Part shown: one piece after another, positions 1 through 64,000 of the stretch
Position numbering within the stretch: the stretch's first letter is position 1
Layout: each line of letters starts with the position of its first letter
Source of the DNA: Microthyrium microscopicum
Lineage: Eukaryota
DNA length: 64,000 bases
Assembly (NCBI GenBank): GCA_010405405.1
Contig: MU004234.1
Span: forward strand, 416,993 to 480,992
Reading direction: 5' to 3'
Translations under genes and position numbers: made by a program
Notes under the pieces: generated by a model
What the model was told of the DNA's origin: nothing
Database searches by the model: none
Seen by the model: only the letters and a program-made list of their open reading frames with translations

Positions 1-68
1 AGAGTTTAGAGAGGTTAAGAGTTTAGAGAGGTTAAGAGTTTAGAGAGGTTAAGAGTTTAGAGAGGTCA
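1..68. repeat. Tandem repeat, 17-bp unit AGAGTTTAGAGAGGTTA x4 (runs off the window edge)
   Basis: Four consecutive copies visible, the last with one T>C change. It lies in TpA-rich sequence, probably inside a RIP-mutated element. Confidence 0.9.
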
Positions 69-161
69 AAAGGGATTTAGAAGGGATTAGAAAGGTTATT
101 TATCTTGTTTTAGATTAGAAGAGCTTCACCAAAGCTCACGTATGATAAGAAGAGGGGATTG

Positions 162-297
162 TGTCATGGGAACTAAACCCTAACCCTAAGTACGAACCAT
201 ATAGCCTATACCCCTAGAGGACATATCCTCTACTAGAGTAGCAGTAGAACAAACCTTAAAGTTTGTTTCTTAATCATATCACCATACTGCTACCACA
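162..297 (+). mobile_element. Putative 3' LTR of an LTR retrotransposon whose body lies left of the window
   Basis: A purine tract (AAGAAGAGGGGA, about 147-158) precedes TGTCATGG..., and the segment ends ...TACCACA (TG...CA). The sequence is TpA-rich, and the neighbouring gene's reading frame stops just inside it. Confidence 0.5.
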
Positions 298-969
298 TTA
301 GCTCCGTGACCGTGACACTATCCTCCTGATCGCTATTACTCATGTTTGAGACTTCATCGTCTTGAAGTTGCAACAACTCTTCCAGCCCACTACTTTTACG
401 TCGACTAAAATCATCCTCATCCTTTGGAGATGGCACTTCAGTTAGGTCGATAAGATCGACAAAATCCGATTCGTGGTGAAGATCTTCAGGCAATAGAGTA
501 CTGCAAGTGTGAGCTTCATGGTCGATATACACCTATAAGAAACATACTTTGATAACACGCCAGAAGCAATTTTCAGTCCAGTGAGGCTAGAGTGAAGTTG
601 CTTGAACTCCATATCCCCATATATCGAAGAATTCGAATCGAACAAATCATTTCGTGTCTCAAAGTCGGCAATCGTCTGTCTTATATGGCCGAGGACTAGT
701 TGGCATGCTTTCAGAAGCGTGTACGTCTGTTTGGCCAACCGCGTTGGAACATCCTGTCCCGTAGACTTGAGATCATGCGTTAATGTTTGCAAGAACAGGT
801 GCAACGAGACCACTTCTTTGAGAACCGCGTTAATATCTCTTCTGGATTCCGGAACGACACAAGCAAATGTAAAAAGTGAGGTTTGAATGCTTTGAACGGC
901 CTCGACAATTCCAGAGGCCTCGATCGACAGCCCAACAGAAGTCAAGTCTGGCTCGCCCGAGGAAGCCAT
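290..969 (-). pseudogene. Fungal HeLo-like/STAND N-terminal domain protein, apparently truncated by the adjacent element
   Basis: LSIEASGIVEAVQSIQTSLFTFACVVPESRRDINAVLKEVVSL resembles Helo_like_N domains. One in-phase intron (GTATGT...CTCAC...CAG) leads to an acidic exon, and the stop codon falls within the putative LTR. Confidence 0.55.
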
Positions 970-1594
970 GTTGTGTTGTCAACTTGTCATTGATTTCAAA
1001 CAAACCCTTCGATTTGGTGATAGGCGAAGAACGGGTCAAGTCCTTGGGAAGTTGCGATCTCTGGCTGTGCATGAGCTTTACATGTCTAGAAATCGTCCCA
1101 GATCTCTCAACGTTCGGACTAAAAGGTATGAGGGGCCTCTAATCGTGGCGCATGCTGGATGACCTGTAATTGGCCATGCTTCAACTTCCACATTGTGATA
1201 TCTGAAGCCAGTTCTAAGCCCATCCTGGTAAAGGCCAATTCGAGAGTTCTTCGCTCAGCGAGAAAAGAAATATCAAGGAACATCCAGTCATTCTTAGGAT
1301 TTGTGCAGAACTGCCTATCGCAAGCGGCAAGACTCGGAGAGCACTTCAAGTTGGAGAAGAGATCAAGTATAGATTGATTAGATCTTCTGACAGTTTTTAT
1401 CTCCGTGATCTCCGAAGTATACTCGAAAAGTCAAACATCCAAACAATTTTTTAACAACTTGTTTGCGGTGGCTCCGGAATTGCCTCCTCAGTATCTGAGC
1501 ACTCCATATAACTTCCGACCTTTCCAACGCATCCCCAAGATTCCATCTGCCACAAATCCTCATTCGCAACCTCGCCGTCTCCCGCACCGCAAAT

Positions 1595-3066
1595 ATGGAT
1601 GACGACCTCTATGGTACCACTCTTCACACTTCCGATGATTATAGACTACTAAGCTAATGATATCTAGAGGTTCTAGGCGTGTCCAGCACAGCAACAAAAG
1701 TCGAGATAAAAAAAGCATACCACAAAGTCCGCTACTTCCCAACCAAACCACCAACAGCCCCATCTAACAACCCTCTAGGCCGCCCTATCCTCCCACCCCG
1801 ACAAAGTCCCCGAATCAGACCGCGAAACTGCCGAAATCCGCTTCAAATCCGTCTCCCGCGCCTACGAAATCCTCAATGATGAAGACACCCGGCACCTCTA
1901 CGACACGCATGGCATGTCCGCCTTCAACGGGCCCGGCGGCCCGGGAGCTGCCGGAGGCTTCGATCCCAACGATATAAACGCCATGTTCGAAAGTATGTTC
2001 TCAGGAGGTGGAGGAGCACAATTTCCATTTGCGGGGGCGGGTGGAGGCATGTTCTTTGATCCTAGTGAGATGGGCGGTATGGGTGGTGGAGGAGGCGCGC
2101 AGGGGAAGAAGAGGAGAAAGGGGGTTAGTGAGGAGCAGGATTATGAGGTTACGCTGGAGGAGTTGTATAAGGGGAAGACTACGAAGTTTGCTAGTACGAA
2201 GAAGGTTATTTGCGGGCATTGTAAGGGGTCGGGAGGCAAGGAGAAGGCTAAGACTACTGCTTGTGCGACATGCCGTGGGAAAGGTATGTCCTCAGAACCG
2301 ATTCTGGGGTTATCATGTGTTGACGATTCTAGGTGTCGTTCGAGCGACTGTGTCTTTGGGAGGTGGCTTGATAACTCAGCAAACGCATGAGTGTAACAGC
2401 TGCCATGGAACGGGCCAGGTCTTCAAAGACAAGGACAAGTGCAAAAAATGCAAAGGCGAACGAACAATATCACAAAAGAAATATCTCGAACTATACATCC
2501 CTCCAGGAGCCCGGAATGGCGAGCAAGTCATCCTCAGTGGTGAGGCTGACCAAAAGCCTGAAGATATGGAACCAGGAGATTTGGTATTCACACTACAAGA
2601 ACAAGAGCACGAAGTGTTTACACGGAAAGGAAATGATCTCGGCGCAGAAATGGAAGTGACATTGGCAGAAGCACTGACTGGCCTAAACCGGATAGTCCTT
2701 ACGTCTCTTGATGGACGGGGCATATCTGTTAACACAAAATCCTCTGGCAGCAAGATATTACGACCTGGAGATGTTTTGAAAGTCAAAGGAGAAGGCATGC
2801 CAATCAAGAAGACCGATCATCGTGGAGATTTATTTTTGAAAGTCACGGTCAAATTTCCAGACGATGACTGGCTTCAAGAACAGAAAGCCGTCGAGTCGAT
2901 AAAGAAGGCGCTTCCTGGACCTGGACCTCCGCTCAAAGCTGAGATTGTGGACGAAGTCGAATTCGAAAAGGCTGACCTGGAAGAGTTTGGTGGCGAGGAA
3001 GCAGAACAAGAATGGGAAGATGATGAAGACGAGCATATGAATCAACCTCAATGTGCGACGCAATAG
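1595..3066 (+). CDS. Type I Hsp40/DnaJ co-chaperone (Ydj1/Xdj1/Mas5 family), 4 exons
   Basis: Spliced J-domain MDDDLYEVLGV...KAYHK|AALSSHPDK (HPD motif), a G/F-rich region, CxxCxGxG zinc repeats and a C-terminal CaaX (CATQ). Confidence 0.95.
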
Positions 3067-3702
3067 ATTTGGTTCGAAGCGATAATTTGAATAGCTCTTA
3101 GAGGGATCACTAATGCTCAGCCTTGAAAATGGCGGTTTTGCAGTGGGAAGATATACGAGATTGATGAAGCCAGTTGAGTTTCTCTCAGATGTCTTCACGA
3201 GTTCTCGAGGTGACAATGATATAGAGGCATATCATTCTGAATGCTGCAGAATCACCTCGAAGCAAGGCTCAGGGACATTCACTGTACGTTTGTATTCATG
3301 ATCAATGGCTTAATGACACAATAGATAGATGAATACTCCTCTCAGCATTTGATTGCCAGCAATCTGACCTCAACCACCTCAAGAACACTACTCCTCCTAT
3401 TCTCTGCCCTAAACAGCTGTGATCGTCTTTCCTATAACTACCGGTATAGAACCAGACTCCTTCCCAAACAAGTAATCGCGAATCCTCAAATTTGGCTCAA
3501 CCAGCCTATTGTTTGGTACCACAATAGAATCTGATCTCTATATAAATATTTTGCTTACCCACAACTTCGACTTCTTTTCATCCAGATCAATTCTATAATT
3601 TACATACCATCAAGCACATCAGGCCTGTTACCACTCAATATAGCCAACATCACCACCAAAAACATCAACACATTCTCTACTACCAAAACCGCCAACACCA
3701 CC

Positions 3703-4415
3703 ATGCCTCGATCAAAATATATCGGTAGCCAAGCCCAGGCAAGAGCTGAACAGTGCCACCCATATAAGCCAACAAAACCCGTCGCCAGCCAAACCCAAGC
3801 CAAGAAGGCACAGAAGCAACAGCCAGCGCAACTCGCAACACCACCAACATCGTCCCCTCTGCTTCCCCCCTCGCCACCAATCGAACCAACTACAGCCATC
3901 GAAGCTTCTTCCGCCGCTCCTTCCTCCCCCGAGCCAATTTCAACCAAAAAGCCACTCACTGTTCAAGCCTGCCTATCCCGTCTAGGCTACCTAAACTCCC
4001 AAATCCATCCGACCCTCCTCGCTATACCAACACATACCTTCCTAACCCTGGGAGCAGCCCGTGTCGCCGCGTTAGAAGCCGCGCTCACCGCATATAAGAC
4101 GGCACGACGATTAGGTATAGGCAGTGACGGCGAGGCGCTGGAGAAGGCGTTTCGAGAAGTGGAGGATCTGTGGTGGATGGTAAGTGAATTCCTGTGTGTG
4201 ATTACTGAGAAGGGAAGGTTGCTAATGAGTGGATGTAGCGAGAGCCTGCGGTGAAGGACGAGGAGGAAGTGGAGAGTGAGGAGTGGTGGGCAACTAGTGA
4301 TGATGATGGAGAAGAAGAGGAGGAGGAGAGTGTAAAGAAGGAGGTTGCGGAGGACATGGTGGCGGATGTTGAGGAGAGTAGTAGCGAGGAGGAGTCGTCG
4401 AGTGAGGATGAATGA
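3703..4415 (+). CDS. Hypothetical protein with a Pro/Ser-rich N-terminus and a highly acidic C-terminal exon
   Basis: 183-aa ORF with an intron (GTAAGT...GCTAAT...TAG, about 4180-4238) that splices in frame to REPAVKDEEEVESEEWW...SSSEDE*. TATAAA lies at 3541. Confidence 0.65.
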
Positions 4416-5034
4416 GTTCGAGCGGCTGCATTGAGAAGGAAGATGGCGGTTGATTTATTTGGTTCTTATTGGAAAGCGAGATGAAGGATAGCCATGTACC
4501 CAACGGTCTATAGATATAAACACTTGCCACAACGAGAAAGGATTTTGGCGTATTGGTCTTATGGAATAGCAGTTCTACCAAACGTAAGCAAACAGCATAC
4601 AACCAATCTCCATACTCGTACACACCTACCATAAAGACATCTACGAAATCAACAAGGAAAGGGATGATTTCATATTAATAACTTCATTCAGTACGAATCT
4701 ACATAACAGCTTGCAGCAAAACAGAGAACATTGAACACCGATAATGCATGGACCATCAATTTGAATGCCCAGACTTCCTAAACACGAGAGGATACCCAAT
4801 GCCACGCAAACAAATGCTTGTAGAACCACATCTTCCGTTCGCACAAAGATCGAGAGAACAGAAAAACATGTATCATTAAAGAAAGTCGCACTAGTCATTA
4901 GAGATGTGAGTGAGGAGAATGGGGTAGGGTGAACGGCGAATGTGTGTTACTTTTTCGGGTATGAAGCGATGATCGTCTATAAATAACGTTCTTGTTGTTT
5001 TTGAATTGAGCTGAAAAGGTGTGGAAATGGTCGT

Positions 5035-8000
5035 CTATGACAGATGGAACGCGCCTTGTCCCTCCTTCATGGCTACGCCAAGTTTTTTTCGCATGACGTC
5101 GAGGTCAGTATAGTCGGGTAGTTTGAGGTAGTTGACACAGGTCATGACGGAGGGAAGATAGTCGTCCGAGCTATATGGCGCCTCGCTGGGTTTGCAGACG
5201 ACAGTAAACATGGGAGTGAGACATTTAAAACCTAGAAAATAATTAGCTTTGCTATATAATAAATTTGTAGGAGGGTAAGCTTACCGCCAATAGGCAGTTT
5301 TGGACTACCAGTAACAAACTGTAGGAAATCGCGACGGTCGATGGCAGAAAGCTCGCTCATGACTTGCAGCAAGTTACGTACACTCTTGCTATCCAAGTTG
5401 TAGCCGTGATCAGCCTTGATAGAATCCATCAGAGCTATAGAAAATTAGTATGGTATAGAAGAAGCGAAGGAATGAAACTTACTTTCGAGAGACCAATCCT
5501 CTTCAACTCGTCCGAATAGCATCACAAGCTCATCGGGTGTGAAGGCTTCCATCGCAGCGTAGGGGAAGACAGTAGAGAAACCCTCCTGGAATGCCTCTAG
5601 TTGTCTACGCACTCCAATGCCGAGAGTAAAGTCCATGACTTTGTCAACGTACTCGCCCAAATTTTCAATGGTGACAGTCTCATCTGAGCCATTAGTCTTC
5701 AGCTCGATCTCAGGATAACCAGGCAAGGTGAAGTCCAGAGACAAGTCTTCCACGGATGCACCACTAACAGTGATCTCTGAAATCTTTGTATATTTTTCCT
5801 TGGCCGACAAGTTTTCATCAGACTCGATAGATTTCTTCTGGGCTGCAGCCTTCTTCAGTGGCCGTAGAGATCGAGCGAGACTCTCGTCGACTGACTCCAC
5901 GGCACCGAGAGACGGTGAGATTGCATTAGTCGAGGACCCAACACGGAAGAAAGTGGGGCTAAAGGAAATGTCGATGATTCGAGAGTCCAGCATTGAGCGA
6001 GCAACAAATTTGCCCATAATCTTGAATAAACTGAGTGTCTTCTTGCCATTGTCAGATTTTGCGAACGTCTCGCTCATGGGCGCAGGAAACAAGCCACGAG
6101 CACCAAATGCGTACTCGCTGTCTTCGCTGTCATCATTGAGTCGCCAAAGACGAAGCTTCTTCTTGGAAAATTCTTTGGACACGGTGGCATAGAACTCCAA
6201 AGTCGGACCAAGGCCAGTGCCGACCTCGTCAAAGAATTCGACTTCAAGAATTGGAGCGGCCTGACCATACATGTCCATAACTTTGAGGGCAGATTCGAGC
6301 ATGCGAGCGCGTGAAATTCGCACTTTTTGGCGTTGAAGGCGACCAAGGAAATGTCGTTCCTCACGAAGCCTACCATTACGTGAATCGCTAGATGACTGAT
6401 CGTTCTGCCATCGAGTCATCGAGCGAGCAAACCCGAAGGATGTAGACTGTAGGAATAGATGACGCGTCTCAAATGGGAACAGAAATGGGTAGAGGCGAGC
6501 CAAGTCTTCACTCCAGGTAGGCAAGCATCCGCTAGCAACAATAAGTGGTTCTTCAAGTTGACGGTTCAGTTTGGCGGTTAGCTTTGTGTTTACAAACTGC
6601 GACAACGGCTCTGCGACGAGTTTGGCAGCGTCCTTATCTTCAGCCACAACATCGTCAATATGAGAGTTAAGGCCGTGCAGAAGGCTGAGAAGACGAAGGA
6701 TCGACGCTGTAGTTGGGTTGCGAGACAAGGACTCTGGCAGTCCCTCTTGGGGAACTTGGCGAGCTTGAATCAGAGAGAAGAGGTTCCCAGAATCAGCTGG
6801 TGGTGGCCCGTCGACCTTTTTGAACTTGAGTGTGTGCATGTTTTGTAGTAAGCTTCTAGCTGAAACTTCGTTGGTGTCCTGACTAAAGTGAACAACGCGA
6901 TATATGGTGGTCTCAAGACTAATAGGTTGGCCATTGATAGTGAACTCGAGGTGCCAATCTTGAGGTACGGAGGACGCTGCGGTAGCATAAGACAAGGCTC
7001 GAGTAGAAGGCATTGGTCGAGCGGCCGGTACTGGTTTGGGTGTTGACACCGAACGCGAGGCTTTTTGTGTTGATACCGGAGTAGCTACTCGCGTACCATC
7101 TTCTCGTCTAGCTGTAAGTTTTCCAGCTTCAACTTCCATATTGACGGCCGATGGCTCCTCTTCAGTATCCATTGCTTCTGCGTCTTCTAAAGCATCCATA
7201 ATCTCATTGAGAGCCTCTTTGTTGGGCGTCTGAACTCCGGATGAGATTTGTGTTTCATCTGCGCATTCGATCGGCTCTTCCTCATCTTCCTCGCCATTTG
7301 GAACTGGAAGCTCGGGCGGTGGAATGGGGGAGGCCTGGTTACGCCGGCTTCGTCGAAGGCTCGGCGGTGCAGGCGGAGGAGCCGCTGAGCTGCCGCCATG
7401 TCGTCTAGAGGAACTACCAGCTGGAGCTTTTGGAGGTTTGGACTTGTCTGAGCGCTCCACACGATCCGAGCGCTTGGGCATACCACGACTGCTAAGCTCA
7501 CCAGGAAGAGGAATTGGTGGGAAAGGTGAACCTCGGTCCCCACGATTCATATCACCACGAGCCATCGCTGCAGCATAGGCTGCAAAGGCATGCGGAAGGC
7601 CTTCTCGACGAACTCGGGCAAGACGCTCAGCAGTGCGATCAGGTATAGTGAGACGATTGCGTAGGAACTCAGCAATGGACTTGACGTTTGCCAGCGCATG
7701 AACTGTGACCATGGTGGTACGAAAGTGCTCAGGGAAACCAGAGCTCTCGTCAGCGACAAGCTTGAGACGTACTTGCTTAGCGAGCATGCTTGCAGAGTTG
7801 CTACGACCGTTGTCGTACGAGTTGTGATGGACTGTCATGACTTCAAAATGCTCTTCGCGACTAAGAAGATCTTGGAGCTTGTGCACAAACATGCTGAAAG
7901 GAGTTGCGGGTGATGCAGAATTCGCGGAAACACTTTTTGTCTGGGTCCCTTCACCCATGAAGGCTTGGAGAAAGCAAAGGCGAGCCTCAAATGAATGAGG

Positions 8001-10769
8001 ACTCGTTTCCGAAATGACATCTAAAAGTGTGTCTACAATCTTGGAGCTCAACAGCTCGTAGCTGGTAACACTTGCGAGCGCATCGGTGCTAAAATAAGTC
8101 GCCAGCTTCTTGAATTGAGTCAGGCCACTAGTGAAATCTTGATTGGCAAAGGAGTCTGAGATTCCCTGAGTGAGAGTCTCAAGCCCAGTTAGCATCTCAG
8201 CCGCCTGTGTGCGAATGATTGATCCTTCATCATTGTCGTAAAGTTCCATAAACTTTTTAGCACGATTGGTGATCGTATCCTCAGGGTCAGGCATGGATTG
8301 TCGACGGCGAAGATTAGCGTTGTACTCCTCCTCCGATGAACTATCCGAGCTCGGTTCGCTATCACGCTCTCGTTCAATGATTTGATGAGCTGCTTCATCC
8401 TCGTCATCTTCATTCTCATCCTCTTGATCTTCATTCTCGTCTGCATCCTCTTCATTTTCGTCTTCATCCTCATCCCCATCGTCCTCTTCTTCATGATCTT
8501 CATCGTGACCATCATGAAACTCCATTTCCATGTCTCCAATGGTATCATTGGCTCCGCTTTCACTATCACGGCTAGGACTAGTGGATTCCGGAAGGTCAAT
8601 AGGAGGAACTGGATGAGAAGGTGGGACTGGGATGACCTCTGGCTGAATTTTCAAAGGACGATCGGCCAGCTTGCCGATCTCAGCAAAGACGCCTTCACGA
8701 TAGAATTGATATCGATAGATACCTTCCAGTCGCTTGAGCAAAACTTCGGCAGCTTGAAGAGCATACGTGACCAATGAAGGGTGATCTCCCTGCGACAGTA
8801 TTGTTGCCAGGAATGACGAATAGCTCACGCTCTCAAGCGCTTCTTTCAATATCTCGATATCAATGTTGGATATCATTTTGAGTTGAGCTGTCAGGACCTT
8901 CTGGCGGACACTGAGATTGACAGTGCTCGAGTACGCATCCGTCAGAGTTGGGAAGAGAATGATCGTGAATCTACGTAGCTCTTTGGTGCATTCCTTTAGT
9001 AGCTCTGCGCGCTTTTCGTTTCCAGCTTTCTTTGAAAGACGTATGAGCGAAACGGCCTCGGTATCTGGAAATCCTGCATCGAACAAGCCATCAAGGTAAT
9101 GAAGACCTTCGTTAGTAACGTTAGGCAGTAGTTCGCAAATGACGTTGAGTGTCTCGAAGACTTGGTCGCGAGGTCGATGTATTAAAGCCTGCATGATCAT
9201 GACTTTGTCAATTTTGGTAGCCATTTCACTCGACTCGGATGGCGGCGAAACACCTGTGAGAATTTGATATAGAGTATCGACCACATCCATCTTAATCAAC
9301 GCCACGGAACGTCTTGAGCTGGCACGAGCTGTGTACGCCAATACTTTCAAAAATGAAGTATGGATTTTTGGGCCGATCAGGTTGGTGGTACCAGGTACTA
9401 ATAAACGGATAATGGATTTCAAGAGATCTTCGCTGACCAATTCTTCCAATCGAGCATCTTGATACTTGAAGCTTTCGACGATTCGGGAGACACAGAGACA
9501 TCCTTGCTCCAGCACCTTCTGATCGCTGCTATTCAAGACTTGCTGTAGAATTGGCATAACGTCTCGGACAGTGGGAAAGGATTCTTCTGCGATATTGCGG
9601 CAGCAATTTGCTGCTGTCGTGACTGCAGTGCGCTGAGTGCTAGTAGCAAAGAAGTCGAGGTATGTTAGACAGGCAGTGAGACCACCCTCGCGGACAATAA
9701 CAGCAGGGAACTCCACTGAAATTTTTTCAAGCGTGCTGAGTGCCTGTTCAGCAAGATCAATGTAGTGAATCTCTAGCAATTTTTGACAGAGAATTGGAAC
9801 GGCTCCACCGTAGACGATAGTTGACGTTGACGAAGGCAGAGCTTCCATCATGTTTGCAATGCAACGGCAAGCCATTAACATCATCTCGGGGTTTTCTTCT
9901 CCGAATTCGTTTGCCTGCATGAGCGGAATAAGCTCACGAATATACGGTTCAGGAGCAAAATGGCCGGCCAGAGTATCTTCGTTGGCCATGAGCAGTGTTT
10001 GCGCAAGTTCTTCAAGAGCCAATCGCTGAAGCGTTGGATCATCGCGTGAGCGAAGATTTTCCAGAATTTGCCGAAGTTCTGTCATGGTTCGTGATATGGC
10101 CCCATGAATATGACGCATTGTCGACTCAAATCTAGAAGCTCCACTAGTTGTTGCCCATGGACGCCCCAGGTCATCGTCTTGATCCATCTCATCTGTTGGC
10201 GGCGCTCGAGGTCGTCCTTCTTCTTGATTGCCATCGGTTTCAGAAGCAACAGAGTCCTCGCTCTCTACCACGTCATCCGGCACAGCCTTGTCGGTGTTCT
10301 CGCGTTTCGAAGGAGTGGACTTGTTGACAGTGGCGGTTTTTCGAGCACTTCTAGAGGGAAGAACTGAGGATGATGAGCTTGCTGGGACCTCGCCAGCTCC
10401 CTTTTTTCGGTTCGATTTTCGCTTAGAATTTGTTGACTCTGGCAGTGGTACGTTGCTAGGCGCTGGCTCGTCCGACGGGGCAGATGAGTTGTGAGAATCA
10501 GACATATCAATCGGTGCTCTACTCTTGCGACGAGACTTTGGCGGTTCGACCGGTGGAGCAGGCGGAGCGAATTCTGATTTGCTGCTGCTCTTTGTGCGTT
10601 TACGCTTGGTGGTTTGAGGAGGAGCAGCGGCTAGATCGGCACTCGGAGATGCCTTACGTTTACGAGATGGCGGGCCGGGGGGTGGAGGTGGAGGGTTCGG
10701 TGTAGAATTGGAGTTGGTGGAGGCTGCTGAAGTATTTCTCGCTGAAGAGCGAGTTACTCTGGAAGACAT
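5035..10769 (-). CDS. UFD4: HECT E3 ubiquitin ligase, Ufd4/TRIP12 family
   Basis: 1774-aa first exon with an ARM-like region (LAEQALSTLEKIS) and a HECT domain (EVGTGLGPTLEFY). Two 3' introns lead to LPSVMTCVNYLKLP...EGQGAFHLS* (catalytic Cys). Confidence 0.95.
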
Positions 10770-11821
10770 AAGAAAGTGTGACTAGAGGTTGGCTGGGTGT
10801 TCTGGAGTTGGAAAAGTTCAGGACGTGTCCGAAGCAGGGAGAACTTGACACTAATAACAGAAAATTGGGTAAGACGCCGCTAAGAGAATAGACTCAGCAG
10901 GCAATAAAGAAAGTAGGTCGTACCTAGCAAAAGGAGAAGTGACTGAGCCCAGGTGATGAGAATTGCGCTTGTCCATGCCACAGCACTTAGCAATTCGCCA
11001 TGGGCCCTCGTAGAGAGGCCACGCTTGTTGATATAGACCCAATGAGGAGGAAGTAGATGCTATCAAGAGTTGTGAAGCAAGCTTGAGTCACTGAAGGCAG
11101 CGTGAAGGAGCAAAGATTGTCAGATCGGTTGGCAGCTGACTATCGTACAGGGCGATTGACTTTGAGAAGAGGGCCAATAAGTGCTATTTAGAGCAGATGA
11201 AAGAGTAGAGAGTGTGCTGAAAAGCCTTTGGAAGACGATGGCAAGGCTCGCACAATGGCGCTACAGGCGGGAGAGCGGAGGGGATGTAGAAGATGGGTTA
11301 GCGGAGAAGGTTGGTACGGCGGCGAGCGGGATGTTGGCAGTATGTATATGGTATTTGAGCGGATGACGGGCAAATGGATGATTTTAAAGTGTGTTGTAAG
11401 GGAGGAGTGAGTTGGTGACAGAAAGAAGTGATGGTGCTGGAGTTGAGGTTGAAGATGAGCCAAGGCTAGCTGTTGGCTGCTGGCTGGCAGGAGCGGTTGG
11501 AGGGCTGGCGCTTGGACCTTGAGCCGTTTCTATCATTTTGTGGCGGGGCATATCAAACGCCACATAAGGTATCTTACGACACTGGCCAAAAGCATCTCAA
11601 CACTGCTGTATTCTTTCACCTCGAAGCTTTAACACTGAAAGAAGAATTTAGTAGGATACAGCGCTTCTTGACCGCCACTACGGCCTTTTTCTTACGCTAG
11701 GCAACTTTGTCAAGCTCAGCTTAAACAACAGCCGCGAAGACTACCGTAAAGCACTCTCGTTTGGGTTCATTCCCCTTCCAAAAAGACATACAATAACATC
11801 ATTATTGGAACAGGCATCGTC

Positions 11822-12954
11822 TTACTTCCAAGTATCTTCGCGCTGTGTGGCCCACTGCCGTAGTAACTGTGATGGTCTGTCTAACAGATCCTCTAGCGTA
11901 CAACCGCCCAGTCGTTCTTCAGATCCATTCGCAGTACCAGCGTCCAAATCTGCGAGCAGCGAAGCAAGCTCTTCAGGTAGTCCCTGATCTATGTGCCGCT
12001 GCTTCATCTGCTCTGGCGATAGCTTGACATGCTCGATATGGCGATTCAGTATATCACTGAACATGCCAGCTACCTGGTACAGTTAGTCTTGTGTTCCATT
12101 CAGCCAACCCCATGATGGTCAGCAACTACGCCGTATTTCATCAAATGCATGGAGTCTCTGGTACCAGTATATTGAATCAGGTGCCAAAGCATTCGTGTCC
12201 CGTACACAGATTACGGTTCAAGTGAAACAAGTTCATCGAGCTTGTAACCCAAAACACTGCAACTTACCTCATCATAGGACAAAAGCTCTGGTCCAGTAAG
12301 CTTGTATGTAACTTTTGTTGGCGTGAACTCCCCAGAAAGAATACTGAAAGCAACTCTCGCAATATCGATTGTGCTTATGAATGGAATTCGGCCGTTTCCT
12401 GCTGCGGTGTATATTTTCCCTTCTGTTTTCAAGCAATCAACAAAGCTAGATTCGGCAAAGTTCTCTGTCGATTCTACTATAAGCAGTTATTTCCAACACG
12501 GGTCAAGAAAGAGCCTACCCATGAACCAGGTTGGTCTCAACGCATAGTATTGGACTCCCATATCTTTCAGTCGCCGCCATGTATTGTTCACATATTCTTC
12601 ACTCATCTCAGCATAGCTTCCAGTCAGCTGAACGACGCATTCAATGCTGCCGTGCTTTACAGCATAATCAATGAACCTGTCTAGAGCCTGAAGCGCCCCG
12701 TCTCCTTCCGGCGCTACAAGAAAAAGTCCAGTGACTGCATTGTTCTTCTCGTGCGCACTGTCGAAGGCATTACGAAAGGTCGTCTTGTCATACATATCAA
12801 AGTTGGCAGTCATGTTGACTAGGTTTTTGGGACTTGATTCTGATCCTCGACGCGAGGTAAGTAGGAAAGGAATGTCAGCTTCTTTCAAGAGCGTAACCAG
12901 CTGACTGCCGGTCTTTCCAGTTCCACCAGTAACGATTATTGATCCATTGACCAT
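11822..12954 (-). CDS. NmrA-like NAD(P)-binding reductase, EasG/agroclavine-dehydrogenase-like, 3 exons
   Basis: IIVTGGTGKTG Rossmann motif, LRPTWFM|ENF, IYTAAGNGRIPFISTIDIA, and LTGPELLSYDE|VAGMFSDILNR. Confidence 0.85.
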
Positions 12955-13402
12955 GGCAGAGAGTTTTCGATAGTATAGGACCGGTTTTGGAGGGTCTGTC
13001 TGTTCAATGGCGCCAATATAAGTTGTGGTGCAGGTCAGTAAAAACCCTATCAACAATCCGACCAAACCAAGTCTACTTGATCCTTGTCATGCAGATCTAG
13101 ATCCCGCTGATCCGGGCCGCCGGCTTGAACCTCAATTTACACACCACAGCTTACCAGTAACCAACAGGACTCTTGGTACTTACACATGAGTCCTGGATCA
13201 TACGGATGAATCGATTACGATTTGAACTCAAGTAGTCTATCAGAGGCCTATCAAAGAGTTACCAAGACCTCTAAAGCTTGCTGATTATCATATGAAGTCA
13301 TGTTCTTTCCCTATCTAGGATGTGCTAGAGCTTCAGATCCAAAAGAGGGCCGAGTTGGCAAACAAAGTGGCCGGAGAACCGAATCTACGTGGCCGAACAA
13401 CA

Positions 13403-15787
13403 TTACCCATACGCCCGCGTATACGGCGCCGTAGCTTCAGCTTCATCTGTTTGATTTCCGTACCAAGGATACCCGTTGATTACGTGTTTGCGACTGTCTG
13501 TCGAAGAAGAAAAGGGCCCAAGTATCGCACTGAGGCGAGATTTAGATTTATGCTCTTCCACCTTTTCAGCAAAGGCCATCTTCAGAACTTGAACTTTCAC
13601 TCTATCCGTTTCCTTAAGAAAGGTTCTGATTTCCATAGCGCTTTCAAATGTCAGATAACGCGCAGCATTTTCACAGACCTCCTGAAATTCTAAAAAACTG
13701 CAACGAAATCTCCTCACGGCATCTCCAGAGCTAAACCTGCCAGGTCGGCTCTGCCAGAAGTATGGCCATTCTCCCCAATCGCGGACCTTTGATGTATCAA
13801 ACAAGACACCTCGCTCAGCAAGAACCTGAAGCACGGCGATAACATCGTCTGAACCTCCTATAGTCATGACAGTTCCATAAAATAACTTGAGAACCTGATA
13901 AATCAATGAATCTGTATCGAGTACAGATGCACCGGCCTCAAGAAAACGTCTCATTGCCAGTAGATCTTGTTGTCTGTTTGCTAAGGTCACACCATATGCC
14001 AACCACGAATTAAAATTCTTGAAAGAAAGGTAGTACCAAATGGCCATATGGATCCATGATTCGGGGGGAACGCACTTAAGCGGCGGTTCATACGCATAAT
14101 GCAGATCAGGTATTGGATATCCATTCCCTGGCTTTGACTTCGCACGACAGATTTCTAGACAGCTCTGATTGGCATGGCGCAAGGGGCCATCGACCCGATT
14201 CAGACGCACTTCCCAAGGCTGACGATAGATCGCGTCCAGAAGAGATGTGGGCGCCGCTCCTTTTCTGATCAGGTATTTGGTAACGGTACTAGTACAGAAG
14301 CCTACTGCCATATCGACTGCTGTATCAAGTTGGTGTCCGAAATTATCGTGCTCACCAACTATCAGTTCCACAATCCTAAGCTGCTGTGCTTCTTTACCTT
14401 TCGTGGGGGAGGAGCAAACGACTTCGAGAAGGTTTCGTCCGTTTGAAACAGTGTTTGCGTTACTAAGGAGTAAAAGCTGGACTGCTTCGTATTCGAGAGC
14501 CTCGGCACTTAGGAACAAAGGGGTGATATACCTGCTCTTTTCTTTCTCATAAGCAGCGATATCAGGGCTCGCTCCGTACGTCAAAGCCAATCGTAAGCAA
14601 GGTACGTTACAGCAATACGCAGCTCTCCATGCAAGCCCGTGATTGCTGTCAAAACATCCATGCGGAACAGCAAAGTCGGGGTTCGGATCTGCTCCTTCGA
14701 TGAGCCCTTTCTGCAAGGCGATAGATCCTTGAGTTGCTGGTGGTTCGAAAGAGTGTGACCAGATACTCTGGTCAAGTTGAAGACGCTGTTGATCATTGAG
14801 AAGCGATCGTTTGCCCCGTGCTTTCGCTATTGCAGTAGCTTTGGGAAATGTGTCAGAGTTATCGACACTAGGTTCGATGTGTCCAGGCTGGGAGGTATGT
14901 AGGAACTCCTCTGCACTGTGGGATATTGAAGGGGGCCGGTTTTCAGGACCAAACCGATCTGTAGCGGCGTGGATATGGACCTCCTCTATTGGATGAAGGC
15001 TTCTTGTTGAGAAGGTTCCTCCCAATCCCAGATCATCGCCAATAACCGTTTCAGCGTAGTCTGAAATATCATCCATGTATCTTTGGAGGACAAAAGCGCT
15101 TGATAGAAAACTTACTTCTGCAGTGCTTGGATTCGGGGCTGCGGCGTCCTCCAAAGAAGACTCAAGGCGTTCTCGGAGCCTTGCAAGGTCATGAGCTATC
15201 TGAGTAACATCTTCCTGTATAGATGGAAGTGCTTCATTTCGCATCATGCTTGTGTCATCTTTGATATCTCGCCTGTATAGATAAGTAAGTATTTCAGATC
15301 ATTTGACACCATTGAAGATAGCATCTGCTCTGTCCCTGCCCCAAGGTCCAAGTGTAGATTTCGCACTGACTTACAGTGCAAGTACTTCAATGACAATGTC
15401 CAAGGTGGATTTATGCACCTCCAAACTGTTGCGTAGCCTTGCCACCTCATCTCGACCACTGATAACCCAATGAATCTTGGACGACAGCCTCTTCTCCCTC
15501 TGCTTAACGAGACAGGCTGTAAGCTGATCTACGACGTCGTTCAGCCTTGCAAGGTTTCCAGCTATCTGCTCACTCAGCGTTGGGGGAATACTGAGAGCGT
15601 TCGGATTGGCATTCTCTGGGCTCAGGAATCCAAGCGCGATGTTCAAGGACTGTAGCTCCCGCGAGACCAGGTCCAGATCTTTACGCGAATCCCGAACTAA
15701 TGAAACAAAAGAGCTGATGCTCTTGATCAGAGTAGTGATACCGACAGACAGGCTGACAGATGCTACGGCGATGGAGAGGGGGTCCAT
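13403..15787 (-). CDS. HeLo-like N-terminal domain plus degenerate ankyrin-repeat protein, 2 exons
   Basis: MDPLSIAVASVSL...DSRKDLDLVSRELQSL is a typical Helo_like_N start. Intron 15273-15374 is in phase. FVLQRYMDDISDYAETV follows, then ankyrin-like segments (LALTYGASPD, TPLFLSA...AVQLLLLSNAN, YLIRKGA, FLEAGAS). Confidence 0.8.
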
Positions 15788-16279
15788 GTTCCTTCTCCGA
15801 AACCACCCAGTGGATGTAGTTTCTTACTTGAGTTGGTAATACGAGGCAATGCGTGGTTGCTCAGTGCTGATATGTGAAGGGGTATTGGCACAATCGAAAG
15901 GAGGGGAATCTGGCATTCTTGAAAAGAGCTTCGGTGAGGCTGCTGAGTCTGCCTTGCTGCAGAAGCGTCCAAACAAGCCAATAGAAAGGTATAGGCTCTG
16001 CTCATACGACTCTAGACTCGGAAAGCCTACGATCGTCGATAAAGCATGTATTTTCGGTCGAACACACCAACCACAAAGCAGTGTAGCTAGACTCTACAAT
16101 CACTAAGCTGTGAAGTATCTTATGAATAATTGCATAACAACTCATTCATCAATGGCTGTCTTGAATGTCAACAACTTTTCGAACCGAACTTTGAAAGTTT
16201 TCGTAAAGTCTATTGTCGTTGTCGTCAACCGGGGACAAAACATATGGCGTGCTCCTTTCGAGTATAGGGTTTTCTATAA

Positions 16280-16396
16280 GGCCAATGTTAATCCGCCACC
16301 CTAAAAACACTATCCCGCCACCCCAAAATCACTATCCCGCCTTTATAGTAATCCAGATTAGCTGCTAGTCCTAAATAGGAAATAAATATATTTTTT
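16280..16396 (+). repeat. Left terminal inverted repeat of the MULE
   Basis: Reverse complement of 26385-26479, with one extra 22-bp internal unit. Confidence 0.92.
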
Positions 16397-17705
16397 AGAA
16401 GTAATAAGTACTAGCGTGTAGTTATGCCATTAGCGCTATTAGCGCTACTAGCACTTAAGTAGTATAGATCTTAAAATATAACTTTTATTACTATCTACTA
16501 CCCGTAGTAATTACTCTATCTTAAAGCCATTTTAATTAAAATTAATACTATTTAAAGTACAAATAGCTTATCCTCTATTACTACGACTCTATAAAGCTAA
16601 TATAATTATTCCTCTACTACTATAGCCTTTACGAGTTAAAAATATTATAATTTCTCTATAAGATCTACGTCCTCTACCTTGTTCGCGTCCTCTATACGCT
16701 TTATATATAAATGCTATCTTAGTTTAAAGTGCCTATAATTCTATTGCTAGATTATTACATTCTTTCTATTTATATATAAATAGTATATAAAAGAGAGTTA
16801 GGGATTAACCTACTAAAAGAGCTTTATATAAAAGAATAGCATCCTATTTTTAACGTTTTTAAGGTAGTAAGGAGTTAGTAAGATTGACAACTTTATAGGC
16901 TTATATAACTATAGTTTTAGTAACTTCTTATAAAATATTCTTATAATCTATAGCTTTAGCGGCAATTTAACTATTAATAGTACTAATAAAGGGCTATAAC
17001 TTAATCTCTTAGTAGCTTTATATTCTATTAGTTAAAGATAAAGTCTATCCTACGTATAAACGATCTAAAGCGCATATAATATCTAGAGGTAGGATAGAAG
17101 GAACTAGTTTTAGTAGAGGAGATATAAATTGTAGGCTTAAAGGTAATTAAGAAGTATTACTAAATTTAGATTAATCGTAATACTAATATAGATTAATATC
17201 CGTAGAATCTATCTACTAATAGTTATTAAATATAAGATGTTCTTATATTATATAAAAGTAAATAATACTATTTATCTTAATAAACGTCTTAATATAGTAG
17301 CAAAAGTATTCTAGTATAATATTCTTATCTTTATATTTGTAATATTACTCTTTAATTATAATATAAGCTACATTTAAGATAAGAAATTATAAATCTTAAA
17401 AAAGAATAGGAATTACGTATATACTAGTATTATAAAAGATTTAAATAGAGTCTAATCCTAAAATACCTTTTAATCTAGTATACTAAGTATTAACTATAAG
17501 TTTAATATTCTTTATAATCGTATAGAGGTCTATTTTAGAAGATTTTAGTTAAGATTTTAGGCCTAAATAGAGTCCTTCTAATAATAAAGTTATAAAAGTA
17601 CTAAAATGCTTAAATTCTATTATAAAAGCTTTAGCAAATTGCTCTTTAAATAGCATCTAAGTATTATTTAAGTAAGAAACTAGTATAGGATAAGAAGTAA
17701 AGTAT

Positions 17706-17909
17706 TATTACGGATCCTCTCCGTTAAGATCTCTTTATAAGATCTCTAGCATCCCCGTTACGTAATGCTAAGGGCTTAGCGCCTAAGGTTTAGCTAGCAT
17801 AGAGCTTATTTCCTGCCGGCTCTAATCCCTCTTTTAGATTCTTTATCTTAGTTTTCTTAAATTATATCTATATTTAGATCGCACCTTTTGTATCTATAGC
17901 TTCCTAATA
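17706..17909 (+). repeat. 5' LTR
   Basis: Direct repeat of 24848-25051. Termini TA...TA are the RIP-mutated form of TG...CA. Confidence 0.93.
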
Positions 17910-20900
17910 TAAAACTAAGACCGCTTTAATATTTAAAACCTATTTTCAAAACGCGCTTACTAATATTATAAGATTTAATAGTTTACGCGTCTAAATTTTA
18001 TTATTTTATATAAAATTAAGTCTCTAAATTTGTGAGAATAATAACCCTACTAGTATAGAGATTTATATATAAAGACTAAATAGCTTCATAAGTATAAATT
18101 AATTAGTAATTAAAGGGAAAATCTTAGCGTCTTCTACTCTATATTTATTAGACTTATAGTAATAACTTCGCCTTATATTTATATCTCCTCCTACATACCT
18201 AAATTAATAGTAATAAACCTAAATTAAGAATTACTCTTAATTAAAGTACCTAAACTCTATCCTAAATTAGCTACTCTAACGAAGCAAATTATTTAGAAGA
18301 TATTAGCTAATCCTTACGTATTAGCATTACCTACTTAATACTATTCAATATTACCTTTTTAGACTATATCTAATAAACTTTTTGTTAGTTATTAATTAGA
18401 AATACGCGTATAATTTAAGATTTAATAACTTTAAGAGACTACTTAGTCTATAATGCAATAGTTAACTCTAAAATTTTTTAATAGTAACGACGATATAGCT
18501 AAATTACCTTATAGCTATAGTTAGCATTATCCTTTTATTCGCTCTCGCTATTCTTCTTTAGCCCGAGCCCTAATTCTATTAAATGTTATTAAATAACTTA
18601 AAGGTAGCGCTTAAAACCTATTTAAGAAGGATAAAGGTAAGAAAGTAGTACGTTACGACGTATAACTATATTTACTAAATTAAAATTAAATTAATTAGAT
18701 TGCTTTTAAAAGCTAATACCTATAATACTTCGCAATATATATTAATATTACTCTAAAAGATTAAACCTATATTATCTTTACGTACCTTATATAAGATTAA
18801 GTAATATTCTAAGTATAAGAGTTTCTAAACCTAAAAGGAAAGATTAGACCTGTATTTATTAATCTTATTATACTCTGCTATATTTAAGACGAAGTAGAAT
18901 TAGAGGTTATTAAAGATAAAATAGGCTTTACTTATAGCGTTAGCTTTTATACTAATATTTAGTTTAAGTAGCTCTATAACTATATTAAATCTACCTAAGT
19001 AGCAAGCATCGCTTTTAAAGCTATATATATTAACTTAGTAAACCTATTAAAAGAATACTAGTATAATAAAGACAATATTTTAGACCTTTCTATTATATAT
19101 AATAATGCTATAGTATAAAATTCCCTTTTATAATAACGTATTTATACCTTAGAAAGCGAAGCTGCTTAAGCTATAAGCAAAGCTTATTAATTAATTAAGT
19201 AATAGCTTTACCTTAAAGAATAAAATATAATCTACCGTCGCGAGGTAATTAGAGCTATAGATATTATTAAGCGTCTACGTAACTCTTATATTAAAAAGTA
19301 TAATTAAATCGCACTTTTAAAAGAAAAAGTCTAAGACCTTAAAGATTAATTAAGTAACTTAGCTTATAAGACTAAAGAACTAGTATACTAGATAAACTCT
19401 AATAAGGAAGTAGACGTAATATTACCTTTTTAGAGTTACCTATACCTAAATCTCTATCTTAATATTAAGAACGCTATACCTACTTTAAAAGTATTAGTAA
19501 GCTTTAAAACTAATTTTACGTAAGAATAGTAAGATCTTAATATTTACAATAGTAAGAAATAAGATTTATACTCTTAGTAGAAGCTTAAAATTAAAAACTA
19601 CCTTTATTATAAAGTATATACTTTTTTTAATAAGCTATCTTAAACTATTTAGGTTTATAGTAAATATAAAGACCTTACTCTTAGCTTTATTATTAATTAC
19701 GCTTAATATAATATACCTAATTTATACGTTTTTATAGTAGAGTTTTAGAACGATCTTAACTACTATTTTGAAGGTACTAATAAGTATAAAGCAGCTCTTC
19801 TTTAGTTATAGAATTTATCTAATAAGATAAAGAAGACTAATAACTTAAGCTCTTATCTAGTTAAGTTTACTAATAAAACTAATAAGGCCTACTTATCTAA
19901 TATTAATAAACTAACTTATATACATAATATAATTATTAAAGAGCTAATAAGCTATCTCTATGCTAGTAAAGTAACTATAAGCATAGAATTTATAATAAAA
20001 TTATAATAAGTTAACTACCTTTTAAATTATAAGAAGTCTAACGATAAAAATAAGGATAAGAATAAGGATAAGGATAAGAATACTTAAAAGATAATTCTAC
20101 GCTATAGTAATACCTTATTCTTACACCTTAAGAAAGAAAAACACTACCTATAATATAGTAATAAAAGCTATAATCTATAATCTAAAATTATACCCTACTA
20201 AGGTAAAGACGCTATATTTAATAATAATATCTAAACTAAATTAGCTTTAATTTATACTTCTTAGTTATATTATGCTTTAAGCATAGAAGATAATAACAAT
20301 ATACCCCTAATTTATAATTAACATTAGAGAAACGCGTAGCTCCTTTATACTAACGCACAGATAAGCTAAACTTTAATAAGGTATAAAATAAATAAAAGAA
20401 ACACTAGATAGAAGCTATTTAGGCTTATTTAAGCAAATCTAAATTTAAAAAAGAACCTTATTATAGTATAGTAGTAGTTTACGTATCTACTACCTATTTA
20501 TTAATTAATTAATTACTAAAAATTAATACTATCCTAAAAGTAAGATAATAGTAGAGTATTATAGAAAGTATCTTTCTTTTAGATAGCTTTTATATTAAAG
20601 CAAAAATTCTTATTAATATAAGTAACAGCGTATTTAGTATTATTAATTTTTATTACTTCTAACTTTATAGCCTTAAATTTATTAAAATGTTAAGATTCTA
20701 TTAAGCTAAAATAGCTAATAATTACGCTATTACTACTATAACTTATATAGTATTTATTACCTTACGTATTAGTATTTATTTTAAATAAGCCTTATGCTTC
20801 ATTATAAAAATCGCTAACTATAATATTATTTTTAGAGACCCTTAGGTTAACAAGTATAAAGTTATACTTTAAGGAGGCTAGCGAACGTTAGGCTTCTACT

Positions 20901-23900
20901 TTAAGTACTATCTCTAAAGCTATATAACTTTACACTGCTTTATTATAGTTAATTATAAAGGCTAAGTAGTTATAAAAAAGAAGGATAAGAATACTTCTAA
21001 TATTTATATTATTTCTTTCCACGTATTTATAACTCTAATATAGCGAGAGAAAAACTAATTCTCTATATTATATAAAAAAGATTTTAACGCATTAGAAGAA
21101 GAAGAAGATCTAAATCCTATTCTTTAGTATAATATTACTAGTATTATAGCAATCTTAATAAAAGACTATACTAAATAATAAGAAAAGCTTAAATAAGATC
21201 CGCTAATATAAGAAGAATTACTTAGCCTAATTCCTAAAGAATTTTACTAATATATCTATCTCTTTAACCTAGTACGAGCTAATAAATTACTACCCTATTA
21301 CCTTAAATTTAATTATTCTATCCTAATAAATTTATAAACTAAAGTACTTATATAGAAGTCTTATAGAATATTACGCTAATAAGCTTAAATTATTAAAAAG
21401 TATATCGAAAATATACTTAAAAAAAGTTTTATTTATAAAAATACTTCTTAATACGCTTTACTAGTTTTTTATATTAATAAATTAGGTAAAGATATCTAGG
21501 TCTATATAGATTACTATAGATTAAACGAAATTACTTTAAAGAATTAGAATATTCTACTACTTCTTATTAAAACCTTTATAAAGATTTATAAAGCTAGATT
21601 CTTCTCTAAATTTAATATTATTACTACCTTTAATAATATTCGTATTCGTAAAGGTAATAAGTATAAAACTGCCTTTTTTACCTGCTATAGCCTATTTAAG
21701 TTCCTTATTATACTATTTAGCATAACTAGCTCTCCTAGAATATTCTAAGCTTTTATTAATAGCGCCATTTAAGAATACCTTAACGATTTTGTTACTATAT
21801 ACTTAGATTACGTCCTTATTTAGAGCGAAATTAAAGAAGAGTATATCACTTACATCTATCTAATCCTTAATAAGCTTAAGAAAGCTAGCCTCTACCTTAA
21901 CATTACTAAGTTAAAATTTATAACTAAGAGCATTAAATACCTTAGTATTATTATTATACCTAATAGAATCCTTATAAACAAAAAGAAAGTAGAAGTAGTA
22001 CTAAAATAGTAACGCCCCTTATTACTTAAAAATATCTAGATATTCTTAAGCTTTACAAACTTTTACTACTAATTTATTAAAAAATACTCAAAAATCGTAG
22101 TATTAATAATAGTACTTACTAAAAAGAACGTATTTTAATAATATTCCTAGAATCTAGACGGCCCTAAAGAGGCCACTTTTAAAGCCTTAAAGAAAGCTTT
22201 TACTATAGTATTAATTTTATAATATTTCAATCCTAATAAAGAGACTTGGCTTAAAACCAACGCCTCTAATTAGGTTATTGTAGTAGTTCTTTTATAAAAG
22301 AATAACGATAAAGAACTTTACCTAATCGCCTTTTTATCTAAAAAGATAATATTAGTAGAGTATAACTATAACATTTACAATAAAGAACTACTTATAATTA
22401 TCTACGTATTTAAAGAATAGAAACTAGAGCTATTCTCTATTAACGATTCTATTAAAGTCTATATAGACTATTTTAACTTAAGATCGTTTATATTTATAAA
22501 AAAGCTCTCCTACTATTAAGCGCATTAGGCAAAGTTTCTATTATAATTCTAATTTAAAATTAAATATTGCAATAGACTATTAAACGTTAAAGCTAATATC
22601 CTTACCCAACGGTCTTAGAACTTATTATAATTTAATAACAACCTACGAGTCGTATAATAAATACGTTTTATATTATTTTTTTACCACTTCGCTAATACTT
22701 ATAATATACGCTATATATCTAATATAATTACTTATAACACGCGCTAAGCTATTAAGATAGTAATTATACTAGTTTAAAATAAACGCCCTTTAATAATTAA
22801 GTTAGCTATAATTATTATTAATAAAGTTGATATATTTACTATAAAAAGGGAGTTAATTAGTAATCCGACTATAGAGAGTTATTCTAAAAATACTTTGACT
22901 TTAAGGAAATTAACTAGTTATTCTAAGGTAGAGAATATGCCCGCCGACCTAGAAACGTTATAAAAAAATATTATTAAAGTAAGTAAAAAGGATAAGCTTA
23001 TTTAAACTATTTGCAACTATAAAGTAGCGTAGTATTACTACTTACCTTATAATATATTAAAATATAAATCTATTAAGCTTAGAAACTATTAAGTCTTTAT
23101 AAATAAAACTATTTAATATTACTAGCGCCTATTAGTTTCTTATAGAAAACTTCGCTATTATATAATATAATACATATACAATTATAAGATTATAGAATAT
23201 AAAGGTACTACTACGACTTATTAATGTCTATCTTAATTCTACTACTAGCCTTATATAATAGAAGATATTAAGTAATATATAAAATAATGCCGCTATGCTT
23301 TTTTTAAGCTAGTAATATAAAAGAAATAAGGCCTACTACGGTTATTCCTTTTATTAAATTGCGCGTAAGCTAATATCTTAATCGACTTTGCTATCGCGTT
23401 ACTACCGTACGTTTACTTAGAAGTTATTTATCGCTATACTATAATAGTAGTTAATAGACTTACTTATATTTATTACTTTATATTCTTAATTAACCTTAGT
23501 ATTTAGATAATAGTATTAGCATTCCTTAACTAGATCTAGAAGTATACTAACTAGCTAGACTCTATCTTATCCAATTATAAATCCTAATTTACTTTAGCCT
23601 TTTAGCGCCGCTTATATAAGCAAGTAGGAGTAATAATCTATCTTATTACTGCTTAGTATTTATAATCTAACAATATTATTAAGATCGTAGTATAAACCTT
23701 AAAAACTTACTTATAATACTTCGTTAATTACTAATAAAATAATTAGGTAGGACTTCTACTATTTATTAAGTTTAAAGCTAACTACGCTATCTACGCTATA
23801 ATTAAAATAAGCCTATTTAAAGCGCTTAACGGCTCACTACTACACTTTAGCTTAGAACTAGTTATATTAGCTAAAGCATTTATAGGCTTTAAGCTAATAT

Positions 23901-24847
23901 AAAGTAAATAACACTCTATAAACATATTCTTTAAAGATAGATAAGACTTATATAATTACCTTTACGAGCAAATTTTATAGTCTTAAGTACTAATAAATAA
24001 GTAAGTTAACTAATATTACTATCTAGTACCTAACCTTAAATTAGGTAACTAAGTATATTTAGATATACATTACTATAAAACCCTTTACTCCTCTAAATTA
24101 CTTAATAATAAATCTACTAGTCTATTTAAAATCTTAAAGAAGATTAATATACTTACTTATAAGCTTAATCTTTCTAAGAAGATAAAAATATACCCCGTCT
24201 TCTATACCTAGCTTTTACACCCTATTCTTAAAGGCGCCGCCATGCTATAAGAATCTAATAACCCTTTAGCTATTATTAATTTAAAAGGAAATAACGATGA
24301 GTAGAAATAGTTAGTTAATTACGTTATTAATAGTTATTAGTATAACTAACAAGGAAAAGGTAAAAAAAAGATACTCTAATATAAAGTTAAATTTACTAAA
24401 TAGGATAATTAGAATCGCAACCTAGATTAGTAATTATAAATAGATCTTAAATTATATCCTAAGCTCGTCACAAAGTTTTACGACTATAATCTTATAAAAC
24501 TAGGCCTTTATAAGTTATTTATTAACCCTTAGAAAAAGAAGAATAAAGAATATAATTCTAATAATATTCCCTTCAATTAATAAGGTTATTATTATTACTA
24601 TAGTAATGTTTTAATACTTCTATAAATTAGAGTATTCTAAGAATATTTTATAGTTCGTTAATACTACTTAATAGTTACTTTAGTAAGTTAGAGGGTAGTA
24701 AGAAATAGATACTTATAGTATTATATATAGAAGGATGTTAAACTCTTTACTTTTATTATTATAGTTATAATATATTTTATATCTATTATAGCGTTATCCT
24801 ATATAGTTAGATTAGCTTAGGAGTATTAATATTAGAGAGGAAAGTAT

Positions 24848-25051
24848 TATTACGGATCCTCTCTATTAAAATCTCTTTATAAGATCTTTAGTATCCCTAT
24901 TACGTAATACTAAGGGCTTAGCGCCTAAGGTTTAGTTAGCATAGAGCTTATCTCCTACTGGCCCTAATCCCTCTTCTAGATTCTCTGTCTTAGTTTTCTT
25001 GAATTATATCTATATCTAGATCGTACCTCTTGTATCCGTAGCTTCCTAACA
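24848..25051 (+). repeat. 3' LTR
   Basis: Direct repeat of 17706-17909. It ends in CA and is followed by the TSD AGTAT. Confidence 0.93.
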
Positions 25052-26384
25052 AGTATTTAGTATTAAAATTAAGTTAGGTAGCATTATACTCTTCCTTAGT
25101 TAAAGAGTAAACTACTTAATAATTTATTAATAAACTACCTTTAATAGAGAGCTAAAGAACTAACCTTTTACTAAATATCCTATATAGAATTCTTCTTTAC
25201 TAGTACTTTAAAATAACTAGGACTACCCTTTATATATTCCTTAGTTTTAAAGGCTAGTTTGAATTAGTAATAGATAGTTTTATTAAGGTAAAATAGGCAA
25301 ATAAGTTAAAGCGCTAGTAGGACCTAATTTAACGTATTCTTAAGGGCTTAATAATAATTAGTAAGCACAATATTTAGTAATTTAATACTACTATAACGCG
25401 CAGAATAATTAAACGCTTTAAGGGTTTAGATATAATTCTCTTCTAATTCACTCGTTATAAAATAAAACTCTAAAGAGAAGTATTTATTTACTAAATTAAT
25501 ACTAGTAAAGTAAAGAAGTAGCATTTTATATTTATTAGTACTATAGGTAGTATTTAATAATAAGATATTTAGATAAGCCTAATAGAGCTTTAATTATAAA
25601 AGTATAGCAAAGAAGATATATTATAAATAAAGCTCTAGAAATATAAGATATTTATAAACGAGTTTTTTATTAGCTTTAAGGTCTTAAATTAATACCTCTA
25701 TAAGTATTTTACTACCTAAATATTTAATTTAAGTACGTATCCACTAATTATAGATATTCTATAGAATTATTATAATAGCCTTATTTTTAATAAGCGTAGA
25801 ATATATCTACTTTAATTTTTAGCCCTATTCTATATAATTATTAATCTTTCTACTACTATTAATATATTTTAATACGTCTTAATAGTATTAAAGGTATCCT
25901 ATAGGATCTTAAGATAGAGGATAGTTATAATAATTAAGTTTAACTTTAATATTCTATATTTAGCTATTATTAATATCTACACACTGTTTAATAACGTATT
26001 AAAATAGGTATTCTACTTCTTTAGTAATAGGTTTTTATATTCTAAGAGAGATAAAGGGGCAGGTTAGGTATTAATCGTATTTAAGATAGTAGACGTAAAA
26101 GGAATTAGTATCTTTTTAAGTTTTAGATTACTTTTTAACTATAGCGTAATTATAAATTTTATTATAATTTTATATTACTTTGCAAGCTACTTTATAAGAG
26201 GAATAATCCTTACCGTCCGCGTATTATTTAATTACTATTTAGTAGAGTTATAGTTAAAGGAAGTGTTAGTAGATTTTAGTAAAGTAGTAGTAGAATTTTA
26301 CTAAAGGTAAGAAATAAAGTTAAGATTTTAGTAATATTAAGATAAGTAAGTATGCTTAGCGGCGCTAATCTTAATAAGTAGTAA

Positions 26385-26479
26385 AAAAAATATATTTATT
26401 TCCTATTTAGGACTAGCAGCTGATCTAGATTACTATAAAGGCGGGATAGTGTTTTTGGGGTGGCGGATTAACATTGGCC
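26385..26479 (-). repeat. Right terminal inverted repeat of the MULE
   Basis: ...GGCGGATTAACATTGGCC followed by the TSD TTTCTATAA. Confidence 0.92.
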
Positions 26480-26815
26480 TTTCTATAACACTCTCTGAAC
26501 AAGAAACTGGCCCTAGTAGTTGGTCTCTGTGTGGAATTTGCCCCGTGATGGAAGAGGATGGATATATTGTGAGAGATTGCTTACCTTGTGTCATTGGGAA
26601 GCGAGCTGATCAGGTGCTGTTTGTCATTTCGTGAAGAGTACATTGGCATGGTGATTTCCTTGGGTCGTTATTCACACCCATTATGGTGCATATAAAAAGC
26701 GGCCTTTCAAGGAATCTATTCATTTCTTTAGTCCCTAGACCTTGCATCAATCAACCAGTAACTCTGCAGCCAGCGCACAATATCTGCATTCTACAAACGA
26801 GTCTCTCAATTCAAC

Positions 26816-27025
26816 ATGTGTGAGGTCCATTATTACGTCTACCGTTGGTGCCGCCATCCGCATGATTACATCGGTATTCCACTTGATATAGACAATCATT
26901 CGCATAGCTGGGCAAGGTGTACAAAAGCGCTTGCCACACAACTTTTGTGTGAGCAAGTCAACCCATTTGACGAACAATATTGGCTGGACGGGTATTGTCC
27001 ATACTGTACTCAGATGAAGGCTTGA
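26816..27025 (+). CDS. Small Cys/His-rich putative metal-binding protein, paralog 1 (69 aa)
   Basis: MC-x9-CRH...C-x9-C-x15-CPYC. TATAAAA at 26691 and start context TCAAC-ATG. The motif is shared with two neighbouring ORFs. Confidence 0.75.
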   Translation: MCEVHYYVYRWCRHPHDYIGIPLDIDNHSHSWARCTKALATQLLCEQVNPFDEQYWLDGYCPYCTQMKA

Positions 27026-27847
27026 TGCGATTATTTCTTCGTGGGTTGAAGCAGGATTTATCTGTAGTCGTTTTCATATGGAACAGTACTTCTCTTGCGA
27101 GACTATTTGATTCATCTAGATTCTAACAACTTCTTGCGTTGTTTATGGGCTTTTATAGTTGGCAAGTAGATGTCTGCCAACTGGAGAAGTTAAGGTGTTG
27201 TATACCTACCTAGTCATAATTGCAAATAGCTTATGTAGTATCATTTAAGCAGCTATATATCTGGGTATAAAGAAGTTCTTAATGCTATTTCCACATAAGA
27301 ACGATGGTCTCGATGCTACCAAACCTTTTGCTATATCATGAAATACATAGCTACCTAGTTAAAAAGAAAGACCTTTCTAAAATGGTGTTAATCTTCCTAT
27401 TCAATAAGATAAGTTTAGTTACATGTAGCTTAGTTTGACCTGGATTTTGCGACTAGGACAGTTGCTTACAACTACTAGATAGCCCAAATACTACTCCATA
27501 TTGATCATAGCAATGTACTTCTATGCATCTAAGTGTTTGGTAGTTCGAGATTCACTCTCTGGTAGTGGCTGCGTCTTCTTGTCACTACTGAGAAGTGTAT
27601 GTTAGTAGGTATCAGCACTCGCGCTTTAGACACTTTGAGGCTGCTTTGACGATGTTACGTTGAACACTCACCTTAGTAGACAGGTTAATGGCAGAAGAAG
27701 AGCAGGTATTAAGAAGTTGGATTTATGCCAGAACAGTAATCCAAATATGAACCACATCCCAGCAATCGTACAAGCCAATCAACTGTGATACATATCTATT
27801 CTCAGTATTAGACCGTCCTCTACACAATACAGTACTTACTTTTCAAG

Positions 27848-28048
27848 ATGTGTGTCGTCGCTGGAGCAGTCCATAGACAGTGTGGACACGCAGTAAGGCC
27901 AGTCTATTACAGCGAAGTCTGCCCATTAGCATCTCATAAAGAAGAGAAATGTGCAAAGCCAAAGCCGAAGATTTCGAACATGTGGGTCGATGGGCCATGT
28001 CCTGCTTGCCAGGTTAGTGTCACTAAGGTTGAAGGAACAGGAAATTAG
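27848..28048 (+). CDS. Small Cys/His-rich putative metal-binding protein, paralog 2 (66 aa)
   Basis: MC-x9-CGH...C-x9-C-x15-CPAC. TATTAA at 27707 and start context TCAAG-ATG. Confidence 0.75.
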   Translation: MCVVAGAVHRQCGHAVRPVYYSEVCPLASHKEEKCAKPKPKISNMWVDGPCPACQVSVTKVEGTGN

Positions 28049-28339
28049 TTATTGAAGCATCAGGCACGTAAATAGCTAAATGTTAAATTTTAAAGTACAT
28101 CTATAATCTACAAATACGAATGTCTCCCAGTGAAAATTTTAAATATGTATACTTGCCATGGCTTTAACCAGATTGCATAAAGTTAATGGCTAATGAACGT
28201 TTACAAAAAAGGGCGTCCTCATGGCATCAAGATGTACGGGTTTTACACATTCAACAAATCATCTCGCAATATCAGATTATCTTACTTGATCCAGCTGCCA
28301 GGTTTTCTTAACCACCTTACATAATCTTAATTCGTGATC

Positions 28340-28573
28340 ATGTGCATCACAAGTAGCCAAGTTTATCGCGACTGTGGACATCTGGCACCGGGTATGCCTG
28401 GCCATCCGGCACCGCAGGTATCTCCATGCCCTATTGCGAAGGAAACTGGCCAAATATGCCAGACGACATCAGAATGTCCATGGATGGTAGATGGAATATG
28501 TACTACTTGTAGAATGCGTATAAATGAGGAGTTCATCATCAAGTGGATGCCTGGGCCGCCACCCTATAGATAG
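28340..28573 (+). CDS. Small Cys/His-rich putative metal-binding protein, paralog 3 (77 aa)
   Basis: MC-x9-CGH...C-x9-C-x13-CTTC. ATG at 28340 has A at position -3. Confidence 0.75.
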   Translation: MCITSSQVYRDCGHLAPGMPGHPAPQVSPCPIAKETGQICQTTSECPWMVDGICTTCRMRINEEFIIKWMPGPPPYR

Positions 28574-28915
28574 AAAGCAGTGGAACAGCAGAATGAAGAC
28601 AACTCGGGCGCAAGAGCATGAGCTGTGGAAATGAGTGATTCAATGAATGAAGGGTTAGACAGAGACCAGTGATATAGTGAAGCTTAGTGTCAGCAACTAA
28701 TAAAACCATTTTTCTGAAGTGAGGAGTGTGAACTTTTAGAGCAGTGACTAAATGGCTTGAGCTGGTGGCCAACTACAGGAAGACCATTCGCAATTCATTT
28801 CTATTTACTCTGTGAGCGATTTAAGATACAAAACATACAAAGTGGGATGTGAGATTGATCACTTCGACGATAACAAGCCCCTGTGTGGAACTAAACTAAG
28901 TGAACCTGCGTACTA

Positions 28916-29118
28916 TCCCCTTGGCTGATGAAATTCGATCCTCCTTGCCTTGTGGCCTGATGCTGCCTAATACTGCCTAATACACCTCAAAAGTCACGGG
29001 AAGCCCTTTATTGCCGCGCGCCTAAAAGCTTGCTCGTGACTTTTGAGGCTGATTAGGCTAGATTAGGCCCAAGTGAGGCTGTCAGGCAAGGAGGATCGAA
29101 TTTCATCAGCCGAGGGGA
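28916..29118. mobile_element. Fold-back MITE-like element (Tc1/mariner-type, TA-flanked)
   Basis: 35-bp terminal inverted repeat TCCCCT[T/C]GGCTGATGAAATTCGATCCTCCTTGCCT with one mismatch, an inner inverted arm CCTCAAAAGTCACG/CGTGACTTTTGAGG, TA on both flanks and no ORF. Confidence 0.8.
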
Positions 29119-29256
29119 TAGAGATATCATCCGCCTAATGATACAGCTTGGATATCTGGCGTGTAGGAATCAAATATGTCAATCTCGAATGGTAATCATA
29201 TTAGAACTGTCTACTAAAATCCTGCATATCGTCATGAGTTTCTCGTCAGAGACCAT

Positions 29257-29631
29257 CTATTTCCATTGTCCAGCATCTCTTGAGCCCTTCGCAATACGAG
29301 CACCGCCATCTTGAACACCGTCGCCTACGGACTCAAGAGCATTGCCAACAGGCTGACCAACACCGCCCGTCACGCCAGTGACCGTCTCACCGAGACCGCG
29401 GCCTACAGCGCCTATCACAACGTCAGAATATAATGTAAAGGAACAGTAGTAGGGCCACATACCGACTACACCTCCAACAGTATTCGAGAGACCCGAGACG
29501 GTGTTTCCGACGGCAGTGGTAACGCCTTTGGCAACGCCCTAAAGTATGGTTAGCCTCAAAGCTAGGAGCTAGTGTTGAGTTAGGAGACGGTAACGTACAG
29601 TAGCTCCGGTGTCATTGTTGTTCAAAGTCAT
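29257..29631 (-). CDS. Small Gly/Val/Thr-rich hypothetical protein, 3 exons
   Basis: MTLNNNDTGAT|GVAKGVTTAVGNTVSGLSNTVGGVV|GAVGRGLGETV...DAGQWK*, with canonical introns in phase. Confidence 0.8.
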
Positions 29632-30931
29632 TTTTATGTGTGTATGATGTGGTTGTGGGTGAAAGATATGTTGTGTTTTGAGGAATGATGTTGTTTCGAT
29701 TGAACTTATAATCTTCAAGACATTTGCACTTGCTTTTATGCTCGGGAGTGTACAGACAAGGCTGAACTGACGTCATTTTCATCCTCAGCCTTGTTGCTTG
29801 TTTGCAGCTGACATGCGTGGACACTGATGACTGGCTACATGGTACAAGGTCAAAGATAGTACCTGGTTGGTCAGTATCAAGGTCAGATCGAGAATGCTTT
29901 GAGGTGGATCAGATCTAAGATGCTAACTAGGTATGTCAACGGGTATGTTTTAACTTCGATGCGTAACCGATCCAGATCTTATATGCAGTCCCTCTGATGA
30001 ATATCGTCTTTTGATAGTATCCATATGATATGGCTTCATACAATAGTAAGTATGTAGGTTCGCTATCAGTGAATAGCAACATCATACGAACCAAACAACC
30101 GGGTTTTTGCCACAACCCTGTTTCATATAGATGAACGTCTGCCTGCGGCATCGAAATCCAAGAAGCCGCGGCCACGAATCCCTCAACCACTTTGGGCCCT
30201 GAGCTTGACCAATCCGATAACGGAAAAACTTTGATTCTCCAGAAATATCTACATATAGGTACTGAGGATGCGCAGCCAGGTACACGAAATGAACCGGGGA
30301 ACCGAAGAACTCGATACGAACAAGTGTATATCCAATTAAGGGAAACCAAGCTTTGCCAACTGACATCTTTGATAGTTGAGCAATAACAAAACCGAAGAAA
30401 GCTACCAAGAGTTCTAATTCGGTAGTGATATGATCGTCGAAAACGAGGTTCTCGCCCCATCATCACCTATACAGATTCCAAATATGCATGTTCGACGGCA
30501 AAAACCCTGGCTGCCCCAAGCCTTCGTTTCGCCAGAATAGTGCTTCCAGGGTCAATATGGAACCGGACATATAGCACGACTAAATTACATTAACATTGCG
30601 GGCTAAGTGGTCATAAACCCCACCAGTCACGACAAGTCCTCTCACCAACCGTGTGTGGAGATGTGCGCCTGGATATGAGTATTGCTCTCCACGTCTTCCC
30701 CTATTCTCCGTCGACCGCCCAAGCTCGGGTCTCTTGCGCACGCATAGAGACTTGCCGATTTTCCCTTCTTCGAGATAGTCCGACTTTATAAAACCCCACA
30801 AATGGATGGCCTAGGAACGATCGGCGCATTTTGATACGAAGCTGTCTTGTTGACTGGATAATGCGGCCTCGCGGGTGTGATTCTTCTTGTACCAGGACTC
30901 TGCTGTTTGCGCGGCCTACCTTTGCAGAGGC

Positions 30932-33134
30932 ATGGCGTGGGTCAGTCTGCTTCTGGGATTGATCGTCTTGAAGGGCCAGGTCTCTGCGCAGGATCGTCGG
31001 TGTTGGAGAGATACCAAGTGTACGGGTCCTGCTGCGCGTTCCTTTGAGGGTCCTTGGAGCTCGAATATCTATGCGCCAAAGTCAAGAACTGTTCCGCCGC
31101 AACGCGTTCTGGATACAAAGGGGAAGGTGGTGTCTTCGAGCTTTTCGAGTAGCGCGGCAAGTTTGAAAGGCAATGGAAGTACAATCGTTCTGGACTATGG
31201 GATCGAGGTTGGGGGAATTGTGCAGTTGGAGTTTACAGCTAGTGGCAATACTTCGATAGGACTGGCCTTTTCCGAATCAAGAAACTGGATTGGTCAATGG
31301 TCTGATTCTTCCAATGGGCGTTTCAGAGGACCCGATGGCGCTATATATGCGGATGTTACTGGCGCGAGTACGAAGTGGACCATGCCTGATAAGTCCCATC
31401 GTGGCGGATTTCGATACTTGACGCTGTTTCTGAAAGACCCTGATAACAACAATACGAGTGTGAAGTTCTCTGCCGTGAACGTTGAGATTGGATTTCAACC
31501 AACCTGGTCGGACCTTACGGCATATCAAGGGTATTTCCATTCCAGCGATGACCAGTTGAACAAGATCTGGTATGCCGGAGCGTACACGCTCCAGACGAAC
31601 TGTGTCCCTACAAAAACTGGACGATATGTGCCCATGCTGGCGAGGGGATGGGCGAATAATGCGACTCTCGGACCTGGAGATACAATAATTGTCGACGGAG
31701 CGAAGCGAGATCGAGCAGTGTGGCCTGGCGATATGGGGATAGCAGTCCCTTCCAGTTTCTTCAGCACTGGAGATTTAGACAGTGTTAAGAATGCTTTGCA
31801 AGTAATGTTTGATACCCAAGTAAGTTCGATTCTATCCTTTCTCGTCTCAGCTGCTAACATATCAAAGATGAAAGACGGCGCTCTTTACGAGGCAGGACCT
31901 CCATTATTGCAGAAAAACAGCGATAGTATGTTTCCCCAAGCTGAGTGTCGATCGCCATACTGACTGAGTTCCAGCTTACCATATGTGGACCCTAATCGGT
32001 ACTTATAACTACATTCTTTATTCCGACGATCAAGACTTCCTAGACAAGAACTGGGTGAAATACCAGGCCGCCATGGACTACATTACCAAAAAGATCAATT
32101 CCAAAGGCCTTCTTGATGTTACGGGCAAACGTGACTGGGCCCGCCTGAATCAAGGTGGCCAGAACAGTGAAGCATCCCTACTCATGTATCAGACTCTGCG
32201 CACCGCAGCTCGGCTGGCCTCATGGAAGGGTGGCATAGCGTCCAGCACGCGAACGAACTTTGCCTCGCGTGCCCAGACCGTAAACACCGCGGTGAATTCG
32301 CACTTGTACGATGCAAACGTCGGTGCAATCCGGGACTCTGTCGAACGCCCCGCTCTATATCCCCAGGATGCCAACTCGATGGCAGTGCTCTTCGGCGCAG
32401 TGCCAGCAGATCGCGCGCGTAACATCAGCCGTGCGTTGACAAAGAACTGGACACCTATCGGAGCAGAGACACCGGAGCTACCAGGTAATATCAGTCCTTT
32501 CATCTCGAGCTTCGAAGTGCAAGCGCACTTTACGCTAGGCGAGACAGCGCGGGCACTGGATCTGGTGCGGCGTACATGGGGCTGGTATCTGATGCACGAG
32601 GCTGGTACACAGAGCACGATGATTGAAGGATATCGAACAGATGGAAGCTTTGGATATCGAAGTGAGCGTGGATATTCGAACGACCCCAGCTATGTCAGCC
32701 ACGCACATGGCTGGTCAACCGGCCCCACAAGTGCTCTAACGAATTTCATAGCGGGCATCGATATCTCAGAACCTGCAGGACGACGATGGAGTGTGAGGCC
32801 GCAATTTGGGATCCTACAATTTGCAGAGGCAGGCTTTACAACCAAGTTGGGCCGATTTCGTACAAAATGGGAGAAAGTTGGTAAAGTGGGCGGTTACCAT
32901 ATCGCAATTGACACGCCTGCTGGAACAAAGGGTGTGGTGTTGTTGCCCAATATGTCTGGGAAGAATGTTGTGACTCTGGTCAATGGAACCGCAGCACAAG
33001 GAAAGCAACTCGACAATGGGCTTGAGGTTCAATTAGCAGGCGGCATCTGGAACATCACGGTGAGATCCACCGATGAGCCACCACCTGCGGATCCAGGATG
33101 GTTTGGCGGCCTATTCGGCAGTTCTCGTAAATAA
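30932..33134 (+). CDS. Secreted alpha-L-rhamnosidase, glycoside hydrolase family 78
   Basis: Signal peptide MAWVSLLLGLIVL, LDYGIEVGG, GGFRYLTLF, VDGAKRDRAVWPGD and SHAHGWSTGPT; 2 introns. Confidence 0.92.
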
Positions 33135-33305
33135 CTTTGATACTTAAACCTTTTAATAACAAATCTATAACTCATGAGCCACGAAAATCTCCGTGAGATT
33201 CGTTGTTGATAACTAAGGCTACTAGTAGATGTAGATGTTGATGATCAAGGGAGAGTGCCATAGATGAAGAGTGTAATAAGCACTTGATATCTATGGCTTT
33301 TGTAC

Positions 33306-35024
33306 TCATGCAATCTCTCCCTCGCTCTTTTCACCGTCGTCAATTCTGGACTTTTCCAACTGGGTTCTGAGACCGCTTCGATCTAGATTCATCGCCCGTT
33401 CAATCTCCATTTCTTCTTCGCGGAGTCGGCTCTTTCCAAAAGACTGGGCACGGTGCTGCTGCTTCTTGGTCTCTTGAACCTTTCGCTCTCTTTCCAGTAG
33501 TGCTTGCTCTCGACGTTGACGTTCTTTACGCTTCGCGGATAGCAAGGCTTCTTCCTTGGCACTCAAGGCATTTTCTGGGGGAGGTGGTCGTGTTTTGATC
33601 CAAGTCTCGATCAGAGGATCCCGCGTCGAGGGTGCGACTGAGATAAACCTTAAATCGGTTGTGAGAAATGAGGGGAGCTCGTCTATTGAGGTATTTCGAT
33701 TAATAGCCGAGATTGGAAAGGTCTTGAGAAAGGATGAAAGATCAGTTGTCAGAGTTCTGCTGGGCAGTTGAAGTCGTTTGACATATTCGCGATAGAGTTT
33801 TTCGCGATCTTTTTCTGGAAGTTTACTGTCTTTCATGACAGATTCTTTTCGATATTTCCGTTTGAACTCTGGCCAGTAAAGCTTGGTTGAAGCATGATCC
33901 TGTAGGAAAGCCAGGTAAGGAAACTTGGGGTCCTTTTTCGCTTCCTTTTCTCTAGCTTCTTTTCGCTCTTGAATCTTGTTTCGTGACCATTCGTCCCAAG
34001 CTTCTCGTCTAGACTTCATGTTCGGCAGTGCAGTATATCTCGAATCCTCGATGACGGCGCCCTCCTCTATGATCTTGTCCCAAGTCTTGAACGGATTTAT
34101 CCTGAAGTCTTCCAAAAGGTCGAAAAAGAGGGTTTTCGAGTCTTCTTCAGACAAGGGATCGATGTCATCGCCTTCCTCGAGCTCGTTTTCGAAATCGTAG
34201 TCATCCATTCCATCAAGCTCAGCTGCGAGATCATCCTCGTTAAACTCTATCGGTCCTTCCGGTTGGATTTCTTCCACTCTTGCTCGTTTTGCAGGGCCTT
34301 CGGCATTATCCTCATCCTCATCGTCCGTTACTTCGGTGTACTCGCTTGAGTTGCCATCTTCCTCCTCATTGGCTGCATCCTCAAGCTCCTTTCTCTGGGC
34401 TTCCTCTTCTTCATCGTCCCTTTCTTCCTCACTTGCTTCACCGCGCTCCTTCCGCTCTTTGCGTTCTCTTTCTATGCGATCAAACTCTATCACGCCTTTC
34501 AAGACATCTTCCGGAAACCGCCAAAGACTCTCGCCTGTTTCTGTGTTATGTACAAATCGTCTTTTCAGTTTCGTCACAATCAGGATCCAGGGTTTGTAGC
34601 CTGGAATATCATGTCTGTGCTTCGGGCGATCTTGTGGCTCGGGGCGTCGTTGATGGTGCTGGCCACCGCGTCCACCTCTTGAACCTCCACTACCGCCTCT
34701 TGAACCTCCAAAGTCTTGGCCGAAATTTGATTGCGCGAAGCCAGCGGCAAATTGACCAGAGCCGTAACTGGGTATAGGGATTGGGGCGACTAAACGAGGT
34801 GCTTCTGCGACGGGTTTCGTATATGTGGACTTTTTGGTTTCGGCGTGATAGTAGTAGGTGTGGCCTATCTGATGTTAGGTACTATCACCAATGCTCATCT
34901 ACATAACGGAGAACTTACCACTCGGAGCTTTGTGTTCAGTCCAGCCAGGCAGTAGATCGGAGGTGGACTGGGGCGCTGAGCCTTGCGCACCAGGCTTTTG
35001 GGCGTTATGCGTTGACTTGAGCAT
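33306..35024 (-). CDS. WW- and FF-domain protein (TCERG1/Urn1-like splicing-associated factor)
   Basis: Spliced WW domain (LPGWTEHKAPS|GHTYYYHAETKKSTYTKP), a second WW-like segment (FVHNTETGESLWRFP) and FF repeats (FFDLLEDFRINPFKTWD...DSRY). Confidence 0.85.
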
Positions 35025-35293
35025 TGCTATCTCGGACGAAGAGAAAAGCGATGATCACAAGCAAGTTGGCGCAGAGTCGAGAAGATGCGAACGTAAATTT
35101 TTGGACAGGGTTGAAGGATTGAAGTTGAAAGCAAAGTCTTGGCGAGGCTGGCTTTTTGAACGCGCACGACGAAGCTTGCCTGCTCTCAGTGCCTGTGCAC
35201 CACAATCCCGCCTTCACCATCTCAACAATTCCCCATCCCTCTTCTGGTTGTTTCTACTTCTTCACTCATCAAGTAGACCTCCAGTAACTTACC

Positions 35294-36217
35294 ATGTCTC
35301 GACGATACGATTCGAGAGTTAGTAACCGCCTGAATTGGTTACCCCACCATAGCGCTAACCAAGTCAACAGACAACCATCTTCTCCCCCGAAGGCCGCCTA
35401 TACCAGGTCGAATACGCACTCGAAGCTATCTCGCACGCTGGAACCGCACTCGGAATCTTAGCCCAAGATGGAATTGTCCTTGCCGCCGAGCGAAAAGTTA
35501 CCAGCAAGCTCCTAGAACAAGATACTTCAGCCGAAAAGCTCTATATCCTCAATGAGTACGGAAACAGTCCCATCTCCTCTCATGCATTGCAACGCATAGC
35601 TAACAATAACCAGCAACATGATTACTGCTGTCGCCGGTATGACAGCAGATGCCAATATCCTCATCAACTACGCCCGCGACGCCGCCCAACGTTACCTCCT
35701 GACCTACAACACGGACATTCCCTGTGAGCAGCTCGTACGCCGTCTCTGTGATCTGAAGCAAGGGTATACGCAAAAGGGTGGTCTACGACCCTTCGGTGTA
35801 TCGTTCATCTATGCTGGATGGGATCCCCAGCTCGAGTTCCAGCTATACCAGAGCAACCCGTCAGGAAACTACGGTGGATGGAAAGCGACAAGTGTGGGCG
35901 CAAACAATGCGAGTGCGCAGAGTCTGTTGAAGCAGGACTACAAGGAAGAGTGCAACCTGAAGGAAGCGTGTGAACTGGCCGTCAAGGTGTTGAGCAAGAC
36001 GATGGACTCAACCAAGTTGAGCAGCGAGAAGAGTATGTGTTCCTACCATGAATCGTGGTTTTATTCAGCTAAAAATGTTCTAGTCGAATTTGCGACCGTC
36101 GGCAAGACAAAGGCCGGAAAGATCTATCATCATCTCTGGGGCGCTGAGGAAATTGATGCGCTCTTGAAAGAGCATGGCCTAGCCAAGGCCGAAGACGATG
36201 AGAATGGTGATTCATGA
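35294..36217 (+). CDS. PRE9: 20S proteasome subunit alpha type-3
   Basis: [32 protein letters not shown]..., [16 protein letters not shown] and [11 protein letters not shown]; 3 introns. Confidence 0.96.
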
Positions 36218-36503
36218 GCTAGGAATGTCCAATAGACTCAGCGTAATATCCTGTTATCAAGACCCTTGATCGTTGACTGGCTCCTATTGACATCCAAATC
36301 AAAGCTTGAAAACTATCATCCGATATGCCCTCCACGAGTCGACGCCCTGCAGTTAATGCACTTTGTTGGCTTGGCTTGCTTGGCTTTGCTGATTAACACT
36401 TTATCATGTAGATGTAAATGAATTCGACGAAGGATTCTAATTGTTAAAAGAGGGGTCATCGCTTGATAGTTTTGATGAAAACTCATTGCTGAAGAATTCC
36501 AAA

Positions 36504-37788
36504 ATGTCGAAGAATAGTGCAAAAGTTTTCATAACAGGAGGTAGTGGATTTGTGGCTTCCACTATTATAGACGACTTAATCAAGGTAGTAAATGCTCTTA
36601 CTTTCATCATACACTAACAGTGAATTTTATAGGAAGGCTACAAAGTAACAGCCAGCGTGAGATCTCCTCAGCGCGCCAAAGAGATCATCGATACCCATCC
36701 GTCCTGGGAGAGCAGCTTAGATTTTGCGTACGTTGCGGACATTGTTGAACCTGGAGCTTTTGACGAAGCTTTCAAGAATGAGAAAGATGGCTTTGACTAT
36801 GTGATGCATACTGCATCGCCTGTGACCTTCGTGGTGGACGATATTCAGAAATTTCTGATCGATCCCGCCGTTCAAGGGTAAGCTCAGGAAGTTGGATTTC
36901 AAGAACTCTCTCTGATGAAACTGCTACAGAACATTGGGAGTCATGAAATCTGCCCATGAACTCGGAGGCTCTAAACTGAAGCGCTTCGTCCTCTTGAGCA
37001 GTGGAGTCGCAGCCTTGGATTCTTTCGAAGATACAAGTAAAGCAGGAAAGGACTACACAGAGGCTAATTGGAATCCGGTACAACTCCGAAGTATCGTAAA
37101 GAATACAATGCAGGTTCTAATATTGTGCTATAGGTCACAGCTGAATATGCAATTGAGAACAACGACACGGTCTCTGGCTACAATGCATCAAAGAAGCTAG
37201 CCGAAGAAGCTGCCTGGAAATTCATGGAAGAAAACAAGCCAGCATTCGATCTCACAGTTCTCAATCCACAAATCATCATCGGACCAATGCTTCAACCCGT
37301 CTCAAAGCCAGAATCATTCAACGAAACCAACATCTTTGCTGTCTACAATTTCCTCAACGGAGCATATAAGAAAGTCGAGGATCTCAAATTCCCGTTCTAC
37401 CACTTCGTAAGCCCTCCCATCACCTAGTTTCTTAAATGAACACTAACGAACCTTGAAATAGATTGATGTTCGCGACGTTTCTCGAGCTCATGTTTTGGCC
37501 TTGACAAATCCTGCCGCATCCAACAAACGCATCATCATAGTTAGTGGATTGATCACGCCACAGCTCATTGTCAACATCATTGGCAAGAACTTTCCGCAGC
37601 TCAAGTCTAGATTGCCGGAAGGAGGAGATCCAAATAAGATTTTGCCGGAAGGAACTGTACCGACTGGTTGGGATACATCTCGAAGCTTCCAAATTTTCGG
37701 TGAGAGCTGGAAGTATAAAGAGCTTGAGGAGAGCTTGGTGGATACTGTCAATGCGATATTGGAGTTCGAGAAGAAGTGGGATGTCTAG
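36504..37788 (+). CDS. NAD(P)-dependent epimerase/dehydratase family, Gre2/aldehyde reductase II-like
   Basis: VFITGGSGFVAS, VMHTASP, catalytic YNASK and IDVRDVSRAHV; 4 introns. Confidence 0.9.
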
Positions 37789-38746
37789 GAGAGTGGTATG
37801 GATGAACTGAAGGTCTGACTGTCAAATGCTATGGATCTTGCTCCTTGTGTGCCTACTCATTTCATCGACATGGGTAAAGCGTAAAGTTTTCATAATCTGC
37901 TCTAGTCTTCAAGTCCTCGGTATTCCAATCGCCGTTGAGTCAATTTAGCTGGTCTACTGTTTGTCAACAGCACCGAATAGTCGAGTTCCTGTAGCATGTC
38001 CTATTTCAAACTCCGACGCAAGATCAATCCAATCACCCCAAAGCTTTCCCAGACTAACACAAGTAATACCATCAACAAGCGATGTCGCAACCTGTAGATT
38101 TTCCGAAGGACCTGAATCAACACACCTATTCTCTCGGAAGTGATAAGTACTAGTTTTGGCCCTTTCACAATCCAACAGTCCAAGCCAAAAGAGCACATAT
38201 CATCCAAGTGTAAAAACATCCACCGCCTCGCAAGTTCTCCGTGGCCACAACTTCCCCTAATATCAACATAGATTACCCATAATTACCTCGCTATATCCGT
38301 AAAAGTACCAGGAACATCCCAAGAGCGACGTCATAAAGTTAAATCCTAGAGGCACTATCGGCGCGTTTAAAGGCACATGTCATAAATGGAGATTTTATGA
38401 TTCAGAAGAAGTTATATTTTACTATACTTTTTACGCATTGAAAGAGCGCTTCAAAATGGATGGCGGACTAGCAAGCTATGCACATTGGGAACGATTTCCC
38501 ACATCAAAGACGATCTTAAATATAAGCCGTTTTGAATATTGACCTTTTTGTTCCTGCGGTCATGAGTGAATCAGAAATGACCGAATCATGTTTTTTGAAT
38601 ATCAGTTGTAAGGACAGACTAGTGGTGGATTTCTTTTCCAGAGTATACTTCAGACCAGTGAGCGCCTATGCTATTGTGCAAACAATGTGATTGAAAGGAG
38701 TGATCATTTGGTGCTTTGGTGAAGATTTTGGTGGTTTGGCGTGGTG

Positions 38747-40155
38747 TTATTGAAGCCAAGCGTAGCTGCGTGTCATCGCGCTGGTTTCGGCGCTTTGGGC
38801 GTTGCTGAAGGCGCCTTCCCAGTCGTTGTAGTCATCTACTGCATCATCGTCGGCATCGGAGTCTGCGGGGATCAGAATGGCGTTGCGGTCCGAGTCGCCA
38901 CCTTCGGAGCTTCCAAAGTTGATGGCGGTGATGGCTGATGAGGACGACATATGTCGTGGTTGTGGGCCTTTGAGTTGCTGGGATTGAGCTGCTTGGTAGT
39001 ATGATTCGAGATTCATGGGTGCGTCCCAGCTCACTGGCTCGGTTTCGCTCTCCTGGGCGTTGGAAGAGTTGCTTGTCAAACCGGGAATGGATTGGTAGGC
39101 TGATTCTCCCGAGTTTGAAAGGCTTTGGTCGAAGTTGGACACTTGTGGAGAAATTAGTGGCAAGTCCGATGGGGAGAAAATTGACCAGTCGATCTCAGAG
39201 TTGAAGTTGGGGGAGGTGCTGGTATTGAGTGATAATGCCAGGAAATCGCTGCTGTTTGGTTGTTCTCCTGACCAGTAACCTGCAAGTCCACCATTGTAAT
39301 CGAGAGCATCCAAAGAGCCATTTGGCATTGACTCGGTTCGAGAAGCAAAGTGCTTGTCAAAATCGAAGGAGATGGACTCGGAAGCACCCACATCATCGTC
39401 AGCGTCAAGACTCTCATGAGAATTTGTGCGGCTTATAGATGGTGGTGACATGGCGCGAGAGTTTTGTGGTAACCACATATCATCGGATGCACGTGGTGCT
39501 GAATCTATCGATTCAAGCCATTCGAGCTCATCTTCGGTTTTTGCAAATGCAGAGATCCCATGAAGAGTATGTGGCCGTGGAACTTTGTAAGGAGCTCCAG
39601 AAGTGTGAGCCAGATTATTGCTTCTGTGACAAGGCTTATGATGACCATTCGCAAACACGGTCAATTTTCCCTCTGAGCTACTGGTAGATAGCGATGGCTT
39701 AACCTTTACACTGTGGGAAGTGCGCTTCAATGACCGCTCCATGCGAGTCTCAATACTCTCATTTCGGGTTCCGCATTGACAGTTTTCACCTTTGTGACAG
39801 CAACATCCTATATCGACTATTGTCAAAGTTAGTAAACGCAACTAAACCAAATAACACTGTTTACTCACCCTTGATTTCGGCCTTTTCCTTTTTATCCTTT
39901 TTGCTGCCACAGTCGCATTTTCCATGATGTGATTTGGATTTACGAGCTGTCCGGCAGTGTTCGCATTGTTTTACGGGTCGTCCCTTTGGAGGGATCAACT
40001 TCAGCTGACGATCTGGTGATATTGGTTAGTTACTTCTATGGACTGTATCCAATTTGGACGATTGAAATTTGCTCACCATCGTGCTGACATGTACTGACGC
40101 GATGTCCGCGTATACAAGAATCGCATGCCCACTTTTGACCATCGATCAAAGGCAT
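38747..40155 (-). CDS. Copper-fist DNA-binding transcription factor (Ace1/AceA/Haa1-like)
   Basis: Spliced N-terminus MPLIDGQKWACDSCIRGHRVSTCQHD|DRQLKLIPPKGRPVKQCEHCRTARKSKSHHGKCDC, a CCCHKGENCQC cluster, LTVFANGHHKP and an acidic C-terminus. Confidence 0.92.
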
Positions 40156-43100
40156 GCCTTGGCTACAAAATAGGGCCTAAGAGGTCCGTAAGGATTTGGA
40201 AGTGGCGTAGCGGTGAGTTGTGTGGGCCTCGGAAGTTGAGATATCGGAACGGAGATGTATGGGACCGAATGATGGTTCAACCGAGATGTAAGAGAACAAA
40301 TTTCCGCCCACAGTAAAAGTCGGAGTCTCGAAAATCGGAGACCACGATGTGAAATATCTGCTCTAAAGTGAGATAGAACAGCTGAAGAAGAGTGAGCCGA
40401 AGAGCTAGTCAAGCCGTGCACCAAGTGGCGCAGGCAACAGACGACACTCGACAGCAGTGCCGGCAATCAAGCCGACGTTGAAGGGGTGGAAGAGTCGATA
40501 CAAATGGTCAAGTTGAAGTTGTGGTGAGCGAGACGGAGATGAAGTCGGACGAGGGGTTGGTATATATTTGGAGGTTTGGTGGACCACCCGCGTGGCAGAA
40601 GCTACGGTAGAGTGCTAGCTTCGTGTGGGATGGCAAAGTCAGTCAACCAGTTTTGCCTTTTGCCGACCCAGCAGGCCTAGTGATGATGGAGTGCAGCACA
40701 GCGACCGACAGTGCAGGAATTTGGGCTTGCTGAATTTACTGATGTGCTGCGAGGGACAGGATCCGAAAGGCCTTGGATTCACAGTCCGCAGCGACCAGAG
40801 GGCAGTACTGAACGCTGATGGGTGGGCTCACTGCCGGCGATGCTCAGAAGGGAATGGCTTCGCGATGGTCTCTTGCACCTTGCAGCTGCGAGACTTGCTT
40901 GCGAAGCTAAGAGAAAGAGTAGTGGATGGTACGATGGAGGAGCACAGCTCTACACAGCAAGAGGTATAGTATAATGATGAGGAATAATGGCTAAATTGGT
41001 CCACTGATGGTTTAGGGTGTGTATGCGTTTTTATATGATTCCAAACAGGATCTTGACGTGTGGGGTGTTTGCGGATCAGAGGCCTGTTGGCAATGCTTGG
41101 GAAGCGCGGCTTGTAACCAAAGCATACGCGCCAGTCGCGGACGATGTCGATGGATGATCGCGTGGAGGCTTTCCCGAGGCGAGGAAATGCAGTCTAGCAT
41201 CAAAAGAGAAGTTGATCGGTACTAATTTGGTACGGGAGTAATTTCAATCTGCTGCCGTGCTGCCGGGTATAAATGCGACTCTACTTTCCTCCAAATGAGT
41301 AACTGATCAAATGCTCAAACTATGAATAATATGTCGTATCCCGGCACAAACAAGCAGTGTTTCGATATCTAGGATTGCATGTTTATTTCGGTCGAGATGA
41401 TGTTTTGAACGAAGTATTTACGAAGTATCTCGGTTCTTGCTGATCAGACAGAAGGAACCGAAGTTGATGTGCTGGAAGATGTACCTGCAACCAGATACTT
41501 TTGGAATATCTTTTCAAGGTTACTTGAAGATTCTTTGAACTATCTGCATCTGTCCTGCAGTCTGTATGTACAGGTACTGTTTATGCACCAGAGACCTCTC
41601 ATTGTGCAGTGGTCAAGGACCCACGCTACGGTGCAGCAACAAGAGGTGTGCATCCCATCCTTCCATCTCAACGTCACACCCTTTCCATCTTGCCATCAAG
41701 CTGCCATTTCATTCTTTCTTTCTCCGTTTTTCTTTCATCTGCATGGTCAAATTTTTCATCGACACAAGTCTCACCGAGCACAGCTCCCTCAAACTGCATC
41801 GGATAGCATCACACCAGCCTCAGCTCTCTCGGCAAATGGACGACTGCCTCATCTCTCAAAATTACGAGGTCTGCGTCTTTCCAAAGAGGCATCCCAATCA
41901 TTCGAGGCTCGAGGCTCGAAGCTCCAGGATGTTGAGCACGGTCACAAGCTCTAATGCAGTGTTCCCTATGCACTCCACGGCGGGAGGCCAGGTCACGCAT
42001 CCTATGTCCTGTTTCCCGCGCTGGGCGACCATATTCAAGATCCAATAGAAGTGTTGCGAAATACAAAATACTGGCATAATGATCAAGGCCAAGTAATGAC
42101 AGGCTAATCCATCCAGTCTGGAGCCGGGCGATACCGTACGGGCCGTTTACGTGTATCTAGTTCGTTGTATCCCACTCCCTCCACGCAAGCCAGGGCCAAT
42201 CACGAATTTTGTCCAGTTGTAGAATGCGACAATGCATCAGCTACCTCCATGAAAACCATGCACGAAATAATATGACTGCCGTTTCATGCTGGAGCTTTGA
42301 CTCTTTCGCGTTTGTGTACCTCAATGTCTAGCGGTTCACGGCGGCAACAAGAGGCGGTGATGTTGCAGCTTACTCATTGCGAATCCTCGAGATTCCCCTT
42401 TCAGGATCCAAGCGGGATGGATCAGCCCTGGTTGAAAGTCGGCCATTTACGTTATACTAGATCCCAAGTTCCAGCCTTATGGGGGAATTTATATCTAAAA
42501 TAGTCACCCCATCAAAATCATTATCAGAGCTGGACCATGCTGGCAGTCTACTCTGAGCGACGATTGACCGCACATTCTGGACCCCGAAAGAAGCACCACC
42601 CCGCAAAATTAGACGACAACTGCATGTTGACCTGGCTATTTGCAGTAGTCGGTGTTTACTCGATCGAATCGAATCTTAATTTGGTCGCTATCTGGCCGCG
42701 TACAGTCCTAGTACATCTTTCTGGGGAATTTGGCAGAAGTCTCCTGCACACCGAGAGTTGAAGTCAAATCCAACGTGGGAGACACATCCGTATGAGTTCA
42801 GATGCAGACTATATGCAGATATTATGGTGGGTAACTGTGTCATTCGGAAGATCAAATTTATTCCATGCAGCTTCCATTTTCAGGACAAGAACGAATCTGA
42901 ATGATGGCAAGGCGGTCACAACGAACAACAGCAAATGAAAAATTTTCACATTGCCAACCATTGGATCTCAGCCTCACCACCTTGCAGATAATGCAGATGC
43001 ATCCTGCGCGGCTGGGCTTGAACATTCAAATTATTGTTGCTTGTTTATTACAGGCACTTGGCGAACTACCAGGTCCAGCTATCCGACAGCAGGCAATTTC

Positions 43101-43311
43101 TGCTGAAATTCATGCAAACGTCCCAATGTTCTCACCTATCTAGGTGGAACTTGGATGGGTCTTTCATATATTTCCATCACATCCATCAAAACATCCCACG
43201 CAAAACCTCCTGCCTTGCCTCTGACGTGCAGCACCGGCCCTGGCATCCGCTCCAGTTTAAACCTTCTATGGCAAGGCTCCTTGCCGCTTGGACTTTATAG
43301 CATTGGACAAC

Positions 43312-44536
43312 TCAAGCAACTCCACGATTCTGTTCACCCCACAGAGACGCGCCCACTTGATCCAAGACTGACAACACCTCCTCTGAAAGTGGACCCTTGG
43401 CGATGCTAGCCACCTTCTCCTCCAAGTCCTCAAACGTCGACGCACTTAAGATGATGCAATCCTTTTCACCGAGTTTTGAGTGATATGCCAGCCATCTTAA
43501 CGCTATGGATTGAATCTGTGGTGTTGTCCCGTCTTGCATGGCCATGCTGGAAATCTTCTTGACCGCCTCTCCAACTTCTGGATTATCATATGGACCTTTC
43601 CACCCCGAGCTCGCTGGTCGTTCGCCGTTCTCCGCTTGTGCGTTTGATGAAATTTGACCGGACAACACTCCTTGTGCCAGAGGACTGGTTCAAGAACACG
43701 TCAATTGCGCGATATTCTTCAATGATTTGGAGGTGACTTACTCGTATGCATGGAATGTCATCCCGTGAGCGCGTAACAGAGCCATTCGCGCTTCATTCCT
43801 CCGGCACAACAGATTATACTCGCCTTGGAATATCCGCGGTTTCTGGTATCGCCATCGCTCACACGTTCTGAGTAGGTCGCGCATACATCTTGTGTTGAAC
43901 TCTCGTACTCCCCACTGCTTGGCGATTAGTAACTAGATACTAGAACACGGTTTCTGCACGAGAGGCATAGCAACTTACCATATCACAGAGTCCTTCGGCA
44001 ACTAGCCCTTGAAAACCACCCGTCAACTCACCCCAACAAGCTTCAATATCCGGCCGTTGAGCAATAAGCCATCTAGCTCTCCGTATCTTTAACCGGCTTG
44101 TGCTGGCTTTCAGACTCTCTCGAACAGGACCAGCCTTCAACTCCCCTCGTCCTGGACCCAAAAGGGACCCATGCATATTGACCTTTGTTCCAATCGCTAA
44201 TCCTCCATCATCCGCCGCTTTCGAAGCCCCCAAGGCAGCTTCAAGGGCACCTGGCCGCTTGTAAGGTAAATTCGGAGTAGTATCAAGCGCATGTATCCGT
44301 AGCGGTAAGTTCCGAAGCCGCACAAACAGCCTTTGTAAGTCCTGCTTGCCACACTGCGTAATAATAGGAGACGCCGAATCCAGTATCAGCGATGGAGCAA
44401 CCGGTGTAAGACTATGCGATTTTATCGACGCCCAGTCGCTGTCGGATCGTGGTGTAGATTTATTTGTTGAAACTGGACTGTCTGGCGTCCCGACAGATGT
44501 CAGGGACTCTAGCAGGGTGCCTGCCAACGCTGCCAT
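43312..44536 (-). CDS. Divergent aldo-keto reductase (aflatoxin B1 aldehyde reductase/AKR7-like), 3 exons
   Basis: IGTKV, spliced KPRIFQGEYNLLCR...HGMTFHAY|SPLAQGVLSG, IALRWLAYHSKL and KGPL. Confidence 0.8.
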
Positions 44537-45615
44537 GATTTTTTGTTGTGGGTATTGCAGCTATTCTTCGGAGTCTTTCATATAGATGCTGTATTTTGCT
44601 TGGTGAAATATGATTGCCTAGTTATTGTTCCCGTCGTAAAGAAAGTTCGCCGCAGTTTGCGCCTCAGTCGTGACGCAAGCGTGCTCGTTGGGCGCCAAAA
44701 CAGGCAGTGAAGCGGAAACTTTTACAAACAACTCGTCAATCAGACCGCGTATTCTCAAGACTGGCTTGGCTTGTTCCGCACCAAAGATTCTATTTACCGG
44801 CGCTTCGTATGTAATCGTGGCTTCTTCTTTTGCTCGTCGATTGTGTTCTTTCGAGCTCAGATCCTAAAATCCTTCAACTTCGAATGGTAGATTTGGACGC
44901 AAGTTCTAGGCAAAGAAGTGAGATCTTGGAAGAAAAGCACTATAATGCTTATAATAGACAAGCTCTCATATAGCAAGCCGGTTTTAATCTGGGGATACCT
45001 AGGGTCCTGACGTCTGGAATCTTGTATATATTAATATGGGAGACACGGACGGGCTAGAAAGCTTGTTTTGCATTTGGGTATTGGCGATCTACACGTTTGG
45101 TTTTGCGAGCATCAGTTAGGTCAAAACAAGGCGAGCTTATTCCTAGGGTATGCTGCTGTTGCTGTAAGGGCCAGGGAGTGTCTGTAGAACTACATGGTAA
45201 CAGGTAGTAGGATTAATGTGACAAGGTTTCGTGTTCACGATGGTTGGGAACAAGATCCAGTGTGTATGTAATACAGACTCTCGTGCGGCACCGTATTTCA
45301 AGGCGGATTTACTGCGAATGATTTATTGGATAGATGGCTTTCGTGGGAAGAACGGGGCTGGAAGGTAGTATGTATCAGGATCCCGGACCAATCGAAGAGC
45401 TCTTGAATGAGTAAATAGATTGGATGAACGGTTCAGGCGGATCAGAGGGGCGCTATATCAGACTCATATTGTACATGGCACATCGTGACCGCAGACGAAG
45501 AGTATGACATACATGTATGCATTATTGAGGACACCATGTCTTCGATTTGAAAATAAACACAGCTGCTGTGAATTCTAGATACATTTCTGCCCCTGGCAAG
45601 GTACCTTCTTATGTC

Positions 45616-47462
45616 CTAATAATCAAAACTCTCATAAATCACTTCCTTTCCAGCAAGCCACTCCAGGACCGTCTTCCTGAATGGATTACCTGCGCAAAGA
45701 TAAAACCGTTCTGAGTTGATAGAGATGAAATCATCCTTCATTGGGCGTCTCATTTTGACATCGACGCCAACGTCTCTGAGCTGGTCAATCTTCTGATTAG
45801 ACGCGGCTGTGTTTCCGCTACTTGTAAAAAATACCGTTGTGGTGTTCGCAAGTCCAGAATGTTTCTTGACAGTCTCAAGAACAAAAGCTGCGTCTTCCAG
45901 TTTAGTTGTCCAGAATAGGTGCATCTTTGTAACGTCCAGGTCTCGGATTTGCCCAAGTAATGGAGTTATACCTGCTCCTCCAGCGATAAATGGAGTCACT
46001 CCTGAATCCCCAAGGTCGATCTTGAAATCTCCGCCAAAACCTTTCATAGGAACTTCCAGTGGAGTCCGGAAGTTTCGTTGTCTCTTTAAATGTGCTGTTA
46101 CAGGTCCATGTAATCTTGCAGTGATCTCAAATTCGTTCGCTGGCAAATCTGCTGGATGAGAAGAGACGGTGAATGTTCTCACAAAGTCATCGTTCAAGCT
46201 TGTTGGGTCGTCGTCTCGCATATGACTATATCCAATGTCTAATTCCTCTGAAAAATCAAACGCTGCCCACTGGCCTGGTTTATACTTCACTGGCTCTTCT
46301 GACCGAAAACGATATCGCGATAGGGTAGGACTGAGTTCTTCACTGCTGACCAGTAAGACGTGCTTTTGGCTTTGCTTCTCGAATTTGCTGGCGACATTTC
46401 CCTCGCTTGCTAGTAGCCGCACATGTGGATTGTATGGAGACTCCTCTCCAGCTCTCCCTCGAAATGGAAGGCCATTTTCGACGTGTCGAGCCTCGATGAT
46501 TGTGATCTTAACGGCCAAATTCGTTCGGGGTAGAAACTCATCTGCCTTGTCACCGATGAGAACTTCTGCGGTGCCTGTGATGTATAACACATCTCCAGTC
46601 TCAAAGTCTGGCACGCAGATCCCGATGGCGGGATTGTTCAGTAGATTTCCCAAAGACTGGTATAATCTATTGCCAGAATACTCTGGATAGATTATGGATG
46701 CAGCAGTCGCTTCGTCTGCATTTCCTGAGCTGATCACACGAACAAAACCGGGTGGGCCACCACGATGATTGGTGTCCATATTGATGTCTGCATTAGCGGT
46801 TGATAGGAAGAACAAGTCGGCTTTCTTGATCAGATCTTCAGCCTGCTTCGAAAGCTGCGGCGAGACAGATATCAGTTTAGGATTTGGAATTGCCGGCCTG
46901 ATCTCCTTCTCGTTGAGATATTTTGGACAGTTGCCTGCATTCGTTAGTTTTCCAATATAGGATCGATCGCACAGAATTTGAATTACGTACCTAAACTCTC
47001 ATCAATCTTTGTAACGACCTGGATCTCTCCAACTCCAGTGTCTTCTTCACCAACAGCCTTGACTCCGCCAGCTACTATCCTTCCCGCAATCTTCACTCGT
47101 TTCCTCCGCACCAGATCAATCGGCAAGCCACTGAACATCATGCCCTTGGGATTTCCTTTCCCAAATTGCTGATCAACCATTGCCTCGATTACTGGATCGT
47201 GACGGTTGTCTACAAAAGTCCGAGTGCCTAGCAAATTTCCACCCAAAGCCTGTGAGAAGCCTGGCTCACCGCCCCATACTGTCGTCCATGGACGATTTTC
47301 AGAGTCTAGTACGCTGAATGCTGCAAGCGGAAACTGATTCGCTGCAAAAGTGGCCTGCGGAGTCAAAAAATTTGAAGTCGGGTTGTCGTGTTCTGGGACG
47401 TTGAGAAGCTGATGCATACGATGTTCGCCATCAGACCAGGGAAGTGCAACGGAGTAGGCCAT
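45616..47462 (-). CDS. Pyridoxamine-5'-phosphate-oxidase-like FMN-binding plus FNR-type FAD/NAD-binding oxidoreductase
   Basis: RPWTTVWGGEPGF, SL|GNCPKYLN, MDTNHRGGPPGFVR, YSGNRLYQSLGN, RTFTVSS and FIAGGAGITP; 1 intron. Confidence 0.88.
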
Positions 47463-48142
47463 ATTGAAACAAATTTCTTTGTTGTTTGTGTTAATGGTTC
47501 AAAATGATTGAGTGAGATAGATTTCCTTTCAGTGGTGTTAATATATGGAAACTTGAATGTGAGCTGGATCCATCTCCAGTCCTAGAACGGCACTTCGTCA
47601 TATCTTACAAAGACATTAGACACTACCTCATGTCTCGCCAGTGAGTCCAAGAAAAGATGCGTAATCATTTCAAGTGCTGACATTCCAGGCCAAGCTCTTG
47701 GGAGACTGGGGCGGGGTTCACCTCGGAGAAGAGGAAGCTTCGAAACACAAGGCTCAATCTCCATCATCCGCAAACACCTACCTTAGTACTACTGAGATTG
47801 TAGAACAGAATGCTTGGGCAGTACCTAATGCTAGAAGTACTACTAGTGAACAGGGTGATTGCATATCTCGAACTTCAAGCAACGAGGGCCATCATTACGT
47901 TGAGTCACGACAACTTCCATTTCAAGCGTCATCAGAACCGGCTTGAAATAATGAAACAGAGAGATATTTCACTAATGAAGGACTGATTTCAATTATTGAA
48001 TCTTGGTGGTATGTACATCCAAATATATCTCAACTCTCAAGTAATGTGCCTAGGCAGGCGAGCTTCCGAACAATATAACGGTCTAGAAAGACCTTAGAAA
48101 AAATGGTATCTTAGAATTCTCTCTCCTCCAACATCTTCAAAT

Positions 48143-49889
48143 TCATAACGCAGAGATCAAAGCCATGAAGGCAAATGCGGACAAAAGCATACCAGCCAAA
48201 TACGTCTCTCCACCTGTCCTTTGACTTGCACCAGCTTTCGCAGCTGTCGTCGACGACGTCTTTGCACCTGCCGCCGTCACTATTCCATTATTAGCCCCCT
48301 TTGTAGCTGATCCAGAAGAGCCTCCCGGACTGCTGGAATTTCCAGAGTTGCCGGAAGATCCTGAAGAGTCGGATGGACCGTCACCTGTGCCGCCTCCGCT
48401 GGCACTGGAGTGTCCGTTGCCGTGGCCTGAATGTCCACTGCTGCCGGATGTGCCATTGCTCCCAGAGGAGCTATTGTCATCACTGGAAGAACCATCTGGG
48501 CTCTTGCCTTTCCAGTCACCTGGCATTCGACCTGGTGCACCGGCATCTCCGCCCCCTGAAGTAGCACCAGTTGCCGCCGGACCAGCAGGTGCGCGGCCAC
48601 CAATTGGCGAGGGATCGATGCTGACTGTCTGATCCAACACCAATGCGCCATCAGTAGCATACAGAATTTGATGGCCTCCCATCACTAGCGTCGGGCCACC
48701 TAGTGTAGCTGTCACGCCGTTGGCTGTCATGATCGTTGGATTGTTCGCATCTTTGACGAACGTCACTTCTCGATCGTCAATAGTTAGGACGGCAGCAAAG
48801 TCAGTTGGGTAGGCCGGCATGATTGCAGGCATATTGAACGTTTGCGCGCCAACCTTTAGTCCATCGGGAGCAAGAGTGAATACATGCCCCTTGTATGTCA
48901 CTGGCTGGCCGCCAACGGAAAGCGTAGCGGTCGCGCCTTGGATCTTGACCAGTGGGTTTGGTGAAGTGCCAATAGATGCTTTGACAATTTGGTGATTAGA
49001 AAAATCATCGTCGTGGATGCCCAAATATACTTCTTGGTTGTTCATAGACACAGTGTTGCTGATGGCGTTCCAAGAATAAGAGCGGGATATCTTCTTAGAT
49101 GATTGTAGGTTGAAAGTAGGTGCGGCGGAGATGGGGATGTCATTGTTAGCGTTTTGTGTCAGGCGAGCGTTGTTTTCGACTTTTGTGGCATAATGAGGAG
49201 CCAGAGATTGCAGAGACTGGAGTATGCCGCGAATACCAGACTTGCTCTCAGCAGTGGCTTCCGCGGGTGCTGGATGAACAGTGATTATCGTAATCTGATC
49301 GTTCTCTCCGGCCACGGCTGTGACTTCTGCTCCATCTGGAGCTGCTTGGCTCGGGTGGGCCATGGCGGTTGAAGGTGCGTCTGTCACTTGTGGCATCCTT
49401 TCGCTCGGTATGCTTGTGATTCTATTGTTGTAAGAATCTGGTTCTTCATCCACATCGCCCGTCGGCCGTGGTGGCAAGTTGCCTTTTATTCTGTCCTCCC
49501 AGTCTTCTGGCTCGTAGTCTATGTCTGCCTGGTAGTCTGTCTGTGTCATGACCTCTACCTCCCATGTGTTCTTTTCTGGGATGTGTCGAGTTATCGTTTC
49601 TCTCCATATGTGTACCGGTTGGCCACTTGCCGCAATGTCTGCGGCGACGTTGCCTCCGTTCTGATAGTTTCCTACATCGTAAGAACCATAATTTGATCCT
49701 GCTGCGCCGTCTATCTGATCCGAAGGCGCTGCATTGTTGGCGCTATATGCTGGACTCGCAATCCGCGTGACTGGTGTGTTACCAGCAGCTGGGAGAGTGT
49801 CAGAGAATGGTTCTTTACACTGGTTAGCGAGACCTACCGGATGCAGTCACGGCGAAGCCGTAAAGGATCTTGATTGCAAGCCTCGACAT
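48143..49889 (-). CDS. Secreted Ser/Thr/Gly-rich, probably GPI-anchored cell-wall protein
   Basis: Signal-like exon 1 (MSRLAIKILYGFAVTAS) splices in frame to the 468-aa ORF. It has beta-rich TLSVGGQPVT-type repeats, a G/S linker and a hydrophobic C-terminus (YLAGMLLSAFAFMALISAL). Confidence 0.8.
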
Positions 49890-51234
49890 AAACACTCCTA
49901 GGTCATTGAACTCTTTGTGGTTTTTGTTCTTCCTCTAGCTTCCCTCAGATTATAACTTGAAATGGCGGAGACTGTTGGTGGTGGTAACGAACGACTAGAT
50001 GGAAACGAAGAAGAATAGGTCCACGGTTACTTCGAAAGAGCCATCTGATGCCACAAAGCCACTAAGAGAGAAGATGCGATCCCATTAACCCCGAGTATCT
50101 CAAACGGCAGCTGAACAGATAGTGTGCCAAGTATATCTCATAGGATCGCAACCAAAGGTTTCACACTCGGCGCGTGTGGTGTTGTAGTAGGTGTAATATT
50201 GAAAGTGAGGAGATGAGAAACTGCCAAAGCCACGCAAAGTGCTATACACTCAATCTACTCTCCTCTCAGACGGGTGTCGGGCCATCCGATTTCCTTTTTT
50301 AATATAGCTGGAACAAATCGTCCCGGAATTGTGGCCGAATATTGAGCCCTCATTTAATTTCTTTTGAGTCTCGACCATTCAGAATGCACTCACTGCTGAT
50401 GTTGATTGGGATACTTCTCCCGAGAGTATGTGAGTCCCTAGAATGGACAGCAGTTGTTGCTGAGTGCATCCTTGACTGTCATTTCAAAGTTGTGGGAGAC
50501 ATGTTCCTAGTGGCCACCACACGCAGAAGAGGTTTTAGCGCTTATCTTAAATGAAAGTTCGATCGTATTGGCTTGGCTGTGGAGACTCTATATTCATAAG
50601 GCTACATTAATTCAGAAAATGTGAGTTTTGGCGCTTATCGTTGCTTCGTCTGTCAGTGATCCCATGCGAGCATCTATCAAAGCTAGAGTACGACGAAGAT
50701 GTGGAGAAGAAGATCCCGATCACCATTTATATGGGCCGGGATATGTTTTTGAGGCAGAATAGGATATTTTGAGCACTTGGATCCGTGGAAAATACATACT
50801 GCCCTCGCTGTAAAGTAAACACCCTTGATTATCCTGCATAAGGAACCTAGTGCTTGAGAACAGGAACAAGCAACTAGCCTGGGTACAGTTTCTGTCACTA
50901 CTGCAAAGCCTGGACCACAAATTTAGATTGCCTTTTGACTTGCCTCTATTTTAAAATACCTCAACGGACCAGGTTCATCTAATCCAGTATGATTTGTTGC
51001 AGCTGGAGAAAAGTCCAGTATCAAAAGAGAATGAAGACACAAAGAGTTCGGCAAATGGCTCTCATGAATTGTTAGATAAAGTCGACAGGAGATAAAGAGC
51101 AGTGAAAATACATGTAGACCAATCCAATAACAGCCAGCACAGATTAGGAGCCATCACAGTCTTCGAATGTGAAAAATACCTCGATCAGCAAGCAAGTCCC
51201 CATTCCCATCGGCTCTCTGCAACTCAACGCATTC

Positions 51235-52381
51235 CTATGGCTGTTGGTTGATAGATACCTTCCGCGAATATCCTCCAGCAAGTCCCATCTTGCCCAACTC
51301 TGGGTCATCCTTGAATGGGTTGACAGTAGTTTCGGACGGCGAGACTGGAGCAGTTGTGGCACCACTTCTGGAAACACCCGAAGAGCCAAATCCGAGGATT
51401 GGGCGGCTGGATTGCGATCGTGGCTTGTCGTTGAGAGTGGCGGCGGCCCAGAGAGAGGAAAGGGGGAGGAGAAGAACGACTAGTGTGTGATACCAGGTGC
51501 CCATTTCTGGGAGAGCGGTGTCGAATTGCAGTGATGCAAGAATCGCTATAATCTGTTAGACAGTCGAGGAGTTGTGTTAGCGGTATGGACTTACTGGGAA
51601 GGATCATTGTTTGCAGGCCCATGATGAAGACAGCTCGCATTGGGCCGAATTTCTTGACTCCGAGCTGGCGACGCCTGAAGATGAAAACTCCAAGCTTTGC
51701 AGTGAAGACTAGGGTGAATAGGAACAGAGTAACGACCTCAGTACCCCAAGCAGCCTTTTGCAACCGCGCAAACGACGGTGTAAAGAATGGTTGTTTGGTC
51801 ATGATGTTGCGACAGTTTTGAACCATAAAGGCAAAGTTGACTCCAATAGCAACAAGAGCAAAGAAGACACAGGCGCCAAGAAGAGGCAGCCGGTGGACAC
51901 GCCGCATTGTTGCCGCGATGACTTTGACTTGCAAAATCAGACTGACGAAGACGATGCTGAGGAGCAAAAGTCTCAGGACTGGAACTGCGAGAGAGTTGGA
52001 GAGATCGATGGGCTTGATGTTGTCGTAGTCGTTGACCAGGGAAGCATACGGATTCTGCCATGGTCCAGCCAGGAAGATCGCCGTCAGAAGTGCAATGATT
52101 GAGTTGAGAAGCAATGCTATGCTGTTGAGAGCAAAGATGGGCGATCGTCTTTTGTCTGGCTTGGTGAGAAGGAGAAGAACGATGAGTAGCATCACAGAGG
52201 CGCCAATTGCAGCGCCACGACTGATGCCAAATCGTACACCATAGGTGTGATATTCGGCAAAATCGGCCATGGTGATGTTGAATGGAGTGCCATCCGGAAG
52301 GAGTATGGTAATGACTTGTGAGAATGGGTCTGCTGGTGGAGGGAATGTGAAGCCGGGCATGTTACCTCCCTGGTTTGCCAT
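51235..52381 (-). CDS. STE2: Alpha-factor pheromone receptor (Ste2/PreB family GPCR)
   Basis: DPFSQVITILLPDGTPF, GAAIGAS...LLLLTKPDKRRSPIF, RRRQLGVKKFGPMRAVFIM, then an intron and LVVLLLPLSSLWA; seven hydrophobic segments. Confidence 0.95.
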
Positions 52382-53103
52382 GATTTGTATGTTGATTCTG
52401 AAAGAACTTGCACATTCGAAGATGAAGATGATAAAGGCAAGTTGGTAAGATACTCGAAGTTTTTATTAAATGTAACAGGCAAACTGGAACAAAGGTAAGA
52501 GAATAATATAAACACCGCCGACCAAGTGAAGGCGATGAGTTGAAGAAATACAATGGGCATATGGTAGAATATAAACGATATTGTTCTGGAGAGCATTGTC
52601 TTATGGGTGAGAATCAAGGTTGGTTGCTCCTGAGATGGGGCGCATTTAGTGTTGAGATAGCATTGTTGGCGAAGGAGTCTTGATATTGTTCCCCTGGTTG
52701 CACCTTCCTTTGTCTTCGCCGCCAACACTATAATCCCAAGAGGAGAAACAAGAGCAGACCAGATTATTGGCCATGGAGACATGGCAAATTTGGATAATAA
52801 AAGCCACCAAGATATTTGCTAATTTCCGCATAGGACTAATATTTGAGCTGAAGGTTGCAGGCATGGACAAGGCTGACAGCAAGGCTGAAGGTGCGCTAGG
52901 CTAAAAAGGAGTTAGCCTGGGTTTAGGCTGAGGTCAAGTTGAGTGCTGAGTGTTCAAAGAATAGAGAGAGTCGTCCTTCCACCATCACCTCAACGATCTC
53001 ATCGGTTGGAGCTGGAGGTGTCGCAATCTATGTTTCTCTAGACTACTTCTCTTTGTAAGCGTCTAGAATTTTAAGGTGTTGCCCTCACAGGCCGTCATGT
53101 GAC

Positions 53104-53140
53104 CGCGCGATCACTTTCGCGTTCCAGCACCACGTCGCGT
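53104..53140. promoter_or_regulatory. Cluster of SCB/MCB-like CGCG elements upstream of the BRCT gene
   Basis: CGCGCGA, TTTCGCGT (reverse complement ACGCGAAA) and TCGCGT within 40 bp, about 115-150 bp upstream of ATG 53255. Confidence 0.5.
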
Positions 53141-53254
53141 CCACGAATTCAGCTTAGATCTTGCTTCAATCCTGAACCTGCTTTCCATCAAACACTGCTT
53201 ACTCTTTCAACCACTGCATTCCCAATTTGCGAGCATTGATAAAAACCTTTCGTC

Positions 53255-55329
53255 ATGGCAGATGCTTCCAAAAATCGAGCGCCGCGTCGCCCAATCATCT
53301 ATGGCCAGCCAAAGCTCAGCTTTCAGATCGGTAAGCTTCTCAAGATCCATATTTAGCAATCTGATACTAATTTGTGCAGGCTGTGAGGTCAAAGAACATG
53401 TCGTCTCTCCAGGCAATCACGTCATGTTTGGAAGTCTAAAAAGCTCATCTATTCGAATTGAGAATGTTCTGGACCTTGGATATCTTGAATCCCAGGGAGG
53501 TGATTCAATAATCGCCGTGATACGTAAATACTCTCAACGAGTCTTATTTGACAACAAGGCTAATCAAATATAGATTCGAGATATGACTTAAACCCTGATG
53601 ATAATGTGCCTGAGATCGATCTTGATATCTGCCCTCATAATGTGGAAGTGGATATCAAGATTGAACATCTATGTCCTTTGGGAGTACGCCAAGGTCTAAT
53701 AAAGAGTCGCCATGCGTTAAAAGGAGATCGTTTATCGATGTATCACGGCAACAAAATACACCTCGACGCTGACGGCTTCTCAACCACGTTCACCGTGGAT
53801 TTGAGTGCTCTGTCGGCTACACAACCCAATACTGTCGTACCATCGTCTGATATTCGAGAAACTACTCCCGCACTGTTACCACCTACCGAATCGGCGTCCT
53901 TTGTTAAGGAGACACCAGCGACCTCACGAGTCGTTGATATAGAAATGGAGAGCGAGACCGATGATGAGAATCCTAGTCATGGAATTTCACAAGACGCTCC
54001 AACGATTGCTACAAAGAAGTCACTAGAAGGGAGCCAATCGCCAAGCAAAGCACTTTCTCCTTCAATCTTTGGTGCGCCCAAACCAGCTTCCGCCAAGAAA
54101 GCGACATATGGTAAATATACTGGTCGCACTATTGCCGAATCCAACGAAGATGAAATAGCCATGGAAGAAGCAGAGGCTCAGTCAGCCTTTGAGCCTGTCT
54201 CACTTAAAGGCAAGAAGCGGCCAGCCAATGACATGGAAGGCGATGAAGAAGATAAAATGCCCGCTAAGCGAGCTCGACAGATTTGGCCAACCGTCAAGGC
54301 AGAACAGTCCAAGGCTAAACCAGAGACCAAGCCAGAGACTGGACGAGGTCGTGGTCGCGGACGAGGTCGTGGTTCTCGTGGCGGTCGTGGCGGAGGCGGG
54401 CGAGCATCAGTTTCAGCTGCTACCGAGGAAGCGTCTAGCGAGGACTCGGAAGATCTGGATAATATTCCACAACCCAAGAAGAAGCAAACCAACAAGCCTA
54501 AGCGTAAAGCCGCGGCAGACGTCCAAGCAGAATCTATAGAAACCGCGCAATCCGATGGCACTGAACAGCATCTGCAGTCTTCTGCGAGGAGCAGCCAGCG
54601 TATGAAGACTAAAGCCACTAAGCCAGTCGTGGTGTTCAGCAAAAGCGATGTGGCTAGCGAGAAGTCTTCCGGCAAGTGGCTAAAGGCAAATGTTACAATC
54701 GTTGAGGACGTGACGGATCAGGTTGACTTCCTGTGGTAAGTTTTGCTTCCCTTACTAGCGTGCACAACTGATGTTCTTCTAGCATTGGCGATGGCAAGAT
54801 CTCTACTACCCCTAAGCTTCTTACCGCTATGCTTCTGCAAAAGCCTATCATATCTGATGAGTGGCTCAAAGCTTGCCTCAAGGCTAATCAGGTTGTACTA
54901 TATGAGCAATTCTTTGCTAAGGACAAAGCTGGCGAGAAGAGCTGGGACATATCACAGAAGTGGTCCCAAGGCAATTCTTGTGTCAACCTAGCTGAGCTCA
55001 AGTCGCAAACTCTCTTCTTTACTCCTGCTCAACAAAAGAGCTATGGCACAGGTGGCTATTCTACGATCTCAGACTTGGCAAAACTTCTTGGCTTCAAGAA
55101 CATTAAAAGCTTTACAGTTGGTCCAAACGAGAAGATGAGTAACAGCATTATCATAGGAATGGCGGAAAAGGACCAAGACGCACACAAGTTACATGAGCGT
55201 GGCTTCACGATTCATTCGAAGGAATTCCTTACAGCAACTATCTTACGTGGAGAGCTGGATCTGGACATCCATGTTATTACACCGCAGGCATCACCAGCTG
55301 CCAAGCGTGGACGACCCAAGAAAAAGTGA
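53255..55329 (+). CDS. C-terminal BRCT-domain protein (MDC1/Mdb1-like architecture), 4 exons
   Basis: Introns are in phase. It has a disordered middle with GRGRGRGRGRGSRGGRGG, a BRCT-like region (VVVFSKS...VDFLC|IGDGKISTTPKLLTAMLLQKPIISDEWLKAC) and a terminal AT-hook-like KRGRPKKK. Confidence 0.75.
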
Positions 55330-56567
55330 GTCGTAGAATTGGATTTGCAGGTTAGAGCTCGGCTTTACTCTGTTGGCTTTGCTGCGGCTGCGCACGGGTT
55401 TCGCTGTGATGGATTTGATGCAGCATCATGTCCGTTCAAAGAGAATACGAGAGCTTGTATAGTGTTGACAATCGTGCTACGAAAAGCATGATTTTGTTGC
55501 TGTTATCTGATAACGCTGCTGGTTATGTACTTAAGATACCCCAATATTGCATTTTGTTCCTTTCAGCCTGTTTGCTGGCCTAGTACACAGGTAAATGAAA
55601 CTACCGCTGACAAAGCTACTCTTTCGAGCTCATTAGCCGTCAATCTCCTTCTTTTCGAATCGATGTACAAAAGTTGTTTGGAGCACAAAATACTAATTAC
55701 CACCAAGTTAGTCAGCCACGACTGCAGCGGATCATAGAGTAACTTCACTAAAGACGTGTAAGCTTCTTACCCGCCCTTCAGTGTGGTCCTGCACTAAAAT
55801 TACACCATCGGCCCATAAATGACATTCAGCATATAGGCGATCAGCACAATACTGCGGCTACTCTGTCTTTCTGTCTTACGGTACTCTACCGATCCTGTAG
55901 GAAATCAAGTTGATGGCCATCAAAATGCCAGAAACTACCTGCATTTGCACACAACCTTCGAAACTATGGATCTCATTATAGTTTGATTGGCAAGAAACTT
56001 CTGATGACTTTACGTATGGAAGTTTACATCAAAAGTCCCAGCGAGTGGCGAATTACAACACCACGCTTTCTGCCTCGTCGATCTTGAACAGCAAAGTCAA
56101 ATGCCGGGCTAACTTGGCCACATGTGAGCTTATAAGATGTCCAATCAAATTTTTGGTGGTCCTGAGGGACCGCAGCAAAAAGTCCCATGAACCAAGATTG
56201 GGAAGTTGGCCAGTATGCAAATTCGTGCATTAGCGCCAACCCCAAGAATCCTACGCTCGCAGAATGGAACCATTTGGGAATCACGATGTCTAGAAACGAC
56301 TATCATAATGCGAGCTTCCGGACAAGCGATCCCCAAAAAAAGCACAATTTACACAACAGTCCCCAAAATAACACCAGCCACATTGCATCACTGCCTCTTA
56401 AGTCGTTTGATCGCGCGATTTGACTAAATTCTAGGATTAGTTGATCAAGATGGAGTTCCAAGTCTCTTCCAACCATCGCGGTACGCATCGCCAGCGACTG
56501 GCCATAAAAGCCGAGTGTCTGTCACGTCAAATCCAAGAAGGGCAGAGAAACCTCATGCGCATCCATA

Positions 56568-58749
56568 ATGTTCTTCTTCAAATCCTTTCTATTAGCCACT
56601 ATTGCGCCTTTTGTGCTGGCAGCACCGGCTCCAGGTACTTTTGTTCGCCATGAAAAGCGCGGCCTTGAGCCTACCCAGTGGACCAAACGCACCATTGCTC
56701 CACGAGAAGCAAAGATCCCGCTCAGATTCAATCTCAAGCATCGAAATACTCATCGTGGGCACGATGCACTGATGGAACTCGCTGACCCAACCAGTTCCAA
56801 GTTCGGCAACCACTGGACTTCCAAAGAGGTAGAAGACTTCTTCGTTCCTCATGACGATTCTTTCAGTTCCGTGGTTGCCTGGTTGCGGAATTCTGGAGTC
56901 GATATTTCAAGAATTAGGACATCGCGCAGTCGAGGCTTGGTCACCGTAAACGCTACAGTAAATGAGGCTGAAGACATCTTGAACACCAGGTATCACACGT
57001 ATGAGCATTTGGGGACTGGAGCTCTTACTGTCTCTTGCGACGAGTATAGTCTTCATTACACTGTACGAGACCATGTCGAATACATCACGCCCACGATCCA
57101 CTTCCCGTCAGCTCCGAAAACGAAGCGATCTGAAGCACCCAGGATTTCTCGTCGTGGATTGCCAGGTAGCTCATTGAGCTCCAACCATACTCTCAAGGAT
57201 TGCAGTAGCACTGGTTTGATTACTCCTCAATGTATCAAAGGTACGCATAGCTTCTCAATAGAACTGTAGAGTCAAACCATTAACTTGTACAGAACTCTAC
57301 CACATACCCAACGTCACGATGCCTCAAGCCGGTGATGAGATTGGCGTCTTTGAGACAGTTAGCGACGGCAATGCTTATTCTCAGAATGATTTGAACCTCT
57401 TCTTCAGGAAGTTTTATCCACAAATCCCCAATGGAACTCATCCTACACTGCAGTCTGTCGAAGGCGGATCCGCTCCTGCTGACCCCAAAAACATCTCACT
57501 TATATCTGGCGAATCTAACCTCGATTTCGAGCTCATATACCCGATAGTGTACCCTCAAGGCGTTAAACTTTATCAAGTCGCTGATATACCAGAAGGGTCT
57601 GAGGAGGTGCCACTCACCGGTGATATTGATCTGCTTCTTGATTCGTTTGATCCGGTAAACCTCACATCTTATTCTCGTATCGGTTTCTTCCTAGGCTAAC
57701 AATATCTATCAGTCGTTCTGCCAGTATTACAACTCAAGCGTTGACGGAGAGTAGGTAAAACTCGCCTGTCTTCGAATATAGCTAACGCCATTTACAGATG
57801 GCCAGACCCATTATCTGGCGGTTACCAGGGGAACCTCATGTGTGGCTCCTATAAAGCTCCTAATGTTTTGTCTGTTTCCTATGGTATCGAAGAGGATATC
57901 ATTCCACAGTCATTTCTAGATCGCGAATGCACAGAGTATGTCTCTCCCCGATCATCTTTCTGAATCGTGCAGCTGATATTCCCTAGATTTCTCAAACTCG
58001 GCCTGCAAGGAACCACGGTAGTCTTCGCCTCGGGAGACGCCGGCGTAGTCCCCAAAGGCACCCAAGAATGTCTTTCGGGTGGCCGATACAACCCATCATA
58101 TCCAGCGACTTGTCCATATGTGCTCGCTGTCGGCGGTACTCTACTGGATAACAACACTCAAACCGAGGTCGCTGCCTACCAAAAGCCTTACACCTCCGGT
58201 GGAGGATTCAGCAATGCTTACGCTCAGCCTTCCTATCAGAAAGCCGCAGTGTCATCGTACCTAAACAGCCACCAGCCACCCAATGGCCCTGACCCAGCAC
58301 GATACAACGCTAGTGGACGGGCTGTTCCAGACGTCTCTGCACTGTCACAAAATATCGCCATCTCGTACGCTGGTAAATTTGAAGTTAGCGGAGGAACCAG
58401 TGCAGCGGCGCCAATAGTGGCAAGTATGATTACTTTGGTCAATGAGAAGCGTCTCGCAGCTGGGAAGAAGCCGGTGGGATTTGTGAATCCGGTGTTCTAT
58501 CAGAATCCTTGGATGTTCAATGATGTACGTTGTACTCTCGTTTGATTGTAGCAGCTGCTGACTTTTATAGATCACTTCTGGCCGCAATTTGGACTGTTCG
58601 AACCAGACGGCCTTCACTGCCTCAAAAGGCTGGGGTAAGAACACATCTCTACTTTTCTTGATACCAGCTAATAGGTCATAGATCCTGTCACTGGATTAGG
58701 CTCACCTAACTTTCCTAAAATGCTCGAAATTTTCATGAAACTCCCATAA
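56568..58749 (+). CDS. Secreted sedolisin (S53) serine-carboxyl peptidase, tripeptidyl-peptidase/aorsin-like
   Basis: Signal peptide, prodomain (DPTSSKFGNHWT), catalytic ESNLD, ASGDAG, GRAVPDVSA, GGTSAAAP and GW|DPVTGLGSPNF; multiple introns. Confidence 0.93.
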
Positions 58750-59767
58750 ACATCTCAAACCAATATTGCGAGGTTGTTTCTCTACGCTGACCAGTTGTGG
58801 ATATACTACGCAGCTTTGAAATCGCTTGTAAGAATTAAATTGATTATCATAATGTCATATTGTCTAGTCCATCCAGAAATTCTAATTTTTCAAACACCGC
58901 AATGAACATCAACAAATTTGCGCTCTTTTTTGGCCCTGGGCTATCGTGATAATGCTCAATCGGCGTAGGTCCTATTTTGGTGTGTTTTTGGCGATGTTGT
59001 AGTGGCGTTGAGGTTATATGATAGCAAATGAGCGGGTTTGTGGTTGAATAATATGAGCAAAATGAAGCAACTAACTGACTGAACGCACACAACCGCCGTA
59101 TTGGCCTCAATGACGCCTATTGAAAATTGTGCGCTAAAACAAGTCCGCGAAGATTATTTTCACCGAGAGAGGTCGCTTTCTGAGCAATGAAAGGCTTTTG
59201 ACAAATATCTTTGAGAGGCACTCATTTGTGAAGTTGGTGCGAGATAGCAGGTAGCAAATATTCACGCCAGCACGCAAATATGCTTCTTGCTACCTACATT
59301 AGATATCAAAGCTAAAGCCTAATCGGCTTTGAAGAGTAATTGATACTTGTCCATAAATACTATCTCAGCACCTAACACGGTCCGGAGGTTACAAGAAGGT
59401 GTGTTTGCCGTGCAGTGTCAGACTTCAGCCTTGTTCAGCCTTATACCTACCTGCTAGGTACGGAAATGGCCATCTGATATCTTTTCGCAGCTAGTGAGGT
59501 CAACAGGTCGCCAGTCACTAAGCCGCCGTCAGTGAAACTTGGCATTCGTGATCCCCTCTACTACTATTTATATACCGCACCTTTCCTTAACTTTGTTATA
59601 AACCTTTCACAGCCCCACACGATTGAATCTGCTCCAACCTTTCCGCGCAAGATTTCTACCACTCGAAAACGCATTCAAGACCTCTCCAGCCTAGCGCAAA
59701 CTCGATTAATATCATTGCTAAGAAAATTCTCGTCTTGCAACCACACAACTTTCTCGAATCAATCATC

Positions 59768-60260
59768 ATGGGTTGCGGTCCTTCTCGTTCCAGTCCCAAA
59801 CCGGACCCATGGGAGATGAACGGGGCTGCCACTTCTCCAGTCGTGCCAGCTAGACCCATTAAGTCATCATTCCAAACGTTCATTGTCAATGATCCAGGCT
59901 CAGGTGAGTTCTCTCGATGAAAGTTTTAGCTTGTACGGTCTTGGCAACATGCTGCATTGAATCAATCCATGAAAGCTTCAAAGTGCATGATTCAGCCACC
60001 ATCTCATCCTTCTGAGTGCGAGTTATCCCTACTGACTTGTTAAAGAACCCTACGTTCAGCAAACCAAAAACCCGGCACAACCATCGCCATCTCACAAAGC
60101 GAAGAAGCAACCTAGCGGCAGCGGACGCGCAAATGGCGGTAGTGGCGGCTTCTTTGGAGCCGAATTTGTTGGCGACTCTGGTGGTTCTAGCTGGGGAGGC
60201 CACCACGGCCATGGCTGGGGAGGTGGTGATGGCGGAGGAGACGGTGGTGGAGGATGCTAA
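59768..60260 (+). CDS. Small protein (116 aa) with an MGCxxS N-terminus and a Gly-rich C-terminus, 2 exons
   Basis: MGCGPSRS..., with intron 59904-60045 (GTGAGT...CTGAC...AAG) in phase; ends SSWGGHHGHGWGGGDGGGDGGGGC*. Confidence 0.7.
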
Positions 60261-60698
60261 ATGTCGCTGACACTCAGGTCCTTGAGGGAGGGTGGTTATG
60301 AAGAAAGATAGATCTTCGAGGCCTTTCATCGGCAAAAGCTGAGAACTTTGGCTGGAAGGCAAACGTCTCTTGAGTCCCACCATTCGAATTCAAATAGAAT
60401 TAATACGTTTTGTTCCGACTCCTGTAAATCTTACCAGAAAGGGGACCCTCATTTCTCTGTTTTATGTCGAATCTACTTAGGCAAGATATCGATTTGCGAA
60501 TCTTGTCATCAATGTTGATTCGCGCATTTCAGCTTCATGGATAAGTGCGTCAACCTCTAATGAGGGAATGAAAGAAGCATAGAAAGACCAGAGATATATG
60601 ACATAATAAATCTCCATTCTTGATCCCTATAACTGGTTCAAAACAAAATGAACGGCGATCAGTTGTATTGATAGAAATACCTCTAATTCAACCATCTC

Positions 60699-61808
60699 CT
60701 AACAAGGTTTCCCAAGGTATATCGACTGCGCCAACATATTATAGTTATTCGCATTCATAATCATCTTCGCCGCCGACAACGCCTTACACGGCGTCGACCC
60801 CTGACAATGGTCCACAGTCGGCGGTTTATAAATAGGCGACATATGCGTCAACTCATGTATCAAGTTGCCCGCCTGATTACCATCGTTGCACCGTTTACAC
60901 TCAACCGGATAGAACTTTGAGTCGGGACAGAACGATGCTTTTCCAATTGGTGGGTCAGTGTATGCCAGGGCTTGTCGGACTTTGCAGTAGTTCACGCCCC
61001 AGTCACTTTCGGCGCATTCGATGGTGATGGGACCGGTTTTGGTGGCGAGGGCTTTGGCGATGGGCTCGTAGCGGGCTAGGACGGCTTTGTGGGTTTCTGG
61101 GTCGTCGTTTTTGAACCAGGTTTTGAATGCTTCACGGTCTTTTCCGGTTTTGATGTATTCGATTGTTTTGGTTGTCATGGTTAGAGCGATGTCGAAGGTT
61201 TTGTTGAGTGCTAGTTCGAGGGTCTTGTCTTTGCATCCTTTGAATAGAACCTGGTTCGCTGCTGGGGCTTGGACGGCCTTGTTGTTGATGGGGATGTTTC
61301 CGGTGCCAGAAGCAATGAACGATAGAACATTGGCTTCGAACATGGCGGTTTGCGAGGCTGCGGCATCCGGCATCTGGCCTTCGAGATAGTATGGGACATA
61401 TCCAGCAGATTGAGCAAAGTACCGTTCTCCAGCCTTGACTTCGTAGTCGTTGAGGCTGATATCTCGAACAATTGATTTGCCTGCTGGGATCATCTGGAAG
61501 TCATCGGTTCCAATTACATGAGCTTCCGGACTTGCGATTGAGATAAGTTGTTCATCTTGATCATAAACTCGAATTCCTGCCTCTGCTTGACTTGCCAGTG
61601 GGTTGCCAGAAGTTGAAAAGTATGCTGTCTTTTCCGCACGGTTGGAAATTATGGCCTGAATCTTGCCTGGGAACTCCGAGGTTTGTAGCTCAACGTGCAG
61701 TGGAGAAGCGTCAATTTGGGGCTGGAAACTCTCTTGGAAGAATCTTGAGATGCCTTGACCGTTTGCTACCGCAAAGGCAGCGGCGAAGAGGCTTAGTCTA
61801 GCATACAT
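60699..61808 (-). CDS. Secreted deuterolysin-type (M35) metalloprotease
   Basis: Signal peptide MYARLSLFAAAFAVANG, a prodomain, HELTH plus TVD (HExxH+D aspzincin pattern) and conserved Cys residues. Confidence 0.88.
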   Translation of the reverse strand: MYARLSLFAAAFAVANGQGISRFFQESFQPQIDASPLHVELQTSEFPGKIQAIISNRAEKTAYFSTSGNPLASQAEAGIRVYDQDEQLISIASPEAHVIGTDDFQMIPAGKSIVRDISLNDYEVKAGERYFAQSAGYVPYYLEGQMPDAAASQTAMFEANVLSFIASGTGNIPINNKAVQAPAANQVLFKGCKDKTLELALNKTFDIALTMTTKTIEYIKTGKDREAFKTWFKNDDPETHKAVLARYEPIAKALATKTGPITIECAESDWGVNYCKVRQALAYTDPPIGKASFCPDSKFYPVECKRCNDGNQAGNLIHELTHMSPIYKPPTVDHCQGSTPCKALSAAKMIMNANNYNMLAQSIYLGKPC

Positions 61809-62446
61809 CGTCGATATTGGGATAGATAGGAAGTCGTAAGTCACATCAGCTACCACGAAACAAAGAGTTCTTAAAGGTTGTAGTTAGAAGTCTTTATATC
61901 GATTGAGATAGGCAGGCGCTATTTCTGGCCATTTAGCGCGACAGGCTTTAGGATTATATGAAGATACCAATGGTCACTAAAGATATCGCAGCAATCAGCG
62001 ATCACCCAATGGCTCTCCTCTCAATTTACACCCTTCCTGCTCTTTATCTCTTATCATACTAGAAGCCCATTGACAAGTTCTTGTTCAGCAATTTCGCATC
62101 TAAGTCCGAATTCAGATCCGAGTATCAGGGCTTTGCCGATTGTAAGGTTGTCTGGTACTAAAGGGTTGAGGGAAGTGTCGGTTGGATGCCGGTAAGACGT
62201 TAATTAAATCTCGACTACCAGTATTGGCTTTAGTATCAAGTTGTGTACCCCTTTTCATAGCTTCGATGAAATAGAAGGAAGTCTAAAATCACGAAGGGCT
62301 CAAATATTCTCTTGCCAGTTGAACATACATAAAATTGATAGCCGACACACCCAGAGTTGGAGCTTCACTTGTTGCATAAATGAACATGGCGATGAACAAA
62401 CAACTGACTTGTCAATTTGTTATTTTGAACGCTTTGCTATGATACT

Positions 62447-63455
<1,009 letters not shown>

Positions 63456-64000
63456 TTTCACGAATTGACAAGTTATCGAGTATAAGCTCTTGATTGTAGA
63501 ATACTCTGGAAAGGAAGAAGATGTATGTGACTGAAGCTATCTATGACGGTAGAAGATAGCGATGAGGAATACAGCTATTTCAATTCTGGTGGCATGAGCT
63601 TCTTCTTAACCGTTTCCCTCCCAGACAGCTGAACAAAGCAATCAAGACGTAGCCCCGCGGAGTCTAGCCATTCACATATCGATCGGAACGAGTGCGGAGC
63701 TACATATCGCCCTCTGCAGTTAGTCGTAATCAAAAACTGAGCGATTTGTTAACAACTATTCCAGTTCCGCTGTAAAGTCTGAGCTGTTCGAATGCTTACA
63801 CATCCTGATTGGATGTATCATAAGCAATGGGTGAGCAACTCGTGCGAATCGGGTGGGAGATGAGGTCATGGAATTGTCCAGATCTGGAGAAGAAGCTTGA
63901 TCCCTGGAGGAGCGGAAATGGTTCCAGACCGAGCTTCAAGGTAGCTTTGATGACACATCCTTAGTGTAAGCTTTGTGCATCTATACGAGTATTTTTTTGG

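Follow-up and report, generated by a model that had tools for sequence, protein, structure and literature searches.

Three short open reading frames, ORF1, ORF2 and ORF3, lie in the same orientation within the 64-kb window (the whole stretch of DNA that was analysed), and their coordinates and lengths of 69, 66 and 77 residues are exactly those given by the initial annotation (Table 1). In each, the start codon is the first ATG to follow an in-frame stop (the stop-to-stop pieces start at 26762, 27812 and 28331), and all three ATGs have the A at -3 that had been attributed to them. Read from the translations, the proposed ligand skeleton, M-C-x5-V-[YH]-R-x-C-[GR]-H, occurs in all three, followed by C-x9-C, then by 15, 15 and 13 residues ending in W-x(1-2)-D-G-x, and finally by C-x2-C. 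ORF3 carries an additional cysteine, C46, outside the conserved set. Written as a regular expression, the skeleton is rare, matching 3 of the 175 ATG-initiated ORFs of at least 50 aa in the window, which are ORF1-3 themselves. By Kyte-Doolittle hydropathy, a crude measure, none has a hydrophobic N-terminus or a membrane segment (maximum 12-residue means over the first 30 residues of -0.04, 0.96 and 0.07 for ORF1-3), in line with the reported lack of a signal peptide. For this reason, and with the conserved module already beginning at residue 1, identification as secreted effector-like small cysteine-rich proteins was rejected.

Table 1. Positions of the three ORFs and of surrounding features in the window.
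Feature	Coordinates	Strand	Remarks
AT-rich block with RIP (repeat-induced point mutation) signature	16000..26400	.	ends ~400 nt before ORF1
TATA-like box TATAAAAAG	26691..26699	+	125 nt before ORF1 ATG; consensus match only
ORF1	26816..27025	+	69 aa; family member; C2, C12, H14, C35, C45, G59, C61, C64
Spliced minus-strand transcript, antisense to ORF2	27439..28031	-	RNA contig, run X5 record 9
Weaker TATA-like TATTAAG	27707..27713	+	141 nt before ORF2 ATG; consensus match only
ORF2	27848..28048	+	66 aa; family member; C2, C12, H14, C25, C35, G49, C51, C54
ORF3	28340..28573	+	77 aa; family member; C2, C12, H14, C30, C40, G52, C54, C57

TATA-like boxes had been described upstream of two of the genes, and at the level of the consensus they are present before ORF1 and ORF2; the weaker one falls within an exon of the minus-strand transcript. 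Scans of the window for bacterial-type promoters and terminators gave values at or below shuffle levels and are irrelevant, since the sequence is eukaryotic. The AT-rich block preceding ORF1 has a GC content of 0.25, a TpA/ApT ratio of 1.6 (0.67-0.9 elsewhere in the window) and a (CpA+TpG)/(ApC+GpT) ratio of 0.24 (1.27-1.31 elsewhere in the window). Its section from 24000 to 26400 shows multi-copy depth in DNA run X1, with differences that are mostly transitions.

Mutual identity among the three proteins is about 26-31%, with 30-31% in the three-sequence alignment, and the residues invariant in their alignment are M1, C2, V8, R10, C12, H14, C35, A38, C45, D58, G59, C61 and C64. As had been observed, the genes are not connected by a nucleotide repeat, direct repeats reaching at most 24 nt (75% identity). 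Profile tests were run against 1459 six-frame pieces of the window. A profile of ORF1 and ORF3 recovered ORF2 at E 4.5e-6 and one of ORF2 and ORF3 recovered ORF1 at E 3.5e-4; the profile of ORF1 and ORF2 reached ORF3 at E 0.51 only, so that this leave-one-out test failed. With a profile made solely of the outside homologues described below, ORF1, ORF2 and ORF3 were found in the same pieces at E 1.5e-10, 8.4e-8 and 9.7e-10, a back-search that is partly circular because the homologues were chosen by their likeness to the window profile. These sequence comparisons support ORF1-3 as paralogues of one protein family, for which an old tandem duplication is a plausible origin.

Evidence for a wider family has come from protein and DNA collections. 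A HMMER search of 1.84e9 protein representatives with the three-sequence profile returned six proteins at E<=0.001. In three of them, P0002 (74 aa), P0003 (245 aa) and P0004 (93 aa), the whole module is aligned from the protein's own residue 1 and all of the Cys and His are retained (library-wide E 8.6e-5 to 1.4e-4); the HMM proposed by the initial annotation has thus led to outside homologues with the Cys/His skeleton, P0002 being the nearest outside match of ORF1 at 36% identity. The other three, P0001, P0005 and P0006, were judged unrelated: their matches are partial, covering profile positions 41-70, 46-68 and 7-22, respectively, and in P0001 and P0005, both of them repetitive, the N-terminal half of the skeleton is missing. 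A word-index protein search with the three-sequence alignment returned nothing at near or longer lengths, and one with six sequences returned only P0002 and P0004, both already in the query. The nearest ESM Atlas clusters are small Ascomycota hypothetical proteins (score 0.89-0.91), to be taken as a lead only, and limiting that search to named clusters gave no usable match.

At the DNA level, the pattern M-C-x6-[YH]-x2-C-G-H-(34-44 aa)-G-x-C-x2-C was found at at least 80 loci in metagenomes. Among the matches listed, 74 of 80 keep the skeleton in frame and free of stops, and 70 of these 74 open loci have at least two Cys in the stretch that the pattern leaves free. In 596 Gb of prokaryote genomes the same pattern occurs at three places only, two of them with in-frame stops and the open one without internal Cys. 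Chance matches to the pattern score 7-16 bits with the family HMM, so that, for loci picked by the pattern, an HMM score is weak proof on its own. A stricter pattern that adds W-x-D-G had no metagenome match. In an alignment of 36 members (A3), invariance extends to the two internal Cys that the DNA pattern leaves free, and the family-invariant residues are nine: M1, C2, C12, H14, this internal pair and those of G-x-C-x2-C. All nine are present in ORF1-3, and in each the module occupies the very N-terminus; this places them in the family, referred to here as Cys6His. Of 58 distinct metagenome proteins, 45 have the ATG of the M-C start as the first one after the in-frame stop upstream, and 36 have A at -3. 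A maximum-likelihood tree of the 36 members has good support at 2 of its 33 inner branches. Among the metagenome loci, a possible second tandem copy is seen at one (L079) only, and no neighbour recurs in the 600-nt flanks. When 38 of the 144 distinct flank ORFs (at least 100 aa) were searched against Pfam, only PMT_2 was detected, at L065; the pattern match at L065 is itself a chance match.

The claim that the proteins match no named domain holds for ORF1-3 and for 31 different relatives, none of which gave anything significant in a 2025 copy of Pfam-A with the family gathering cut-off as the membership criterion: no family was listed at E<=10 for ORF1-3, none rose above the cut-off for 26 relatives (listing to E<=1) and none was found at E<=0.01 for six longer forms, one of them shared with the 26. 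P0002 gave a weak match below threshold to PF14599 (zinc_ribbon_6) at E 0.0032, with 17.8 bits against a cut-off of 27. A literature search, including the accessible part of PMC7394265, found no description of the family. The initial annotation was therefore right that the family is unnamed, but it is neither confined to this locus nor invisible in databases, since members have been deposited as "hypothetical protein" of Xylariaceae sp., Hyaloscypha sp. and many metagenomes. The suggestion that gene callers tend to miss such genes agrees with an exact look-up in a collection of 15 billion proteins, from which ORF1-3 and 6 of 10 metagenome members are absent; the collection does contain, from NCBI, a 369-aa protein encoded in this window.

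The dN/dS analysis that had been suggested points to purifying selection in the relatives. For 58 pairs with 0.05<dS<2, which are not independent of one another, the median dN/dS is 0.26, with 52 below 0.5 and none reaching 1. Together with the nine invariant residues in each ORF, this is in accord with the view that selection has kept six Cys and one His. The persistence of three open frames with these residues in the absence of DNA similarity would likewise be unlikely without selection during most of the genes' history. Codon usage gives no support for the coding of ORF1-3: the log-odds against the long genes of the window are -5.2, -0.8 and -6.6 bits, the ranks are 57, 43 and 59 among 95 ATG-ORFs of similar size, and for ORF1 two minus-strand frames outscore the proposed one.

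Transcription was assessed with run X5, which is not recorded as RNA and was called RNA-like from its contigs; it is judged to be RNA-derived solely because, in neighbouring genes, short pieces bounded by GT..AG or CT..AC are missing from these contigs. The transcript over ORF2 is a 462-nt contig with a depth of 25 and no mismatches, composed of exons 28031-27840, 27795-27672 and 27584-27439 and of introns 27839-27796 (44 nt) and 27671-27585 (87 nt). Both introns carry minus-strand splice signals (GTAAGT...AATAG and GTGAGT...TACTAAC...CAGTAG), so the RNA is antisense to ORF2; its longest minus-strand ORF is 51 aa and it is apparently non-coding. ORF1 has a depth of 0 in this run, which is not evidence of silence. 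The bin holding ORF3 (28340-28773) has an unstranded depth of 5.1, which the listed contigs leave unexplained, so an unlisted contig of low depth must cover part of ORF3. The sense expression for which the initial annotation proposed an RNA check was accordingly not borne out in X5, ORF2 being covered solely by the antisense contig, ORF1 uncovered and ORF3 covered at a low level without strand information.

These observations could be taken to mean that ORF1-3 are no longer expressed as proteins and that the locus produces a minus-strand spliced non-coding RNA, with all or some of the ORFs as relics, a reading to which the neutral to poor codon usage and the absence of the exact sequences from a protein collection that holds a neighbouring gene would also lend themselves. 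We regard it as unlikely. All three frames are intact and retain the nine invariant residues at a level of divergence where no DNA similarity is left, and the relatives are under purifying selection. Moreover, contigs drop rare variants, the RNA stems from one run under one unknown condition, and antisense transcripts often coexist with sense genes.

The structure of the module has been approached through an AlphaFold2 model of ORF3, which is only moderately confident (pLDDT 79.0, pTM 0.51). Deepening the alignment from 6 to 36 sequences raised the pLDDT from 58.7 to 79.0; secondary structure is near-identical in the two models, except that the deeper one has an additional short strand at 26-28. 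The predicted layout comprises a strand at residues 2-9, the C-G-H turn, a short helix between the internal Cys, a strand at 43-50 and a long helix whose N-terminal end carries the CxxC. The structure check put forward by the initial annotation gave no fold match of significance: the top Foldseek rows, at E 0.37-0.95 and TM ~0.3, are the C-terminal Zn(Cys)4 domains of Fur/PerR/Zur proteins (2fe3, 2rgv), in which two CxxC pairs surround one zinc. They resemble the predicted Cys6His module in being small, built of strand and helix, held by Cys and provided with a CxxC, but have no sequence relation to it. A PDB sequence profile search found nothing below E 0.8, and the prediction of a homodimer with zinc scored 0.02 against a mark of 0.32.

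Several known modules invite comparison. Generic zinc-ribbon and treble-clef modules are similarly small, with a Cys/His knuckle after a strand and a CxxC at the N-terminus of a helix; nonetheless, no Pfam zinc-finger family reaches threshold for 34 different members, and those modules have four or eight ligands, whereas the Cys6His family has seven and its module always runs from Met1-Cys2. The copper fist (PF00649) is a fungal Cys/His zinc module that starts at residue 1 with C-x8-C-x-H, and resembles ORF1-3 in its description, but PF00649 is not listed at E<=10 for them, and copper-fist regulators are far longer, while ORF1-3 have no recognised DNA-binding part. In another domain of life, the archaeal C(P)XCG microproteins are described, in the available parts of the sources, as stand-alone, Cys-rich proteins of less than ~70 aa that are predicted to bind zinc, with many copies per genome and mostly unknown functions (PMC11241148, PMC10716476). 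They differ in that their motif, as given there, consists of two CPXCG knuckles, and no sequence relation to the Cys6His family was found. According to the accessible portion of one of these reports, zinc was not bound by several Haloferax microproteins with predicted zinc fingers (PMC11241148), which is a point against the metal binding proposed below.

It has also been considered that the module might be a thiol/disulfide or iron-sulfur module and not a zinc site, either as a Mia40-type substrate of the intermembrane space with two C-x9-C or as a Cys3His iron-sulfur redox sensor. The spacing between C2 and C12 and the second C-x9-C, found in all three window proteins, recall the twin-CX9C (CHCH) proteins of the mitochondrial intermembrane space, which are of similar size, and three Cys with one His could hold a 2Fe-2S cluster. 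Twin-CX9C proteins are defined by two helices, each with a C-x9-C, in a helical hairpin. In the Cys6His family the second spacing varies (x8 in P0002, x11 in P0003 and a 75-aa subfamily, longer in others), the first pair lies in a segment, residues 2-9, predicted in both models as strand and not helix, and there are an invariant His and a CxxC in addition. Pfam lists neither a CHCH nor a CDGSH iron-sulfur domain for ORF1-3, even at E<=10. On these grounds CHCH membership was rejected; moreover, a CxxC that opens a helix is a usual feature of zinc sites. A thiol-based or iron-sulfur module is consequently given little weight. That ORF1-3 represent only the initial exons of longer, spliced genes, and the microproteins a product of truncation, is the least probable reading, for although the NCBI model P0025 (Hyaloscypha, 227 aa) joins the first 82 residues of a 97-aa form to a second exon, P0003 is of similarly extended length, two metagenome ORFs extend to at least 255 aa and GTTAGT directly follows the CxxC of ORF2, most members end at an in-frame stop within 63-117 aa, the RNA contigs of X5 have no sense-strand splice joint leaving ORF1-3, and the intergenic DNA around the ORFs has 34-38% GC and no long ORF.

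Cys6His is a real, large and unnamed microprotein family of Pezizomycotina that, judging from its conserved Cys and His, probably binds zinc. The fuller reading that we favour, with some caution, is that ORF1-3 are coding, ancient tandem paralogues within this probably intracellular family, whose module of ~60 residues, starting at the initiator Met, would fold around zinc. The seven fixed ligands fall short of two standard metal sites and suggest one full tetrahedral site and a second site, whose set of ligands a bridging thiolate, the free N-terminus of Cys2, as would be exposed by removal of the Met, or a variable residue may make up. The initial annotation had put forward C2, C12/H14 and the terminal CxxC as residues that might close one site. 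On this view the module would be a rigid domain with a binding or adaptor role, and the variable C-terminal tails would determine partner or location. A cytosolic location is hinted at by the absence of a hydrophobic N-terminus and by the CaaX-like boxes, CVMM and CGVM, in which two distant members end; CaaX boxes are processed in the cytosol. A bolder proposal, which must be considered doubtful, is that the module is a metal-binding fold not classified before and specific to filamentous ascomycetes, with its obligatory N-terminal Cys, exposed once the Met has been removed, in an unusual second site that might consist of three thiolates and the alpha-amine, or of a binuclear cluster with a bridging thiolate. 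If true, this would constitute a new class of zinc/metal finger, occurring in many copies per genome and for the most part overlooked by annotation.

If the favoured reading is right, filamentous fungi carry widespread, fast-diverging Cys6His microproteins that are often skipped by gene callers and that have as yet no name, Pfam model, structure or known function. Defining the family would add a new small metal-binding domain to the catalogue, improve fungal annotation and provide a set of targets for experimental work on small intracellular proteins. The tandem trio, adjoining a block of repeats degraded by RIP, offers a convenient natural test case, and might throw light on how genes this short are duplicated and survive in a genome whose repeats are mutated.

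The three co-oriented ORFs proposed by the initial annotation have been confirmed on the plus strand, in the sizes listed in the table below, and their ligand skeleton is exactly as described there: each protein opens with M-C-x5-V-[YH]-R-x-C-[GR]-H, continues with C-x9-C and a stretch of 13-15 residues ending in W-x(1-2)-D-G-x, and closes with C-x2-C. The surrounding details also held, with an A at -3 of all three ATGs, a TATA-like box (TATAAAAAG) 125 nt 5' of ORF1 and a weaker one (TATTAAG) 141 nt 5' of ORF2, no hydrophobic N-terminus indicative of a signal peptide and no nucleotide repeat linking the three genes. A MAFFT alignment of the trio shows 30-31% identity and 13 invariant columns, and a regular expression for the skeleton matches 3 of the 175 ATG-initiated ORFs of at least 50 aa in the window. 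When leave-one-out profiles were searched against 1459 six-frame pieces, two ORFs were regained at E 4.5e-6 and 3.5e-4 and ORF3 poorly (E 0.51); a fourth family copy was not found within the 64-kb window.

Features of the trio, its surroundings and its relatives (window positions, except for locus L079)
Feature	Position	Strand	Remarks
ORF1	26816-27025	+	69 aa, ATG-to-stop
ORF2	27848-28048	+	66 aa, ATG-to-stop
ORF3	28340-28573	+	77 aa, ATG-to-stop
Antisense spliced RNA over ORF2	27439-28031	-	introns 27839-27796, 27671-27585
RIP (repeat-induced point mutation)-like block	~16000-26400		~10 kb, GC 21-29%
L079 (metagenome locus), first copy	190-477 of the locus
L079, second copy	from ~877 to locus end		cut at locus end
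P0002			74 aa, full-module relative
P0003			245 aa, Xylariaceae sp. hypothetical protein, full-module relative
P0004			93 aa, full-module relative

These Cys/His microproteins are a conserved family and not a local oddity, and the notion of a family confined to this locus has given way to that of a large one. A HMMER profile of ORF1-3 searched against 1.84 billion representative proteins returned six proteins at E<=0.001, three of which (P0002, P0003 and P0004) align from their own residue 1 over the whole module with all Cys and the His kept. The other three, two of them inspected, were judged unrelated, the profile having matched in part only, and word-index protein searches yielded no additional relatives. 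A DNA pattern encoding M-C-x6-[YH]-x2-C-G-H-(34-44 aa)-G-x-C-x2-C was run against metagenome contigs and gave at least 80 loci; among the 80 listed, the skeleton is open and in frame in 74, and 70 of these open loci carry at least two Cys in the pattern-free stretch. In a control on 596 Gb of prokaryote genomes, the same pattern matched in three places only, two with in-frame stops and one devoid of internal Cys. Such chance matches reach family-HMM scores of 7-16 bits, and the scores of loci selected by the pattern have therefore been given no weight.

The 59 distinct ORFs of 60-140 aa were clustered at 70% identity into 35 representatives, and a 36-member alignment was built from the three window proteins, P0002, P0004 and 31 representatives, leaving out four that looked cut or frame-shifted (L034, L060, L069, L071). 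Invariant positions (ORF3 numbering) are M1, C2, C12, H14, C30, C40, G52, C54 and C57, and the conservation of C30 and C40 constitutes independent evidence, because the DNA pattern specified neither. Among 58 same-length pairs of relatives (0.05<dS<2; pairs non-independent), the median dN/dS is 0.26, with values below 0.5 in 52 pairs and of 1 or more in none. In 45 of 58 distinct metagenome proteins, the M-C ATG is the first past an upstream in-frame stop, and it has an A at -3 in 36.

The statement that no named domain applies agrees with Pfam, which gave nothing for ORF1-3 even at E<=10 and no family at threshold for 26 relatives or six longer forms. Neighbours in the ESM Atlas were clusters of small Ascomycota proteins, all without a name, none being found among named clusters, and a PDB sequence-profile search had no match below E 0.8. 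No description of the family was found in the literature searched, in which one under another name may have been missed, motifs not being text-searchable. As far as these searches go the family is nameless, and members have already been deposited as hypothetical proteins: exact look-up of 10 metagenome members placed four in the protein collection, none of them named beyond "hypothetical protein", and one cluster among these contains a Hyaloscypha sp. gene model of 227 aa from NCBI. Within Pezizomycotina, Xylariaceae and Hyaloscypha fall into separate classes. The ORF1-3 proteins are all absent from the collection, which does contain another protein of this window (369 aa, from NCBI); local annotation therefore most likely skipped the trio, as had been anticipated for genes so short. 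Gene models across the family are inconsistent: the Hyaloscypha model (P0025) splices the module after residue 82 to a second exon, and metagenome callers list an unspliced protein of 97 aa and, apart from it, one for the second exon (P0022, P0024; compare P0013 and L031).

Expression was considered in run X5, taken as RNA-derived since short GT..AG or CT..AC pieces of neighbouring genes are missing from its contigs. A 462-nt contig (depth 25) covers 27439-27584, 27672-27795 and 27840-28031. The skipped pieces carry textbook fungal splice and branch signals in the minus-strand sense (GTGAGT...TACTAAC...CAGTAG and GTAAGT...AATAG), so this RNA is antisense to ORF2; one intron ends 9 nt 5' of the ORF2 ATG. 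It is apparently non-coding, its longest minus-strand ORF being only 51 aa. The listed contigs fully explain the bin depths around ORF2, and no unspliced sense RNA over ORF2 is among the assembled contigs, which drop rare variants. X5 leaves ORF1 uncovered; arithmetic on the ORF3 bins leaves depth beyond the listed contigs, implying that a low-depth contig, of either strand, covers part of ORF3. Codon log-odds, with the window's long genes as reference, run from neutral to slightly negative (-5.2, -0.8 and -6.6 bits for ORF1, ORF2 and ORF3; ranks 57, 43 and 59 among 95 similar-sized ORFs), and the proposed frame scores highest of the six in ORF2 and ORF3, not in ORF1. The ORFs are predicted genes, and the core of the proposal, a conserved unnamed family, stands.

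An old tandem duplication, as initially suggested, is plausible, and stays at that strength because only 2 of the 33 inner branches in the phylogenetic tree of 36 members are well supported. By BLAST, ORF1 is nearer to P0002 than to its own tandem neighbours and ORF3 about equally near to P0004, P0003 and ORF2, which would fit an old split. Among the 80 listed loci, only L079 has a possible second tandem copy, some 400 nt downstream. The trio begins about 400 nt beyond the edge of the RIP-like block, whose indices are strong (TpA/ApT 1.6; (CpA+TpG)/(ApC+GpT) 0.24) and whose 24000-26400 part has multi-copy depth in DNA run X1, with differences among contigs that are mostly transitions (C>T, G>A, A>G, T>C). 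The ORF1-3 genes themselves are not RIP-like by these indices; it may be speculated that genes of ~200 nt are too short for RIP, which could explain the persistence of the trio. The window is fungal; among the neighbouring genes are those for a HECT ligase, a DnaJ protein, a proteasome subunit, a rhamnosidase-like protein and an FF/WW protein, and introns in the RNA contigs measure ~50 nt. The stretch from ORF3 to the following minus-strand gene contains, at 28934-29100, a 17-nt perfect inverted repeat (arms 133 nt apart) around a second, imperfect one of 46 nt, and the DNA depth there is single-copy. A single 5.5-kb RNA contig (29181-34863) crosses genes lying on either strand and combines CT..AC with GT..AG introns, so neighbouring transcripts must overlap or abut; a 176-aa minus-strand ORF (29936-30466) is overlapped by a plus-strand intron (30326-30375), and its standing as a gene is doubtful.

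AlphaFold2 gave a pLDDT of 58.7 with 6 sequences and of 79.0 (pTM 0.51) with 36, in nearly the same layout: strand 2-9, helix 31-36, strand 43-50 and helix 55-69, plus a short strand 26-28 gained with 36 sequences. The best Foldseek rows, Fur/PerR C-terminal Zn(Cys)4 domains, are not meaningful (E 0.37-0.95, TM ~0.3), and neither Foldseek nor the PDB profile search found a recognisable solved structural relative; with a model of such quality, this would not prove a new fold. Six invariant Cys and one His within ~60 residues, together with a C-G-H turn that follows a strand and a CxxC that opens a helix, are typical of mini-domains stabilised by zinc. From this Cys/His pattern, we infer that the family probably binds metal and that the module may be such a mini-domain. 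A prediction of a homodimer with zinc scored 0.02, against a mark of 0.32 for a verdict. The seven ligands could form one complete metal site and a second completed by a bridging thiolate, the alpha-amine of Cys2 or a variable residue.

In every case the module stands at the N-terminus, and the tails behind it differ among subfamilies, comprising basic or acidic helices, a conserved 35-residue extension (95-aa group) and CaaX-like ends. The latter occur in two distant members (L044:601-819:+, ...PVCCVMM; L014:529-789:-, ...GCGCGVM) and suggest that some members may be prenylated and membrane-anchored. Such an arrangement fits a reading in which the module would serve as a rigid binding or adaptor unit, with the variable tail determining its partner or place.
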